Below the pieces are notes generated by a model. It did no database searches, was not told where the DNA came from, and saw only the letters and a program-made list of their open reading frames with translations. A stretch of DNA of 64,000 nt from Treponemataceae bacterium (GTDB taxonomy: Bacteria > Spirochaetota > Spirochaetia > Treponematales > Rectinemataceae). The DNA lies in NCBI GenBank assembly GCA_963678065.2, contig CAXXVZ010000003.1, forward strand, positions 192,001 through 256,000, read 5' to 3'. The translations under genes and the position numbers were made by a program. This document shows, piece after piece, positions 1-64,000 of this stretch (positions are counted from its first letter, which is position 1; every line of letters begins with the position of its first letter).

Positions 1-3000
1 TTGTGCCGAGCGCGAAAGTGTCGGCGAGCCTGGAAATATTCTCACCGAACGGGGATGGGCGGAGCGACACGGTGACCTACGTGCAGAGCTCGGTGCCTGG
101 GGATGACTGGACGGGGAGGATGAAGGACCAGGCGGGGAAGGTGGTGAGGAGCTGGGTCTGGAAGAATGAGCTGAAAGATTTCGTGTGGGACGGGAAGGAC
201 GCTGGTGGAGCGCTGTTGCCCGACGGGATCTACAGCTATGAGGTGAGCGCGACGGACATCGCGGGGAACAGCTTCACGGCGGGACCGGTGACGGTGAGAT
301 TGGAGACGGCGAAGAAGGCGGTGACGCTGAGCGCGGACAAGAGAGCGTTCAGTCCGAACGGGGACAAGGTGAACGACACGCTGACACTGCGGGTGCAGGC
401 AGCTACGCCGGAGAAGATCAAGAGCTTCGAGCTGGCGGTGACAGCCCAGGCAGTGACGGGAGTCACGCCGGGGATGGCGGTGAAGAGCTGGAAGGGGAAA
501 GAGGGAATACAGGATCTGTATGTGTGGGACGGGCTGACGGATGAGGGGAGGAAAGCACCGGACGGGATGTACGGAGCGAAGCTGTCGGTGCTCTATCAGA
601 ACGACGACAGGTTCGACGTTTCGGTGAGCGGAATAGCGATGGACAGCGTGGTTCCGAGCGCGACGGTATCGGTTGGGTCCGAGATCTTCTCTCCGAACGG
701 TGATGGGCGGAGCGACACGGTGACGTTCAGCCAGAGCTCGGTGCCGGGAGACGACTGGACCGGCGTGATGAAGAACGAAACGGGGAAGGTGGTGAGGAGC
801 TGGGCCTGGAAGAATGAGCTGAAGGATCTGGTGTGGGACGGGAAGGACCAGAGTGGAGTACTCCTGCCCGATGGGATCTACAGCTATGAGGTGAGCGCGA
901 CGGACATCGCGGGGAACAGCTTCACGGCAGGACCGGTGACGGTGAGACTGGAGACGGAGAAGAAAGCGGTGACGCTGAGCGCGGACAAGAGAGCGTTCAG
1001 TCCGAACGGCGACAAATTGAACGACACGCTGACGCTGATGGTGCAAGCGAGTACTCCTGCGAGGATCAAGAGTTGGGAACTTGTGATATCGGCGCAGAAC
1101 GCGCAGGGACTTGCGTCTGGAGTGGTGCGCAGCTGGAAGGGGAGTGAGGATCTGCAGAGCCGGTACGAGTGGGATGGCATGAGCGACGGCAAGAGCGCGG
1201 CACCTGACGGGATGTACAGTGCGAAACTGTCGGTTTTGTACAAGAACGACGACAAGTTTGACGTTTCGGTGAGCGATCTGGCGATGGATCGGGTTGTGCC
1301 GAGCGCGAAAGTGTCGGCGAGCCTGGAAATCTTCTCTCCGAACGGGGATGGGCGGAGCGACACGGTGACGTTCAGCCAGAGCTCGGTGCCGGGAGACGAC
1401 TGGACCGGCGTGATGAAGAACGAAACGGGCAAGGTGGTGAGGAGCTGGGCCTGGAAGAATGAACTGAAAGATTTCGCCTGGGACGGGAAGGATCAGAATG
1501 GGATACTCCAGCCCGACGGGATCTACGTGTACACGGTGAGCGCGACGGACATCGCGGGGAACAGCTTCACGGCGGGACCGCTTTCCGTCCGACTCGAGAA
1601 CGAGAAGAAGGCGGTGACGCTGAGCGCGGACAAGAGAGCGTTCAGTCCGAACGGGGATGGGGTGAACGACACGCTGTCGCTGCTGGTGCAGGCGGCCACA
1701 CCGACAAAAGTCAAGAGTTATGAACTTGTGATATCGGCGCAGAATGTGTCCGGACTTTCTGCCGGCAAGACGGTGCGCAGCTGGAAGGGCGTCGATGGCT
1801 TGCAGTCTCTGTACCAGTGGGACGGACTCACGGATGAGGGGCTCAAGGCGCCTGACGGGATGTACAGTGCGAAGCTGTCGGTGCTGTACAAGAACGACGA
1901 CAAGTTTGACGTTTCGGTGAGCGATCTGGCGATGGACCGGGTTGTGCCGAGCGCGAAAGTGTCGGCGAGCCTGGAAATATTCTCACCGAACGGGGATGGG
2001 CGGAGCGACACGGTGACCTACGTGCAGAGCTCGGTGCCTGGGGATGACTGGACGGGGAGGATGAAGGACCAGGCGGGGAAGGTGGTGAGGAGCTGGGTCT
2101 GGAAGAATGAGCTGAAAGATTTCGTGTGGGACGGGAAGGATGCTGGTGGAGCGCTGTTGCCCGACGGGATCTACAGCTATGAGGTGAGTGCGACGGACAT
2201 CGCGGGGAACAGCTTCACGGCGGGACCGGTGACGGTGAGACTGGAGACGGCGAAGAAGGCGGTGACGCTGAGCGCGGACAAGAGAGCGTTCAGTCCGAAC
2301 GGGGACAAGGTGAACGACACGCTGACACTGCGGGTGCAGGCAGCTACGCCGGAGAAGATCAAGAGCTTCGAGCTGGCGGTGACAGCCCAGGCAGTGACGG
2401 GAGTCACGCCGGGGATGGCGGTGAAGAGCTGGAAGGGGAAAGAAGGAATACAGGATCTGTATGTGTGGGACGGGCTGACGGATGATGGGAGGAAAGCACC
2501 GGACGGGATGTACGGAGCGAAGCTGTCGGTGCTCTATCAGAACGACGACAGGTTCGATGTTTCGGTGAGCGGAATAGCGATGGACAGCGTGGTTCCGAGC
2601 GCGACGGTATCGGTTGGGTCCGAGATCTTCTCTCCGAACGGTGATGGGCGGAGCGACACGGTGACGTTCAGCCAGAGCTCGGTGCCGGGAGACGACTGGA
2701 CCGGCGTGATGAAGAACGAAACGGGGAAGGTGGTGAGGAGCTGGGCCTGGAAGAGTGAGCTGAAGGATCTGGTGTGGGACGGGAAGGACCAGAGTGGAGT
2801 ACTCCTGCCCGACGGGATCTACAGCTATGAGGTGAGCGCGACGGACATCGCGGGGAACAGCTTCACGGCAGGACCGGTGACGGTGAGACTGGAGACGGAG
2901 AAGAAAGCGGTGACGCTGAGCGCGGACAAGAGAGCGTTCAGTCCGAACGGCGACAAATTGAACGACACGCTGACGCTGATGGTGCAAGCGAGTACTCCTG

Positions 3001-4910
3001 CGAGGATCAAGAGTTGGGAACTTGTGATATCGGCGCAGAACGCGCAGGGACTTGCGTCTGGAGTGGTGCGCAGCTGGAAGGGGAGTGAGGATCTGCAGAG
3101 CCGGTACGAGTGGGATGGCATGAGCGACGGCAAGAGCGCGGCACCTGACGGGATGTACAGTGCGAAACTGTCGGTTTTGTACAAGAACGACGACAAGTTT
3201 GACGTTTCGGTGAGCGATCTGGCGATGGATCGGGTTGTGCCGAGCGCGAAAGTGTCGGCGAGCCTGGAAATCTTCTCTCCGAACGGTGATGGGCGGAGCG
3301 ACACGGTGACGTTCAGCCAGAGCTCGGTGCCGGGAGACGATTGGATCGGCGTGATGAAGAACGAAACGGGCAAGGTGGTGAGGAGCTGGGTCTGGAAGAA
3401 TGAACTGAAAGATTTCGCCTGGGACGGGAAGGATCAGAATGGGATACTCCAGTCCGACGGGATCTACGTGTACACGGTGAGCGCGACGGACATCGCGGGG
3501 AACAGCTTCACGGCGGGACCGCTTTCCGTCCGACTCGAGAACGAGAAGAAGGCGGTGACGCTGAGCGCGGACAAGAGAGCGTTCAGTCCGAACGGGGATG
3601 GGGTGAACGACACGCTGTCGCTGTTGGTGCAGGCGGCCACACCGACAAAAGTCAAGAGTTATGAACTTGTGATATCGGCGCAGAATGTGTCTGGTCTTTC
3701 TGCCGGCAAGACGGTGCGCAGCTGGAAGGGTGTCGATGGCTTGCAGTCTCTGTACCAGTGGGATGGACTCACGGATGAGGGGCTCAAGGCGCCTGACGGG
3801 ATGTACAGTGCGAAGCTGTCGGTGCTGTACAAGAACGACGACAAGTTTGACGTTTCGGTGAGCGATCTGGCGATGGACCGGGTTGTGCCGAGCGCGAAAG
3901 TGTCGGCGAGCCTGGAAATATTCTCACCGAACGGGGATGGGCGGAGCGACACGGTGACCTACGTGCAGAGCTCGGTGCCTGGGGATGACTGGACGGGGAG
4001 GATGAAGGACCAGGCGGGGAAGGTGGTGAGGAGCTGGGTCTGGAAGAATGAGCTGAAAGATTTCGTGTGGGACGGGAAGGACGCTGGTGGAGCGCTGTTG
4101 CCCGACGGGATCTACAGCTATGAGGTGAGCGCGACGGACATCGCGGGGAACAGCTTCACGGCGGGACCGGTGACGGTGAGATTGGAGACGGCGAAGAAGG
4201 CGGTGACGCTGAGCGCGGACAAGAGAGCGTTCAGTCCGAACGGGGACAAGGTGAACGACACGCTGACACTGCGGGTGCAGGCAGCTACGCCGGAGAAGAT
4301 CAAGAGCTTCGAGCTGGCGGTGACAGCCCAGGCAGTGACGGGAGTCACGCCGGGGATGGCGGTGAAGAGCTGGAAGGGGAAAGAGGGAATACAGGATCTG
4401 TATGTGTGGGACGGGCTGACGGATGAGGGGAGGAAAGCACCGGACGGGATGTACGGAGCGAAGCTGTCGGTGCTCTATCAGAACGACGACAGGTTCGACG
4501 TTTCGGTGAGCGGAATAGCGATGGACAGCGTGGTTCCGAGCGCGACGGTATCGGTTGGGTCCGAGATCTTCTCTCCGAACGGTGATGGGCGGAGCGACAC
4601 GGTGACGTTCAGCCAGAGCTCGGTGCCGGGAGACGACTGGACCGGCGTGATGAAGAACGAAACGGGGAAGGTGGTGAGGAGCTGGGCCTGGAAGAATGAG
4701 CTGAAGGATCTGGTGTGGGACGGGAAGGACCAGAGTGGAGTACTCCTGCCCGATGGGATCTACAGCTATGAGGTGAGCGCGACGGACATCGCGGGGAACA
4801 GCTTCACGGCGGGACCGGTGACGGTGAGACTGGAGACGGAGAAGAAAGCGGTGACACTGAGCGCGGACAAGAGAGCGTTCAGTCCGAACGGCGACAAATT
4901 GAACGACACG
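1..4910 (+). repeat. Intragenic tandem repeat, 1941-bp unit (647 aa, three ~216-aa sub-modules), about 2.5 copies visible
   Basis: TTGTGCCGAGCGCGAAAGTGTCGGCGAGCCTGGAAATATTCTCACC starts at 1, 1942 and 3883. Shadow ORFs recur at exactly +1941 (42/1983/3924). Confidence 0.97.
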
Positions 4911-7238
4911 CTCGCCCTGCGGGTCCAGGCTGCCTCCCCGACCAAGGTCAGGAGCTTCGAACTCGCCGTGATCACGCAGAATGTGTCCGGTCTTTCTGCC
5001 GGCAAGAAGGTGCGCAGCTGGAAGGGTGTCGATGGCTTGCAGTCTCTCTACCAGTGGGATGGCCTCACAGACGATGGACTCAAGGCCCCCGATGGACTCT
5101 ACGGCGCCAGACTCACTGTCCTCTACCAGAACGACGACTTGTTCGAGATTCCCCTCGCGGGCATCATTCTGGACACGGTCGCCCCCAAGATAGAGGTATC
5201 CGTGACCTCCGCCATCTTCTCGCCCAACGGCGACAAGCGCAATGATTTTGCTGAATACATACAGAAATCCCTGCCGGGCGATGACTGGACCGGCAGGATG
5301 AAAGACCATGATGGAAAGACTGTACGGACCTGGACCTGGAAGAACGAGGCGAAGAACTTTGTCTGGGACGGAAAGGATCAGGCCGGGAATCTCCTCAAGG
5401 ACGGCAGCTACTATTACGAAGCCACTTCGACCGATGTGGCTGGCAACAGCTTCACGAGCGCGCCTCTGGCAGTCATTCTCGAGAGTGAAAAAAGGGTTGT
5501 GCGGCTTGCCGCCGATCAGCGCGCCTTCAGCCCCAACGGCGACGGCGTCAAGGACATCCTCCTTCTCTCGCCGCAGGTCCAGGCGCCCGACAAGATGACC
5601 TCCTTCTCCCTCGCCGTCACGGCGCTGGAAGTCCCTGGCATCGAGGCGGGAACGCCGGTCCGGACCTGGAAGGGAGCGCGGGATGTGGCCGACACCTACG
5701 TCTGGGACGGCTCAGGAGACTCCGGCAAACCCCTGCCCGACGGCAGGTACGCCGCGAATCTCACGGTCACTTACAGGAACGGCGACGTGATGGAAGCCGC
5801 CACGCCCACTATTCTCCTCGACCGCGTCGCGCCGAAGATCACCCTGAGCGCCTCGCCCCTCGTCTTCTCCCCCAACGGAGACGGCGTGAAGGACATCATT
5901 ACGTTCACACAGAGCTCTGTGCCGGGCGACGACTGGACGGGTCGCATCGTTGCAGCGAACGGCATCACGGTGAAAGCCCTGAGCTGGAAGACTCAGGCGA
6001 AGAGCTTCTCCTGGGACGGCCTCGACGATTCAGGAAAACTGGTGCGGGACGGGAACTACCGGTACGAGGTCTCCTCGACGGACGCCGCCGGCAACAAAGG
6101 CGCGGCCGCGGTCGAAGGTATCCTGGTGGACGCCTTCGTGCCCAAGGTCTACCTGACCGCATCCGAGACGGGCATCTCCCCCAACGGGGACGGCTTCAAA
6201 GACGATGTCTCCTTCACCCTCGTCGTGGACAGGCGGGAAGAGATAGAGTCCTGGAGCATCACTATTGTCGCGGCGGACGGAAGCATCAAAAACTCCTTCG
6301 GCGGCTCGGCCGGCGAAGTCCCTGGACGACTCGTCTGGGACGGCATGGACACCGCAGGTCAGGTCGCCACAGGCACCATCGTCGGCAAGCTCGTCGTGAA
6401 ATACGCGAAGGGCGATATCGCGGAAGCCACGAGCGACAAAGTCTACGTCAATGTCGCACCGCCCAAGGTGGACGTCACCCTCACACCCGAGTTCTTCAGC
6501 CCGGACGGGGACGGCGCCGACGACAAGCTTACCTTCGGCATAAAAGTCGCTGACCCGGCCAAGGTTGCCGAGTGGCGGCTCGAGGTCATCGAGGAAGCGG
6601 TGGTGGAAGGCTCGGCCCAGGACGCAGCCGCAACGCAGCGCCTCTTCAGGGCCTGGTCCGGGAAGGGTACCCCGCCCGCCTCCATCGTGTGGGACGGAAA
6701 GGGGCAGGAGGGCGAACTCGTGGAGGCCGCCACCAATTATCCCTTCACGTTCATGATCAAAGACGCCCTCGGCAACGCGACGAAGATTTCAGGCGTAGTC
6801 GCTGTCGACGTGCTCGTTCTGCGCGAGGGCGACAGACTCAAGATCAAGGTCCCCTCCATCGTTTTCCGGGCCAACCACGCCGACTTCGAGGGATTGGATC
6901 CCGAGATCACGGCTAACAACGCCCGCGTCATCAAGCGCATCGCCCAGATTCTCAACAAGTTCCCGGACTACCGGATCAGGATCGAGGGCCACGCCAACAA
7001 CGTCGGCAAGATGCTCGGCTACTCGGAGGCCCGGATCAACACCGAGGAGACGAAGGAACTCATCCCTCTCTCCACGGGACGCGCCGAACTCGTGCGCAAG
7101 CTCCTCGTCGAAGACAATGTCGATGCACGCAGGCTTTCGGTGAAGGGGCTCGGCTCCAGCGAGCCTGTCGTCAGCTTCCGCGACGCGAGCAACAGGTGGA
7201 AAAACAGGAGGGTCGAGTTCATCCTTATAAAGAATTAG
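3..7238 (+). CDS. Giant repeat protein, 5'-truncated by the window edge: tandem FSPNGDG / FlgD Ig-like (WDG..G...PDG.Y) modules with a C-terminal OmpA-like peptidoglycan-binding domain
   Basis: Open frame of 2411 aa from the window start. About 108-aa half-modules each carry FSPNGD(G/K) and WDG motifs. C-terminus RIRIEGHAN...LSTGRAELVR...KGLG...NRRVEF is the OmpA_C-like pattern. Confidence 0.9.
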   Translation: MPSAKVSASLEIFSPNGDGRSDTVTYVQSSVPGDDWTGRMKDQAGKVVRSWVWKNELKDFVWDGKDAGGALLPDGIYSYEVSATDIAGNSFTAGPVTVRLETAKKAVTLSADKRAFSPNGDKVNDTLTLRVQAATPEKIKSFELAVTAQAVTGVTPGMAVKSWKGKEGIQDLYVWDGLTDEGRKAPDGMYGAKLSVLYQNDDRFDVSVSGIAMDSVVPSATVSVGSEIFSPNGDGRSDTVTFSQSSVPGDDWTGVMKNETGKVVRSWAWKNELKDLVWDGKDQSGVLLPDGIYSYEVSATDIAGNSFTAGPVTVRLETEKKAVTLSADKRAFSPNGDKLNDTLTLMVQASTPARIKSWELVISAQNAQGLASGVVRSWKGSEDLQSRYEWDGMSDGKSAAPDGMYSAKLSVLYKNDDKFDVSVSDLAMDRVVPSAKVSASLEIFSPNGDGRSDTVTFSQSSVPGDDWTGVMKNETGKVVRSWAWKNELKDFAWDGKDQNGILQPDGIYVYTVSATDIAGNSFTAGPLSVRLENEKKAVTLSADKRAFSPNGDGVNDTLSLLVQAATPTKVKSYELVISAQNVSGLSAGKTVRSWKGVDGLQSLYQWDGLTDEGLKAPDGMYSAKLSVLYKNDDKFDVSVSDLAMDRVVPSAKVSASLEIFSPNGDGRSDTVTYVQSSVPGDDWTGRMKDQAGKVVRSWVWKNELKDFVWDGKDAGGALLPDGIYSYEVSATDIAGNSFTAGPVTVRLETAKKAVTLSADKRAFSPNGDKVNDTLTLRVQAATPEKIKSFELAVTAQAVTGVTPGMAVKSWKGKEGIQDLYVWDGLTDDGRKAPDGMYGAKLSVLYQNDDRFDVSVSGIAMDSVVPSATVSVGSEIFSPNGDGRSDTVTFSQSSVPGDDWTGVMKNETGKVVRSWAWKSELKDLVWDGKDQSGVLLPDGIYSYEVSATDIAGNSFTAGPVTVRLETEKKAVTLSADKRAFSPNGDKLNDTLTLMVQASTPARIKSWELVISAQNAQGLASGVVRSWKGSEDLQSRYEWDGMSDGKSAAPDGMYSAKLSVLYKNDDKFDVSVSDLAMDRVVPSAKVSASLEIFSPNGDGRSDTVTFSQSSVPGDDWIGVMKNETGKVVRSWVWKNELKDFAWDGKDQNGILQSDGIYVYTVSATDIAGNSFTAGPLSVRLENEKKAVTLSADKRAFSPNGDGVNDTLSLLVQAATPTKVKSYELVISAQNVSGLSAGKTVRSWKGVDGLQSLYQWDGLTDEGLKAPDGMYSAKLSVLYKNDDKFDVSVSDLAMDRVVPSAKVSASLEIFSPNGDGRSDTVTYVQSSVPGDDWTGRMKDQAGKVVRSWVWKNELKDFVWDGKDAGGALLPDGIYSYEVSATDIAGNSFTAGPVTVRLETAKKAVTLSADKRAFSPNGDKVNDTLTLRVQAATPEKIKSFELAVTAQAVTGVTPGMAVKSWKGKEGIQDLYVWDGLTDEGRKAPDGMYGAKLSVLYQNDDRFDVSVSGIAMDSVVPSATVSVGSEIFSPNGDGRSDTVTFSQSSVPGDDWTGVMKNETGKVVRSWAWKNELKDLVWDGKDQSGVLLPDGIYSYEVSATDIAGNSFTAGPVTVRLETEKKAVTLSADKRAFSPNGDKLNDTLALRVQAASPTKVRSFELAVITQNVSGLSAGKKVRSWKGVDGLQSLYQWDGLTDDGLKAPDGLYGARLTVLYQNDDLFEIPLAGIILDTVAPKIEVSVTSAIFSPNGDKRNDFAEYIQKSLPGDDWTGRMKDHDGKTVRTWTWKNEAKNFVWDGKDQAGNLLKDGSYYYEATSTDVAGNSFTSAPLAVILESEKRVVRLAADQRAFSPNGDGVKDILLLSPQVQAPDKMTSFSLAVTALEVPGIEAGTPVRTWKGARDVADTYVWDGSGDSGKPLPDGRYAANLTVTYRNGDVMEAATPTILLDRVAPKITLSASPLVFSPNGDGVKDIITFTQSSVPGDDWTGRIVAANGITVKALSWKTQAKSFSWDGLDDSGKLVRDGNYRYEVSSTDAAGNKGAAAVEGILVDAFVPKVYLTASETGISPNGDGFKDDVSFTLVVDRREEIESWSITIVAADGSIKNSFGGSAGEVPGRLVWDGMDTAGQVATGTIVGKLVVKYAKGDIAEATSDKVYVNVAPPKVDVTLTPEFFSPDGDGADDKLTFGIKVADPAKVAEWRLEVIEEAVVEGSAQDAAATQRLFRAWSGKGTPPASIVWDGKGQEGELVEAATNYPFTFMIKDALGNATKISGVVAVDVLVLREGDRLKIKVPSIVFRANHADFEGLDPEITANNARVIKRIAQILNKFPDYRIRIEGHANNVGKMLGYSEARINTEETKELIPLSTGRAELVRKLLVEDNVDARRLSVKGLGSSEPVVSFRDASNRWKNRRVEFILIKN

Positions 7239-7257
7239 TGTAAAGCTTGTTCTGAGA

Positions 7258-7305
7258 CACACGACGGCCGCTCCCGAGCCTTGGCAGAGGAGTGGCCGTC
7301 GTGTA
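7258..7305. terminator. Long hairpin between convergent genes (possible bidirectional terminator)
   Basis: ACACGACGGCCGCTCC ... GGAGTGGCCGTCGTGT near-perfect inverted repeat; no clear U tract. Confidence 0.55.
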
Positions 7306-7310
7306 TCCGG

Positions 7311-8246
7311 TCAGAAATCTCCCGCCATGATTATTTCCGGTTCGAGTGTGAAACCGAGTTTTTCTCTCACTTCGTCCTGTGCGAGGCGGATGAGGAGCCT
7401 CATATCGCTCGCCCTGGCCACGCCTGCGTTGACGAAGATGTTGGCGTGCCAGTCGGAGACGGCGGCATCCCCGATCCTTTTACCCCTGAAGCCGAGCGAG
7501 TCGAGGACGGCTCCGCTCGGCGCGCCTATCAGTCTGTCGTTCTTGAAGACCGAGCCGGCGGAGGGAAGGCGGTAATGCCCCTTGCGCTCCCTGTCCGTCC
7601 GGCGCTCGCGCATGATGCAGGCCGTGCGCGCGGGGTCTCCGGAGTCGAGCTCGAAGCTCGCTCCGAGGATGAGGCTGCCCGCGAGAGGCTCCCTGTCCTG
7701 GAAGGGGGAGCGCTTGTAGGACCATTCGGCGGGGTCGAAGGGGTGAACGAAGAGTCTGCCGTCGGGACCCGCGGCGAGAACTTCGGGGCTGAGGTCGGCG
7801 ATCTCCGTATCGTAGCAGCGCGCGTTCATGAGGATGGCCCCGCCGAGCGAGCCCGGCATGCCGGCAAAATTCCCGAAACCCTTGAGTCCGCGCGCGAGGG
7901 TTTCGAGGCAAACTTCATCCACGGAGAGACCCGCCTCCGCCGTGAAGCGCTTTCCGCGAACCGACACGGAACGGAGGTTTTCGGTGCTCGCGACGATTCC
8001 CCGGATACCGCGGTCCCCCACGAGGAGGTTCGCCCCGCCGCCGATCACGAAGACGGGGATGCCTTCCGCCCGCGCCGCTTCGAGGAGGCGGAGAAACTCC
8101 GAGCGGTTCCCGGGCGCGATCCAGGCGTCGGCGGGGCCGCCTATCCGCATCGTCGTGTGTCCCGACAGGGGCTCATCGAAGGAAGGGCGGGCCCCAATAT
8201 TGATTTTTCCGAAGAATTGCCGTAGTTTGTTCGTCATTACCCGCAT
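7311..8246 (-). CDS. murB: UDP-N-acetylenolpyruvoylglucosamine reductase
   Basis: HTTMRIGGPAD, IGGGANLLV, GMPGSLGGAILMNA, PSAGSVFKN and HANIFVN motifs. Confidence 0.95.
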   Translation of the reverse strand: MRVMTNKLRQFFGKINIGARPSFDEPLSGHTTMRIGGPADAWIAPGNRSEFLRLLEAARAEGIPVFVIGGGANLLVGDRGIRGIVASTENLRSVSVRGKRFTAEAGLSVDEVCLETLARGLKGFGNFAGMPGSLGGAILMNARCYDTEIADLSPEVLAAGPDGRLFVHPFDPAEWSYKRSPFQDREPLAGSLILGASFELDSGDPARTACIMRERRTDRERKGHYRLPSAGSVFKNDRLIGAPSGAVLDSLGFRGKRIGDAAVSDWHANIFVNAGVARASDMRLLIRLAQDEVREKLGFTLEPEIIMAGDF

Positions 8247-8293
8247 AGTATGGAAGCATCTGCGGGAGATTCAAGACACCGACGGAGGACCAC

Positions 8294-9742
8294 ATGCCCG
8301 AGCTGAGACTTTTCAACACTCTGGGGCGCGAAATGCAGACATTTCGCCCCCTCGAACCCGGAAAGGTCGGCTTCTACGGCTGCGGACCCACAGTCTACAA
8401 CTTCGCCCACATAGGAAATCTGCGCGCCTACGTCTTCGACGACGTTCTCACTCGGACCCTGCGCTACTTTGGTTACGAGGTGACCCACGTCATGAATCTC
8501 ACCGATGTCGGTCACCTTTCCGGCGACGACGACACCGGCGAGGACAAGATGGTCAAGAGCGCGGTGGAGAGAAACCAGACCGTACTCGACATAGCGCGCT
8601 TCTACACCGAGGCCTTCTTCCGCGACACGGACAGGCTCGGCATCGCGAGGCCGAACGTCGTGTGCAAGGCCACCGAGCACGTCGGCGAGATGATCGCCCT
8701 CATCAAGAGAATCGAGGCTAAGGGCTTCACCTACAGTGCGGGCGGAAACCTCTACTTCGACATCACGAAGATGCCCTCCTACGGCGAGCTCGCCATGCTC
8801 AGGACCGAGGACTTGAGAGCGGGCGCGCGCATCGAGGTCGACGAGAACAAGCGCAATCCCCACGATTTCGTCCTCTGGTTCACCAAGTCCAAGTTCGAGA
8901 ATCAGGCGCTCGTCTGGGACAGCCCCTGGGGCCGTGGCTACCCCGGCTGGCACATCGAGTGCTCGGCCATGAGCATGAAATACCTCGGCGAGCAGTTCGA
9001 CATCCACGCGGGCGGCATCGACCACATCCCCGTCCACCACACGAACGAAATCGCCCAGTCCGAGGCGGCTACCGGCAAGAAATGGGTCAACTATTGGCTT
9101 CACAATGAATTCCTTGTTCTCGACAAAGGCAAGATGTCCAAGTCCGCTGGCGGCTTCCTCACTCTTCAGACCCTTGTGGACAGAGGCTACGATCCCATGG
9201 ATTACCGCTACTTCCTCCTCGGCGGTCACTACCGCTCCCAGCTCCAGTTTTCATGGGAGGGGCTCGACTCGGCCCGGTCCTCGCGCAAGTCGATGGCCGA
9301 CCGCGTCCTCGCGCTGAGGGCGAAGGCGGGGCTCGCCGGGGACGAAGTGCCGGGTCTGGCGGGTCTGTCCGAATCCGAGAGGGCCGGCCTCGCTCCGAGG
9401 CTCGAAGCCTTCGCGACGGCCCTCGGCGAGGATCTCGCGACGCCGAGGGCGCTCGCCGAGGCCTGGGCGATACTCAAGGACGGCAGCCTCCCGCCTCGCG
9501 CCGCGCTGGCCGCCGCCTTCGACATGGACCGGGTCCTCGGACTCGGGCTTGCTGCCCTCCGCCCCGCGGAGAGCAGTCTGGACTCGGGGCTTGCGACCGA
9601 AATCGAGGGCCTCATCGTCGAGCGCGCACAGGCAAAGAAGGACCGGAATTTCGCCCGGGCCGACGAGATCCGCAATGGGCTGAAGGCGAGGGGCATCATT
9701 CTCGAAGACAGCCCGGCAGGGACAGCCTGGAAACGCGCATGA
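8294..9742 (+). CDS. cysS: Cysteine--tRNA ligase
   Basis: [28 protein letters not shown] and KMSKS motifs; SD GGAGG upstream. Confidence 0.98.
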
Positions 9743-9787
9743 GAGGCGAAGTGACTGAGCGGATCGCGTAACCACAGGGTATGTCCT

Positions 9788-10369
9788 TTGTTTGATACAA
9801 AAGGGAGAGAGACCACCATCGACGTAAAGAGCCTCTATGACTCGCTCATGCCGATGCTGTTTCGTGTGGCTGTTCGCATAGTCCAGTCCCCTGAAACCGC
9901 TGAGGACATTGTCCACGAGGCTTTTGTCAAGCTGGTGGAGAAAAATATTCCCTTTCCCAGCCCCGACGACGCCAAGTACTGGCTCATCAGGGTCGTGAAA
10001 AACAGTGCCATCAACCATTCCAAACGGAAGGTTAGAGAAAACCGTGCGTACGAGAAGTGGTGGAAGGGCGAAACGGCCTTGGACACCGAAACTCGGACAA
10101 GGGGTGCTCAGGTCGATGCGGATGGGGTCTTCGTGGGGGTCTCGGAGGGCGCAGACGCGGAGCTGCTCCGCGCGGAAGCCGCAGAGGAACTCCGCACGGC
10201 TCTCGCGGGCCTGCCGGAGCGTCTCAGAACGGTGTTGATACTCAAGGAGTACGGCGGTTTGAACTACAAGGAAATCGGAAAAGTCATGGGTATAAGCGAA
10301 GGCAACGTGAAAGTGCGCGCTTTTCGCGCCCGCGAACAACTTCTGGCCATCCTCGGAGAAAAAAAATGA
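9788..10369 (+). CDS. ECF RNA polymerase sigma factor (start uncertain)
   Basis: AEDIVHEAF and YWLIRVVKN (region 2); LPERLRTVLILK...LNYKEIG...SEGNVKVRAFRAR (region 4). Confidence 0.92.
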   Translation: MFDTKGRETTIDVKSLYDSLMPMLFRVAVRIVQSPETAEDIVHEAFVKLVEKNIPFPSPDDAKYWLIRVVKNSAINHSKRKVRENRAYEKWWKGETALDTETRTRGAQVDADGVFVGVSEGADAELLRAEAAEELRTALAGLPERLRTVLILKEYGGLNYKEIGKVMGISEGNVKVRAFRAREQLLAILGEKK

Positions 10370-10935
10370 ACTGCCCCGACAGAAAGCTTCTGTCCGTGTA
10401 CGCGGACGGCGAACTCGATTCCCCGTGGAAGCAGAAGGTGGAAGCCCATATCGCGGGTTGCCCTTCCTGCGCTGGCATCTGCCGATCATACACTTCACTT
10501 TCAGAAAGCCTTGACCTCCTCGGCACCTCGAGGGAGAAGGCTGTTCTCGCCCGGATGACGGTCATGCCTCCCGCCGCCATCGCCTCACCGCCGCGTGGCC
10601 GGATAACGGTGTCTGCTCCGTCCATCCCATTCTGGCGTCGCCCTGTCGCGCTTCCTTTCCCTGTCGTCACGGCAGCTGCCCTCGTCCTGACTCTCGCGAC
10701 AGCCTTCGCCATCGCCGGGCGCATTCCATTGGGAAACCGTGGCACAAGCATGCCCGCGATCGCCAAGACTGTCATTTCGGCCCAGCCCGCGACTTTCGAG
10801 GCCCTCGTCCGCTCCATCGACGCTCAAGGGGGCGATTCGGTGATGACAATCGTCCTTCCGCCGGAGGCCACCATACAGAGCTCCGGCGATCCTGTCCTCA
10901 TGACGGCGTCGACGGCCACAGGCGGCAACAGGTGA
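10366..10935 (+). CDS. Zinc-finger (zf-HC2) transmembrane anti-sigma factor
   Basis: ATG overlaps the sigma stop (ATGA). MNC...LSVYADGEL...HIAGCPSC (HxxxCxxC) plus one TM helix. The 10057 start in the ORF track is over-extended. Confidence 0.88.
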   Translation: MNCPDRKLLSVYADGELDSPWKQKVEAHIAGCPSCAGICRSYTSLSESLDLLGTSREKAVLARMTVMPPAAIASPPRGRITVSAPSIPFWRRPVALPFPVVTAAALVLTLATAFAIAGRIPLGNRGTSMPAIAKTVISAQPATFEALVRSIDAQGGDSVMTIVLPPEATIQSSGDPVLMTASTATGGNR

Positions 10936-11663
10936 GATTCAGCCTCCGGACTTCTGGCGAAAGTGGAATGCTCCTGCTGTTCGCCGCTTTCCTGTTCGCA
11001 AGGATGCCGCTGTCGGCGCAGACCAAGCCCGCTCAGGCCGGAGCGTCCACGACGGTTCCCGCACAGGGACAGGTTCAGCCCAGTCCTCCGCCTCAGGGAC
11101 AGTCCGCGTCCACGACGGTTCCCGCGAACCCGAAGACCTCCGTTCCAGCGAAGACCTACTCGATACGGGTCCGCGCGAGTGTCGTGGGAATCGGAAAGGA
11201 TTCCGCCGACTCAAGCGCTCTCTCTCAGCAGAGCACCCGGCAGCAGGGATCTGGCTCTGCCCCGGCAGCCGTCCAATCGGCGCCCAGCCTCAGCGCGTCT
11301 CTTCCGGATTCTCCGGAAGCGAAGGGGGGCTTCGTCGAAGCCCTCGACAGAAAGGCCAAGTGGGGCGTCGAGCAGATCAAATACGCCTCGCCGGGAACAC
11401 CGATCCAGGTCAAACTCATCGGCGCTAACATAGTATCCCTCATCCAGCTCATTCCTTTCGAAAATGGCCCCAACTCCCTCGACGTTGTCGCCTCGGGCCA
11501 GGTCTGGGTCATGATGCCCGACGGCGGAATAAAATACCGGACGACGGTGAGCACACTCTCGGTGACCCTGGCGGAGCGGATGTTCTTTTTCCCTCTCGGA
11601 TACGGGCCCGACGGCTCGGCCCCTCTCGTCGTCGAAATAATCGTAGACAGGCTCGCGAAATGA
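10932..11663 (+). CDS. Hypothetical exported protein
   Basis: Signal-peptide-like N-terminus, low-complexity P/Q/S linker, GTGA overlap with the upstream stop. Confidence 0.7.
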   Translation: MRFSLRTSGESGMLLLFAAFLFARMPLSAQTKPAQAGASTTVPAQGQVQPSPPPQGQSASTTVPANPKTSVPAKTYSIRVRASVVGIGKDSADSSALSQQSTRQQGSGSAPAAVQSAPSLSASLPDSPEAKGGFVEALDRKAKWGVEQIKYASPGTPIQVKLIGANIVSLIQLIPFENGPNSLDVVASGQVWVMMPDGGIKYRTTVSTLSVTLAERMFFFPLGYGPDGSAPLVVEIIVDRLAK

Positions 11664-12115
11664 AATCTGGCGGAGCGCCGCAGCCCGATAATGGGGAACG
11701 CGCCGCCCCCCAGACGCCCAAAAGACCGAAACGGAGACTGAAAAACATTCTCGCTGCTTTCCTCGTCGTGTCTGTCGCCTCGGGCGGCCTGTACGCGTAT
11801 GTCCGCCTCAGCTCTCCTTTCATCCTCGCCCTGGAGCCTGCCGTCGCCGAGCCCGGATCTGTCATCAGGATCATCGGAAGCAATTTCGGGGACCGCCAGG
11901 GGGACTCCCGTGTTCTCATGGACGGAGTCGAGCCGACGCGCTCGTCCTACCGTTCGTGGACCGCTACGGCCATAGATATAGCAGTTCCCCCGACCGTGGA
12001 CTCCGGCCTCGTGCGGGTGTATACCTCGCACGGAGCGTCAAATCCCGCCATGTTCCTCAGCGCGGCCCTGCTGCCCCTCGTCGTCTCTTCTTCTTCTGGG
12101 GTAAAAAGCCCCTGA
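11660..12115 (+). CDS. Membrane-anchored IPT/TIG-domain protein
   Basis: TM helix followed by P.I..LEP....PGSVIRIIGSNFG...SWT.T.I...VP pattern; ATGA overlap. Confidence 0.75.
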   Translation: MKSGGAPQPDNGERAAPQTPKRPKRRLKNILAAFLVVSVASGGLYAYVRLSSPFILALEPAVAEPGSVIRIIGSNFGDRQGDSRVLMDGVEPTRSSYRSWTATAIDIAVPPTVDSGLVRVYTSHGASNPAMFLSAALLPLVVSSSSGVKSP

Positions 12116-12233
12116 GGGTCGGTCGGTTGCGACGAGTGCGGCCCGGGAGCCTGCCGTTGCGAAGATGCGGATTTCCTTTTATACATAGAGAAGCCGCCGG
12201 GTTCCGACGGACCGGCGCCCTTGAGGAGGAAAC

Positions 12234-13517
12234 ATGTCATTGATTCAAACACAGGATCCGGAACTCTGGAAGGCGATGGAGCTCGAATCCGCGCGGCAGA
12301 GAGACAAACTCGAACTGATCGCGAGCGAGAACTACACCTCGCGCGCCGTCATGGAGGCGGTCGGCTCCGTGCTGACCAACAAATACGCGGAAGGCTATCC
12401 GGGCAAGCGCTACTACGGCGGCTGCGAGTTCGTCGACATGGCGGAAAACCTCGCCCGCGATCGGGCAAAAGCCCTCTTCGGATCCGACCACGCCAATGTC
12501 CAGCCCCACTCGGGAAGCCAGGCGAACATGGGCGTACTCTTCGCGGTCCTCCAGCCGGGCGACACCATCCTGGGCATGGACCTCGCGCACGGCGGTCACC
12601 TGACGCACGGGGCTCCCGTCTCCTTCTCGGGAAAGATGTACAAGGTGGCGCGCTACGGGGTGAACCGCGAGACGGAGACCATCGACTACGAGGCTCTCGC
12701 CACCCTCGCGAGAGAGAACAAGCCGAAGGTCATCATCGCGGGCGCCTCGGCCTATTCGCGGGTCATCGACTTTGCCCGCTTCCGCGCCATAGCCGACGAA
12801 GTGGGCGCCTACCTCATGGTAGATATGGCGCATATCGCGGGACTGGTCGCGACGGGCCATCATCCGAGCCCGATACGGATCGCGGATTTCACGACGACGA
12901 CGACGCACAAGACCCTTCGCGGGCCGCGGGGCGGAGCGATCTTCGTCGGCACCGACAGGGAAAACGACCAAGGCATCATGACGCCGAAGAAAGACAGAGC
13001 GAAACTCTGGTCCGAGGTTGTGGACGGCACGATCATGCCGGGAATCCAGGGCGGACCGCTGATGCACGTGATCGCGGGCAAGGCGGTCGCCTTCCGCGAG
13101 GCTCTCGAGCCGGGCTTCAAGACCTACATCGGACAGGTGGTGGAGAATGCGGGGGCGATGGCCGCCGCCCTGGCCGCTGGCGGGGCGAGGATCGTGTCGG
13201 GCGGGACGGACAATCATCTTATGCTCGTCGACCTGACGCCGCTCGGAATTACGGGCAAGGAGGCGGAGGTCTGGCTCGACGAGGCGAACATCACGGTGAA
13301 CAAGAACGGCATCCCATTCGACCAGAAGAGCCCCTTCGTGACCTCCGGCATCCGCGTCGGGACCCCCGCCGTGACGACCCGGGGTATGAAGAAGGAAGAG
13401 ATGGGCGAGATTGCGGGCTACATCATGGATGTCCTTAAGTCCAAGGGCGACGCCTCCGTCATCTCCTCTGTCAAGTCCAAAGTACTGGCTCTCACCGCGC
13501 GCTTCCCTCTGCCGTGA
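12234..13517 (+). CDS. glyA: Serine hydroxymethyltransferase
   Basis: [45 protein letters not shown]. Confidence 0.99.
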
Positions 13518-14605
13518 TCTGCGGTCTTTCGGCGGCAGGATTGCTCGGCCGCGAAGCCTTCCTCGAGCTGCTGGACCGGTGCGGAACCGACAGACTAGTC
13601 CGCGCGCGGTACGGTATGGATTCCGTGAAGGCTGTGCTGGTCGGTGCCCTCGCCTACGGCGAGGGCACTCTGCCTCCGCCCGCCTGGGCGACCGGGCGGA
13701 ACGGGATGGGGCAGGGCTCCGTGCTCCGGATCGCCCGCTTCGCGCGCGCCGACTGGTACGCCGAACTCACTGCCTGCCTGAAAAGTCTGGCCCGCGGCAT
13801 CCACGACGGACTTCCTGACGATCATCCCGCGCGCGCCTTCGGATTCAGGCAAGGCTGGCATTGCCTCGCCAACTCCCGTCTCCCCGAAAAAGCCCTCGCT
13901 GTTGCGGCCGGTCTCGGATTCATCGGCAGAAACAGTCTCCTCATCGTCACCCGATCGCGCGGTGCCGGATTCCCCTCTCAGGAGTCAGCCGGCGCGGCCC
14001 TGGGGCCGGGAGTCGTCCTCGGCCTTCTCCTCATGCCTGTCGACGCGGATACTGCGCGGAACGCCATTCTGCGCCTCTCCGGCGGAGCCGTATCCGATCC
14101 TGACGACCCCGCAATCCCTTCCGGCGAATGTGTCGCCACCAGACCGGCCATCTCCGCGAATCCGGATTTTCCGGGAAAACCCGGAGCTCTCTGCGGTTCC
14201 TGTCGGGCCTGCGTCGATGCCTGCCCCACGCATGCGGTGCTGCCCGGAGGCGGGATCGAACGGGAGCTCTGCCTCCAGCACTGGTCGACCATTCCGGGCG
14301 AGCTTCCCGATGCAATCAAGAGGAATTGGGGTGAGCGGCTCTACGGCTGCGATGTCTGCCTCGAGGCATGTCCCTGGTTCCGGGACTCGTCGAATGGTCG
14401 CCTTCCGACTCGCGGGATACTCGGTCCTTCGCTGCCGACGGGTTTCTTCCTCTCCGCCACGGACAGCGAGATCCGTACGCGCCTTTCGCGCACCGCCCTT
14501 GGGCTCGGCTGGATGCCGCCTGAGGCCTTCAGGCGGAACGCCGGGGTCGCGGCCGGGACTGCCGGAACAATCGAAGCGACCGGGACAGCCGGAGCGCGTC
14601 CATGA
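13514..14605 (+). CDS. queG: Epoxyqueuosine reductase QueG-like 4Fe-4S protein
   Basis: [51 protein letters not shown]. Confidence 0.8.
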
Positions 14606-15555
14606 TCGATGCCGCGACCATGCGCGCCCGCTCACGAATCGTGACTGCGACGCGGGACTTCTTCCTTTCACGGGGCTACCTCGAGAGCGACACGCCAGCC
14701 CTCGCCCCCTCCCTCATCCCAGAATCCAGCATCGAAGTCTTCGCGACATCCCTCGTCCATCCCTGGAAACCCGCGAGGGAACTCTATCTCGTCCCCTCGC
14801 CCGAAGTCTGGATGAAGCGCATCATCGCGCGGACCGGGTCCAGCGTCTTCCAGATCTGCAAATCTTTCCGGAACGCCGAATCATCCGGTCCCGTGCACAG
14901 CCACGAGTTCACCATGCTCGAGTACTACACTGTCGGCGCCTCGAGTAGGGACAACATCGCCCTCACCGAGGAACTCTTCTCGGCTTGTCTTCAGTACGAC
15001 AGCCCGCCGTGGCTGCGGCCGCCTTTCCGGGTCATGACCATGGCCGAGGCCTTCAGCGAGATCGCCCGCCTCGACTTGCTCCACCTCGACTCGGTCGGGG
15101 CGATGGCTGAAGCCGCCCGTTCCAGAGGCCTCATGGTCCCCGAAGGAAGCTCCTGGGAGGATGCCTTCAACATCCTCTTTCTCTCCCTCGTCGAGCCGGA
15201 ACTCCCCGCCGACAGGGCCCTCGTTCTCGACGAATACCCCTCAGGGATAGAGTGCCTCGCGCGCGATCTGCCCGGAGGCGTCTTCAAGGAGCGTTGGGAG
15301 CTCTACGTCCGCGGCGTCGAGCTGGCCAACTGCTACACCGAAGAGAGGAACCCTGCCGCGGTGCGGCGCTACTTCGATTCGCAGACGGCGCGCAAGGCGA
15401 CCGCCCTCGTTCCCCACGCTGTCGACTCAGGCTATCCGGAGCTTTTCCGCGATTTTCCCGCCTGTTCGGGCGTCGCCGTCGGCTTCGACCGCTTTGTCAT
15501 GTCGCTCCTCGGGCGCACGCGCCTCGCCGAGGTCCTCATGTCCTGTTTCGAATGA
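14602..15555 (+). CDS. epmA: EF-P lysine-34 aminoacylase (LysRS catalytic-domain paralog, GenX/PoxA)
   Basis: SPEVWMKR, FQICKSFRNAE, HEFTMLEYY, ERWELYV.GVELAN, GVAVGFDR. No anticodon-binding domain; adjacent to efp. Confidence 0.92.
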   Translation: MIDAATMRARSRIVTATRDFFLSRGYLESDTPALAPSLIPESSIEVFATSLVHPWKPARELYLVPSPEVWMKRIIARTGSSVFQICKSFRNAESSGPVHSHEFTMLEYYTVGASSRDNIALTEELFSACLQYDSPPWLRPPFRVMTMAEAFSEIARLDLLHLDSVGAMAEAARSRGLMVPEGSSWEDAFNILFLSLVEPELPADRALVLDEYPSGIECLARDLPGGVFKERWELYVRGVELANCYTEERNPAAVRRYFDSQTARKATALVPHAVDSGYPELFRDFPACSGVAVGFDRFVMSLLGRTRLAEVLMSCFE

Positions 15556-15731
15556 CGGGCTGGCCGCCTGGCTCTCTGGCCGATCCAGATCCTGCGCAGA
15601 CAAACATCCCTGCGAAATGGCTTTACTTAATCTCTTTCGTTCCGTAGTATGTCTTGGGAAAAACGGAACCGGCCGGCAGGGGCTCAAGGCTACAGGTTCC
15701 CGGCAACGAGAAGGAACGAGGAGCATCGATC

Positions 15732-16295
15732 ATGATCCGTGGCGGGGAAATCAATATAGGAACCTGTCTTCTGATCAACGGGAATCCCCACGTCGTCGTC
15801 GAACGGGATTTCGTGAGCCCCGGAAAGGGCTCGGCCTTCGCCCGCGTCAAGGCCAAAAACCTCAAATCGGGCAACGTCATCACCCAGGCCATCAAGACAG
15901 CCGACTTCGTCGAGGACGCCCAGGTCGAGCTCTCCGATTGTCAGTACCAGTACTCCGACGGCGAGAACTTCGTCTTCATGGACAACGAGAGCTTCGAGCA
16001 GTTTCTGATCCCCATCGCGACCCAGAAAGAGAAGCGGGTCTACCTCAAGGAGGGCGAGACCTACACCATCGTGATGTGGGAGGGCGATCCGATCGATATA
16101 AAGATTCCCTACAAGATGGTCTTCACGGTTGTGGAGAGCGAAAACTATGTCAGGGGCGACACGGTCTCGGGGGCGACAAAGCCTGTTACCACAGAAACCG
16201 GACTTGTCGTCAGGGTTCCTCTGTTCATCAAGCAGGGCGAGAAGATCCTGGTCAACACCGAGTCCAACGATTACGTGGAGAGAGTCAACGATTAA
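15732..16295 (+). CDS. efp: Elongation factor P
   Basis: SPGKGSAF loop, RGDT, ETGL.V.VPLFI..GE.I.VNT; SD GAGGAG before ATG 15732. Confidence 0.97.
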   Translation: MIRGGEINIGTCLLINGNPHVVVERDFVSPGKGSAFARVKAKNLKSGNVITQAIKTADFVEDAQVELSDCQYQYSDGENFVFMDNESFEQFLIPIATQKEKRVYLKEGETYTIVMWEGDPIDIKIPYKMVFTVVESENYVRGDTVSGATKPVTTETGLVVRVPLFIKQGEKILVNTESNDYVERVND

Positions 16296-17637
16296 CCTCA
16301 CAGAGCTTGTCAACAAAACGGTGGCTTTCCGGTTCATGGGCGCCGATCTCAGACTGGATCTTTCGCACGCCCTGTTCTCCTCTTTCGATATCGACCAAGG
16401 TACGAGGATGCTCCTCAAAGCGGTGGCCAGGGACGAGGTTCTCGCGAGGGCGCGTCATGTCCTCGACGCGGGTTGCGGAACAGGCGTCATCGGGCTCTCC
16501 ATAGCCAAGGCTTTCGGGCAGGCAGAAGTCGTCATGCGGGACCGCGATCTCCTAGCCGTCGCCTTTTCAGAGCGAAACCGTGTGCAGAACCGGCTTGTCG
16601 GTGTCACGGCATGGACCGATCCCGTCACGGGCGCGGTCCGGAATCCTGTCGCCGCTCCGCTCGCCTGTCCCGGCCTTCTCGCCGACGGGCGCGAGGGCGG
16701 TCCCTACGATTTCATCCTGTCCAACCTTCCCGCAAAGGCCGGAGCCCCTGTTCTCGAGGCCTTTTTCCGCAACTGCGGCGCGACCGGCATACTCGCTCCG
16801 GGCGGACGCCTCGCCGTCGTCATCGTGAACACCCTCGCCGAAAATGCGGCACAGTGGATCGCAGGCGCCGGGCTTGCCTCCGTAAAGATCGAGAAGGGAG
16901 GGGGACACACCGTCTACATTGCGGAAAAGCCTCTTCTCGAGAGCTTCCGGCGGGACGGTTTAGGGCAGGGGACGCTGCCATCCGCTTCCGGCGCTCTGCC
17001 GGAGCCCGCGTCCGGAGTGGCTTTCGAAGCCCCGAAGGATTTGAGCCTCTCCGCTATGGGCCTCTATCTGCGCCATGAAGGAAACGTCAGGGTCGGAACG
17101 CGCAGCTTCGCGGCGAAAGGATACTGGGGGCTTCCTGACTTCGACACCGTGAACCACGCCACGAATCTCGCCGCGGAGGTCATGAGCCGCACCCTCGCCG
17201 GCTCCCTCATACGCGAGTGCCTTCTCGTGAATCCGGGAGTCGGCCACCTCGCGCTCTGGATTTCCCGGGTTTTCGGTCCGAAAACGATCCGAGTGGCCTC
17301 CCGCGACACGCTCTCCCTCCTCGCCGTACAGGACAACCTCGCGCTCTCGGGACGTGCAGAGATGGAGTGCCTGCCCATGAGCTCCCTCGAACTGGAGGGG
17401 CTCAAGACGGCAGGAACCGACCTCGTCGTCTGGACGCCCGATCTCGTTCCCGACTTCGACTGGACACAGCCCGCCTGGGCTACGGCGAGTTCGATCTGCA
17501 AGGTCGGTGCCTGCATCGTCCTCATCTCGACTCCGACGGAGCTGGTCCGTTTTGCGAAGCGCAAGCCGGCGGGCTGGCGCTCTCTCGTCGACAAGCGCAG
17601 AAGGGGTATGGCTGTCATGGTGTTCCGCCGGGAGTGA
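16291..17637 (+). CDS. Class I SAM-dependent methyltransferase (RsmC/MTS-like, with a second degenerate MTase-like domain); start uncertain (ATT 16291 or ATG 16336)
   Basis: LFSSFDIDQGTRMLL, VLDAGCGTGVIG, YDFILSNLPAKAG. Confidence 0.82.
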   Translation: MNLTELVNKTVAFRFMGADLRLDLSHALFSSFDIDQGTRMLLKAVARDEVLARARHVLDAGCGTGVIGLSIAKAFGQAEVVMRDRDLLAVAFSERNRVQNRLVGVTAWTDPVTGAVRNPVAAPLACPGLLADGREGGPYDFILSNLPAKAGAPVLEAFFRNCGATGILAPGGRLAVVIVNTLAENAAQWIAGAGLASVKIEKGGGHTVYIAEKPLLESFRRDGLGQGTLPSASGALPEPASGVAFEAPKDLSLSAMGLYLRHEGNVRVGTRSFAAKGYWGLPDFDTVNHATNLAAEVMSRTLAGSLIRECLLVNPGVGHLALWISRVFGPKTIRVASRDTLSLLAVQDNLALSGRAEMECLPMSSLELEGLKTAGTDLVVWTPDLVPDFDWTQPAWATASSICKVGACIVLISTPTELVRFAKRKPAGWRSLVDKRRRGMAVMVFRRE

Positions 17638-17695
17638 GGGCCTCGCGTCCACCCTTCCGCTTCCTGCGCTGGCTTGCCGACACCTGTGCACGATA

Positions 17696-17724
17696 TTGTA
17701 CACCTCGCCGTATCTTGTTATAGT
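17696..17724 (+). promoter_or_regulatory. Sigma70-type promoter with extended -10
   Basis: TTGTAC, 17 nt, then TATAGT preceded by TGT; ATG lies 6 nt downstream. Confidence 0.6.
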
Positions 17725-17730
17725 ATTTGG

Positions 17731-18597
17731 ATGAACAAAGCCGAAAGCGCCATCATGGGCGCCAGGACTCCCGAAGCCTACATTGAAGCTTCTTTCGCGT
17801 CGAAGCTCGCGCCCTCGGTGAAAGTGCGCCTTGCGCGCGCCTGGATGCGGGCGACCGGATATACAGCCGAAGACATCCAGAGGGCGCGCAACAGACACCC
17901 TTTCTGGAAAGCGAAGAAAGCGGAAGGCGCCGCCGAACGCACCAAGAAGCGCCAGGGCGAGCACGACTACTCGGGTGGAGTCGAACTGGTCTGGACTGCC
18001 TCTCTTGTCGGTGAATTTCTCGGCATGAACGGCAAAGACGAGACGGGACGCTACCAGAACAAGGACTGGGAAATGGCGAAGCGCTTCCGCACGACCATCC
18101 CCTCCATACAGTACATGCGGCGCAGACTCGCCCTTGCGAAGCGCAGCCTCGGCCCCAGGGCCGGCAAATCCGAAATCATCGCGTTCCTCTGTCATGGCCA
18201 GACCGCCGAAGCGATACCCGGCAAAAAAACTTTGCCGGCAGTGCCGAAATCCAAAAGCAAGGCGGGCGCGGACTCAAGGCCCAGAGCCAAATCCGCGTTC
18301 GGCGTCAAACCCGTAAGCGGGAGAAAACCGGATGAGCCGGGGAGACGAGAGGGATCGACCGCCTCCACAAGGAGCCTTTCCAGAGCCAGTTCTGCAGGCA
18401 GGACCCCGGAAGCTGCGGCACCGAAGAAGTCTGGACTCCGAAGCGGATCAGACAGGAGAGAGGCCCCGAGAAGCTCCGCGAAGGACAAGTTCAGGAGTGA
18501 AAAAAAGGCCGTCGGGGCGAAGCGGAACCTTGCGGGAAAGAAACCGGCCCCGTCCAGGTCCGCGACCCGTCCCGGAAAACCGCCCAGGCAGAAGTGA
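17731..18597 (+). CDS. Hypothetical basic protein with a long K/R/S/A/P-rich C-terminal tail
   Basis: Clean ORF downstream of a TTGTAC-17-TATAGT promoter; globular N-terminal half and low-complexity basic tail. Confidence 0.75.
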   Translation: MNKAESAIMGARTPEAYIEASFASKLAPSVKVRLARAWMRATGYTAEDIQRARNRHPFWKAKKAEGAAERTKKRQGEHDYSGGVELVWTASLVGEFLGMNGKDETGRYQNKDWEMAKRFRTTIPSIQYMRRRLALAKRSLGPRAGKSEIIAFLCHGQTAEAIPGKKTLPAVPKSKSKAGADSRPRAKSAFGVKPVSGRKPDEPGRREGSTASTRSLSRASSAGRTPEAAAPKKSGLRSGSDRREAPRSSAKDKFRSEKKAVGAKRNLAGKKPAPSRSATRPGKPPRQK

Positions 18598-18618
18598 CCT
18601 GACCGGATAGCCGCCTTT

Positions 18619-20688
18619 CTACGCCCCGCTGCCCGTCGAGCCCTCGCCGAAGGGCGGCGCCCGCTTCAGAACCTCGCGCAGGACAGTGTTCTCGCTTCCG
18701 AGCAGACCCGGGTCCGCCGCAGCTATCCCGAAGGCGTCCGCCCGCGCTTTTTCCAGGATTCCGATGTCGCCGATGGGATCCGCTATGGCGAGTTTGAGGG
18801 CTCCCGCCTGCGCGGTCCCTGCGATCTCGCCGGGGCCGCGGATGCGAAGGTCCTCTTCAGCGAGGACGAAGCCGTCCGAAGTCGAGAGCATGGCTTTGAG
18901 CCTGGCCTTCGCGTCCTCCGTCGGCTGTTCCGCGTAGACGAGAAAGCAGTAGGACTGTGCGCTTCCGCGTCCGACCCTTCCTCTGAGCTGGTGCAGGGCG
19001 GCCAGGCCGAAACGCTCGGCGTGCTCCACGACCATGACGGCCGCGTTCGGTACGTCGACGCCGACTTCCACGACGGTTGTCGCCACCAGGACCGAGCTTC
19101 TTCCTTTCACGAAATCGTCCATCACGCTTCGCTTGTCGACTTCTTTGAGCCGGGAATGAATGAGGCCGACCCTGTATCCCGCGAAGACCATCGAGGAGAG
19201 CTCCTGTGCCATGGACTGTGCGTCCTTGAGGTCTGCCTTTTCCGACTCTTCTATGAGCGGATACACGAAATATGCCTGCCTGCCCTCGGCGAGGAGTTTG
19301 CGGACGAAATCGTAGACCTTGGGGGCGTTTTTCGTCGTCGCGAGGTGGGTGACGATGGGTTTGCGGCCGGGCGGCATCGTGCGGATGGTTGAAACCGCGA
19401 GATCTCCGAAGACGGTGAGGGCGAGAGTCCTCGGGATGGGGGTGGCCGTCATCATGAGAAGGTCGGGCATGTCGCCTTTGCGCCCCATGGCCACCCTCTG
19501 GAGGACTCCGAAACGGTGCTGTTCGTCCACGACGGCGAGCCTGAGGTTTTTGTAGACGACATCCTCCGAAAAGAGAGCGTGCGTCCCGAGGACGATGTCG
19601 AGGCTGCCCGAGGCCAGGGCGGCGAGAACCTCCCTGCGCGAAGCGTCGTCGGTGGTTCCCGAGAGAAAGGCGAGCCGCAGGCCGAGGGGTTCGAGGAGGC
19701 TCGCGGTCGTCGCGGCGTGCTGACGCGCGAGGAGCTCGGTCGGAGCGAGAATTGCGGCCTGGCCGCCTGATTCGACGGCGTGGAGGCAGGCGACGAGGGC
19801 GACCAGGGTCTTGCCCGAACCGACATCGCCCTGGAGGAGGCGGGCCATGGGATGCGGACCTGACATGTCCTGGACGATTTCCGCGCACGACCTGTCCTGG
19901 TCGGGCGTGAGTTCGAAGGGCAGCCGTTCGCGCAGCCGTCGCTCGAGAAGCCCTGTCGAGATTCCGCGCGGAATCTCGATCTGCCTCCGGTACAGAGCCC
20001 TGCGCGCCACGGCGAGCTGGAAGAAGAACAGCTCTTCGTAGGCCAGACTCTCCCGGGCGGCGCGATACTCTTCGACGGAGGCCGGAAAATGGATATGCCG
20101 CAGCGCCTCGGCCTTGTGCAGGAGACCGCGCGAGGAGAGGAGGGAAGGGGGTAGTTCGTCCTCTACGCGGCTGCCCGAGACCTCGAGGGCCGTCTTGACG
20201 AGGCGCCTGACCGTCCCCTGGGCGAGTCCTTCCGTGAGGGCGTAGACGGGCACCATGCCCGACTTGGGCTCCTGACCCCCTTCCAGGGGCTCGACTTCGA
20301 AGGCGGAAGACTGAATGACGCCGTAGCGGAACTGGAATTTTCCGGTGACGAGGACGCGCGATCCGACAGGCATCTGTTTTTCGAGAAAAGCCCTGTTGAA
20401 GCAGACGAGGACGGCACGGGCCGTGTCATCCGCCACGACCAGCTTCAGGGTCCGCATGCGGCCGTAGCCGAACCATTCGTGGGCGAGGACCGTCGCCTCC
20501 GTGTGGACTTTCTCCCCCGTCGCGAAAGCCGAAAGAGGGATAGCGCGGGTCCTGTCGTCGTAGTCGCGGGGAAAGCGCCCGAGAAGATCGGCCACGGTGA
20601 GGATGCCCATCCGGGCCAATTTCTGTATGACGGCCTTGCCCGCTCCGTGCAGGACAGCGACCGGCTGTTTCAACTCGCGCAAAAACAC
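18619..20688 (-). CDS. recG: ATP-dependent DNA helicase RecG
   Basis: RLLQGDVGSGKT, APTELLARQH, DEQHRFGV, MTATPIPRTLAL, HQLRGRVGRG. Confidence 0.98.
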   Translation of the reverse strand: MFLRELKQPVAVLHGAGKAVIQKLARMGILTVADLLGRFPRDYDDRTRAIPLSAFATGEKVHTEATVLAHEWFGYGRMRTLKLVVADDTARAVLVCFNRAFLEKQMPVGSRVLVTGKFQFRYGVIQSSAFEVEPLEGGQEPKSGMVPVYALTEGLAQGTVRRLVKTALEVSGSRVEDELPPSLLSSRGLLHKAEALRHIHFPASVEEYRAARESLAYEELFFFQLAVARRALYRRQIEIPRGISTGLLERRLRERLPFELTPDQDRSCAEIVQDMSGPHPMARLLQGDVGSGKTLVALVACLHAVESGGQAAILAPTELLARQHAATTASLLEPLGLRLAFLSGTTDDASRREVLAALASGSLDIVLGTHALFSEDVVYKNLRLAVVDEQHRFGVLQRVAMGRKGDMPDLLMMTATPIPRTLALTVFGDLAVSTIRTMPPGRKPIVTHLATTKNAPKVYDFVRKLLAEGRQAYFVYPLIEESEKADLKDAQSMAQELSSMVFAGYRVGLIHSRLKEVDKRSVMDDFVKGRSSVLVATTVVEVGVDVPNAAVMVVEHAERFGLAALHQLRGRVGRGSAQSYCFLVYAEQPTEDAKARLKAMLSTSDGFVLAEEDLRIRGPGEIAGTAQAGALKLAIADPIGDIGILEKARADAFGIAAADPGLLGSENTVLREVLKRAPPFGEGSTGSGA

Positions 20689-20758
20689 GGAAAGGAGTAT
20701 ACTCGGAACGCCCCCGTCCGCGGTAGACCTGCAACCGGCCGGGAAAGGAGTACATCAC

Positions 20759-22288
20759 ATGCGAGCAAACCTCGAGATCCTGACGAAAATCGACCGAGAG
20801 CGTCAGCTGCTGACCCACATCGGAGCCATTCTCGGGTGGGACCAGGAAACCTATATGCCGGAAAAGGCCGTCTATGAAAGGGCAGAACAGCTCGCCCTCA
20901 TCGAGAGCATGGCGCACGAGAAGGCAACATCTCCCCGCATCGGAGAGCTGCTCTCCGAACTCGGGTCGACGGACGAGAACCCCGGCGGCAATCCCGAACT
21001 CGGACCGGAGGAGAGAGCCTACCTCCACGCACTCAGGCGCAGCTACGACAGGCTCACCAAACTCCCCGTCGAGCTCGTCGCCGAGACCGCCCGCGCCACG
21101 AGCCTTTCCCAGGCAGTCTGGGTCGACGCGAAGAAGAACAACGACTTCAAATCCTTCGCTCCCCACCTCGCGACCATGATCGACCTGAACCGCCGCAAGG
21201 CGGCCTGCATCAAGCCGGAAGCCAAGCCCTACGATGTCCTTCTCGACCTCTTCGAGCCCGAGTGCACGGAGGAATCCATCGGGGCGATCTTCTCCGCCCT
21301 CAGAACAGAGCTCGTTTCCATTATTTCAGCCATACGCGGCAGACCCCAGGTCGACGATTCCTTCCTCCACCGCCCCGTCCCCGTGGAGCGCCAGAGAAAA
21401 ATCAGCGAGTGGCTCATGGACGTGCTCGCCTACGACAGGACGAAGGGGCGGCTCGATACGACGGTCCATCCCTTCACTACCACCCTCGGAACCGACGACG
21501 TGCGCATCACCACGCGTTTCATCGAAAATTTCCTGCCCTCGTCCGTCTTCAGCACTATCCACGAGACGGGCCACGCCCTCTACGAACTCGGCATCGATCC
21601 GGCGCCGGGTTTCTCCCGCACGGTCCTCTCCGAAGCAGCCTCGATGGCGATCCACGAATCGCAATCCCGCCTCTGGGAGAACATCGTCGGCCGCTCAGAG
21701 GCCTTCTGGAAGGAACATTATCCGACCTTGCAGGGGCTTGCGGGTCCCGCTCTCGCCGATGTCGGCCTTGCCGCCTTCGTCGCGGCCATCAACAAGGTCG
21801 AGCCCTCCCTCATCCGGACGGAGGCCGACGAGGTGACCTACGGGCTTCACATCATCCTCCGCTTCGAACTCGAGGCCGATCTCATTGCGGGAAGGCTCTC
21901 CGTGGAGGATCTCCCGGCGGCGTGGAACGCGAAGATGAAGGAGCTTTTCGACCTCACGCCTCCGGACGACGCGCGCGGATGCCTTCAGGATGTGCACTGG
22001 GCTATAGGCGCCTTCGGCTATTTCCCGAGCTATTCTCTCGGCAACCTGTACTCCGCCCAGTTCTGGGACACCATGAAGCGCGAGATGCCGGGCGAACCTG
22101 CGCTGAGCGGGGCGCCGGGGCGCTACGACCTCAGCCACATTCTCGGCTGGCTCAGGGCCAACATCCACAAGCCGGGCGCCACATACCTGCCCGGCGAGCT
22201 CGTCGAACGGGTGACGGGGCGGAGCCTCGATCCCTCGCACTTCGTCGTCTACCTCCGGGAGAAGTACTCGCGGATATACGGATTCTAA
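20759..22288 (+). CDS. Carboxypeptidase M32 (Taq-like)
   Basis: WDQET, HPF, IHETGH (HExxH), HESQSR, IRTEADE, QDVHW, GYFPSYSLG; SD AAGGAG. Confidence 0.95.
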   Translation: MRANLEILTKIDRERQLLTHIGAILGWDQETYMPEKAVYERAEQLALIESMAHEKATSPRIGELLSELGSTDENPGGNPELGPEERAYLHALRRSYDRLTKLPVELVAETARATSLSQAVWVDAKKNNDFKSFAPHLATMIDLNRRKAACIKPEAKPYDVLLDLFEPECTEESIGAIFSALRTELVSIISAIRGRPQVDDSFLHRPVPVERQRKISEWLMDVLAYDRTKGRLDTTVHPFTTTLGTDDVRITTRFIENFLPSSVFSTIHETGHALYELGIDPAPGFSRTVLSEAASMAIHESQSRLWENIVGRSEAFWKEHYPTLQGLAGPALADVGLAAFVAAINKVEPSLIRTEADEVTYGLHIILRFELEADLIAGRLSVEDLPAAWNAKMKELFDLTPPDDARGCLQDVHWAIGAFGYFPSYSLGNLYSAQFWDTMKREMPGEPALSGAPGRYDLSHILGWLRANIHKPGATYLPGELVERVTGRSLDPSHFVVYLREKYSRIYGF

Positions 22289-22305
22289 GCGGATATACGG
22301 ATTTT

Positions 22306-22341
22306 AAAAAAGGGAAAGGCGCCTATCGGGGTGCCTTTCCC
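22306..22341 (-). terminator. Rho-independent terminator for the minus-strand gene
   Basis: On the minus strand: GGGAAAGGCACC...GGCGCCTTTCCC followed by T6. Confidence 0.75.
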
Positions 22342-22386
22342 GTCATCGCGGGTATGGGACGCGGGCGCCTTCGCGGCGCGCGGTAT

Positions 22387-23172
22387 CTACATCGTCTTCC
22401 AGAAGCGGTAGTTGACGCGCTCGATCTCCTCGATACTCTTGAGGGGATAGAATTTGCAGCCGTTCTGGCTCGCGAACATGAAGCCGTGGCGCAGGTTCTT
22501 GTACGAGAACTTGTCGAAAGGACAGTCGAGGGAGATGCCCTTCACCTTCTTTCCGGGCGTCTTCAGCATTTCGAGGATGGATTCGTGCAGTCGCGCGGGG
22601 TGGGTGCCCGGCACGAAGGTCGAGATGAAGGGATTCGCGTCGAACTCACCCATGAAATCGTCGACCGAGAACTCGAGCTGGGAGTAGAACATCACGGGCG
22701 CACCCTTGGTGTTGTGCTCGTCGGTGATGAACTTCGCGAACTCGAGGAAATTGTAGCGGGTGAGAACGATGAACTTGACGGGATTGATCTCGAGGATGAT
22801 GCGCATCTCATCGCCGCGGGTCTTGGGATCGTAGTCCGAAGCCTCGAGTGAGACGTAGTCGCCCGTCGAGTTGCAGACGTAGAGGAGCCCCAGTTTTTCG
22901 AAATCGATGTGCTCGAGTACGCGGTAGCTCTTGATGAATTTGGTCGCCTTTGGCCTGCCGTCTTCGTGGGGCTGAAGATCCTTGTAGGCGGCGTCTATGT
23001 CGAAATACGGATGGCGGAAGGCCGTATCGACCTCCGCGAAGATGAGCTTGCCCTCGAAGTAGCGGGTCGAGCCCTGGATGTAGTGCTTGATGAACTGCTC
23101 GGGGGGCAGTTGCGAGGCGATGAGCGAGTGGTTCGGATGCAGTATCAGATACAGATGTTTATCGGATTCCAT
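22387..23172 (-). CDS. Hypothetical protein
   Basis: MESDKHLYLILHPN... with GGAGG SD and strong C/G-ending codon bias. The ORF-track extension to 23655 overlaps hisD and is spurious. Confidence 0.8.
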   Translation of the reverse strand: MESDKHLYLILHPNHSLIASQLPPEQFIKHYIQGSTRYFEGKLIFAEVDTAFRHPYFDIDAAYKDLQPHEDGRPKATKFIKSYRVLEHIDFEKLGLLYVCNSTGDYVSLEASDYDPKTRGDEMRIILEINPVKFIVLTRYNFLEFAKFITDEHNTKGAPVMFYSQLEFSVDDFMGEFDANPFISTFVPGTHPARLHESILEMLKTPGKKVKGISLDCPFDKFSYKNLRHGFMFASQNGCKFYPLKSIEEIERVNYRFWKTM

Positions 23173-23215
23173 GCGCGTCCTCCGGTCGATATGATCCCGA
23201 ACGGGATGTTTTTTT

Positions 23216-24544
23216 TCAAGATGCGGGCTCGGTTTTTTTGGTGGAGACTTCGTATCCCGGAACGCCGGCGATGCCTGCCCGGGCGTCTGCGGCCCTGGCG
23301 TGGGCTTCGAGCCCCTCGATCCGCGCGAATGCGGCCGCATCGCGCGCGAGTTCCTCCGGCTCGTCCAGCGCAAGCCAGGTTCGGGCGCGAAGGAAGGCGA
23401 GGACGGAGAGTCCCGCGGCGAAGCGCGCCGCGCCTCCCGTGGGGAGGCAGTGGTTGGGCCCCGCGCCGTAGTCGCCCATGACCTCCGCGGAGGCCGCGCC
23501 GACGAAGAGAGCTCCCGCGTTCCGGATCCTTTTCCGGTACACATCGGGATCGCGGACGAGGAGTTCGAGATGTTCGGGGGCGAAGCGGTCTGCCGCCTCG
23601 CAGGCGATGTCGATAAAGTCTCCGGCAGAATCAGCGACGGACAGAACCCAGCCATTGCCGAGCGCGGTTGTCGCCGTGCCGCGGTTGGGTTCGGGCAGCG
23701 TCGCGAGCCTGCGGTCCAGCGCTTTCTCGACGGCGCGGGCGAAGCCTTCGTCCGGGGCGACGAGGGCCGGAATCGCGGCAGGATCGTGCTCGGCCTGGGC
23801 GAGGAGGTCGGCGGCCACGATTTCGGGCCCCGCCGAAGCGTCGGCGATCACGAGGAGCTCGGAGGGCCCGGCCGGCGCCTCGGTCCCGACGACGCCGAAG
23901 AGAAGACGCTTCGCTGCCGCGACGTAGCGGCCGCCGGGGCCTACGATGACGTCGCAGGGCGGCGCGCCAACCCCGTAGGCGAGGGCGGCTATGGCCTGTG
24001 CTCCGCCCGCCGCGAGAAAGCCCTCCGCGCCCGCGATGAAGGCCGCCGCGAGTGTGACGCGCGAGGGGCGGGGTCCGGCGCACCAGACTGTGGCCACGCC
24101 TGCGGCCTTGGCCGCGCAGACGGTCATGAGCGCGCTCGAGGGCAGGGGATAGCGCCCGCCGGGAACGTAGCAGCCGGCGCGCGAAACGGGCACGAAGTCG
24201 TGACCGGCGCGGCCGCCCGGCACCGCCATGTCCAGATCGCAAAGGCTCGCCCGCTGGGCGGCCGCGAAGCCCGCTATGCGGTTTTTCGCGCGCTCGAGGA
24301 GGCCCCTCGTCTCCGTGTCCGTGGCCTCGAAGGCCGCCCGGAGCTCATCCCGGGAGATGGCGAAAGGAGCGCCGGGCGCAAGCTCGCCCGTCTTTTCGGC
24401 CCACTCGCGCAAGCCCGCCTCACCGCGCTTCCGGACCGCCTCTATCGCTCTCAGGGCGACGGCCTCGGCCTCGGCGTCGAAACCTTTGCGGCCCGATTCG
24501 GGTATATCCCCGAGCCCGATGCGCCTCAGTGTATGCTGTTCCAT
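23216..24544 (-). CDS. hisD: Histidinol dehydrogenase
   Basis: [62 protein letters not shown]. Confidence 0.97.
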
Positions 24545-25842
24545 GAAAGGTCCTCGCCCGAAGTCTTGTAGGCCGGCTTGGCCGCTCCGCCCCTGCGTTT
24601 AACCTTGAGGGCGCGGCGGTCGAGCTCCGCCTCGATGTCGGCCAGTCCCGCCCCCTCGACTTCGGCCTTCACGAGAGCGAAGTAGATGACATCTGCGGCT
24701 TCGGCCGCCGCCTCGACAGGACCTTTCGCCCTTGCGAGTTCGTCGGCCTCTTCCCGGAGCTTGGACCCGAGAAGCGCCTCATCCTCGAAGAGCTTGCGCG
24801 TGTAGGAACCCGCTGGCGCGTCTTTGCGTCGCCCGGAGATCGTGCGGGTCAGCCTCTCGATCCCCTTTCCGTCGTCGAAACATGTCCAGCTGCCCGTATG
24901 GCAGAAGCCCTTCCCCTCCTGGCGGACCGTGAAGCGCAGAGTGTCCCTGTCGCAGTCGGTCTCGACCCGGACGAGGCGCTGGGTGTCGCCCGAGGATTCA
25001 CCCTTGGTCCACAGCCCGCGCCTTCGGGACTGGTAGACGCCGAGGCCGGTCTCGAAAGCCTTTTCTAGACTCTCGCGGCTCGACCAGGTCATGCCGAGAG
25101 CGCGGCCGCCCTCGTCACAGACCAGGGTGGGCCAGAGTCCGTCCGCCCGGTCGGAGACCAGCGGGGCCGCGAAGGCATCCGCGAGGCTCAGCTTGCCGAG
25201 GGCTATGGCCGTCCCTGCCTGGACATCGGCGCCGAGTCTGTCGAGCTCGGCGATTTCCACGGGCAAGGTGGCGCCGCCTGCGAAGGTGACCCGCCTGCCG
25301 CAGGCCGAGCCGACGAGGACCCTCGCCCGGTCGAGGTCGAGCCCCTCCATCGCTCCTTCGCGCTCGATGAAGGTGACGAGGAAGCCCGAAACGTACGGAG
25401 CGAGCTCCTCCATCCTCTTCGAAAGGTCGAAGTCGACGGATTTCGTCCAACCCTCGACCATGACCCTGCCATCCCTCATGTCGAGCGCGGCGATCACCCG
25501 CTCCTTCGGCAGTGCGGAGAGAAATTCCGGGTTGGCCTGGGTCCCGACCATCACCGAGCGGGCGCCTGAGTCGAGCAGTTCCATCGCGAGTTCGACGGTC
25601 CTTATACCGCCGCCCACCCGGGCGGGGTAGCGGCGGATGAGCTTCTTCACCAGTTCTTTGTTGTCGCCGCTTCCGAGGGCAGCGTCCAGGTCGACGATGG
25701 CGATCTCTCCCGCGCGCGAAAGGCGGGCCGCCACGACCTCGGGATCTCCTACGTCGAGCACGGGGAAACGCCCGCCTTCGGGCTTCCCGCCGCGGAGCTG
25801 CACCGCCCTTCCGTTCATAATATCCACACTCGGCACTATCAT
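24526..25842 (-). CDS. Fusion protein: HisA-like TIM barrel + phosphoribosyl-AMP cyclohydrolase (HisI) + phosphoribosyl-ATP pyrophosphatase (HisE)
   Basis: N-terminus PSVDIMNGRAVQL, IVDLD, VGGGIR; middle LWTKGESSG...DCDRD...FCHTG...CF; C-terminus SYTRKL...KLREEADE...EAAD. Confidence 0.92.
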   Translation of the reverse strand: MIVPSVDIMNGRAVQLRGGKPEGGRFPVLDVGDPEVVAARLSRAGEIAIVDLDAALGSGDNKELVKKLIRRYPARVGGGIRTVELAMELLDSGARSVMVGTQANPEFLSALPKERVIAALDMRDGRVMVEGWTKSVDFDLSKRMEELAPYVSGFLVTFIEREGAMEGLDLDRARVLVGSACGRRVTFAGGATLPVEIAELDRLGADVQAGTAIALGKLSLADAFAAPLVSDRADGLWPTLVCDEGGRALGMTWSSRESLEKAFETGLGVYQSRRRGLWTKGESSGDTQRLVRVETDCDRDTLRFTVRQEGKGFCHTGSWTCFDDGKGIERLTRTISGRRKDAPAGSYTRKLFEDEALLGSKLREEADELARAKGPVEAAAEAADVIYFALVKAEVEGAGLADIEAELDRRALKVKRRGGAAKPAYKTSGEDLSWNSIH

Positions 25843-26651
25843 ATCCGAACCTCCACATTCTTCGACGCGAGAAATCGTTTGAGTTCGCCGACCGAAAGTT
25901 CTCCGCGGTGGAAGACTCCGGCCGCGAGGAGGGCTCCCGCCCCGGCCTCTATGCCTTCAAGAAACTGCCCGGGTCTCGCGGCTCCCCCGGAGGCGATGAC
26001 GGAGATCCCGCATGAGCGGCTCACGAGGCGAAGAAGCTCGGCGTCGTAGCCGATGCCCGTCCCGTCGCGGTCTATCGCGGTCAGGAGGATCTCCCCGGCC
26101 CCGAGCCTTGCGCCTTGCGCGCACCAGAGCACGGGATCGATGCCCGTGGGCTTCCCGCCCGAGTGGACGAAGACTTCCCAGAGCCGGGACGCCGCCGTCT
26201 CAGTCCCCAGAATCGACGCGACTTTCCCGGCAACTCCAGCCGTCTTCCGGCCGGCATCCACCGCGAGCACTACGCATTGTACACCGAATCGCTCGGCGAG
26301 GCGCGATATCAACGCGGGATCGGCCACAGCCGCGCTGTTCACCGATACCCGGTCCGCCCCGGCGGAGAGGAGTCTGCCCGCGTCCTCGACAGAGCGGATG
26401 CCGCCTCCGACCACGACGGGAATGGAGACTGCCTTTCTGATCCTCTCCACGGTCGCGGTGGCTGTCCTCCTCTCCTCAAGAGTCGCGCTGATGTCGAGCA
26501 TGGCGATCTCGTCGGCGCCCTCCGCCTCGTAGCGCGCGGACAGTTCGGCGGGGTCGCCAGAATCGACGAGATTGCCGAACCTGACTCCCTTCACGACGCG
26601 CCCACCCCGCACGTCGAGGCAGGGAATTATCCTGACAGCGGTTCCGCTCAT
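25839..26651 (-). CDS. hisF: Imidazole glycerol phosphate synthase, cyclase subunit
   Basis: RIIPCLDV..GRVVKGV.F, LDISA, GAGEILLTAIDRDG, IASGGA. Confidence 0.97.
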   Translation of the reverse strand: MSGTAVRIIPCLDVRGGRVVKGVRFGNLVDSGDPAELSARYEAEGADEIAMLDISATLEERRTATATVERIRKAVSIPVVVGGGIRSVEDAGRLLSAGADRVSVNSAAVADPALISRLAERFGVQCVVLAVDAGRKTAGVAGKVASILGTETAASRLWEVFVHSGGKPTGIDPVLWCAQGARLGAGEILLTAIDRDGTGIGYDAELLRLVSRSCGISVIASGGAARPGQFLEGIEAGAGALLAAGVFHRGELSVGELKRFLASKNVEVRI

Positions 26652-27469
26652 ACTTCGCCTCCCGTGGCGCCGGGCAGCCCGCTGCCGGCCACAACCCTCG
26701 CACGCGTATCCTCGCCTTCGTCCGCTCCGACGCCGAGCCATCGTCTGTACAGGCTCTGTCCCCATGGTCCGGAGAGTTCGGGGTGGAACTGGCACAGAAG
26801 GAGAGAAGGGCTCATGCCTCGTCCCGGCTCTGAGTATTCAAGGGAGGCCACGAAGGGTTCCCCGTATACGGACCGCGAAACCCGGAATCCGGCGGGACCC
26901 TCCGCCACACAGTAACTGTTCGCGTAATAGGCCCAGCCATCGGCGACGAGCCCTCGCTCTCCGGGCCGGTCGGGGTAGCTGCCCGCCGCGACGCGGTTCC
27001 ATCCGAGCTGCGGTAAAGGAAGATTGCAGACAAAGCGCCTGACAGTCGCCTGCACGATGCCCATCCCCTCGACCCCTCCTGACTCCTCGCTCGAGGCGCA
27101 GAAGAGCTGCATCCCGAGACAGATGCCCATGGATGGACGTCCTGCGACGAATCGTTCCCTGAATGCGTCCGCTATTCCGCTCGCCACAAGCTTCTCCATC
27201 GCGGGTCCGAAAGCCCCTACGCCCGGAAGGATTGCGTAGTCGGCCTTCGCGATGTCCGCAGCGTCTTCGGATATCTGCGCATCGCTCCCCGTTCCGGCCA
27301 ATACCCGCCCGAGGGCGGCCATGACTGAGGCGAGGTTGGCCGCTCCGGTGGAAGCGACGAGAATTTTTCTGCCTCCGCGTCGCGCTCCGTCGTCGTCGTC
27401 GACCTTCGCCGCGGTGCCGGATCTCTCCGGCGCAGAGTCACCCTTTTGCACGAGGTTTTCCGGCATCAT
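26648..27469 (-). CDS. hisH: Imidazole glycerol phosphate synthase, glutaminase subunit
   Basis: [31 protein letters not shown]. Confidence 0.93.
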
Positions 27470-28209
27470 GATCCTTCTCCCCGGAGCTTCTCCCACTCTT
27501 CCCCGTCGAGCTCGACAAGTCGCACCCCGCCCTTCGTGCTCGCAAACCCCCCACTCTCGTCCGCCACTTTCCCCGCCCCGCGGCTTTCCGCCGGCTCGAG
27601 CGCCATCCTGAGGGCGAGAGCCAGGGCCTTGAATGCCGCCTCAGCCCTGTGGTGGTCGTTGTTCCCCCTGATCAGGTCGACGTGGAGATTCATCCTGGCA
27701 GAATACGCGAAGCTTTCGAAGACATGGACGATGTTCTCGCAGGCGAGTTCCCCGACAGCGGGGCGCGCGAGTCCCAGCTCCGCCACGCAGTACGGCCTCC
27801 CCGAAAGGTCCACGACGGCCCTCGCGAGGGATTCGTCGAGGGGGGCGTAGGCGTATCCGAATCGCCTCGTCCTGCCCGACTTCTGCAGAATGCGGAACAG
27901 GGCTTCGCCGAGAAGGATGGCGCAATCCTCCGCGCTGTGGTGGTCGTCCACGCAAAGATCGCCCCGGCACCGAAGGTCCACTGACCATCCTGCGTGCGTC
28001 GCGAGGGATGTCAGCATGTGGTCGAGAAAGCCTATACCGGTATCCACATTGATGCGCCTGTTCCCGGGGCCGTCTCCGCCCACTTCTTTTCTCTCCGCCC
28101 CGACTACGCCGTCCAGATCGAGCCAGAGGGAGATACTCGTCTCCGCGCTCGTCCGCGAGAGCGCGATCGCGCGTCCCTTTGCCGAAAAATCCGACATTCC
28201 GGTACTCAT
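27466..28209 (-). CDS. hisB: Imidazoleglycerol-phosphate dehydratase (monofunctional)
   Basis: [37 protein letters not shown]; no phosphatase domain. Confidence 0.96.
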
Positions 28210-29237
28210 GCGAGCCTCCCTATATCGTCTAGAACCGAAAGTAGCCTCTGAAACTCTTCCTCACTGCCGGGACAGGTGATCCGGACGAGCCCCTCGAAGC
28301 CGGGCTTGCCCGGCCAGTGCCTGATGAGAACCTCCCTGTCGGCCAGAGCCGCCGCGAAGCCCGGCGCGTCCGCCACCCTCGCGCAGATGAAGTTCGCCTC
28401 GCTCGGGCAGGGCTCGGCGCCCGTGGCTTCCAGAACCGAGAACAGCCGCGCGCGCTCGGAGCGCACCTGGGCGAGAAAAGCTTCGTCCATCGCCGGGGCC
28501 GAGTCCAGCGACATGCATGCGGCCGCGATCGCCGGCGCGGAGAGCGAGTAGGGCGGCCCCGCCCTGCGCAGCGCCGCGACGAGATCCGATGACTCCCCGC
28601 ATGCCGCGGCCCATCCGACACGGAAGCCCGCGAGTCCGTAGGACTTGGAGAAACTTCCGGTCACCACCACGTTCCGCGTCGCGAGCGCCCGTTTCCGGAG
28701 CCTCTTGTCCGAGCCGAAGTCGTCGTAGGTCACGTCGACGACGAGGATCGTCCCGGATTGCAGGCAGGCCGAGGCGAGGACTTCGAACTCCTCCTCCGTC
28801 AGGATTCCACCGCCGGGATTATCGGGACTCGCCACGAGGAACATCGCCGGCCTGTTTTCCCGTATCATCGCCGAGGCGGCGCCGAGGGGGAAGGGCGCCT
28901 CGGGCCTCCGCTCCACCGAAATGCACTCCGCTCCCGAGCGCTCCGCCGCATCCGCGTACTCGCCGAAGGAGGGCGCCGTCGTCGCGATCGTCGATCCTGG
29001 ACCCGCGAGCATGCGGACGGCGCGGTCGATGGCATCGTCGGCTCCCGCCGTCGCGATGACGAGGGAGGGATCGAGCCCGAGAAGGGCGCCGAGCTTTTTC
29101 TCGAGGGGGCGCGCGTCCGGATAGCGGCGAACCCTCTCCGGGGCGAGGAGCCCGGCCAGCTGGTCGGAGGAGAGGATGCATCGACCTTCGTTCGCGTCGA
29201 GCCGCAGAGGCTCTGGCGCCGGTATGGTGGCTGTCAT
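28206..29237 (-). CDS. hisC: Histidinol-phosphate aminotransferase
   Basis: [43 protein letters not shown]. Confidence 0.92.
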
Positions 29238-29283
29238 GCCCGTTTCCTTGCCGTTATCGGCTGCATCCGCGATCGCTCCGCCC

Positions 29284-30219
29284 TCATGGGACGAGCTGGC
29301 TGAGCTCTGTGACGACGATGTCCGTGCCGCCACGCTTCTTGATCTCCGGAATGAGGTGTGCGAGCATCGCGCGCGGGGCCGCGATCCTGACAGCGAAAGC
29401 CTGTCCGCCGTCAAGGGGCGAAATCGTCGGCGAGCGCAGGCAGGGCAGGATGTCCGTCACCGCCTGGAGCCGCTCGATCCCCACGTTGAGTTCGACCATG
29501 ACCCTCGTGCGCGCCTCGATCACCGACGTGAGGAGGAGGACGATGGATTCCGCGGCTTCCCTCTTGGCGGGGTCGGCCATCGCGGCTTTGGATGCGTAGA
29601 GCCTCGTCGAGCTCTTCATGATCTCGTCCAGGATGACGAGGCCGTTCGCCTTCAGCGTCGAACCGGTCGCGCAGTTGTCGACGATGATGTCGGCGTCTTC
29701 GGGCGGGAAGACCTCCGTCGCGCCGTAGGAGCGGAGGAAGACAGCGCCCGGCGTGTTGCGCGTCATCCAGTACTTCGTGATTCCCTGATATTCCGAGGCG
29801 ACGACGAGGGAATTGCGGGCATTCTTGATGCCATCGGGGCGCGCATCGGCCTTGAGCCTCCCGTTTTCAGTCAGGTAGGCCGGGGCCGCCGCGACGATCT
29901 TCACAGGATCGAGCCCCGTGTCCATGAGCTCGACGAGGTCGGCCTCGAGCTCGCGCACCCAGTCTGCGCCTGCGAAGCCCACGTCGCGGCTTCCCGTCGC
30001 GAGCATCTCGACGATGTTCTGCGGCTTGAGGAACTTGGCTTCGAAGGCGATGTTGAGGGCCCCTTCGATCACCTGCTCCGGATCCGACCCCACCTGTGGC
30101 CTGTAGCCGCGGTCATCGGCCCGGACCGGAAGCCCCGCATCGCCCATGAGACGAAGAACTTCGGCCTGCATCCTTCCCTTCGGCAATCCGAGCCTCACCA
30201 CTGTCTGACCTGCACTCAT
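29284..30219 (-). CDS. hisG: ATP phosphoribosyltransferase (long form)
   Basis: LGLPKGR, GATEVFPPEDADIIVD...TGSTLKANGL, C-terminal regulatory domain (PTISPL); SD AAGGAG. Confidence 0.97.
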   Translation of the reverse strand: MSAGQTVVRLGLPKGRMQAEVLRLMGDAGLPVRADDRGYRPQVGSDPEQVIEGALNIAFEAKFLKPQNIVEMLATGSRDVGFAGADWVRELEADLVELMDTGLDPVKIVAAAPAYLTENGRLKADARPDGIKNARNSLVVASEYQGITKYWMTRNTPGAVFLRSYGATEVFPPEDADIIVDNCATGSTLKANGLVILDEIMKSSTRLYASKAAMADPAKREAAESIVLLLTSVIEARTRVMVELNVGIERLQAVTDILPCLRSPTISPLDGGQAFAVRIAAPRAMLAHLIPEIKKRGGTDIVVTELSQLVP

Positions 30220-30236
30220 CGAAAACTCCTTGTATG

Positions 30237-30266
30237 AAAAAAGCCGGCTCCTCGGGGCCGGCTTTT
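30237..30266 (-). terminator. his attenuator terminator
   Basis: On the minus strand: AAAAGCCGGC-CCCGAGGA-GCCGGCTTTTTT, just upstream of the hisG SD. Confidence 0.9.
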
Positions 30267-30386
30267 CAGGAACGCGGGATTGTGGTTTCCCTCTCGTGCC
30301 TCAATAAACGGAGCGCCGGCCCCTGCAGTCCGGGACCGGCGCTCTCCGTATGGTTTCGCGCGTATCGCGCATCTACCCCGGACAAC

Positions 30387-30455
30387 TCACGGTCCCTGAA
30401 AATGACCGTGATGCCGATGGTTGAGGATGGCGACAGCGACGACTTCGTAGTTCAT
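30387..30455 (-). CDS. hisL: his operon leader peptide MNYEVVAVAILNHRHHGHFQGP (22 aa)
   Basis: Four His codons within six positions, followed by alternative hairpins and a terminator before hisG. Confidence 0.88.
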   Translation of the reverse strand: MNYEVVAVAILNHRHHGHFQGP

Positions 30456-30624
30456 GACGGATATACTAGACCATGAGCGCGGCGTCACTGTCAAGAACCG
30501 CGCCGCCGCTTCTGTATAAAAATGCAAAAACAACCCCGCCTTGCGCGGAAATCGCGGCGTGTCCCTCGGGAAAACCGGCGGCGGCCTGTAGTCCGAATCC
30601 GCGGCAATCGATACTATTATCGCA

Positions 30625-31524
30625 ATGAACACGGAAACGGATCGGTTGCCGATGCCCCAGCCGAAGCAGAAACTTTCGCAGGAGAACCACTCACGGGCGG
30701 TGCTGGGCGAAAGCCTTGTCTATCCCGTCCTCTCGCGCCGCTCAGGCGGACTATCTGTCGGCATAAATCTCTTTCCTGACCGCAAGACCTGCTCCTTCGA
30801 CTGCCCCTACTGCGAGGTTTTCCCCTTCGAGTCTCCCGAGACCCGCGATCCGGCCGCTCTCCTTCAGAAGCTGGAGCGCGATGTCGACGATTTTCTTGGC
30901 CGCATATATCCGGACTCTTTCGCGCCGGAGCCCCTGCGCGACCTCTGCATCTCCGGGAACGGCGAACCGACTCTCTCGCCCTGCCTGGAGCCCTGCCTCG
31001 CCCTCCTCGAATCGGCCCGGAAGCGCCATCCGGAGATCCTCGCGGCGACGCCGACCGTCATCATCACCAATTCGACGGGATTCCTGAACTCCGCCACCCG
31101 GGAGCTTCTGTCCCGCTTCGCTTCGCTCGGCAGGCTCGATATCTGGGCCAAGCTCGACGCGGGCAGCCCCGGGGTATTCCGTCTCATGTCAGGATCGGGC
31201 TTCCGCCTCGACGAGGTCCTCGCTGGCCTTCTCGCTTTTTCTCAGAAGACGCCCGTCATCATCCAGAGCATGCTCTGCTCCGTAGGGGACTTCAGTCCGG
31301 GCAGGGCTGAAATCGAGGCGCGCGCCGCCCTCCTCGGAGAATTCGCCGGCCGCGGCGCCCTGATCCGCGAAGTCCATCTCTACACACTCTCTCGCGAGGC
31401 CTGCCACCCGGGAGTCCGTCCCGTCTGTGACGCGGAACTCCTCGAGGCCGCGCGCATCCTGTCGCGCGCCCTGCCTTCCGGCGTGCCGGTCAAAACCTTC
31501 GGGCCGCACGGACTACTCGTTTGA
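30625..31524 (+). CDS. Radical SAM protein
   Basis: YPVLSRRSGGLSVGINL, CSFDCPYC (CxxxCxxC), SGNGEPT. Confidence 0.9.
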   Translation: MNTETDRLPMPQPKQKLSQENHSRAVLGESLVYPVLSRRSGGLSVGINLFPDRKTCSFDCPYCEVFPFESPETRDPAALLQKLERDVDDFLGRIYPDSFAPEPLRDLCISGNGEPTLSPCLEPCLALLESARKRHPEILAATPTVIITNSTGFLNSATRELLSRFASLGRLDIWAKLDAGSPGVFRLMSGSGFRLDEVLAGLLAFSQKTPVIIQSMLCSVGDFSPGRAEIEARAALLGEFAGRGALIREVHLYTLSREACHPGVRPVCDAELLEAARILSRALPSGVPVKTFGPHGLLV

Positions 31525-32348
31525 TCGATCTGCACACCCATTCCACGGCCTCGGACGGCTGCCTTTCGCCCGCCGCCCTCATCGGGCTCGCCGCTGACTC
31601 GGGGCTCAGGCTGATAGCCCTCACCGACCACGACAGTCTCGAGGGCTTGCCGGAGGCCGAAGCTGCGGCCAGGGCGAAAGGCATCGGTTTCATACGGGGC
31701 ATCGAGATGGAAGTCGCCTGGGAACCCGGCGAATTTCACATGCTCGGACTCGACCTCGCCGACCTGGGCGGGGAACTCGCCGAAGCGACGCTGACCATGG
31801 CCCGTTCGCGCGGAAACCGCAATCGTCTCATCATGGACAAGATCAGGGAAGCGGGCATCCCCGCGACGATGGAGGAGCTCAGAACCCATGCGGGGGCGGG
31901 CAGCATAGGCCGTCCCCATTTCGCGGACATGCTCGTCAAGCGGAACGCGGCGCGGAACCGTCAGGACGCCTTCGACAAGTACCTTGCGAAGGGCAGACCC
32001 TTCTACCTCGCGAAGGAGTGTTTTCCCCTCACCGAAGTCATCCGCCTCATCCACGCGGCGGGCGGGCTCGCCATCGCCGCCCATCCCCTCTCTCTCTTCG
32101 TTTCCTGGGGACGCCTGCCTGGTATTCTGGACGAGTGGAAGGAGCTCGGAGTCGACGGCATCGAGGCCTACCATCCGACCGCAAAGCTCGGCCAATGCAG
32201 GCGCCTGGACGCCCTCGGCAGGGCCCGGGGATTCCGGATAACGGCGGGCTCGGACTACCACGGCAACCGCAGGCCCGAGCGCCGCCTCGGCCACACCGCG
32301 GGGAAACTGCCGATAGCGGACAGCTATCTCGACGAAATAGCCCGCTAG
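31521..32348 (+). CDS. PHP-domain phosphoesterase (TrpH/YciV-like)
   Basis: IDLHTHSTASDG, ALTDHD, GRPHFA, AHP, GSDYHG. Confidence 0.93.
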   Translation: MIDLHTHSTASDGCLSPAALIGLAADSGLRLIALTDHDSLEGLPEAEAAARAKGIGFIRGIEMEVAWEPGEFHMLGLDLADLGGELAEATLTMARSRGNRNRLIMDKIREAGIPATMEELRTHAGAGSIGRPHFADMLVKRNAARNRQDAFDKYLAKGRPFYLAKECFPLTEVIRLIHAAGGLAIAAHPLSLFVSWGRLPGILDEWKELGVDGIEAYHPTAKLGQCRRLDALGRARGFRITAGSDYHGNRRPERRLGHTAGKLPIADSYLDEIAR

Positions 32349-32374
32349 TTCCCCTCCATCACACCCTACACACC

Positions 32375-33484
32375 TTATTCCTCCTTGTCTGCGGAAGCTT
32401 TTTCCTCTCCTTGTGTGTTGCCGTCGTAGCTGTCGAAGAGTTCCGCCGCCGAGAAGAAGAGGATCAGGATGAGAGGCCCGAGCACGAGGCCGTTGAAGCC
32501 GAAAAAGCTCAGGCCGCCGAGGATCGAGAAGAAAATCAGAAGGGGGTGGATCTTGAGCCTGTCGCCGAGCAGAAGGGGTCTGATGAAGTTGTCCAGCGAA
32601 GAGACCATGACGGCCGAGCAGACTGCGAAGGCCAGAGCCTTCGCCAGGTTGCCTCCGAGAGCGATGATGACGGCGAGGGGCATCCAGACCAGGGCAGTGC
32701 CCGCCATCGGAATGAAGGAGGCCACCGCGGTCAGCGACGCGAGGACGAGGGTGTTCTTGATGCCGAATATCAGGCACACGATGAACATCATCACTGCCTG
32801 GAAGAGCGAAACCAGGAAAAACCCGACGATGAGCTGCCTGCCGGATTCGCGCAGCTTCGCGAGGAACATCGTGGAGTAGGTGCGATCGATCGGGAGGGCT
32901 CCCACGACGACTTTGGCGAGATGCTTGCCGTCGACCAGAAGAAAGTACAGGGTGAAGACCATGAAGGCCAGGGTCAGCCCCAGCCCGAGGAGGTTCTTGA
33001 TGAGGGTCCCCGAGAACCCGATGATCTTGCCCGAACTGGCCGAGAGGAAGTGCTTGACCTCCGTGATGAAGTTGACGGATGAGAGGTCGACGCCTCCCCC
33101 CGAAATCCGGTAGATGAAGCCACCTATCGGGCTCGCGGGCGAAAGGTCGAGAATTTCGGGCTTCGCCTCGATCGTCGCGAGGAAGTTTCTTGCGATATCT
33201 CCGACCTGCCGCACGAGGGAGATGCCGAGGAAGACCGTGGGCACGACGAGGATGGTGACTCCCGCCAGCGAGAGGATGCCGGCCCAGACAGAGCGGGAAA
33301 AGCCGCCGCGCGAGATCCCGTTTTTCCGCGTCGTGAGACGCTCGAAGAGGGGATCCATGAAGCCGTAGATGAGGCCGGACCAGAGGATGATCGTGAGGAA
33401 GGGATAGAAGAGTCTGGCCACCAAGAGGAAGAGGGCTATGAAAAAAATGAGAAAAATCTGTTTTCTGACCGTTCTGCCCGCCAT
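32375..33484 (-). CDS. AI-2E family transporter
   Basis: Multiple TM helices; SFIPMAGTALVW, DNFIRP, HPLLIFFSILGG...FGFNGLVLGP. Confidence 0.92.
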   Translation of the reverse strand: MAGRTVRKQIFLIFFIALFLLVARLFYPFLTIILWSGLIYGFMDPLFERLTTRKNGISRGGFSRSVWAGILSLAGVTILVVPTVFLGISLVRQVGDIARNFLATIEAKPEILDLSPASPIGGFIYRISGGGVDLSSVNFITEVKHFLSASSGKIIGFSGTLIKNLLGLGLTLAFMVFTLYFLLVDGKHLAKVVVGALPIDRTYSTMFLAKLRESGRQLIVGFFLVSLFQAVMMFIVCLIFGIKNTLVLASLTAVASFIPMAGTALVWMPLAVIIALGGNLAKALAFAVCSAVMVSSLDNFIRPLLLGDRLKIHPLLIFFSILGGLSFFGFNGLVLGPLILILFFSAAELFDSYDGNTQGEEKASADKEE

Positions 33485-33598
33485 GCCTGCCCGCCTTTCA
33501 TCTGCGATATTTTTAGTATATCGCCAAAGCGCGTTCATCGCCAGCGCGTTTCCTTCCAGCTTGACCCCCGAAGGGCCCGGCCTCCATACTGGGTGGAT

Positions 33599-34279
33599 AT
33601 GGGAACACTTTTTCTTGTGGCTACCCCGATAGGCAATCTCGGCGATATAACCCTGCGGGCCCTCGAAACCCTCAAGGATGTCGACACGGTCGCCTGCGAG
33701 GACACGCGGCATACACTCAAACTGCTCACACACTTCGGAATCCGCAAGAGCCTCGTCTCCTGCCACGCCAACGACGAGGAGAGAGGGATCGTGCGCATTC
33801 TCGGAATGCTTGCCGAGGGCAAGAAGGTGGCCTTCTGCAGCGACGCCGGCACGCCTGGCATCTCGGACCCCGGAACGAGGCTCGCGTCCTCGGCCCGCGC
33901 CGCCGGCCATTTGGTCATTCCCATCCCCGGCGTGAGCGCCTTCGCCGCGCTCGTGAGCGCCGCCGGCGTCGGTGGCCGCTCCTACCTCTTCGATGGCTTC
34001 CCCTCCCCGAAGAGCGGCAAACGGAAGAGCCGCGTCGCCGAACTCATGGCGAGGGAGGAATCTTTCGTCATGTACGAGTCGCCGCACCGCCTCGCTCGCC
34101 TTCTCGCGGACATCGCCTCCGTCGATCCCACCCGCAGGATCTGTGTCGGCAGAGAGATGACCAAGATCCACGAAGAGTTCGTCTCGGGCAGCGCCGCCGA
34201 AGTCTCCGCGGTTTTTCAGGCGCAAGAAACCGTCCGCGGAGAATGTGCGGTACTTGTCGCCGGTCCTGAAGTGTCGTAG
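33599..34279 (+). CDS. rsmI: 16S rRNA (cytidine1402-2'-O)-methyltransferase
   Basis: LVATPIGNLGDITLRA, CEDTR, SDAGTPGISDPG, YESPHR, REMTKIHEE. Confidence 0.97.
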   Translation: MGTLFLVATPIGNLGDITLRALETLKDVDTVACEDTRHTLKLLTHFGIRKSLVSCHANDEERGIVRILGMLAEGKKVAFCSDAGTPGISDPGTRLASSARAAGHLVIPIPGVSAFAALVSAAGVGGRSYLFDGFPSPKSGKRKSRVAELMAREESFVMYESPHRLARLLADIASVDPTRRICVGREMTKIHEEFVSGSAAEVSAVFQAQETVRGECAVLVAGPEVS

Positions 34280-34288
34280 AATAATTCC

Positions 34289-34576
34289 ATGATGATAGAC
34301 CGCCTTGGCTCGACGGGCTCTGTCCCGCACCTCGATTCCGCCGCACGGAATGTCTCGCGCGTGGCGGAGGCCAAGGGTGACTCCGTATCCATCTCGGACG
34401 AAGGCCTCAAGCGGGCAGAGTTCTTCAGGACGGCGGAAATAGTCCACGCGGAGGCGGACGTCAGGGCCGGCCGCGTCGCAGAAATCAGGGCGAAGCTCGC
34501 CGACCCCGCCTATCTCTCATCCATCGTTCTGGAAAAGACGGCGGACCGCATCATTGACCAACTCCTCGGCCGCTGA
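34289..34576 (+). CDS. flgM: Anti-sigma-28 factor FlgM
   Basis: 95 aa with DSVSIS.E and DVRAGRVAEIRAKL...Y pattern. Confidence 0.8.
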   Translation: MMIDRLGSTGSVPHLDSAARNVSRVAEAKGDSVSISDEGLKRAEFFRTAEIVHAEADVRAGRVAEIRAKLADPAYLSSIVLEKTADRIIDQLLGR

Positions 34577-34639
34577 ACTCGGCTTTCCATCGACATTTCC
34601 GGCTCGAGCCCGATTTAAACCCTTCCGCGGTACCACGCC

Positions 34640-35458
34640 ATGATTCCCCTCCAGAAGCTTCTCCGCCTCCCCGGCCGGGCCCGCCTCAGAAAGGCGGCCC
34701 TCGTCCTCACCGAGATCCAGAGCGGACTCATGGCGGGACGATACGGAGAGCCTGAGTTCGATTACGCCAGGAAGCTCGCCGCCGCCCTCGCTGCCGATCC
34801 CGTCACTCCTGAAGCCACCACCCGAGCCTGCCTCGTCTTGCTGGCGGACGGGCAGTCCGGAGGGATATCCGCCGACAGGCGCTCCGGCGACCAACCCGGG
34901 CTCCGGGGTCTGGACTGCCTCCGCCATGCTCTCATGTCCGACACCGGCCAAAGCCCGGCCGACTGGGACCTCATCGATCCGGCCATGGGGAGGCTCTCCG
35001 CGCCACGCGGCAGCTCTCTGCCCGGCATGAAGGTCTACTGCGAGGACATCCGCTCGCCCTTCAATCTCGGTTCCATCTTTCGCACCGCCGATGCCTTCGG
35101 CGCCGGGGAACTCATTCTCTCGCCCGGCTGCGCCGACCCGGCCCACTCCCGCTGCGCACGCTCCGCGATGGGGGCGACTGGTGCCATTCCCCACAGCAGA
35201 GCCGCCCTTGAGACCCTGGTGGCCAACGGACCCGCCTTCGCCCTCGAGCTCGGCGGCACCGATATCGCGGATTTCGAATTTCCTCGGGCGGGCATCGTCG
35301 TCCTCGGCTCGGAGGAACTCGGCGTCTCGCCCGAAGCTCTCAGACTCTGCGGTCTCGGAAGGGTCTCGATCCCCATGATTGGCGCCAAAGGTTCACTCAA
35401 CGTCGCCGTCGCCTTCGGCATCCTCCTTCACGCCTGGCGCTCATCCCTCGGATTCTAG
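34640..35458 (+). CDS. TrmH/SpoU family RNA methyltransferase
   Basis: DIRSPFNLGSIFRTADAFG, VLGSEELGVS, IPM.G...SLNVAVA. Confidence 0.93.
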   Translation: MIPLQKLLRLPGRARLRKAALVLTEIQSGLMAGRYGEPEFDYARKLAAALAADPVTPEATTRACLVLLADGQSGGISADRRSGDQPGLRGLDCLRHALMSDTGQSPADWDLIDPAMGRLSAPRGSSLPGMKVYCEDIRSPFNLGSIFRTADAFGAGELILSPGCADPAHSRCARSAMGATGAIPHSRAALETLVANGPAFALELGGTDIADFEFPRAGIVVLGSEELGVSPEALRLCGLGRVSIPMIGAKGSLNVAVAFGILLHAWRSSLGF

Positions 35459-35525
35459 TTCCGCGCGGGAGGGACTTGAGATCCCCAAGCAGATTATTTC
35501 CAATCAAAAATGCCCGATCCTGACA

Positions 35526-35562
35526 ATTCCCGTTTGACGGGAATGGCGAGACCGTGTAAAAT
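35526..35562 (+). promoter_or_regulatory. Sigma70 promoter with a palindrome over the -35
   Basis: TTGACG (35534)-17 nt-TAAAAT (35557); ATTCCCGT-TTG-ACGGGAAT dyad at 35526-35544. Confidence 0.7.
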
Positions 35563-35596
35563 CTGAAAACTAACATAACTCTCCATTGGAGGAATC

Positions 35597-36715
<1,119 letters not shown>

Positions 36716-36947
36716 GACGGAACAGGGCGGCGGAGAGCGATCCGCCTGAGCATCCACGACAGGGCACTCCGGAAGGGGTGCCCTGTCCGTTTCCCGCGAC
36801 CACTCTTGCAGATGGCCACGGTTGTTGCACAGCCGTACGCGGCAAAACAAAGAAAAGGCCCGCCCCTTCGGGCAGGCCTCGTATAATGACGCTGGGGAAA
36901 GACCCTGCGGACCGGTGCCGGAGGCTGGATGCCCCCCGGGTCCGGTT

Positions 36948-37064
36948 TTACTCCACGGAAGAACTCTTCGAATCCTTCTTCGACTTCTTTTCCGCTCTTT
37001 TTTCCTTCAGCGTCTTCTGCGGCTTCTTTTTTTCAGAAGTCTTCGGTTTGTCCTGCGATTTCAT
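36948..37064 (-). CDS. Small Lys-rich protein, 38 aa (MKSQDKPKTSEKKKPQKTLKEKRAEKKSKKDSKSSSVE)
   Basis: Strong SD AAGGAGGTG just upstream of the ATG; below the ORF-track length cutoff. Confidence 0.75.
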   Translation of the reverse strand: MKSQDKPKTSEKKKPQKTLKEKRAEKKSKKDSKSSSVE

Positions 37065-37191
37065 GAAGCACCTCCTTCTGGGGTTCCGGAGAGTCCGGAG
37101 CCATGAGTTAACCTAAGTGTATCCCGCCACGGGGACTTTGCAAAGCGTCTGCGCAATAAAAAGAAGGCGGGCAGCGCTCAATCCATTCCGC

Positions 37192-38553
37192 TCAGGATCC
37201 GGACCCATTTTTCTGCGCGGCCGCCTCGCCGCCCGTCACTCTGCCCATCACGAACCAGGCTGCTACCATGCACAGCGAACAAAAGAGGAAGATGCCCCGG
37301 TAGCCGGTCAGGTCGATGATGCTGCCCGTGATGATCGGCGCGAGAATGGCCGCGAGCTGGCTCGCGGTGTAATACAGCCCCGTGTACACACCCATCGTCC
37401 CCCAGCTCGCCATCTGCCAGAGCATGGGGAAGGAGTTCGTGACCACAGAGACCCAGAATACGCCGAAGAGGAACATGATGCCCCAGAAGCTGAAAAGCCT
37501 GAGGGATGATCCGAGTCCGCTGGTGACGGGATCGTGGAGGAAGAGACAGAAAGTCAGGATCGCGATGGCGACGAGCGAGACACGGATGGTTCTCTTGCGC
37601 CCGAAACGGTGCGCGAAGTAGCCCGAAGGTATGGCGAAGAGGGCGTAGGCGATGCCGACCATTCCCGCCGCCAGGGCCGCCGTCCCGCTCGAGGTTCCGA
37701 GCACGTCGATGCTGTACTTCCCGATGAAAGGCAGAACGCCCTGGTAGCCGAGGAACCACAGGAAGAGGGAAATGAGGATGAAGAGGGCGCTCTTGTCCTT
37801 CGATGTCGCGACAGCTTTGAAGGATGCGAAAATGGGGACTTTCTTTTCGGAATCCGGACTCTCGGCAGAAACGGCGCTGTCAGCATTTTTCCCGGCCCCG
37901 CCGGTCGACCTGGCTCCCCCGGAGATTCCGCGCTTCTCCTTCACGAAGAGGAAGAGGAGGATGACGGCGAAGATGACGAAGAGTCCCGCGAGCGGGAAGG
38001 GCAGGCGGTCTTTCGTGCTCCCGAGGATGGGCAGGACTGTGTCGACATCCATGAGCCGCGCCAGCCCGATCGTCCCGACAATGCTCGCGATGCCGCCCAT
38101 CGTGTTGATGACGCCGTTCGCCTCCGAGCGGTATTCGCCCGGAATGATGTCCGGCATGAGTGCGACGACGGGGCCGCGCGCGGACTGTTTCACGAGGTTC
38201 AGCGCGAAGATCATGGCGACGAGGGCAAGGAGGGAGACCCCGGCCGCGTAGGGCAGAAGCCCGAAGAAGAGAGCCGTTATCGGTAACAGCACGAGGATGA
38301 AGGGCATGCGTCTGCCGATCCTCGTCGAGGCCTTGTCCGATAAAACCGAGACTAAGGGGATGAGAAAGAGCGCGAAGATGTTGTCCAGGGTCATGAGGAA
38401 TCCGACCACGCTCATCTTCGACACGTACTTCCCGAGGAAAATCGGCGTGTAGGTGTCGTAGAGCGGGTCCATGAGACCCATGGTGAAGAAGCCGAAACCG
38501 ATGAGGAAGGTGATCCCCATCCAGGGCCCGAAACCTTTTTTCGCTGATGCCAT
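37192..38553 (-). CDS. MFS sugar transporter
   Basis: About 12 TM helices; SD..STRIGRRMPFI, VALMPDI.P...RSEANG.IN; adjacent to galactokinase. Confidence 0.9.
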   Translation of the reverse strand: MASAKKGFGPWMGITFLIGFGFFTMGLMDPLYDTYTPIFLGKYVSKMSVVGFLMTLDNIFALFLIPLVSVLSDKASTRIGRRMPFILVLLPITALFFGLLPYAAGVSLLALVAMIFALNLVKQSARGPVVALMPDIIPGEYRSEANGVINTMGGIASIVGTIGLARLMDVDTVLPILGSTKDRLPFPLAGLFVIFAVILLFLFVKEKRGISGGARSTGGAGKNADSAVSAESPDSEKKVPIFASFKAVATSKDKSALFILISLFLWFLGYQGVLPFIGKYSIDVLGTSSGTAALAAGMVGIAYALFAIPSGYFAHRFGRKRTIRVSLVAIAILTFCLFLHDPVTSGLGSSLRLFSFWGIMFLFGVFWVSVVTNSFPMLWQMASWGTMGVYTGLYYTASQLAAILAPIITGSIIDLTGYRGIFLFCSLCMVAAWFVMGRVTGGEAAAQKNGSGS

Positions 38554-38637
38554 GATCACTCCTTGTGCCTATCCCTTAAGCGGATTCGCGCGTCAGGGCA
38601 GCTGCGGGCTGGTCCGAACCGCGCGTCGGAACACCCT

Positions 38638-39969
38638 TCAGAACACCCGTATCGCTCCCGGCGCGCGCACCGCGATGGGGATCACCCGCCCCGGGCCGAA
38701 GCAGGATTCGAGAAGTCCCGTGTAGTCTCCCATGAGGGCGAGAGGTACATATGCCTGTATCGTGCCCGCGAAGCCTCCGCCGTGGACGCGGCTGACCACG
38801 GTCCGGCCGGCGGAGTCAGACCCGAGACTCTCGGAGAGAGCGAGTCCCACGCAGGGCCCCTGCTCCCGCGGCGAATGGGGCGCGCTCAGGTTCTGCAAGA
38901 ACCGCCAGGACGAGTCCCCCGAGGCGCGCACGAGGGCGAAATACTCGTCGAGCCTGCCCGATTTCAGCGCCTCCGTCATAAGAGGAACCCTCGCGTTTTC
39001 CCGCGCGAAATGAAATGCCCTGAGGAATGCCCTGTCCCCCGCGGCGGCCCGTATCGCCTGAGCCGACGAGAGGATGAGTCCGGGATCGACATCGCGGAGG
39101 AAACCAGCATCGAAGACTGCCGCGGCCGCCTTCATGTCGGCGGGGATCGAGGCGTAATCCGCCGTCAGGTCGGCGTGGCTCCCGCCCGTGTCCACAACGA
39201 CGAGGGCATAGCCCTTCCGCTCAAAGTCGTACTCGATCTTCTCGACGACGGGACTGGACGGATCCGCGAAATCGATCTGCGCGATTCCGCCGACAGCGCT
39301 CGCCGTCTGGTCCATGAGGCCGCTTGGTTTCCCGAAATAGACATTTTCGGCATACTGCCCGATCTTCGCGATGTCGACCGGACTGACCTTCACCCCCGCG
39401 AGATCGGCCATGATGGTGCCGAAGAGGACCTCGATCGCCGCCGAACTCGACAGGCCCGAGCCCTGGAGAACCTCGGACTGGATCACTGCGTCGAAGCCGC
39501 ACAAGCCGGCTCCCGTGCGCGAAAGATGGCGCTCCGAGAGTCCGCGCGCGACGCCGCGCGCCAGAGCCTGTGTGGTGCCGGCCTCCTCGGGCCTCGCTTC
39601 GAGCGAGCGCAGGTCGATTTCGATGGGGCGGGCATAGCCCTTCGAGACGATGTGCACGATCGGGTCTTTCCGCGGCGCGACAGCGGCGACGGCGTCGAGC
39701 CTGACTGCCGCACAGAGTACCCTTCCATGGTTGTGATCCGTATGGTTCCCGCCGAGCTCGGTCCGGCCGGGCGCCGAATAGAAGCGGAAGCCTGGATTGC
39801 GGCCGCCTGCCGGAAGGCTGACCGCGAGATCCTCCACGAGCCGTCTGTAGCGTTCCAGAGCCGGAGCGACCCCTCTCTCTCCGTACATCGCCGCGAGAGT
39901 CCTCAAAAGCTCGGGATTTTTGCCGTCCGGTCCGAAATCAGCCCGGTTGTCCATGTCCAGCGTTTCCAT
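38638..39969 (-). CDS. galK: Galactokinase
   Basis: SAPGRTELGGNHTDHN, GSGLSSSAA, GLMDQ, RVHGGGFAG. Confidence 0.92.
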   Translation of the reverse strand: METLDMDNRADFGPDGKNPELLRTLAAMYGERGVAPALERYRRLVEDLAVSLPAGGRNPGFRFYSAPGRTELGGNHTDHNHGRVLCAAVRLDAVAAVAPRKDPIVHIVSKGYARPIEIDLRSLEARPEEAGTTQALARGVARGLSERHLSRTGAGLCGFDAVIQSEVLQGSGLSSSAAIEVLFGTIMADLAGVKVSPVDIAKIGQYAENVYFGKPSGLMDQTASAVGGIAQIDFADPSSPVVEKIEYDFERKGYALVVVDTGGSHADLTADYASIPADMKAAAAVFDAGFLRDVDPGLILSSAQAIRAAAGDRAFLRAFHFARENARVPLMTEALKSGRLDEYFALVRASGDSSWRFLQNLSAPHSPREQGPCVGLALSESLGSDSAGRTVVSRVHGGGFAGTIQAYVPLALMGDYTGLLESCFGPGRVIPIAVRAPGAIRVF

Positions 39970-40201
39970 CCGATTCCATCCACCTTGAGGTCCGGTCTGA
40001 AGACCGCGGAGTAGGCGCGAAAGACGGATTCTCGCTGGAACCCGGCGCCGAAATCGAGTTTACCCGAATACGGAAGGCAAGAAAAGGGAATACCATCGAA
40101 GATCGGCAATTCGAGGACGGAAGCGGCGTGCGGCCGCGAAAGGCTCAAAGGTCGCCACGCCGCCATCCGGGACGGAGCTCTTCGTCTCTCGCCCCGATAC
40201 G

Positions 40202-40717
40202 CTAGGGTTTCACGCTCGCCACGGTCCTGAACGCGAGCTCCACATAGTGCCTCGCGCGCTCCGCTATCGAGTCGACCTCCTCGTCTGTCAGCGGGCGTGC
40301 GGCTTTTGCGGGGCTGCCGATGATGAGGCTGCGGGGCGGAAAACTCTTGCCTCCGGTGACGAGCGCTCCGGCGCCCACGATCGATTCCTTCCCGATCACC
40401 GCCCCGTCGAGCACGATGGCGCCCATGCCGATGAGGCACCTGTCCCCGATCGTGCAGGCGTGCACGATGGCGCCATGCCCCACGGTGATATCTTTTCCGA
40501 GAAAGCAGGGCATGCCATCCGACACATGGAGCACAGCCCCATCCTGGATGTTCGACCTGTCCCCGATCCGGATCGCCGCGACATCGCCCCGGAGCGTCGC
40601 GTTGTACCAGACCGAGACATCCTGACCGAGTTCGACATCGCCCGAAATGTCAGAGTTCCACGCGATGAATGAGGCATCCCGCACAATGGGTTCCCGCCCC
40701 TCGAATCCATGCACCAT
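40202..40717 (-). CDS. Gamma carbonic anhydrase family protein
   Basis: GDV.LG..VSVWYNATLRGD, NIQDGAVLH, TVGHGAIVHAC hexapeptide repeats. Confidence 0.93.
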   Translation of the reverse strand: MVHGFEGREPIVRDASFIAWNSDISGDVELGQDVSVWYNATLRGDVAAIRIGDRSNIQDGAVLHVSDGMPCFLGKDITVGHGAIVHACTIGDRCLIGMGAIVLDGAVIGKESIVGAGALVTGGKSFPPRSLIIGSPAKAARPLTDEEVDSIAERARHYVELAFRTVASVKP

Positions 40718-40793
40718 ACCGGCCTCCCGATCCCCCCCGCCCGGCTTTCCGGGCAAGAGGGGCTCTCCCGCTCCGCCTGCAAGCTTTGGGCAT

Positions 40794-40821
40794 AAAAAAG
40801 CCACCCCAGTGTGGGGTGGCC
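40794..40821 (-). terminator. Rho-independent terminator downstream of the FMN-binding protein gene
   Basis: On the minus strand: GCCACCCC-ACACT-GGGGTGGC-TTTTTT. Confidence 0.8.
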
Positions 40822-40867
40822 GGTATCGGGCGGTCAATGGCCTTTTCAGCGGACCCGCATAAGGTAT

Positions 40868-41695
40868 TTAGCGGGCGGCTTTGAGCGCCTCAGCGGCGAG
40901 ACTCACCACCGTGAGGTGGATCGAGGCGCCGGAAACCGCGTCGGAGGTTCCGTCGGCTTTCATGGCGATCTTCGCAGGATCGCCGGCCTTGACGATAGCA
41001 TCCTCGACAGCCGCGGCCTGGACATTCCACTCGCCTTTCTTCGCAGCCTTGGCCATGCCGTACTTGCCGGTTTCGGCTTCGATGAGCTTGGACTTCTTGG
41101 TGTTGTCCTTATAGGTGCCGTTCCAGAGAACGTCGACGATGGTTCCGTTCACGACGACGACGACGGCTGAGTCCTTCCAGCCGGAGTTCTTGTCGAAAGA
41201 GGACTGCTCGGCGTAGAAGTAGCCGTCTTTCTTGAAGGCGCCCTTCGAAATGGGCGCGGAGGCGAGGGCCTTGCTCACGAGCTCGATGAAGCCCTTGGTG
41301 GTCATGGAAGCGCCGGAGATGGCGTCGGTCTTTCCGTCTTTGTCGAACTTGGCGAGGGAGAGATCCTGGCTCTTCACGAGCCATGACTCGGCGGCGGCGG
41401 CCTGCTGATCCCACTCGGTTCCGAGCTTGGAAGCCTTCTTCATGCCATACTTGCCGGCGGCGGCCCAGGACTTTTTGTCCGTGACGCCGGGAAGATTGCC
41501 GAGGCCGTTCCACGACACGGCGGTGATCTTCCCGCCAGCCACGGTCAGGGTGACCTGATCCTTCCAGCCTGACTTGCTGAAGCCGGACTCGGAAGCGAAG
41601 TAGACGCCGTCCTTCACCTTGGAAAGATCGACCTGCGCAAAAGCGAAGCCCGCCGAGAAGGCAAGCAGAAGGGCAACTGCGAGAATCTTTTTCAT
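40868..41695 (-). CDS. Exported protein with two FMN-binding (flavinylation) domains
   Basis: Signal peptide MKKILAVALLLAFSAGFAFA; two homologous halves ending in DAISGAS and DAVSGAS ([S/T]GA[S/T] motif). Confidence 0.88.
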   Translation of the reverse strand: MKKILAVALLLAFSAGFAFAQVDLSKVKDGVYFASESGFSKSGWKDQVTLTVAGGKITAVSWNGLGNLPGVTDKKSWAAAGKYGMKKASKLGTEWDQQAAAAESWLVKSQDLSLAKFDKDGKTDAISGASMTTKGFIELVSKALASAPISKGAFKKDGYFYAEQSSFDKNSGWKDSAVVVVVNGTIVDVLWNGTYKDNTKKSKLIEAETGKYGMAKAAKKGEWNVQAAAVEDAIVKAGDPAKIAMKADGTSDAVSGASIHLTVVSLAAEALKAAR

Positions 41696-41878
41696 GATAT
41701 CCTCCGTGAGATGATACTGAATATATGAGTATAAAATCATTGAATCAATATATTGTCAATGAATCATAAATGAGTCACACCAGCGTTCGAAGCGCCGTCT
41801 CGTTTCAATCGTCGATTATGACGAAGCCGCTTGACAGTCCGCGGCACCGACTATAGGGTTTTGCCGGGGGTACGCAGG

Positions 41879-43189
41879 ATGAACATTCTCGCCGAAGAAC
41901 TCAACAGGGCACTCGCAGGAACCGTGGCCGAACGCCTTCTATCCGACATGGGCAGGCGCATGTATTTCCCGAAGGGTATCCTCACCCAGAGCGCCGAAGC
42001 CACCCAGAAAGCCCACCGCTTCAACGCCACAGTCGGCATGGCCTACACCCGCGGCGAACCCATGATTCTCGACGCCATCCGGGAAGGCATGCCCACGCTC
42101 AACCCCTACGAGGCTGTCGCCTACGCCCCCACGAGCGGAGTCCAGGCCGTGCGCGAGCGCTGGAAGAAAGCCCTCATCGAGAAGAATCCTTCCCTTTCGG
42201 GCTCGGTCTACTCCCTGCCCGTCGTCGTGCCTGGCCTCACCGCCGCCGTCTCGTACCTCGCCGACATGTTCGTCGAGCCGGGCGATACTGTCGTCGTTCC
42301 CGACCTCCACTGGCCCAACTATCGCCTCATCGTGGAAGAGCGGAAGACCGCCGCCGGCCTGACCTATCCCATATTTGCCGATGGTGGCTTCAACGTCGCC
42401 GGCATGGAAGCGCAGCTTCGAGAGGCGGGAAGCAGGCGCGGCAAGGCCATCTGCGTCCTCAACTTCCCGAACAACCCCACGGGCTATTCGCCCACCCTCG
42501 CCGAAGCCACATCCATCGTCGAGGCGCTCTGCCGCATAGCGGACGAGGGCACGGACCTCCTCGTCATCATGGACGACGCCTACTTCGGCCTCCAGTATGA
42601 AGAAGGCCTCCTCAAAGAATCCCTCTTCGGCCCACTTTCGGCGGTTCACGAGAACATCCTCGCAGTCAAGGCCGACGGCCCCACGAAGGAGGACTACGTC
42701 TGGGGCTTCCGCGTCGGCTTCGTCACCTTCGCCGGCAAAGGCCTCTCAGCCACCCACTGCGAAGCTCTCACCAAGAAACTCGGCGGAGTCATCCGCTCCT
42801 CGGTCTCCAACTCCAACGCTCCCGGTCAGAACCTCCTTCTTAAGGCCCTGGAATTCCCTGGCTACGAGGAGCAGAAAAAAGCCTACCGGGCCATCCTGGA
42901 GAGCCGGTACCGCGCCATGAAAAACTGGCTTGCGACCACGGGCGCTCCCGGCTGTCTGGCGCCTCTTCCCTTCAACTCAGGCTACTTCATGAGCTTCGAG
43001 TGCAAAGGCATCTCCGCGGAGGCCCTCCGGATCAAGCTTCTCGACGAGAAGGGCATCGGCACCATCTCCATGCAGGACAGGTACCTCCGCGTCGCCTTCT
43101 CCAGCGTCGAGGCCGGCGACATCCCGGAACTCTGCGACGAGATCGCCGCCGCGGCCACCTGGCTCGCCTCCGCCAAGTCCGGCCACTGA
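41879..43189 (+). CDS. PLP-dependent aminotransferase class I/II
   Basis: NATVG, LNFPNNPTGY, DDAYFG, GPTKEDYVWGFRVGF. Confidence 0.92.
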   Translation: MNILAEELNRALAGTVAERLLSDMGRRMYFPKGILTQSAEATQKAHRFNATVGMAYTRGEPMILDAIREGMPTLNPYEAVAYAPTSGVQAVRERWKKALIEKNPSLSGSVYSLPVVVPGLTAAVSYLADMFVEPGDTVVVPDLHWPNYRLIVEERKTAAGLTYPIFADGGFNVAGMEAQLREAGSRRGKAICVLNFPNNPTGYSPTLAEATSIVEALCRIADEGTDLLVIMDDAYFGLQYEEGLLKESLFGPLSAVHENILAVKADGPTKEDYVWGFRVGFVTFAGKGLSATHCEALTKKLGGVIRSSVSNSNAPGQNLLLKALEFPGYEEQKKAYRAILESRYRAMKNWLATTGAPGCLAPLPFNSGYFMSFECKGISAEALRIKLLDEKGIGTISMQDRYLRVAFSSVEAGDIPELCDEIAAAATWLASAKSGH

Positions 43190-43236
43190 TCCGTCTTAAG
43201 GGCCTCCGCGCCCGCCGTGGTCGGCTCCCTCTCCTG

Positions 43237-44475
43237 TCAAAACCCGGAGAGCGGTATCTCCAGCCTCAGCAGCACGGGAAAGTGATCCGATACCGATCTC
43301 ATGTCCACGTCGGGATCGCTGTCGCGCACGGCGACGCTTCCTCCGACATAGGCTGACTTCGCCGCCCCTGATAGAAGGATGTGGTCGAGAATATTCCGGT
43401 GGGCCCCCTTATCGTAGGTCGGTTTTCCCGGAAGAAGGTACTCGTTCACTGCGAAGAGGTCATTCGTGCTCTGGGCGTCGTCCCTGATCTGGAGATAGCC
43501 CATCGTCGTGGTCCCGAGCCCCGACTCCGCACCCTCGCCGACCGGCAGCCTGTCGCCGACTGATGTCGTGTTCATGTCCCCGGCGACGACGACCAGGCGT
43601 TTTTCGTCGACGCGGCCGCGCAGATAGTCGGCGAGGGCCCGCGCCTGGGCGCGCCGCTTTCCGAGCGAGTCGGCGTCGGACAAAGCCTTCAGGTGCAATC
43701 CGATTACGGTGAGTTCCCGCCCTTTCACGTCGATGCGCGCGAGGAGGGCGGGGCGGGGCCAGTCCCCCTTTCTGTCCGCTCTCGCGACAGACTCCTGCGA
43801 GACTATGCGGTAACGGCTCAATATGGCGATGTCGTCCTGCGTGCCCGTCTCGAGGATGGCCGTGTAGGGCATGGTCCACCCCTCCTTCGCGAGCGCAAAG
43901 GAGAGCGAAGTCATGTCCCCCCCGGGTTTGCTGTCGGACTGGACTTCCTCGAGGACAAGAATGTCCGCGCCGGCATTCTTTGTCACGCGGGCGATGCTGT
44001 CGTGCAGGTTTGTGCGTATGCCCGTCTTCTTGTCGACGATTGCGCAGTCCCTGACATTCCAGGTGGCGATCGTCAGGCTCTGAACGGATCCCTTGGCGGC
44101 CGGAACTGGCGTTGGCGTCGGTTTTGTCGCTTGGGCGGCGGGTTTGACAAGAGGCTCCGGCGTCGGCACAGGACGAGGGGAGGGAAGGGTGGTCGCGGTG
44201 ATCGCTTTCTGCGCCGCGATCGTTTCCGCGGACGGAGTCCTTCCCGGCCCCGGATTCCTGGCGAACCACAGTCCCATGATGAAAACAACGCTCGCGAGGA
44301 CGAGTATCCCCGCGACCGTGGACGCGATTCTCTTCGCCTGAGCCCCCTCGGGCTCCTCTTCCCGCGATTTTCCGCCGGAAGCCTGAGCCGCGGAGGGGGA
44401 AGGTCTGTTCCCGGGCCTGCCGGCCCTTCGCGAAACCGCGCCCGGCCCGGCCACTCGTCGGCCTTCCTTCGCCAT
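43237..44475 (-). CDS. Membrane-anchored endonuclease/exonuclease/phosphatase family protein
   Basis: TM helix + P/T linker; IATWNV, ADILVLEEV, HLKA, AGDMN, LDHIL, SDHFPV. Confidence 0.88.
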   Translation of the reverse strand: MAKEGRRVAGPGAVSRRAGRPGNRPSPSAAQASGGKSREEEPEGAQAKRIASTVAGILVLASVVFIMGLWFARNPGPGRTPSAETIAAQKAITATTLPSPRPVPTPEPLVKPAAQATKPTPTPVPAAKGSVQSLTIATWNVRDCAIVDKKTGIRTNLHDSIARVTKNAGADILVLEEVQSDSKPGGDMTSLSFALAKEGWTMPYTAILETGTQDDIAILSRYRIVSQESVARADRKGDWPRPALLARIDVKGRELTVIGLHLKALSDADSLGKRRAQARALADYLRGRVDEKRLVVVAGDMNTTSVGDRLPVGEGAESGLGTTTMGYLQIRDDAQSTNDLFAVNEYLLPGKPTYDKGAHRNILDHILLSGAAKSAYVGGSVAVRDSDPDVDMRSVSDHFPVLLRLEIPLSGF

Positions 44476-44507
44476 TTTCTCTCCCTGTCGGACTTACTTC
44501 GTCGCGC

Positions 44508-45686
44508 TTATTTCAGGATATACGAAGTGAGCGGCGGGAAGCCGTTGAAATAGATGGAAGAGTAACTCTGTGTGTATGCGCCCGTAGTCAGGATGTAGAC
44601 CCTGTCGCCGATGCGCGCGCTCTCGGGCATGAGGTAGGTCGCCTTCTCGTAGAGGATGTCCATCGAGTCACAGGTGGGGCCTGCGAGGATCACGTCCACG
44701 GAGTTGCCCGAACCCTCGAAGTAGATTGGGTATTTGATCGCCTCGTCCAGGGTCTCGATGAGGCCGCCGAACTTGCCGATGTCGAGGAAGACCCAGGGGT
44801 AGCGGTCGTGGACCGATTTCTTCGCGATGTTGACGATCTCCGCGACGATGACGCCCGAGTCGCCGGCCATGGATCGACCCGGCTCGATGATGATCTCCTC
44901 GGGCCAGTGGTCCTTGAACGTGTTGTCGAGGAACCTGCGGATGTCGTCGGCGTACTGGCCGATGTTGTCGGTCGGGTCGACATAGTTGGCGGGGAATCCG
45001 CCCCCCATGTTGATCATCTTGAGGTCGACGTGGGCGTCCTCGCGGGCCCAGTTGAAGAGCTGGCCGACCGTGGTCAGGGCCGAAGACCACTGGCCGACAT
45101 CGCGCTGCTGGCTTCCCGGATGGAAGGAGATGCCGTAGGGCTCGAGGCCGAAGCGCACCGCCGTCTTGATGAGCTGACGGGCCAGGTCGGGGTGGGAGCC
45201 GAACTTGCGCGAGAGCGGCCAGTCCGCGCCCAAACCTTCAGTGAGAAGGCGGAAGAAAACCCGCGAGCCGGGGGCGGCGCGTGAGATTTTGTCGAGGTCG
45301 GAAAGCGAATCGGTCACGAAGAGCCTCACGCCCTTCTCGAAGAAATAGGCGATGTCCTTCTCTTTCTTGATCGTGTTGCCGAAGCTCATCCGATCCGGAG
45401 AAATTCCGAGTCTGAGGAGCTGGTCGAGTTCGTAGCGGGTCGCCACATCGAAGTTGGAGCCGAGATCCCTGAGGAGCGAAACCACCGCGTCGTCCGGATT
45501 CGCCTTGACCGCGTAGTAGATTTTCGCGAACGAGAGGTGTGAGCGGAGTTCCTGGTACTTCTGTCTGATGACGTCGAGATCCAGGATGAGACAGGGCGTT
45601 TCGAGCCCTTTGGAGAAATCCTTGATGCGCTCGAACTTCTCTTTAGCCATGAAGTTTTCGAGCGGGAAGCGGTACTGATCGTTCAA
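44508..45686 (-). CDS. Type III PLP-dependent ornithine/lysine decarboxylase
   Basis: YAVKAN, FDVAT, KFG, SFHPGSQ, GGGFP, EPGR, GPTCDSMD, GAYT; TTG start with AAGGAGAGG SD. Confidence 0.93.
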   Translation of the reverse strand: MNDQYRFPLENFMAKEKFERIKDFSKGLETPCLILDLDVIRQKYQELRSHLSFAKIYYAVKANPDDAVVSLLRDLGSNFDVATRYELDQLLRLGISPDRMSFGNTIKKEKDIAYFFEKGVRLFVTDSLSDLDKISRAAPGSRVFFRLLTEGLGADWPLSRKFGSHPDLARQLIKTAVRFGLEPYGISFHPGSQQRDVGQWSSALTTVGQLFNWAREDAHVDLKMINMGGGFPANYVDPTDNIGQYADDIRRFLDNTFKDHWPEEIIIEPGRSMAGDSGVIVAEIVNIAKKSVHDRYPWVFLDIGKFGGLIETLDEAIKYPIYFEGSGNSVDVILAGPTCDSMDILYEKATYLMPESARIGDRVYILTTGAYTQSYSSIYFNGFPPLTSYILK

Positions 45687-45839
45687 GTCGGTACCTCTCC
45701 TTTAATTGATGATAGTCGCGCGCCAGAGCTTTCCGTCGCGGGCTCCATTGTTCAGAATACGGGCTTTTCCCGCGTTCGGTCAAGGATGGATATGCCGCGG
45801 TATATTGCCTTTCCGTCCGAGCTGCGCTATATGGATAGG

Positions 45840-46616
45840 ATGCTAGGATTTTACTTCAAAAAAGCCTTTTTCGACGGCTGGGACCATCTCTTCGCCCTGG
45901 TGGCCTTGAACCTCGTCTTCCTCGGCCTCGTCGCCCTCGTCGTGATTCTCCCCATGTCGCTGGGGCTCTCGGGCGCCCTGACCCTCGTACCCGTATCCCT
46001 CGCCATACTCCTCTGCTCCGTCTGGTGGTCGGCCTGCGTCTACGCCCTCGTACGCGTCGCCGATTACGGCTCGGTCGCCTTCCGCGAGGTCCTGGACGAC
46101 CTCAAGGCCGGCCTCGTTCCCGGCCTCCAGATGGCCGCCGTCGCGATAGTCGGCTGGGTTCTCGTATCAGTCGGCCTCCCTTTCTATCTCTCCAACGGGG
46201 GGCTCCTCGGAGTCTTCGCGGCCGGAATCCTCTTCTGGTGCGCCCTCATCGCCCTGTTATCGCTGCAGTATTACATCCCTCTGCGCGCCCGCCTCGGCGG
46301 AGGCTTCAAAAAGAACATCCGGAAATCCTTCATCATGTTCTTCGACAACGCCGCTTTCTCGATCTTCCTTCTCATCTACAACGCAGTCACCTTCGCCATC
46401 TCCTTCTTCCTCGCCTTCATGGCGCCTGGATTTGCCGGCATGGCCCTCGCCCTCGACGTGGCGGTCAGGCTCAGGATGAAGAAATACGACTGGCTCGAGG
46501 CCAATCCCGGAGCCAACCGCAAGAAGGTCCCTTGGGACGAACTGCTCGAGGAAGACAAGGATCTCGTCGGCCCCCGCACGCTCAAGGGCATGATCTTCCC
46601 CTGGAAGGACAAATAA
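45840..46616 (+). CDS. Hypothetical multi-pass membrane protein (start uncertain, 45786-45840)
   Basis: Five to six hydrophobic helices; codon usage typical of the window. Confidence 0.78.
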   Translation: MLGFYFKKAFFDGWDHLFALVALNLVFLGLVALVVILPMSLGLSGALTLVPVSLAILLCSVWWSACVYALVRVADYGSVAFREVLDDLKAGLVPGLQMAAVAIVGWVLVSVGLPFYLSNGGLLGVFAAGILFWCALIALLSLQYYIPLRARLGGGFKKNIRKSFIMFFDNAAFSIFLLIYNAVTFAISFFLAFMAPGFAGMALALDVAVRLRMKKYDWLEANPGANRKKVPWDELLEEDKDLVGPRTLKGMIFPWKDK

Positions 46617-46625
46617 AGGTGACAG

Positions 46626-46753
46626 GTGTCAGAAAAGTCGAAATCGACTTTTCTGCACTACATAAAAATCGCGTGTATTCGAAAACCGGCAGGTTTCCGA
46701 ATACACGAATGTCAATCCGATAAAATCCTACAAGCCATTTTATCGGATTGACA
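46626..46753. repeat. Three consecutive long inverted repeats in an intergenic region
   Basis: CAGAAAAGTCGA-AA-TCGACTTTTCTG; CGTGTATTCGAAAACC-GGCA-GGTTTCCGAATACACG; TGTCAATCCGATAAAAT-CCTACAAGCC-ATTTTATCGGATTGACA. Confidence 0.9.
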
Positions 46754-46763
46754 AGGAGCCTTC

Positions 46764-47906
46764 ATGGTAATCTCTACCGATCCCGCACAGAGCGAGGCGG
46801 CCCTCTCCCGTCTCGTCTTCATACGTCTGCCCGAGGCCCTCAAGAAGAGCCTCGCGGATATCATTCCCGACGACTCCATCCTCCTGCCCCTGGAGACTGC
46901 CGGAGCCTCCGTTCGGAACGGCATCGACTCCCGCTCCATCACCCCCGAAAGTCTCGTCGCGGGCATGCTGCGCGTCCTCGCCTGGAACCCGGGCCACAAA
47001 CACGCCGCCCAGTACCGCTCCATCGTCGAGGCAGTCCGCCCCGGACTTCTCTCCGAGCTCTCCGAGGCCGGCGTCGCCAAGGCCGGCGAGCGCGAGTGGG
47101 ATATCGCCGAGGAAATCTTCCGCGCCCTCGCGGGCCTCTACCCCGAGGTACCCGAGCCCTTCCTCGACCTCGCCATCCTCTACGAGGAGCGGGCCGAATC
47201 CTACGCCCAGACCGAGCAGAACGAGCTCGCCGAGTCCATGCGAGAGAAAGCCTTCGCCATCTACAAGGACTTCCTCGCCCAGGACCCGCCCTTCGCGCCA
47301 GCCTACTATCAGGCCGCCCTCTTCTTCCTGCGCCGCCAGAACTACTCCCGCGCCCACTCCCTCTTCGCCACCTACCTCAAGATAGGGGAGGACGAGGACA
47401 AAAAGACCCGCGCCGCCGAAATCAGCCGAACCATCGAAGATTCGGGCTACCTCGACAACCTTTTCAAGGAAGCCTTCGACTTCATCAGAATGGGCGAAGA
47501 AGAGAAGGGTCTCGACAAAGCGCGCGAATTCGTGACCCGTCACCCCGAAGTCTGGAATGGCTGGTTCCTCATCGGCTGGGCCTGTCGCCGCCTTTCGCGC
47601 TGGGAAAACGCGCGCGACGCTTTCCAGAAGGCAGTCGAGCTCGGCGCCGACGGGGTCGACGCTCTCAACGAGCTCTCCATCTGCCACATGGAGCTCGGTG
47701 ACTACGCCGCGGCCCGCCGCGCCCTCGAAAAAGCCCTCCGCATCGAGGGCGACAATGTCAAAGTCATCACCAACCTCGGCGTCGTCTCCCTGCGCGCGGG
47801 GAAAGTCGACGAGGCCTCCGGCTTCTTCCGAACAGCCCTCGACCTCGAGCCCGAAGATCCCGTCGCCGCGGGCTGGCTCGCACAGATCGACGGAGCGGCT
47901 TCCTAA
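46764..47906 (+). CDS. Tetratricopeptide repeat protein
   Basis: Repeated TPR-like helices (WFLIGWAC...A.DAFQKAVEL; NLGVV......EA..FFRTALDLEP); SD AAGGAG. Confidence 0.88.
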   Translation: MVISTDPAQSEAALSRLVFIRLPEALKKSLADIIPDDSILLPLETAGASVRNGIDSRSITPESLVAGMLRVLAWNPGHKHAAQYRSIVEAVRPGLLSELSEAGVAKAGEREWDIAEEIFRALAGLYPEVPEPFLDLAILYEERAESYAQTEQNELAESMREKAFAIYKDFLAQDPPFAPAYYQAALFFLRRQNYSRAHSLFATYLKIGEDEDKKTRAAEISRTIEDSGYLDNLFKEAFDFIRMGEEEKGLDKAREFVTRHPEVWNGWFLIGWACRRLSRWENARDAFQKAVELGADGVDALNELSICHMELGDYAAARRALEKALRIEGDNVKVITNLGVVSLRAGKVDEASGFFRTALDLEPEDPVAAGWLAQIDGAAS

Positions 47907-47918
47907 AGAGAGGCGGCC

Positions 47919-48944
47919 ATGATTCCGGACTCTGGGCTCCTTCGCGCCCGCCTCGAAGCCGCGTGCGCCGCCCTCGACTCTGAGGAGCTCCGCATCCGCC
48001 CCGCTGACAGCTCCGGTCGTCCCGGCGGCCTCGTCATTCTTCCCGAGCTGCCCACCATTCTCGTCCCCGACCTCCACGCCCGCGGCGACTTCCTCGCCGC
48101 CATCCTTGGCTGGGCTCCGCCGGGGACAGCGGGCGAAGCCGCGGCAGACAGAACTGCCCCTGCCGCCAGAGCCCCTGCGCCGAATGTCGGCGACCTCCTC
48201 GCCCGCGGCAGGATCAACCTCGTCTGCCTCGGCGACGGCATCAACACGGAGGGCAGCCCCGAAGCCGCGAGGCGCTGGCGTGCCGCCCTCGGCGAATATT
48301 TCTCCGGCTGGAGGGAGCGGAGAGCCATGGACGAGGAGATGGGCCTCGCCCTCGGCGCCATGCTCCAGGTCATGGAACTCAAGGCCGATTACCCCGGCAA
48401 CTTCCATTTTCTCAAAGGCAACCACGACAACCTCGCCGACCGGGCCGACCACGGCGACCGCCACTTCTTCAAGTACGCCTCGGAGAGTGCCATGGGCGCC
48501 TCCTGGTTCGAGTCGACCTACGGCGCCGATCTCCTCGAATCCTGGCGAGGCTTCGAACTCTCATTGCCCCTCGTCGCCCTCCGCCCTGGCTCCGCCGCCG
48601 CTTTTGCGGCGAGTCACGCCGAGCCCGCCACCTGTCTGACCCGCGAGGACATCATCGAGTACAGAGACCGCCCCGACACCGTCTACGCCCTCACCTGGAC
48701 CGGCAACGACGAAGCCCTCCCCGGTTCGGTCCGCGCAAGTCTCGACAAGCTTTTGACGCAGGTCCCCGGCCCGAGGCTCTGGTTCTCGGGTCACCGCCCC
48801 GTCCAGGACCTCATCCGCCTCAGGGCGGACGGCCTCCTCGTGCAGTTCCACAATCCTCACTACGCCCAGTTCGCCTTTCTTGAACCAACGCGCCCCTTCG
48901 ACCCCGAGCGCGACATCGTCAGACTTCTAGGGGTCTTTCATTAG
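47919..48944 (+). CDS. Calcineurin-like metallophosphoesterase
   Basis: PDLHAR, CLGDG, LKGNHD, ASHA and SGH motifs. Confidence 0.82.
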   Translation: MIPDSGLLRARLEAACAALDSEELRIRPADSSGRPGGLVILPELPTILVPDLHARGDFLAAILGWAPPGTAGEAAADRTAPAARAPAPNVGDLLARGRINLVCLGDGINTEGSPEAARRWRAALGEYFSGWRERRAMDEEMGLALGAMLQVMELKADYPGNFHFLKGNHDNLADRADHGDRHFFKYASESAMGASWFESTYGADLLESWRGFELSLPLVALRPGSAAAFAASHAEPATCLTREDIIEYRDRPDTVYALTWTGNDEALPGSVRASLDKLLTQVPGPRLWFSGHRPVQDLIRLRADGLLVQFHNPHYAQFAFLEPTRPFDPERDIVRLLGVFH

Positions 48945-49034
48945 GCCGTCGCAGGGCCTGGTCCTCAGTCCACCCTCGGAACTCTTCTCCAGCCTTGACC
49001 CTGAGCCCTTTCGCCGTTTAGTATAAATTAAAAT

Positions 49035-49841
49035 ATGGCCACCCGACGTCGACCCACGAGAGATACAGGATCCTCCGGCAACACAGGCTGCCTCCTCTGG
49101 CTCGCCGGCGTCATCGTCATCGCCTTTCTCTTCGCCCTCAGCTGGCCGGAAATCCAGGCCACCCTCCAGCGCACGAAGATCGTGGAGACCATCCGCGACC
49201 GCAAATTCGGCGACAAGAAAAAGAACCCTGTCACCCCCGCACCCAAGATCGCCCCCGAGCCGGGAACCGAAACGCCCGGCCAGTCCCTCCCTCCCGGCAT
49301 GCAGCTCCCCGGTTCGACCACAGCGACCACCGTCCTTCCGGGCCCCCTCATGAGTCCCCGCGACCCCAACTCCACGACGACCCTGCCCGCGGCTGAAACC
49401 TCGACGACTCTCGCCCTCCCGAGGCGCCCGGTCAAGCTCTACTTCGTGCGCATCGACGATGACGGCATCATTTCCCGCCAGGAAGTCACCCGCGAGATTC
49501 CCGTGACATCCTCGCCCCTCCTCGACGCCCTCGGCGCCCTCGTGAAAGGGCCCTCCGAAGAGGAGCTCCGGCGCAAACTCGTCTCCTTGATCCCCCTGAA
49601 CTCCCGCCTGCTGTCGGTGAAGATCCAGGGCTCCACCGCCGTCCTCAACTTCAACGAAGCCTTCATGTACAACCGCTTCGGGATCGAGGGCTACGCCGCC
49701 CAGCTCAAGCAGGTCGTCTATACGGCCACCACCTTTCCGACCGTCCAGGACGTCCAGATCCTCATCGAAGGCGAAACCCGCGACTACCTCGGCGGCGAAG
49801 GCGTCTTCATCGGCCGCCCCCTGTCGCGCAACAGCTTCTGA
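49035..49841 (+). CDS. Membrane-anchored GerMN-domain protein
   Basis: TM + P/T linker; AL..L.KGP..EE......SLIP, QVVYTAT.FPTV..VQILIEG. Confidence 0.88.
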   Translation: MATRRRPTRDTGSSGNTGCLLWLAGVIVIAFLFALSWPEIQATLQRTKIVETIRDRKFGDKKKNPVTPAPKIAPEPGTETPGQSLPPGMQLPGSTTATTVLPGPLMSPRDPNSTTTLPAAETSTTLALPRRPVKLYFVRIDDDGIISRQEVTREIPVTSSPLLDALGALVKGPSEEELRRKLVSLIPLNSRLLSVKIQGSTAVLNFNEAFMYNRFGIEGYAAQLKQVVYTATTFPTVQDVQILIEGETRDYLGGEGVFIGRPLSRNSF

Positions 49842-49896
49842 ATCCTAGTCCAAATCTTTTTTCCTCCTTGAGAGTCCGAAGAATCCTGATTTCTCT

Positions 49897-50825
49897 TTAT
49901 CCCAGCTCTTCAGCCGAAATTCCGGTCACTTCGATTATCATGTCGACAGAAATCCCGAGCTGTTTCATCTTCAGCGCGATTGTGCGTTGAGCCGCCGCTT
50001 CTCCCTCGTCGCGCCCCTGCACTATTCCTTGAGCTATCCCTTGGGCTATCCCTTGAGCTATCCCTTGGGCTATCCCTTGAGACAGACCTTCTGCCATTCC
50101 TTTCCGGATGGCATCGCCGCGCATCGAATTTGTCAGCCGCTCGGCCTCGATCTGTCGCCAGTATAAGTCCCGCTCTTCCTCTTCCTTCGTGAAAGCTCCC
50201 ATGATTTCCACAGCCTCCCGCATCGAATCCTGCCGGGCCCACTCGGGCAGTTCCTCTGGGTCGAGTTCCTCTCCCGACGCGAGGAACCTCATCCACCGAG
50301 TGAGGTCGGCAAGGCTTTCTTCTGTAAACGTAAGCCCTTGAGAGTTCTCCTGCAAGACCTGAGAGGGTAGCATTTCTTCTTCCTGAGCAAGCCTGTTCCA
50401 CATGCCCAGCTCCAGAATGACGATCGCGAGGTGATCGTCAAAGACACTATTCGAGGAATCGCGAACCATCCGTATCGCATCGATCCATCGTCCTTCCGGA
50501 AACAGGGGCTCGTTGAATATCCAGACAGCCACGACAGGTTTGTGGTCGCGGTATTCCCCGCCTTTTTGATTTGGTCGGCATAGAGCCTGCAAATGTTGTC
50601 GGTCATCCTGTGATTTGCCGCTTCCAGCTGCCGCAGCTGGATTTCTACCTGGAGGTCTCTCCCTGATTCATCACGGGCCCGGATATCCAGAACTGCGTCT
50701 TTGCCGCCCGAAAAAGTCGCAAGAGAGAAGGGGTTGAGGATGTCGACTGTCCGGACTTTCATTAGCGAATTCGCCCTGATCACCCATTGCCTTAAAACTT
50801 GCATCGTGATTGAAGTTCGCGGCAA
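49897..50825 (-). pseudogene. Rpn family / PD-(D/E)XK nuclease-transposase-like gene, frameshifted and apparently 5'-truncated
   Basis: ILNP...LDIRARD......VEIQ in one frame continues as GGEYRDHKPVVAVWI...ILEL...IALKMK..G.....I..VTG in another. The shift is at an A5 run (50563-50567). GIAQ repeats near the C-terminus. Confidence 0.85.
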
Positions 50826-50973
50826 TTTTCATTTTTCTCCCCATTTCATGAAAATCCTGCTGGAATCCCGGTAATCCTGCCTAAACTCTCAATCCACATT
50901 GTTCCCCGCCCAATTCCATGCTATCCTGTCAAACAAAAGCACGTTTCGTTCTCCGAACCAAAGGAGGCATAAA

Positions 50974-52191
50974 CTGAAATCCACACTTCTGCACGACTGG
51001 CATCTGGCCCACGGGGCCACGATGGCACCCTTCGCGGGCTTTGACATGCCCATACGCTACCCGAAAGGCTCCGTCGAGGAGCACCTCATTACGCGCCGCT
51101 CGGTCGGACTCTTCGACATCGACCACATGGGTCAGCTCGAAGTATCCGGTCCCGGCGCCGACGAGTTCGTCGACGCCACGGTGAGTTCGAAAATCTCCGA
51201 CATGGTCCCCGGCGAGGCCCGCTACTCCCTTCTTCTCGACGAATCCGGCCTCGTCCTCGACGACCTCTTCGTCTACCGCCTTCCCTTCTCCTGGTGGATC
51301 GTCGTCAACGCCGGCAACCGCGACGCCGACTTCGCCTGGTTCAAATCCCGCGCCCCGCGGGGAGTCTCTGTCGTCGACCACTCGGACGCAGCCTACATGA
51401 TCGCGGTCCAGGGGCCGCGCGCGCTGGAACTTTTGGACGCGGTGGCGAAGCCCTGCACCGCCTCCGTCATCCCCGGCGCGATCATAGCCCGCAGCGCCAG
51501 CGGAGCTGGTGAGGTCAGCGGAGCTGGCGGCACCAACGAGGTTGGTGAAGTCAGCGCCATGAAGGCCGTCTCCTCCATCGCCCGCTTCTGGTGGGCCAAC
51601 ATCGAGATCGAGGGCGTCCCCATCCTCTTCGGCCGCACAGGCTACACGGGCGAGGACGGCGGTGAACTCTTCTATCCCGCCGTCCAGGCTGTAAAGATTT
51701 GGGAACTCCTCCTCGATAAGGGCCGCGAACTCGGCATCGAGACCGAGGCCATCGGGCTTGGCGCGCGCGATTCCCTGCGCTTCGAGGCCGGAATGCCGCT
51801 CCACGGCCACGAGATCAGCCCGTCGATCAACCCGATCGAGGCCGGCTTCAAGTGGGCCTGCGACTTCACGAAAGACTTCACCGGCAAGTCCGCCCTCGAG
51901 TCCATAGTCGCCTCGGGGCCGGGCCGCAAACTCGTCGGCCTCGACGTGACGGGCGGCGTCCCCCGCGAGGGCTACGAGGTCGCGACCGCCTCCGGCGAAA
52001 TCGTCGGCCAGGTCGTCGCGGGGATGTTCTGCCCCACGGTCAAGAAGTATGCCGCCAACGCCTTCGTCCGTCCCGAGTTCGCAAAAATCGGGACCGAGCT
52101 CGCCGTCATCATCCGCGGACAGGCCAAGAAGGCCGCGGTCGTCAAACGCCCCCTCTACCTTCCTGCCTATCGCAGGACAGGCGAAAAATAA
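50974..52191 (+). CDS. gcvT: Glycine cleavage system aminomethyltransferase T (probable CTG start)
   Basis: PFAGFDMPIRY, GLFDIDHMG, RTGYTGEDGGE, GLGARDSLRFEAG; SD AAGGAGG 6 nt before CTG. Confidence 0.95.
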   Translation: MKSTLLHDWHLAHGATMAPFAGFDMPIRYPKGSVEEHLITRRSVGLFDIDHMGQLEVSGPGADEFVDATVSSKISDMVPGEARYSLLLDESGLVLDDLFVYRLPFSWWIVVNAGNRDADFAWFKSRAPRGVSVVDHSDAAYMIAVQGPRALELLDAVAKPCTASVIPGAIIARSASGAGEVSGAGGTNEVGEVSAMKAVSSIARFWWANIEIEGVPILFGRTGYTGEDGGELFYPAVQAVKIWELLLDKGRELGIETEAIGLGARDSLRFEAGMPLHGHEISPSINPIEAGFKWACDFTKDFTGKSALESIVASGPGRKLVGLDVTGGVPREGYEVATASGEIVGQVVAGMFCPTVKKYAANAFVRPEFAKIGTELAVIIRGQAKKAAVVKRPLYLPAYRRTGEK

Positions 52192-52212
52192 ACGACACAC
52201 AAGGAGAACACA

Positions 52213-52587
52213 ATGAACGCGAATATCCGCTACCAGAGCTCGCACGAATACGCCCGAAAAGAGGGCTCGGAAATTGTCGCCGGTATCTCCGAACATGCCC
52301 AGGCCGAGCTCGGGGACATCGTCTTCGTCGAGCTGCCCCCGGTCGGCAAGACTATCGCGAAGGGCGAGACCTTCGGCGTCGTCGAGTCAGTCAAGGCCGC
52401 CTCCGATCTCTATATGCCGATGTCCGGCACCGTCACCGCGGTCAACGCCGATCTCGAGGGAGATCCTGCCCTCGTCAATAAGGACTGCATGGGCTCTGGC
52501 TGGATGATCCGCTTTGCCCCGACGAATCCCTCCGAGTGGGAAAGCCTCCTCGACGAAGCCACCTACGAGTCTCAGGCCTCCGCATAA
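52213..52587 (+). CDS. gcvH: Glycine cleavage system H protein
   Basis: LGDIVFVELP, VESVKAASD (lipoyl-Lys). Confidence 0.97.
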   Translation: MNANIRYQSSHEYARKEGSEIVAGISEHAQAELGDIVFVELPPVGKTIAKGETFGVVESVKAASDLYMPMSGTVTAVNADLEGDPALVNKDCMGSGWMIRFAPTNPSEWESLLDEATYESQASA

Positions 52588-52605
52588 GCCGGCAAGGAGT
52601 ACGAC

Positions 52606-54009
52606 GTGCCCTTCATCGCCAATTCTGATGCCGACCGCGAGGCCATGCTCGCCGCGATCGGCCTCGGCTCGATCGACGAACTCTTCGCCGACATCCCCGC
52701 CTCGCGCCGCTTCCCCGAACTCGCGCTGCCGAAAGGTCTCTCCGAACTCGAGGTTCTGCGCGAGATCGAGATCCTCTCGTCCAAAAACCTCACTTCCGGT
52801 TGCTCAGCCTGGTTCCTCGGCGCCGGAGCCTACAACCACTTTATCCCCGCTCTCGTGCCGGCCCTCGCGAGCCGCGGCGAGTTCCTCACGGCCTACACTC
52901 CCTACCAGCCCGAAGTCTCGCAGGGCACTCTGCAGGCCATCTTCGAGTACCAGAGCATGGCCGCGAAGCTCTTCGGGGTCGACGTCGTCAACGCCTCCCA
53001 CTACGACGGGGCGACAGCTCTCGCCGAGGCCGTCCTCATGGCCTGGAAGAACGCCTCGGGACGCAACCTCGTTCTCGTGAGCGCCGACCTCCACCCCGAA
53101 TATCGCGCCGTCCTCGATACGTATTTCCAGGCCTTCCCCGTGCGCTTCCTCACGTACGAAGGAAGCCCTGCCGCGGCCATGGCCGGTCTCGACGAATCGA
53201 CGAAGTCAGAGGCCTCGGAGTCGATTTCGTCGACAGTCTGCGCCCTCGTCGCGAGCTACCCCGGCTTTTCGGGCCAGATTCCCGACATGGCAGCCGCCGC
53301 CGAGGCTGTCCACGCCGCGGGAGCCCTCTTCATCGTCCAGACCGACCCACTGATGTGCGCCATCCTGAAGAGCCCCGGCGAACTCGGCGCCGACATTGTC
53401 ACGGCCGAGGGCCAGAGCCTCGGCAACGCTATGAGCTACGGCGGTCCCTTCCTCGGCATGATGGGAGCCACTTCCAAACTCGTGCGCAAGATGCCCGGCC
53501 GCATCGTCGGCGAGGCGAAGGACCACTCGGGCCGCCGCGGCTTCGTTCTCACTCTCACCGCGCGCGAGCAGCACATCAGGCGCGAGAAGGCCGTCTCCAA
53601 CATCTGCTCCAACCAGGGCCTCGTGATGCTCCAGACTTGCATCCACCTCGCCGCCATGGGCAAGACGGGCCTCGCGGCCGCAGCCAGACTCTGCTGGAAC
53701 AAGGCCCACTACGCGGCCAGTCTCATCGCCGTCATTCCCGGCTTCTCGCTCGCGACGAAGGATTTCTTCAAGGAGTTCACGGTCCGTTGTCCCACACCTG
53801 CGGCCGCTCTCGCCGAAAAACTCACGGACCAGGGCATAGTCCCCGGGCTCCCCGTAAGCCGCTATTATCCCGACAGGCCGAACGACCTCGTGGTCTGCGT
53901 GACCGAGATGAACACCCGCGCCGAGATCGAGCGCCTGGCCGACGCACTCGCCGCCGTTTCCGGCGCCGCTGGTACCGCCGCCGCTTCTCCGCAGGAGGCC
54001 CGCCCATGA
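52606..54009 (+). CDS. gcvPA: Glycine dehydrogenase subunit 1
   Basis: FLTAYTPYQPEVSQG, REQHIRREKA.SNICSNQ. Confidence 0.97.
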   Translation: MPFIANSDADREAMLAAIGLGSIDELFADIPASRRFPELALPKGLSELEVLREIEILSSKNLTSGCSAWFLGAGAYNHFIPALVPALASRGEFLTAYTPYQPEVSQGTLQAIFEYQSMAAKLFGVDVVNASHYDGATALAEAVLMAWKNASGRNLVLVSADLHPEYRAVLDTYFQAFPVRFLTYEGSPAAAMAGLDESTKSEASESISSTVCALVASYPGFSGQIPDMAAAAEAVHAAGALFIVQTDPLMCAILKSPGELGADIVTAEGQSLGNAMSYGGPFLGMMGATSKLVRKMPGRIVGEAKDHSGRRGFVLTLTAREQHIRREKAVSNICSNQGLVMLQTCIHLAAMGKTGLAAAARLCWNKAHYAASLIAVIPGFSLATKDFFKEFTVRCPTPAAALAEKLTDQGIVPGLPVSRYYPDRPNDLVVCVTEMNTRAEIERLADALAAVSGAAGTAAASPQEARP

Positions 54010-55442
54010 ACCTCGCACCCGAAGCCCTTGTATACGAACTTTCGAGCTCAGGTCGCGTAGCCTGCGCCATGCCGCACTGCGACGTCCCCGAGACGCCCAT
54101 CCCCGCGAATCTCGCCCGCGAAGAACTTCCCCTCCCAGAACTGGACGAGCTTACGGTGGTCAGGCACTTCACGCGTCTTTCCCAAAAGAATTACTCCATC
54201 GACACTCACTTCTACCCCTTGGGCTCCTGCACGATGAAATACAACCCCAAGGCCAACGAGTACGCGGCGGGCCTCCCCGGTTTCCGCCACATCCACCCAC
54301 TCGCTCCGGAATCCCAGTGCCAGGGCGCCATCGGCCTCATCTGCAGGCTCCAGGAGTCCCTCGCCGAGATCGGCGGCTTCGCCGGCTGCAGCCTCCAGCC
54401 CGCCGCCGGAGCCCACGGGGAACTCGCCGGCGTCCTCATCATCCGCGCCTACCACCTCGCGCGCGGCGACGCCAAGCGCAACGTCATCCTCATCCCGGAC
54501 TCGGCCCACGGTACAAACCCCGCCTCCTGCACGATGGCCGGCCTCATCGCGAAGACGATTCCCTCCAACGCGGAAGGGGAGGTCGACCTCGAAGCCCTGA
54601 AAGCGTCGCTCGATGACACCGTCGCGGGCATCATGATCACGAACCCGAACACCCTCGGCATCTTCGACCGCAACATCGAAAAGATCGCGGATCTCGTGCA
54701 CGCCTCAGGCGGTCTCGTCTACGGCGATGGCGCCAACATGAACGCCCTCACGGGCATCTTCAAGCCCGGCGAAGCCGGCATCGACGTGATGCATTTCAAT
54801 CTGCACAAAACCTTCTCGACGCCCCACGGCGGCGGAGGCCCCGGCGCGGGCTTTGTGGGCGTGCGCTCCGACCTCGTGCGATTCCTCCCCGGCCCGATCG
54901 CGTCGCGCAAGGCCGACGGAAACTACGCGATGGTCATGCCGGAATCGAGCATCGGCCGCATGAAATCCTTCTACGGCAACTTCGGCGTCCTCGTGCGCGC
55001 CTACACCTACGTGAAAATGCTCGGCTCCGACGGCCTCCGACGCCTGGCCGAAAACGCGGTCCTGAACGCGAACTACATCAAGGCCCGCCTCTCGGGCGTC
55101 TACCCCGAGCCCTACAAGCGCACCTGCATGCACGAGTTCGTCACGGCCGGCAACCTCGCTCCGGGCATCCACACCCTGGACATCGCCAAACGCCTCATCG
55201 ACTACGGCTTCCACCCGCCCACCATCTACTTCCCCCTCATCGTGGGCGAAGCCATCATGATCGAGCCGACCGAGACCGAATCCAAAGCCACCCTCGACTC
55301 CTTCATCGACGCGATGCTCTCCATCGCCGCCGAGGCCACCACCAACCCAGCCCTCCTCCACGACGCCCCCGCGACCACCCCCGTCGGCCGCATGGACGAA
55401 GTCGCCGCCGCCCGCAACCCGGTGTTGTGTTATAAGGGCTGA
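54006..55442 (+). CDS. gcvPB: Glycine dehydrogenase subunit 2
   Basis: YPLGSCTMKYNP, QPAAGAHGE, SAHGTNPAS, HFNLHKTFSTPHGGGGPG; ATGA overlap with gcvPA. Confidence 0.97.
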   Translation: MNLAPEALVYELSSSGRVACAMPHCDVPETPIPANLAREELPLPELDELTVVRHFTRLSQKNYSIDTHFYPLGSCTMKYNPKANEYAAGLPGFRHIHPLAPESQCQGAIGLICRLQESLAEIGGFAGCSLQPAAGAHGELAGVLIIRAYHLARGDAKRNVILIPDSAHGTNPASCTMAGLIAKTIPSNAEGEVDLEALKASLDDTVAGIMITNPNTLGIFDRNIEKIADLVHASGGLVYGDGANMNALTGIFKPGEAGIDVMHFNLHKTFSTPHGGGGPGAGFVGVRSDLVRFLPGPIASRKADGNYAMVMPESSIGRMKSFYGNFGVLVRAYTYVKMLGSDGLRRLAENAVLNANYIKARLSGVYPEPYKRTCMHEFVTAGNLAPGIHTLDIAKRLIDYGFHPPTIYFPLIVGEAIMIEPTETESKATLDSFIDAMLSIAAEATTNPALLHDAPATTPVGRMDEVAAARNPVLCYKG

Positions 55443-55479
55443 AAACTTTTACCTGGTTTTTCATTACATGCGAAGCGCA

Positions 55480-55519
55480 AAGAGCTACCCCTCCGAAGAG
55501 GAAGGGGTAGCTCTTTTTT
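55480..55519 (+). terminator. Rho-independent terminator of the gcv operon
   Basis: AAGAGCTACCCCT...AGGGGTAGCTCTT followed by a T run. Confidence 0.9.
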
Positions 55520-55981
55520 CTGTGATATCAGAGCTTCGTTGGGGTCTGCATATTTCCATTCCTACCCTGGTCGCAGAAGCTCCGCAGAGGTGGTTTTCAT
55601 ATCCGACCCCGCCTCGGCGAATACTGAAGGTGAATTCTCCCATTCGGATTGTATGAGGTCAAGATCATCCCGCAACATAGGTTCAGGTAATACTGAAATG
55701 AATATTTTTATACGAAATTTGACATTTTATTGCAGTTTTCGCTTGAAGCAAGAAAAATCTCATGCTAACATCGTTCAATAGTTGAACGATGTTAGCATCC
55801 CATACGGGAGCGCGTTTCGGCCGCCTCGTATGGAAAGAAAAATGTATCAAGGATGGGATTGGCGTCAGGTCCAGAATGCACCTGAAATTTATTCGGGCCA
55901 AGTCACAATTAGTGTGACGAACGCCGAACAAGTTCGCATCTTGCATTCTCGGGCTGAGTCATAGTATAGTGGACCCATTAT

Positions 55982-56887
55982 TCAAGACGCCATTTTCTCA
56001 GAATAGACTTGATGAGCATCGACGATGCTGCGTAACCCAGCACCATAGACAGAGTCGGGTGTTTTCCCGAAAAGAGATTGGTGCGGTCTGAAAGAATTGT
56101 ACTTCACGATGTAGTCGTTGATTCTCGATCTGCATTCGTTCACATCGGCATACTCCATGAGGTAAATTTCCTCATACTTCAGGCTACGCCAGAACCTCTC
56201 GATCATGATGTTGTCCAAAGCCCGCTTTTTACCGTCAGTGCTTATCCTGATCCCGGCATCCGAAAGTTTCTGAGTGAAAGCGGGACTGGTGAATTGCGAT
56301 CCTTGATCGGAGTTGAAAATTGCCGGTGCCCCATACCGGTTCAGTGCATGATCAAGTGCCGACAGACAGAATAGTTTGTCCATCGTGATTGAGAGTTCCC
56401 AGGACAGGATCTTTCGCGAATACCAGTCCATAATCGCGACAAGATATGCAAATCCATGCTTGAGACGAATATAGGTGATATCGGTACACCACACCTGATT
56501 TGCATGCACTATTTCCATTCCAACCAATAAATACGGATGGATTCCCGCTTCAGGATTCGGTCGGGACGTAGTTCCCTTCGGATAGAGTGCCTGGATACCC
56601 ATGAGGCGCATAAGCCGTTGTATTCGTTTGCGATTCACGTCATGACCTTCCTCGCGTAGTCTGTCCCGCATCTTCCGGGATCCCCATGCGGGATTGTCGG
56701 TATACAGTTCGTCTATTCGACGCATGTACATCAGATTTTCTTCCGTTTCTCCTTGTGCACCATAGTAATATGTCGATCGATGAAGCTCGACCAAGGCGCA
56801 TTGCTCAGTGATACTCAACTCAGTGTGCGCCATGATCAGGGCTCTTCGTTCGGTAATCGGGAGATCCTGAGACTTTTTTTTAACCAA
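55982..56887 (-). CDS. IS3 transposase OrfB (DDE integrase core)
   Basis: WCTDITY, NSDQGSQF, DNIMIERFWRSLKYE. Confidence 0.93.
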   Translation of the reverse strand: MVKKKSQDLPITERRALIMAHTELSITEQCALVELHRSTYYYGAQGETEENLMYMRRIDELYTDNPAWGSRKMRDRLREEGHDVNRKRIQRLMRLMGIQALYPKGTTSRPNPEAGIHPYLLVGMEIVHANQVWCTDITYIRLKHGFAYLVAIMDWYSRKILSWELSITMDKLFCLSALDHALNRYGAPAIFNSDQGSQFTSPAFTQKLSDAGIRISTDGKKRALDNIMIERFWRSLKYEEIYLMEYADVNECRSRINDYIVKYNSFRPHQSLFGKTPDSVYGAGLRSIVDAHQVYSEKMAS

Positions 56888-57144
56888 TCAATCTGTACTT
56901 TCTGGTGCCCAACCGTTTTGTAGAGCTCTTCTCGTTCTTCTTCTATCCGTTTGGCATCACGTTCTGCTACACTGGCGAACACGTCGGTCCCATGCTCGAG
57001 CAATTGCCGTTTCCATTCGCTTATCTGCTGGGGATGCACTCCATACTCCGTTGCGAGTTCACTGATCTGCTTCTGCCCTTTTATCGCTTCAACTGCGATC
57101 GTGAACGTGAGTTGGGCAGTTCTCCGGATGCGATGTTCTCCCAT
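56836..57144 (-). CDS. IS3 transposase OrfA (HTH)
   Basis: ELATEYGVHPQQISEWKRQ; ends ...IDWLKKS at the frameshift window. Confidence 0.88.
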   Translation of the reverse strand: MGEHRIRRTAQLTFTIAVEAIKGQKQISELATEYGVHPQQISEWKRQLLEHGTDVFASVAERDAKRIEEEREELYKTVGHQKVQIDWLKKSLRISRLPNEEP

Positions 57145-57255
57145 GATTCCCCCCGTTCATCATTGAACAGCAACTTTCCTCTGCTGTCCAGTTTTCGGGG
57201 TCCACCATAGACCGCCACCTTTGGTGGCGGTCTATGACTCCTATTTCCCCTCATA

Positions 57256-58478
57256 CTAGTACTCCGTCACATTTAAATTTATAATATAACCTCAAGGTGT
57301 GGTGTACTCTTTCTAAGGGGTATAGCCATGCCAGTCATCAAATATCGAGTGGTTCTGACCGATGCAGAGAGAAAGAAACTCATCACCATAACTTCAAAGG
57401 GTTCATCTACCGCCAAAATGATCATGCATGCACAAGTCCTACTGTCCGCTGATGAAAGCGGCGGCAGGAAGCTCAGTGAAAAGGAAATAGCCAGTCGCCT
57501 TTCGGTCAACTTCCAAACGGTCCATAGCATCCGTAAAACCTATGCTCTCTCAGGCTTGGATGCTGCTCTTGGAAGGAAGAAACGCTCGACTCCTCCAATC
57601 ACTCCCAAGATTACCGGGGATGTTGAAGCCAAAATCATTGCCCTGAGTTGCAGTTCGCCGCCAGAAGGCAGAAGTCGGTGGACGTTACGACTTTTGGCCG
57701 ATAGAGCTCATCGAGCTTCAGATCGTCGAGAGCATTTCCCATGAAACCATTCATAGAACGTTAAAAAAAACGAATTGAAGCCGCATCTGCGTACATGCTG
57801 GGTCATCCCGCCCCAGCAGAACGCAGCATTCGTCGCCTGTATGGAGGATGTACTGGAAGTATATCAACAGCCCTACAATCCTGAGTTTCCCCTCATCTGC
57901 ATGGACGAGAAGCCCTACCAACTTCTTGACGAGACGCGCGAGTCAATTCCCATGAAGAAGGGAACCAGCGCACGACAGGACGGCGAATATATCCGGAATG
58001 GGACCTGCTGCATCTTTTTGTTCACGGAACCCCTGACTGGCTGGCGACATACCAATCCACGGGAACACAGAACCAAAGTCGAGTGGGCGAATCAAATCCG
58101 ACATCTGCTTGAAGTTGAATACTCCGAATGCAAGAAAGTGCGGCTGGTCATGGACAATCTGAATACTCATTCGGTGTCATCGCTCTATGAGGCGTTTTCT
58201 CCTAAGATCGCGCGGAACTTGGCCAGACGGCTTGAGATTCACTTCACTTCCAAGCATGGAAGTTGGCTGAATAGTGCAGAAATTGAATTAAGCGCGGTGA
58301 GCAAACGGTGCTTGGATCGAAGGATCGATACCATTGGTACGTTGGCTGCGGAACTTCTGGCTTGGGAAACACATCGCAATACTTTGCAGAAGGGCGTCGA
58401 CTGGCAGTTTACTACTCAGGATGCCCGGATCAAGCTCAAGAGACTTTATCCACAGATTAAGATGTGACAAAGTACTAG
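57256..58478 (+). mobile_element. IS630 family insertion sequence; transposase probably inactivated
   Basis: IRs CTAGTACTCCGTCACAT / ATGTGACAAAGTACTAG. OrfA 57328-57744 (RWTLRLLAD), OrfB 57775-58467 (MDEK, MDNLNTH, SWLN.AEIE). A8C slippery site 57763-57771, plus an extra +1 shift near 57706. Confidence 0.9.
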
Positions 58479-58699
58479 AGTGCGAATAGGTAACTATCCT
58501 CATGGTCTCATTGGCTGCAAATTTAGCAAAACTATAAGATGGAACATACTTTTCTTCTTGAATATTTCGTTCTCGAGGTCATGACCTGTTCAGCAGTTAC
58601 TAAATCTTTCATTAGTATGACAACGTGAGTTACAATATTACCCAATGAATACAAGGTAAATTCATAAGTCATGTTGTGCTAAATACGAAAGAATTAGTA

Positions 58700-58962
58700 A
58701 TATCCTGGATGTTCAGCCCAATTCTGCTGCATTGTTCTACCGCAACATACGTCAAATTATAGCTTTTCACCTTGCCCAAGAAGCAGCTGAAGTATTCAAT
58801 GGTGAAGTAGAAATTGATGAGAGCTACTTCGACGGTATTCGTAAAGTCAAATGGGGTCGAGGTGCAGCGGGAAAAGTTGTCGTATTCGGCATGCTAAAAC
58901 GGCATGGTAAGGTTTTGACGGTCGTTGTGGATAATACCAAGACAAAGACCTTAATGAATTAA
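58700..58962 (+). pseudogene. IS1595 family transposase remnant
   Basis: GEVEIDESYF.G.RK...GRGAAGK.VVFG motif; stops prematurely. Confidence 0.8.
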
Positions 58963-59014
58963 ATTATGGAACACCTAAAGAGCAATTAAAATACCATTAT
59001 CAATAGGATTATAT

Positions 59015-60301
59015 GTGAGAATAATAGATTCATTTATACGTAAACAAAAAGGTTTGTCACCTGATAGCAAGTCTGTACTCACCTTAGTTGGAGGTACAAC
59101 TATTGCTCAAGTATTAAATTTCCTTTTTGCTCCTGTAACCACTAGATTATTTACCCCAGAGGTTTTTGGAGATTTATCTGTCTTCACATCTATTACAGGT
59201 ATTGTCGGAATAATCGTTTGCTTGAGGTATGAACTTGCAATTATCCTACCTCAAGATGATGATGAAGGATTTTCTCTTTTAAAACTTTCTTTTATTTTTG
59301 CTGCGATAGTATCTATAGCGACTGGTTTCATTTTTCTTTTTTGGGGTAAAGCTATCTATACAGCATTCGGAGCAAAAAACTTAACAATATATTGGTATTA
59401 TGTACCGATAATCCTATTCCTGATAGGAGTTATTCAAGCATCGAATTACTGGTTGACGCGTACACGGCAATTTATAATACTTTCATGGAACAAAGTTATC
59501 CCTGTACTTGTTATCAATACAGTATCTTTAGGCCTTGGTTTTGCTGGTTATAGAGATGTTGGAGCCCGGATTTTTGCGATTTTGATTAGTAATATTGCTA
59601 ATATTGTGGTTATTGCTAAAGCAATTATTCCAAATTTTAAATATAATAACCATTCTACAAAATATCCCCGTAAAGAATTAATAAAAAGTTATAAAAATTT
59701 TTTAGTTTATGACATTTGGGGAGCGCTTCTTAATAATCTTTCGTGGATGATAATTCCTATACTTATGAATACTTATTATGGGAGAAATGCTGCTGGGCAG
59801 TATTCGATCAGTTTGCGAATAATCCAAATACCGGCTAGTATAATTGGAGTGTCAATATCACAAGTATTTTTAAAAACAGCAAATGAAGAGAAGTATAATA
59901 AAAAGTTATATTTTTACTGTATAAAAATGTCTAAAAAATTATGTATATACACAGCACCAATTGCGATAATATTACTTATTTTAAGTAAGCCTCTTTTTCT
60001 TTTTCTTTTTGGTGAAAATTGGGGCGTTGCTGGAAGGTATACACAAATTTTGGTACCTTGGTCATTACTTTGGTTTATTGCGAGTCCTCTTTCTAGTGTA
60101 TATACAATTTGTCAGAAACAAAATTTATTTTTATTCATTTCGATATTAAATCTTTTAACAAGGCTTTTATCTCTTTATGTTGGCAAAATGCTTGGTAATG
60201 ATATATTAGGAATAATTTTGTTTTCTGCATCTGGATTCATTGTTTATGGTATTAGTCTATTAATAATTTTTAATATAGCAAAAAGGAATGATAATACCTG
60301 A
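59015..60301 (+). CDS. wzx: Wzx-type oligosaccharide flippase; 3' end interrupted by IS1380
   Basis: TLVGGTTIAQ, TRLFTPEVFG, LRYELAI.LP, about 12 TM helices; very AT-rich. The stop codon lies inside the IS1380 left end. Confidence 0.88.
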   Translation: MRIIDSFIRKQKGLSPDSKSVLTLVGGTTIAQVLNFLFAPVTTRLFTPEVFGDLSVFTSITGIVGIIVCLRYELAIILPQDDDEGFSLLKLSFIFAAIVSIATGFIFLFWGKAIYTAFGAKNLTIYWYYVPIILFLIGVIQASNYWLTRTRQFIILSWNKVIPVLVINTVSLGLGFAGYRDVGARIFAILISNIANIVVIAKAIIPNFKYNNHSTKYPRKELIKSYKNFLVYDIWGALLNNLSWMIIPILMNTYYGRNAAGQYSISLRIIQIPASIIGVSISQVFLKTANEEKYNKKLYFYCIKMSKKLCIYTAPIAIILLILSKPLFLFLFGENWGVAGRYTQILVPWSLLWFIASPLSSVYTICQKQNLFLFISILNLLTRLLSLYVGKMLGNDILGIILFSASGFIVYGISLLIIFNIAKRNDNT

Positions 60302-61769
60302 ATCCGTACAGAAAAAAGGGAAACCAAAGATCAATTCCATGGTGTAGAATGAATTGGACAAACAACCATTCACACCCGGAGGATGATCTTGAGCTTCCTC
60401 ATCCAGTCTACCAAGGAACACATCGAAAGCGAGCTCGAGTATGTTCCAGTTCGCGAGACACTCCGCATCTATCTCGGCCGCATGGCAAAAAAGACAGCCG
60501 GTCTGATTACCTCGCTGTTCAACTGCAACGTGGCGCTGCTCAGGCTGGCAGACATCACGCCGCTCGATGTCGAGGGGCGGCGGTACATCCCGGTGGATGT
60601 CGATGCCTCGACGCTCGACAACGGAAAGTCACACAAGGAAGGCGTGGAACGGACCTACCTGGAGACGGATGGTTTCGCCCTATCTTCAGCTACATCGGCA
60701 CCGAGGGCTACCTGCTCGGCTGCGAACTCAGACCCGGTACCAGCACAGCCAGAAGGATACGCCCGAGTTTCTCGCGCGGAATCTCGAGATGATCAAGGAA
60801 CTGGGATTGCCGCATCCCATTCTGTTCCGGCTCGACAGCGGGAATGACGCCATCGACACCATCAGGAAGCTCGTCACACCGGGGGGGCTTCTTCTTGATC
60901 AAGCGGAATCTTCGCAGGGAATCTCTGGAACAGTGGCGCGAGATCGCCGAGACGCTCGGGGTGGCGCATCATCTGCGACCCGGGAAGAATGTCTACACGG
61001 GGACGATCACGAAGGTGCACCCCAAGACTGATCCCGAGATGCCGGACTTCGACGTTGCCTTCGAAGTCACCGTCCAGACTTCGGATCATCAGGGCAACGA
61101 GTTTCTCGTGCCGGAGGTAGAAGTCGAGATCTGGTGGACGAACCTCTTCGAGCCACCTGAGGTGATCATCGGGCTATATCACGACCACGGGACGAGCGAG
61201 CAGTTCCACAGCGAGCTCAAGAGCGACATGGGTGTGGAGCGGCTGCCGTCGGGTTCAATGAAGGTCAATGCGCTGATTCTCATGATCTCGATGCTCGCCT
61301 TCAACACGCTGCGGTTCATCGGGCAGCGGTCGCTCTCAAAGCCCGACCTTCTGCCGTCAAAGCCGGACGTTGCGTGCAAGCGGCTGAGGAAAGTGATCGC
61401 GGACCTTATCATGGTTGGCTGCAAGCTTGTCGCACATGGACGACGGCTGGCCCTTCGGATTTGGGAGTACAATCCCTGGCTGCCAGTCTTCAATGAGCTG
61501 TATGCCGAGTTCCTAAGGCTGTAGAACGCCGCGCCTTGTGCCAGCCCGCCGCCTCTCCTCGCGATGAAGTTGGCGAAGCCTACCCGGCGGATATATCAGG
61601 ATCCTCTTTGGAGGATTCTGTGGCTTCGGTGCCCTGCAACCATCTCGCTTCACGATTGAGAAACAACGAATCGGCCATCACATGTTGGAATTCCGGTGAC
61701 ATAGACGATCAGAGGGTCTAGTTTCAGCTCCAGAGAAGCTCTGTTCAGGTCATTTTATACGGATTAAGG
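60297..61769 (+). mobile_element. IS1380 family insertion sequence with a frameshifted transposase
   Basis: IRs CCTGAATCCGTA / TACGGATTAAGG with TAATA on both flanks. Transposase is split over three frames (VDVDASTLDN..S.KEGV..TY; FRLDSGND; YHDHGTSEQFHSELKSD). Confidence 0.9.
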
Positions 61770-61797
61770 TTAATATTTTGCTACTAGGGGTTAACGA

Positions 61798-63096
61798 TTG
61801 CATAAAGAGAAATATACCGGGAAAATTCTGCACCGATTATTAATGATAAACGGATATAGCTATCCGGAAAAGATAGCCTTTTCTATTATGGAATTGAGTC
61901 TTTATAAGACGTTTGCCCAATATCATATATTGACTGATGTTATTACTCCGACGCCTGTTCGTGGAATTTCTGACGATGAATACGAAAAATATTATTATGT
62001 GACCGAAGAAGATATGTATGATGGTTGGGTTAAAATTCACAGGTATAAACTTGGTAAAGAAAAAAACGCTATCATTAAACGCGCTTTTAGATATGTCAAA
62101 GGTGCTGCCAAATCTTATTTCAGTGGCATTTCGTATAAAGATTCTGAATTGATTTTTTCAACAAGCACACCCCCTATGCAGGGATTTCTTTGTGGCTTGG
62201 TTAAAAATAAACTTAGGATACCATTCGTATATTATCTATGTGATGTATTCCCAGATTCGCTAGTTAATTGTGGGTTAACGCGTAAGGGATCATTGGTGTG
62301 GAAAATCGGTAGAGTAATTGAGAATTATACATATAAAAAAGCCAATAAAATAATTGTTGTAAGCCATGATTTCAAGCAGAATCTTCTTGCTAAAGGGGTT
62401 CCGGAAGATAAAATTGAGATTGTATATAATTGGATAGATCCAGACTCAGTTATACCCATACCGAGAAAAGATAACAAACTGTTCGATGATTATGCACTTG
62501 ATCGTGACGGGTTCTATATCGTTTATGCTGGTAATTTGGGAACAGCTCAGGGTGTCCGTATACTTGTCGATGCTGCAGCAATACTGAGAGAAGAAAACAT
62601 AAATTTTGTTATATTTGGCAATGGAACAGAAGAGGAAGATATACGACGCAGAATAAAAAGTCTACACTTGACAAACATTCATGTATTCCCAATGCAACCT
62701 CTTTCTAGGATAAGTGAAGTGTACAGTCTGGGGAATGTTTCCCTTGTTTCGTGCAAGCCGGGCTTCGGAAGCGTTGGTATGCCCTCGAAAACGTGGAGTA
62801 TTATGTCTGCAGCGGTGCCGGTGTTGTTGTGTTTCGATGATGGCACAGAATTAAAAGACATTGTTGTGGGTAATAACTGCGGAGTATTTTCAAAGGCGGG
62901 TGACAATTGGGCTCTGGCTGAGATGATTATGAGCCTTTATAAATCGGATTCGGTGTATTTGAGTAACCTTGGTCATAATGGGCGGAATTTTGTTACTAAT
63001 AATATGTCAACCAAGATATGTACCAATAAAATAATAAACATATTTTTAACTGCTTTAGAAAAGGCTATACCGAATGATGAAGACTATAATCATTGA
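61798..63096 (+). CDS. Glycosyltransferase family 4 (WbuB-like); start TTG 61798 or ATG 61843
   Basis: YPE, STPP, DVFPDS, YAGNLG.AQG, MPSK motifs. Confidence 0.9.
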   Translation: MHKEKYTGKILHRLLMINGYSYPEKIAFSIMELSLYKTFAQYHILTDVITPTPVRGISDDEYEKYYYVTEEDMYDGWVKIHRYKLGKEKNAIIKRAFRYVKGAAKSYFSGISYKDSELIFSTSTPPMQGFLCGLVKNKLRIPFVYYLCDVFPDSLVNCGLTRKGSLVWKIGRVIENYTYKKANKIIVVSHDFKQNLLAKGVPEDKIEIVYNWIDPDSVIPIPRKDNKLFDDYALDRDGFYIVYAGNLGTAQGVRILVDAAAILREENINFVIFGNGTEEEDIRRRIKSLHLTNIHVFPMQPLSRISEVYSLGNVSLVSCKPGFGSVGMPSKTWSIMSAAVPVLLCFDDGTELKDIVVGNNCGVFSKAGDNWALAEMIMSLYKSDSVYLSNLGHNGRNFVTNNMSTKICTNKIINIFLTALEKAIPNDEDYNH

Positions 63097-64000
63097 TGTC
63101 GCATATACTTCTGGTGGCGCTGAAACCATCCTGCGTCAGTATTACAGAGACAGCGTTATGAAGACCAATGATGAGTGGATTTTCATAACCAGTAATATAG
63201 AATTAGAAGAAGCTGAAAACATTCAACTTATTCGATATCCCAAAGCAGCCACTTCGATATTATATCGATTTCTTTTCGATTATATTATAGCACCTTATCT
63301 TGTTAGAAAGTATAAGCCTGATCGAATACTTTCTCTTCAAAACGTGGATGTACCATGGGTTACTGTACCTCAAACGATTTATCTGCATCAATCAATTCCT
63401 TTTACTACAGTTAAAATGAAATTTTCTATAGATAAAAGGCTGTGGTTTTATCAAAATATATATAAATACAGAATTCGTCAGATGTTATATCGAGCAGATA
63501 AAGTAATCGTACAAACGAACTGGATGAAAGACGGCTGTATACAACTGGCAAAAATCAGTCCGGAAAAAATTGAAGTAATTATTCCACGTCTGATATTTGA
63601 CAGCGGTGTTGTATACAAAGGCGATAACCATCCTAAGTTTTTTTATCCAGCAAATGGGCATTATCATAAAAACCATCGAATTATCCTTGAGGCAGCAATA
63701 CTATTAAAGAAGAATGGCATAAATGGCTATGACATTACCTTTACTCTAGCTGGAGATGAAAACGAAAATGTTAGAATGCTGTTTGATAAAACGGAAAAAG
63801 AGGGTTTGCCAATATACTTCGTTGGGACTATTCCATATTCAACTATGATGGAGTATTACAAAGAGTGTATTTTACTGTTTCCGTCCTATGTCGAATCATA
63901 TGGCCTGCCGCTACTTGAAGCAAAAACAGCCGGATGTCCAATTATTGCAGCAGATACACCATTTGCGCATGAAATATTAGACGGGTATCCTATCAGTACA
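63074..64000 (+). CDS. Glycosyltransferase family 4, 3'-truncated by the window edge (not in the ORF track)
   Basis: MMKTIIIDVAYTSGGAETIL...FFYPA...HKNH...LFPSYVESYGLPLLEA...PIIAAD; open to the window end. Confidence 0.88.
   Translation, partial: MMKTIIIDVAYTSGGAETILRQYYRDSVMKTNDEWIFITSNIELEEAENIQLIRYPKAATSILYRFLFDYIIAPYLVRKYKPDRILSLQNVDVPWVTVPQTIYLHQSIPFTTVKMKFSIDKRLWFYQNIYKYRIRQMLYRADKVIVQTNWMKDGCIQLAKISPEKIEVIIPRLIFDSGVVYKGDNHPKFFYPANGHYHKNHRIILEAAILLKKNGINGYDITFTLAGDENENVRMLFDKTEKEGLPIYFVGTIPYSTMMEYYKECILLFPSYVESYGLPLLEAKTAGCPIIAADTPFAHEILDGYPIST

Follow-up and report, generated by a model that had tools for sequence, protein, structure and literature searches.

Fungal His4 has an N-terminal region followed by HisI, HisE and HisD in a single chain, and the locus described here raises the question of whether a bacterial operon preserves the state that preceded this fusion. 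The window, a stretch of 64,000 nucleotides from a Treponemataceae bacterium, contains a gene that joins a HisA-type barrel to HisI and HisE and overlaps hisD. The initial annotation proposed that this pair is related to the ancestor of fungal HIS4 and that the His4 N-terminus may be a decayed HisA barrel. The features that bear on this proposal, in window coordinates and in the direction of transcription, are listed below.

30387..30455, minus strand: leader peptide of 22 aa with four His in six codons, likely the his attenuator
30237..30266, minus strand: GC hairpin ending in a U tail immediately ahead of the ribosome site of hisG, found by eye and by folding and absent from the scan list
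29284..30219, minus strand: hisG, long form
28206..29414, minus strand: hisC, start uncertain
27466..28209, minus strand: hisB, by Pfam
26648..27496, minus strand: hisH, start uncertain
25839..26651, minus strand: hisF, overlapping the fusion gene by 4 nt; the ORF is listed to 26795 but probably starts at 26651
24526..25842, minus strand: hisA-hisI-hisE trifunctional gene (protein P0001, 438 aa), from ORF and Pfam domains; model pLDDT 92.7
25168..25842, minus strand: HisA-type (beta/alpha)8 barrel, residues 1-225, with Asp7, GGGIR, GT, Asp121, Trp132, Glu162 and AGG
24868..25167, minus strand: HisI (PR-AMP cyclohydrolase) domain, residues 226-325, with Cys297, Cys314, His315 and Cys321
24571..24867, minus strand: HisE (PR-ATP pyrophosphatase) domain, residues 326-424; TIGR03188 57.4 bits, cut-off 42.7
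24551..24555, minus strand: GAGGA Shine-Dalgarno-like site of hisD, within the upstream fusion gene, 6 nt before the hisD ATG
23216..24544, minus strand: hisD, 442 aa, of a family-specific type and not the fungal type

The operon reads hisG-C-B-H-F-[AIE]-D. All three domains of P0001 are recovered by Pfam, as His_biosynth (residues 1-212, E 1e-34, 120 bits), PRA-CH (251-322, E 4e-25, 87.9 bits against a cut-off of 27) and PRA-PH (330-410, E 1e-15, 58.2 bits against 21.3). The 438-residue A-I-E reading frame first described for this DNA is thereby confirmed, as are the 19-nt overlap with hisD in a different frame (24526-24544) and the position of the hisD GAGGA site, and every window motif that the initial annotation quoted is found in the translation. 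The HisI metal motifs DCD.D and CH..C are present (D296-C297-D298, C314-H315, C321), and the acidic metal ligands of HisE (E364, E365, E368, E381, D384) are invariant over 89 rows. The three domains occur together, at lengths of 408-465 aa, in all of the best 120 of 7,047 matches, so the fusion is not a frameshift artefact. It ends at the stop at 24526 and hisD is a separate gene, so there is no N-I-E-D single chain at this locus.

A His-rich leader and hairpins before hisG are expected for a working histidine operon. The segment 30237-30455 (minus strand) folds into stacked hairpins (fold z -5.0) with a U-tailed stem ahead of hisG, and the hairpin at 30237..30266 is likely the attenuator terminator. 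Of 64 related loci, spread over many phyla, 54 also have a His-rich leader, and the leader region has no Rfam match; judged from its sequence, the operon is likely attenuated by this leader, a candidate attenuator. The his operon has no histidinol-phosphatase gene, and the nearby protein at 31521-32348 (plus strand), which its motifs suggest is of the PHP type, is for that reason a candidate for the missing enzyme. Farther along the window, GC content falls from about 62% to 37-50% over 56001-64000, which suggests foreign DNA.

The A-I-E gene is a common housekeeping fusion. The nearest named homologs of P0001 are from Spirochaetota. Among 301 genomes of the window's phylum, a close copy (64%) turned up in just one genome besides the source. 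A member of the family, with both bacterial A-I-E groups counted, was matched in 92 of 301 genomes from the phylum to which the Polyangia locus L041 belongs. A survey that kept 80 loci out of 125 confirmed stretches found the exact G-C-B-H-F-[AIE]-D order in 35 of the 80, most others being cut or minor variants; by their titles these loci come from Spirochaetota, Planctomycetota, Myxococcota, Acidobacteriota, Sumerlaeota, Acidimicrobiia, Alphaproteobacteria and Bdellovibrionota. The second, more distant bacterial group (L230-L237, L245-L258) combines the same Glu-type barrel with a more ordinary HisIE; it is found in spirochaetes and in the phylum of L041, and its member L253 continues into HisD.

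Longer chains are also frequent. HisD lies in the same chain in 118 of the 120 long matches listed, with named bacterial A-I-E-D proteins from Ca. Palauibacter, Phycisphaerales and Deltaproteobacteria, and a clean fused A-I-E-D frame free of N bases was found in 5 of the 80 loci. Four H-F-A-I-E-D(-G) chains appear among the long matches listed, two of them from eukaryote transcript sets. Other multi-fusions are P0174 (A-I-E-G), P0238 (H-F-A-I-E-B) and P0208 (A-I-E-D-G). An apparent bacterial H-F-A-I-E-D mega-fusion at L013 was discarded as an artefact, its stop codons containing N bases.

How close is this family to fungal His4? Fungal sequences were gathered by a motif scan of metagenomes (116 stretches) and then by a profile search, which yielded 120 His4 proteins. 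The set was seeded by a motif common to the A-I-E family, sequences identifiable as S. cerevisiae, chytrid or Mucoromycota were absent from it, and the identity counts use the 36 of the 120 that are named as ascomycete or basidiomycete. Window HisIE is 45-57% identical to these 36 proteins (median 51%, 202 bits), against medians of 31-35% and 75-96 bits for eight ordinary HisIE. Domains were split by a motif rule, which failed for P0266, P0311, P0315, P0318, P0337 and P0360, and these were excluded. In the resulting IE tree (77 rows, 12 of them outgroup, L093 and L125 left out, bootstrap not settled), fungi, mega-fusions and the A-I-E family share one branch of 0.64 with support of 100/100. 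Within it, the fungi group with seven mega-fusion rows (96/91) and the window falls among the bacteria, and the closest sampled kin of fungal HisIE are accordingly eukaryote-type mega-fusions, not the spirochaete lineage. The five rows labelled as protist were assigned by architecture alone; P0151, whose protist label was a guess, falls with the bacteria. A topology that unites the fungi with ordinary HisIE is significantly worse than the careful tree (p=0.004) but not than a poorer quick tree (p=0.095). The view that the HisI and HisE parts are fungal-type rather than ordinary bacterial thus holds, on identity and on phylogeny, and the yeast His4 motifs quoted in support of it are seen in other fungal His4. 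The count of RR.G.AK in fungi (120/120) is circular and was set aside. Fungal His4 was found neither in the PDB nor among 50 of 629 plasmid matches.

The N-terminal region of fungal His4 was modelled with AlphaFold2 using residues 1-197 of L110, which is overall 77-78% identical to named Dothideomycete His4, with 143 fungal-type rows and no templates. The single model (pLDDT 92.6) has eight strands alternating with helices. Its top Foldseek match is the HisA-type 4wd0 (E 3e-5), and HisA and HisF hold most of the top ranks. In a wide structure search HisA 4gj1 led (Z 15.9, rmsd 3.0, 179 aligned), GlpP was level with it (Z 15.0), and small TIM barrels all lay at Z 12-16. In profile-profile alignment, hhalign gave 85-87% over 43-44 columns (alpha3-beta4-alpha4-beta5) between the fungal N-domain and the family barrel; ordinary HisA (85%) and HisF (77%) profiles matched the same columns, and reversed profiles gave less than 1%. 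The family-barrel HMM scored at least 5 bits on 94 of 230 fungal N-domains, all in one register, and on 0 of 230 reversed; at 15 bits it retained 18 of 230, and HisF and ordinary HisA profiles retained none. Pfam yielded a single His_biosynth match among 31 fungal N-domains, at noise level (E 0.037). A blind search of the source genome ranked the P0001 barrel first of 22,554 ORFs (E 0.02), and a deeper profile ranked it second behind an unrelated ORF. The fungal profile, searched against 1.84 billion proteins, gave no intact barrel among the 150 of 184 matches listed. Taken by itself, the sequence signal for a fungal barrel is weak, though it points in one direction.

Position and context add to the structural prediction. 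Across the barrel-HisI junction, from the final helix of the barrel into HisI, the window protein and basidiomycete His4 have near-identical sequence. We consider it improbable that the fungal N-domain descends from some TIM barrel other than HisA, such as HisF or GlpP, and was attached to the family HisIE later: the Z range common to small TIM barrels and the match of HisF and ordinary HisA profiles to the same 44 columns would fit such an origin, but the fungal domain has the same position, a similar length and continuous sequence across the junction, its sister rows in the IE tree hold an intact HisA barrel at that place, and the best score belongs to the family HMM. The proposal that the His4 N-terminus is a decayed HisA barrel is supported at the level of prediction, with position and junction favouring HisA over other TIM barrels. 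GGG occurs in 0 of 230 fungal N-domains and the strand-1 Asp in only 104 of 230, so the domain is predicted to be catalytically dead. In yeast the isomerase is a protein of its own, His6 (2agk).

Decay of this kind is also seen in a bacterial setting. A 397-aa N-I-E gene at L151:1629-2819 (minus strand), on a bacterial-looking contig, carries a half-decayed barrel that Pfam does not detect but that matches both the family barrel (98%) and the fungal N-domain (93%). Its Atlas model fits a basidiomycete His4 cluster with TM 0.85 over 368 residues, and its own Atlas cluster is 52% Bacteria, Myxococcota being commonest. In profile match and predicted structure, this protein bridges the family barrel and the fungal N-domain. 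It was rejected as a fungal ancestor: the IE tree places it among myxobacterial rows (89/90), and its barrel more likely decayed independently. Two further sets of clusters match the L151 Atlas model, oomycete N-I-E clusters of 429 aa (TM 0.83) and a Promethearchaeota I-E cluster of 300 aa (TM 0.75 by row), and these may carry related N-domains.

The fourth part of His4 tells against a direct ancestor. Fungal HisD shares 34.5% identity with the window protein and 46% with HisD of E. coli. In a quick tree (50 rows, 5 of them outgroup), fungal HisD joins E. coli, Deinococcus and Pseudoalteromonas (99), and window HisD groups with the A-I-E family and the mega-fusions (100); a forced clade of fungal and family HisD is rejected (AU p=5e-5). 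Because the HisD of fungi belongs with that of E. coli and not with family HisD, His4 is a mosaic, and because the HisD link fails, the window locus is a cousin of the front half of His4, not its pre-fusion ancestor. The relation to His4 first proposed for this DNA thus stands for the N-region, HisI and HisE and falls for HisD. The simplest route, in which loss of one stop codon would have made all four parts of His4 from an A-I-E gene and its overlapping hisD, has the identical N-I-E-D order in its favour, as well as the existence of bacterial A-I-E-D fusions and the outcome of two IE-tree tests, neither of which rejected fungi together with the window trio (p=0.2 and 0.6); the HisD evidence largely refutes it, and we regard it as very unlikely. 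The first three parts of His4 may nevertheless descend from the operon. A second HisD-like gene lies outside the window (G000 C3:1602810-1603955); it is 37% identical to window HisD, sits on a long branch and presumably resembles the sulfopropanediol dehydrogenase HpsN.

Is the window barrel itself an active HisA? The source genome (5.27 Mb, 99.94% complete) was searched by tblastn and Pfam, and neither the operon nor the rest of the genome has a separate hisA: only the P0001 barrel and hisF pass the Pfam cut-off. Nor was a His6-type gene found in the genome, the His6-type model matching only the P0001 barrel. The absence of a separate hisA from the operon, noted at the outset, thus extends to the genome. 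In the genomes of 50 relatives (50 of the 80 loci; MAGs, which may be incomplete), 39 have only two TIGR00007 matches, read as family barrel and hisF; the other 11 have extra HisA/HisF-like genes, seven of them with a stronger stand-alone HisA-like gene.

The motifs of the barrel are strongly kept. Asp7 is present in 233 of 237 family barrels, the remaining four being gaps, and GGG.R, G100, D121, W132, T157, E162-G163 and AGG are each kept in 235-237 of 237 (GGG.R in 236-237, AGG in 235-237). In HisA the Asp on strand 1, here Asp7, is catalytic and the GGG.R and AGG motifs serve phosphate binding; Glu162 occupies the position of the second acid, Asp176 of Salmonella HisA. Glu162 is found in 237 of 237 family barrels, and Asp stands at the same position in 7 of 7 ordinary HisA. 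In plant HISN3 (9fcf), DVEG aligns with EREG of P0001, giving an identical Glu, so the residue has precedent in an annotated isomerase. The doubt about activity raised early on by the unusual TFIEREG motif is largely removed by this invariant Glu and its plant counterpart; activity itself stays a prediction. The P0001 model matches PriA/HisA at an rmsd of about 2 Å, with a Foldseek TM by target of 0.84 for the barrel. That the barrel is an inactive scaffold, with ProFAR isomerised by some other enzyme, seems to us a poor prospect. Such an idea could draw on Glu in place of Asp176, on the Ala that replaces His of the LHLVDLD motif, on scores below all NCBIfam HisA cut-offs (TIGR00007 122 against 229 bits, TIGR02129 34 against 229) and on the decay seen in L151, but the catalytic and phosphate motifs are invariant over 237 homologs, the genome offers no other candidate and plant HISN3 has the same Glu. 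On its kept motifs, the P0001 barrel is probably active as a ProFAR isomerase.

We consider it likely that P0001 carries out steps 2-4 of the pathway and that its family was the source of the His4 N-region (as a predicted dead HisA barrel), HisI and HisE, with HisD from a different lineage. The HisE domain would take pyrophosphate off PR-ATP, the HisI domain would open the ring to give ProFAR, and the barrel would isomerise ProFAR through Asp7 and Glu162. The G-C-B-H-F-[AIE]-D operon would have spread through bacteria, and an early eukaryote would have acquired its H-F-A-I-E-D part, which would live on intact within the fused proteins of the Acanthamoeba type. With a separate isomerase, His6, in fungi, the barrel may have become redundant and degenerated until only a structural role was left, and the end of His4 would have been supplied by a HisD of the E. 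coli/plant type. The reverse transfer, from eukaryotes to bacteria with the bacterial family derived from a His4-like gene, could account for the patchy distribution across many phyla and the weakly resolved root inside the family (80/64, 85/87), but we hold it hardly credible, as a second bacterial A-IE group branches outside the family and, in bacteria, the barrel is still intact, the operon still split and the attenuator still present. For transfer into eukaryotes, we lean slightly towards a fuller account in which the operon was captured as a block, amoebal mega-enzymes keep H-F-A-I-E-D, His4, perhaps together with oomycete N-I-E proteins of 429 aa, is what is left of it elsewhere, with a HisA pseudoenzyme barrel and, in His4, a swapped HisD, and the predicted Glu-type HisA links bacterial HisA to His6 and HISN3.

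The A-I-E class has already been mentioned in print; predictions and trees lend good support to the His4 barrel and to a mosaic origin. Trifunctional PRA-PH/PRA-CH/ProFAR isomerase proteins were reported in Spirochaetia and some Gammaproteobacteria, and, in the text available, they and fungal HIS4 were said to seem to share a common ancestor near Myxococcales (Witek et al. 2021, PMC8102479). P0001 belongs to this class, with three activities in a single chain and the same phylum. The remark in the available text of that paper rests on a similarity network; a tree or test, the His4 N-domain, the Glu, bacterial A-I-E-D chains and the HisD mismatch do not figure there. In an earlier account (Fani et al. 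2007, PMC1963479), going by its available text, the His4 N-region had no homology and HIS4-like proteins were not found in prokaryotes; its coordinates make the S. cerevisiae N-region only about 133 aa long. Both negative statements, as they stand in that text, are overturned by the predicted N-region barrel and the bacterial A-I-E-D chains. A concrete identity is thus offered for a region whose origin had been a puzzle since then, and His4 appears as a mosaic of two lineages, not a simple fungal fusion of hisIE and hisD. The available part of Del Duca 2023 (PMC10138114) lists seven fused his genes, hisA not among them, and the parts seen of PMC8305728 and PMC5919458 have nothing further on the A-I-E/His4 question. 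Our literature search returned no report of a His4 barrel or of bacterial A-I-E-D; subscription papers and InterPro or AlphaFold pages may already show the barrel.

Set beside known systems, the P0001 barrel shares its fold and most active-site motifs with HisA/PriA (4wd0, 3zs4, 5a5w), HISN3 (9fcf) and yeast His6 (2agk), but is about 30% identical to them or less, is fused and scores under the curated cut-offs. The value of the A-I-E gene is evolutionary and also lies in annotation, as databases label such proteins only HisE or HisD. Four-domain HIS4-like proteins also exist in bacteria. Fungal His4 and the window have in common the order N/A-I-E-D, the HisIE clade and the predicted barrel fold; they differ in HisD, which in the window stands alone and is of another type, and in the barrel, which in the window retains its motifs. 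The heptafunctional His protein of Acanthamoeba, whose origin was left open in the text available (Rice et al. 2018, PMC6029752), has an H-F-A-I-E-D order equal to the last part of the window operon; unlike the operon, it is one chain of 1,682 aa with a terminal HisG. Database proteins of the same build, on which this likeness rests in place of the Acanthamoeba sequence itself, are 46-64% identical to the window in each of the A, I and E domains and carry the window type of HisD, which suggests a bacterial source for the heptafunctional enzyme.
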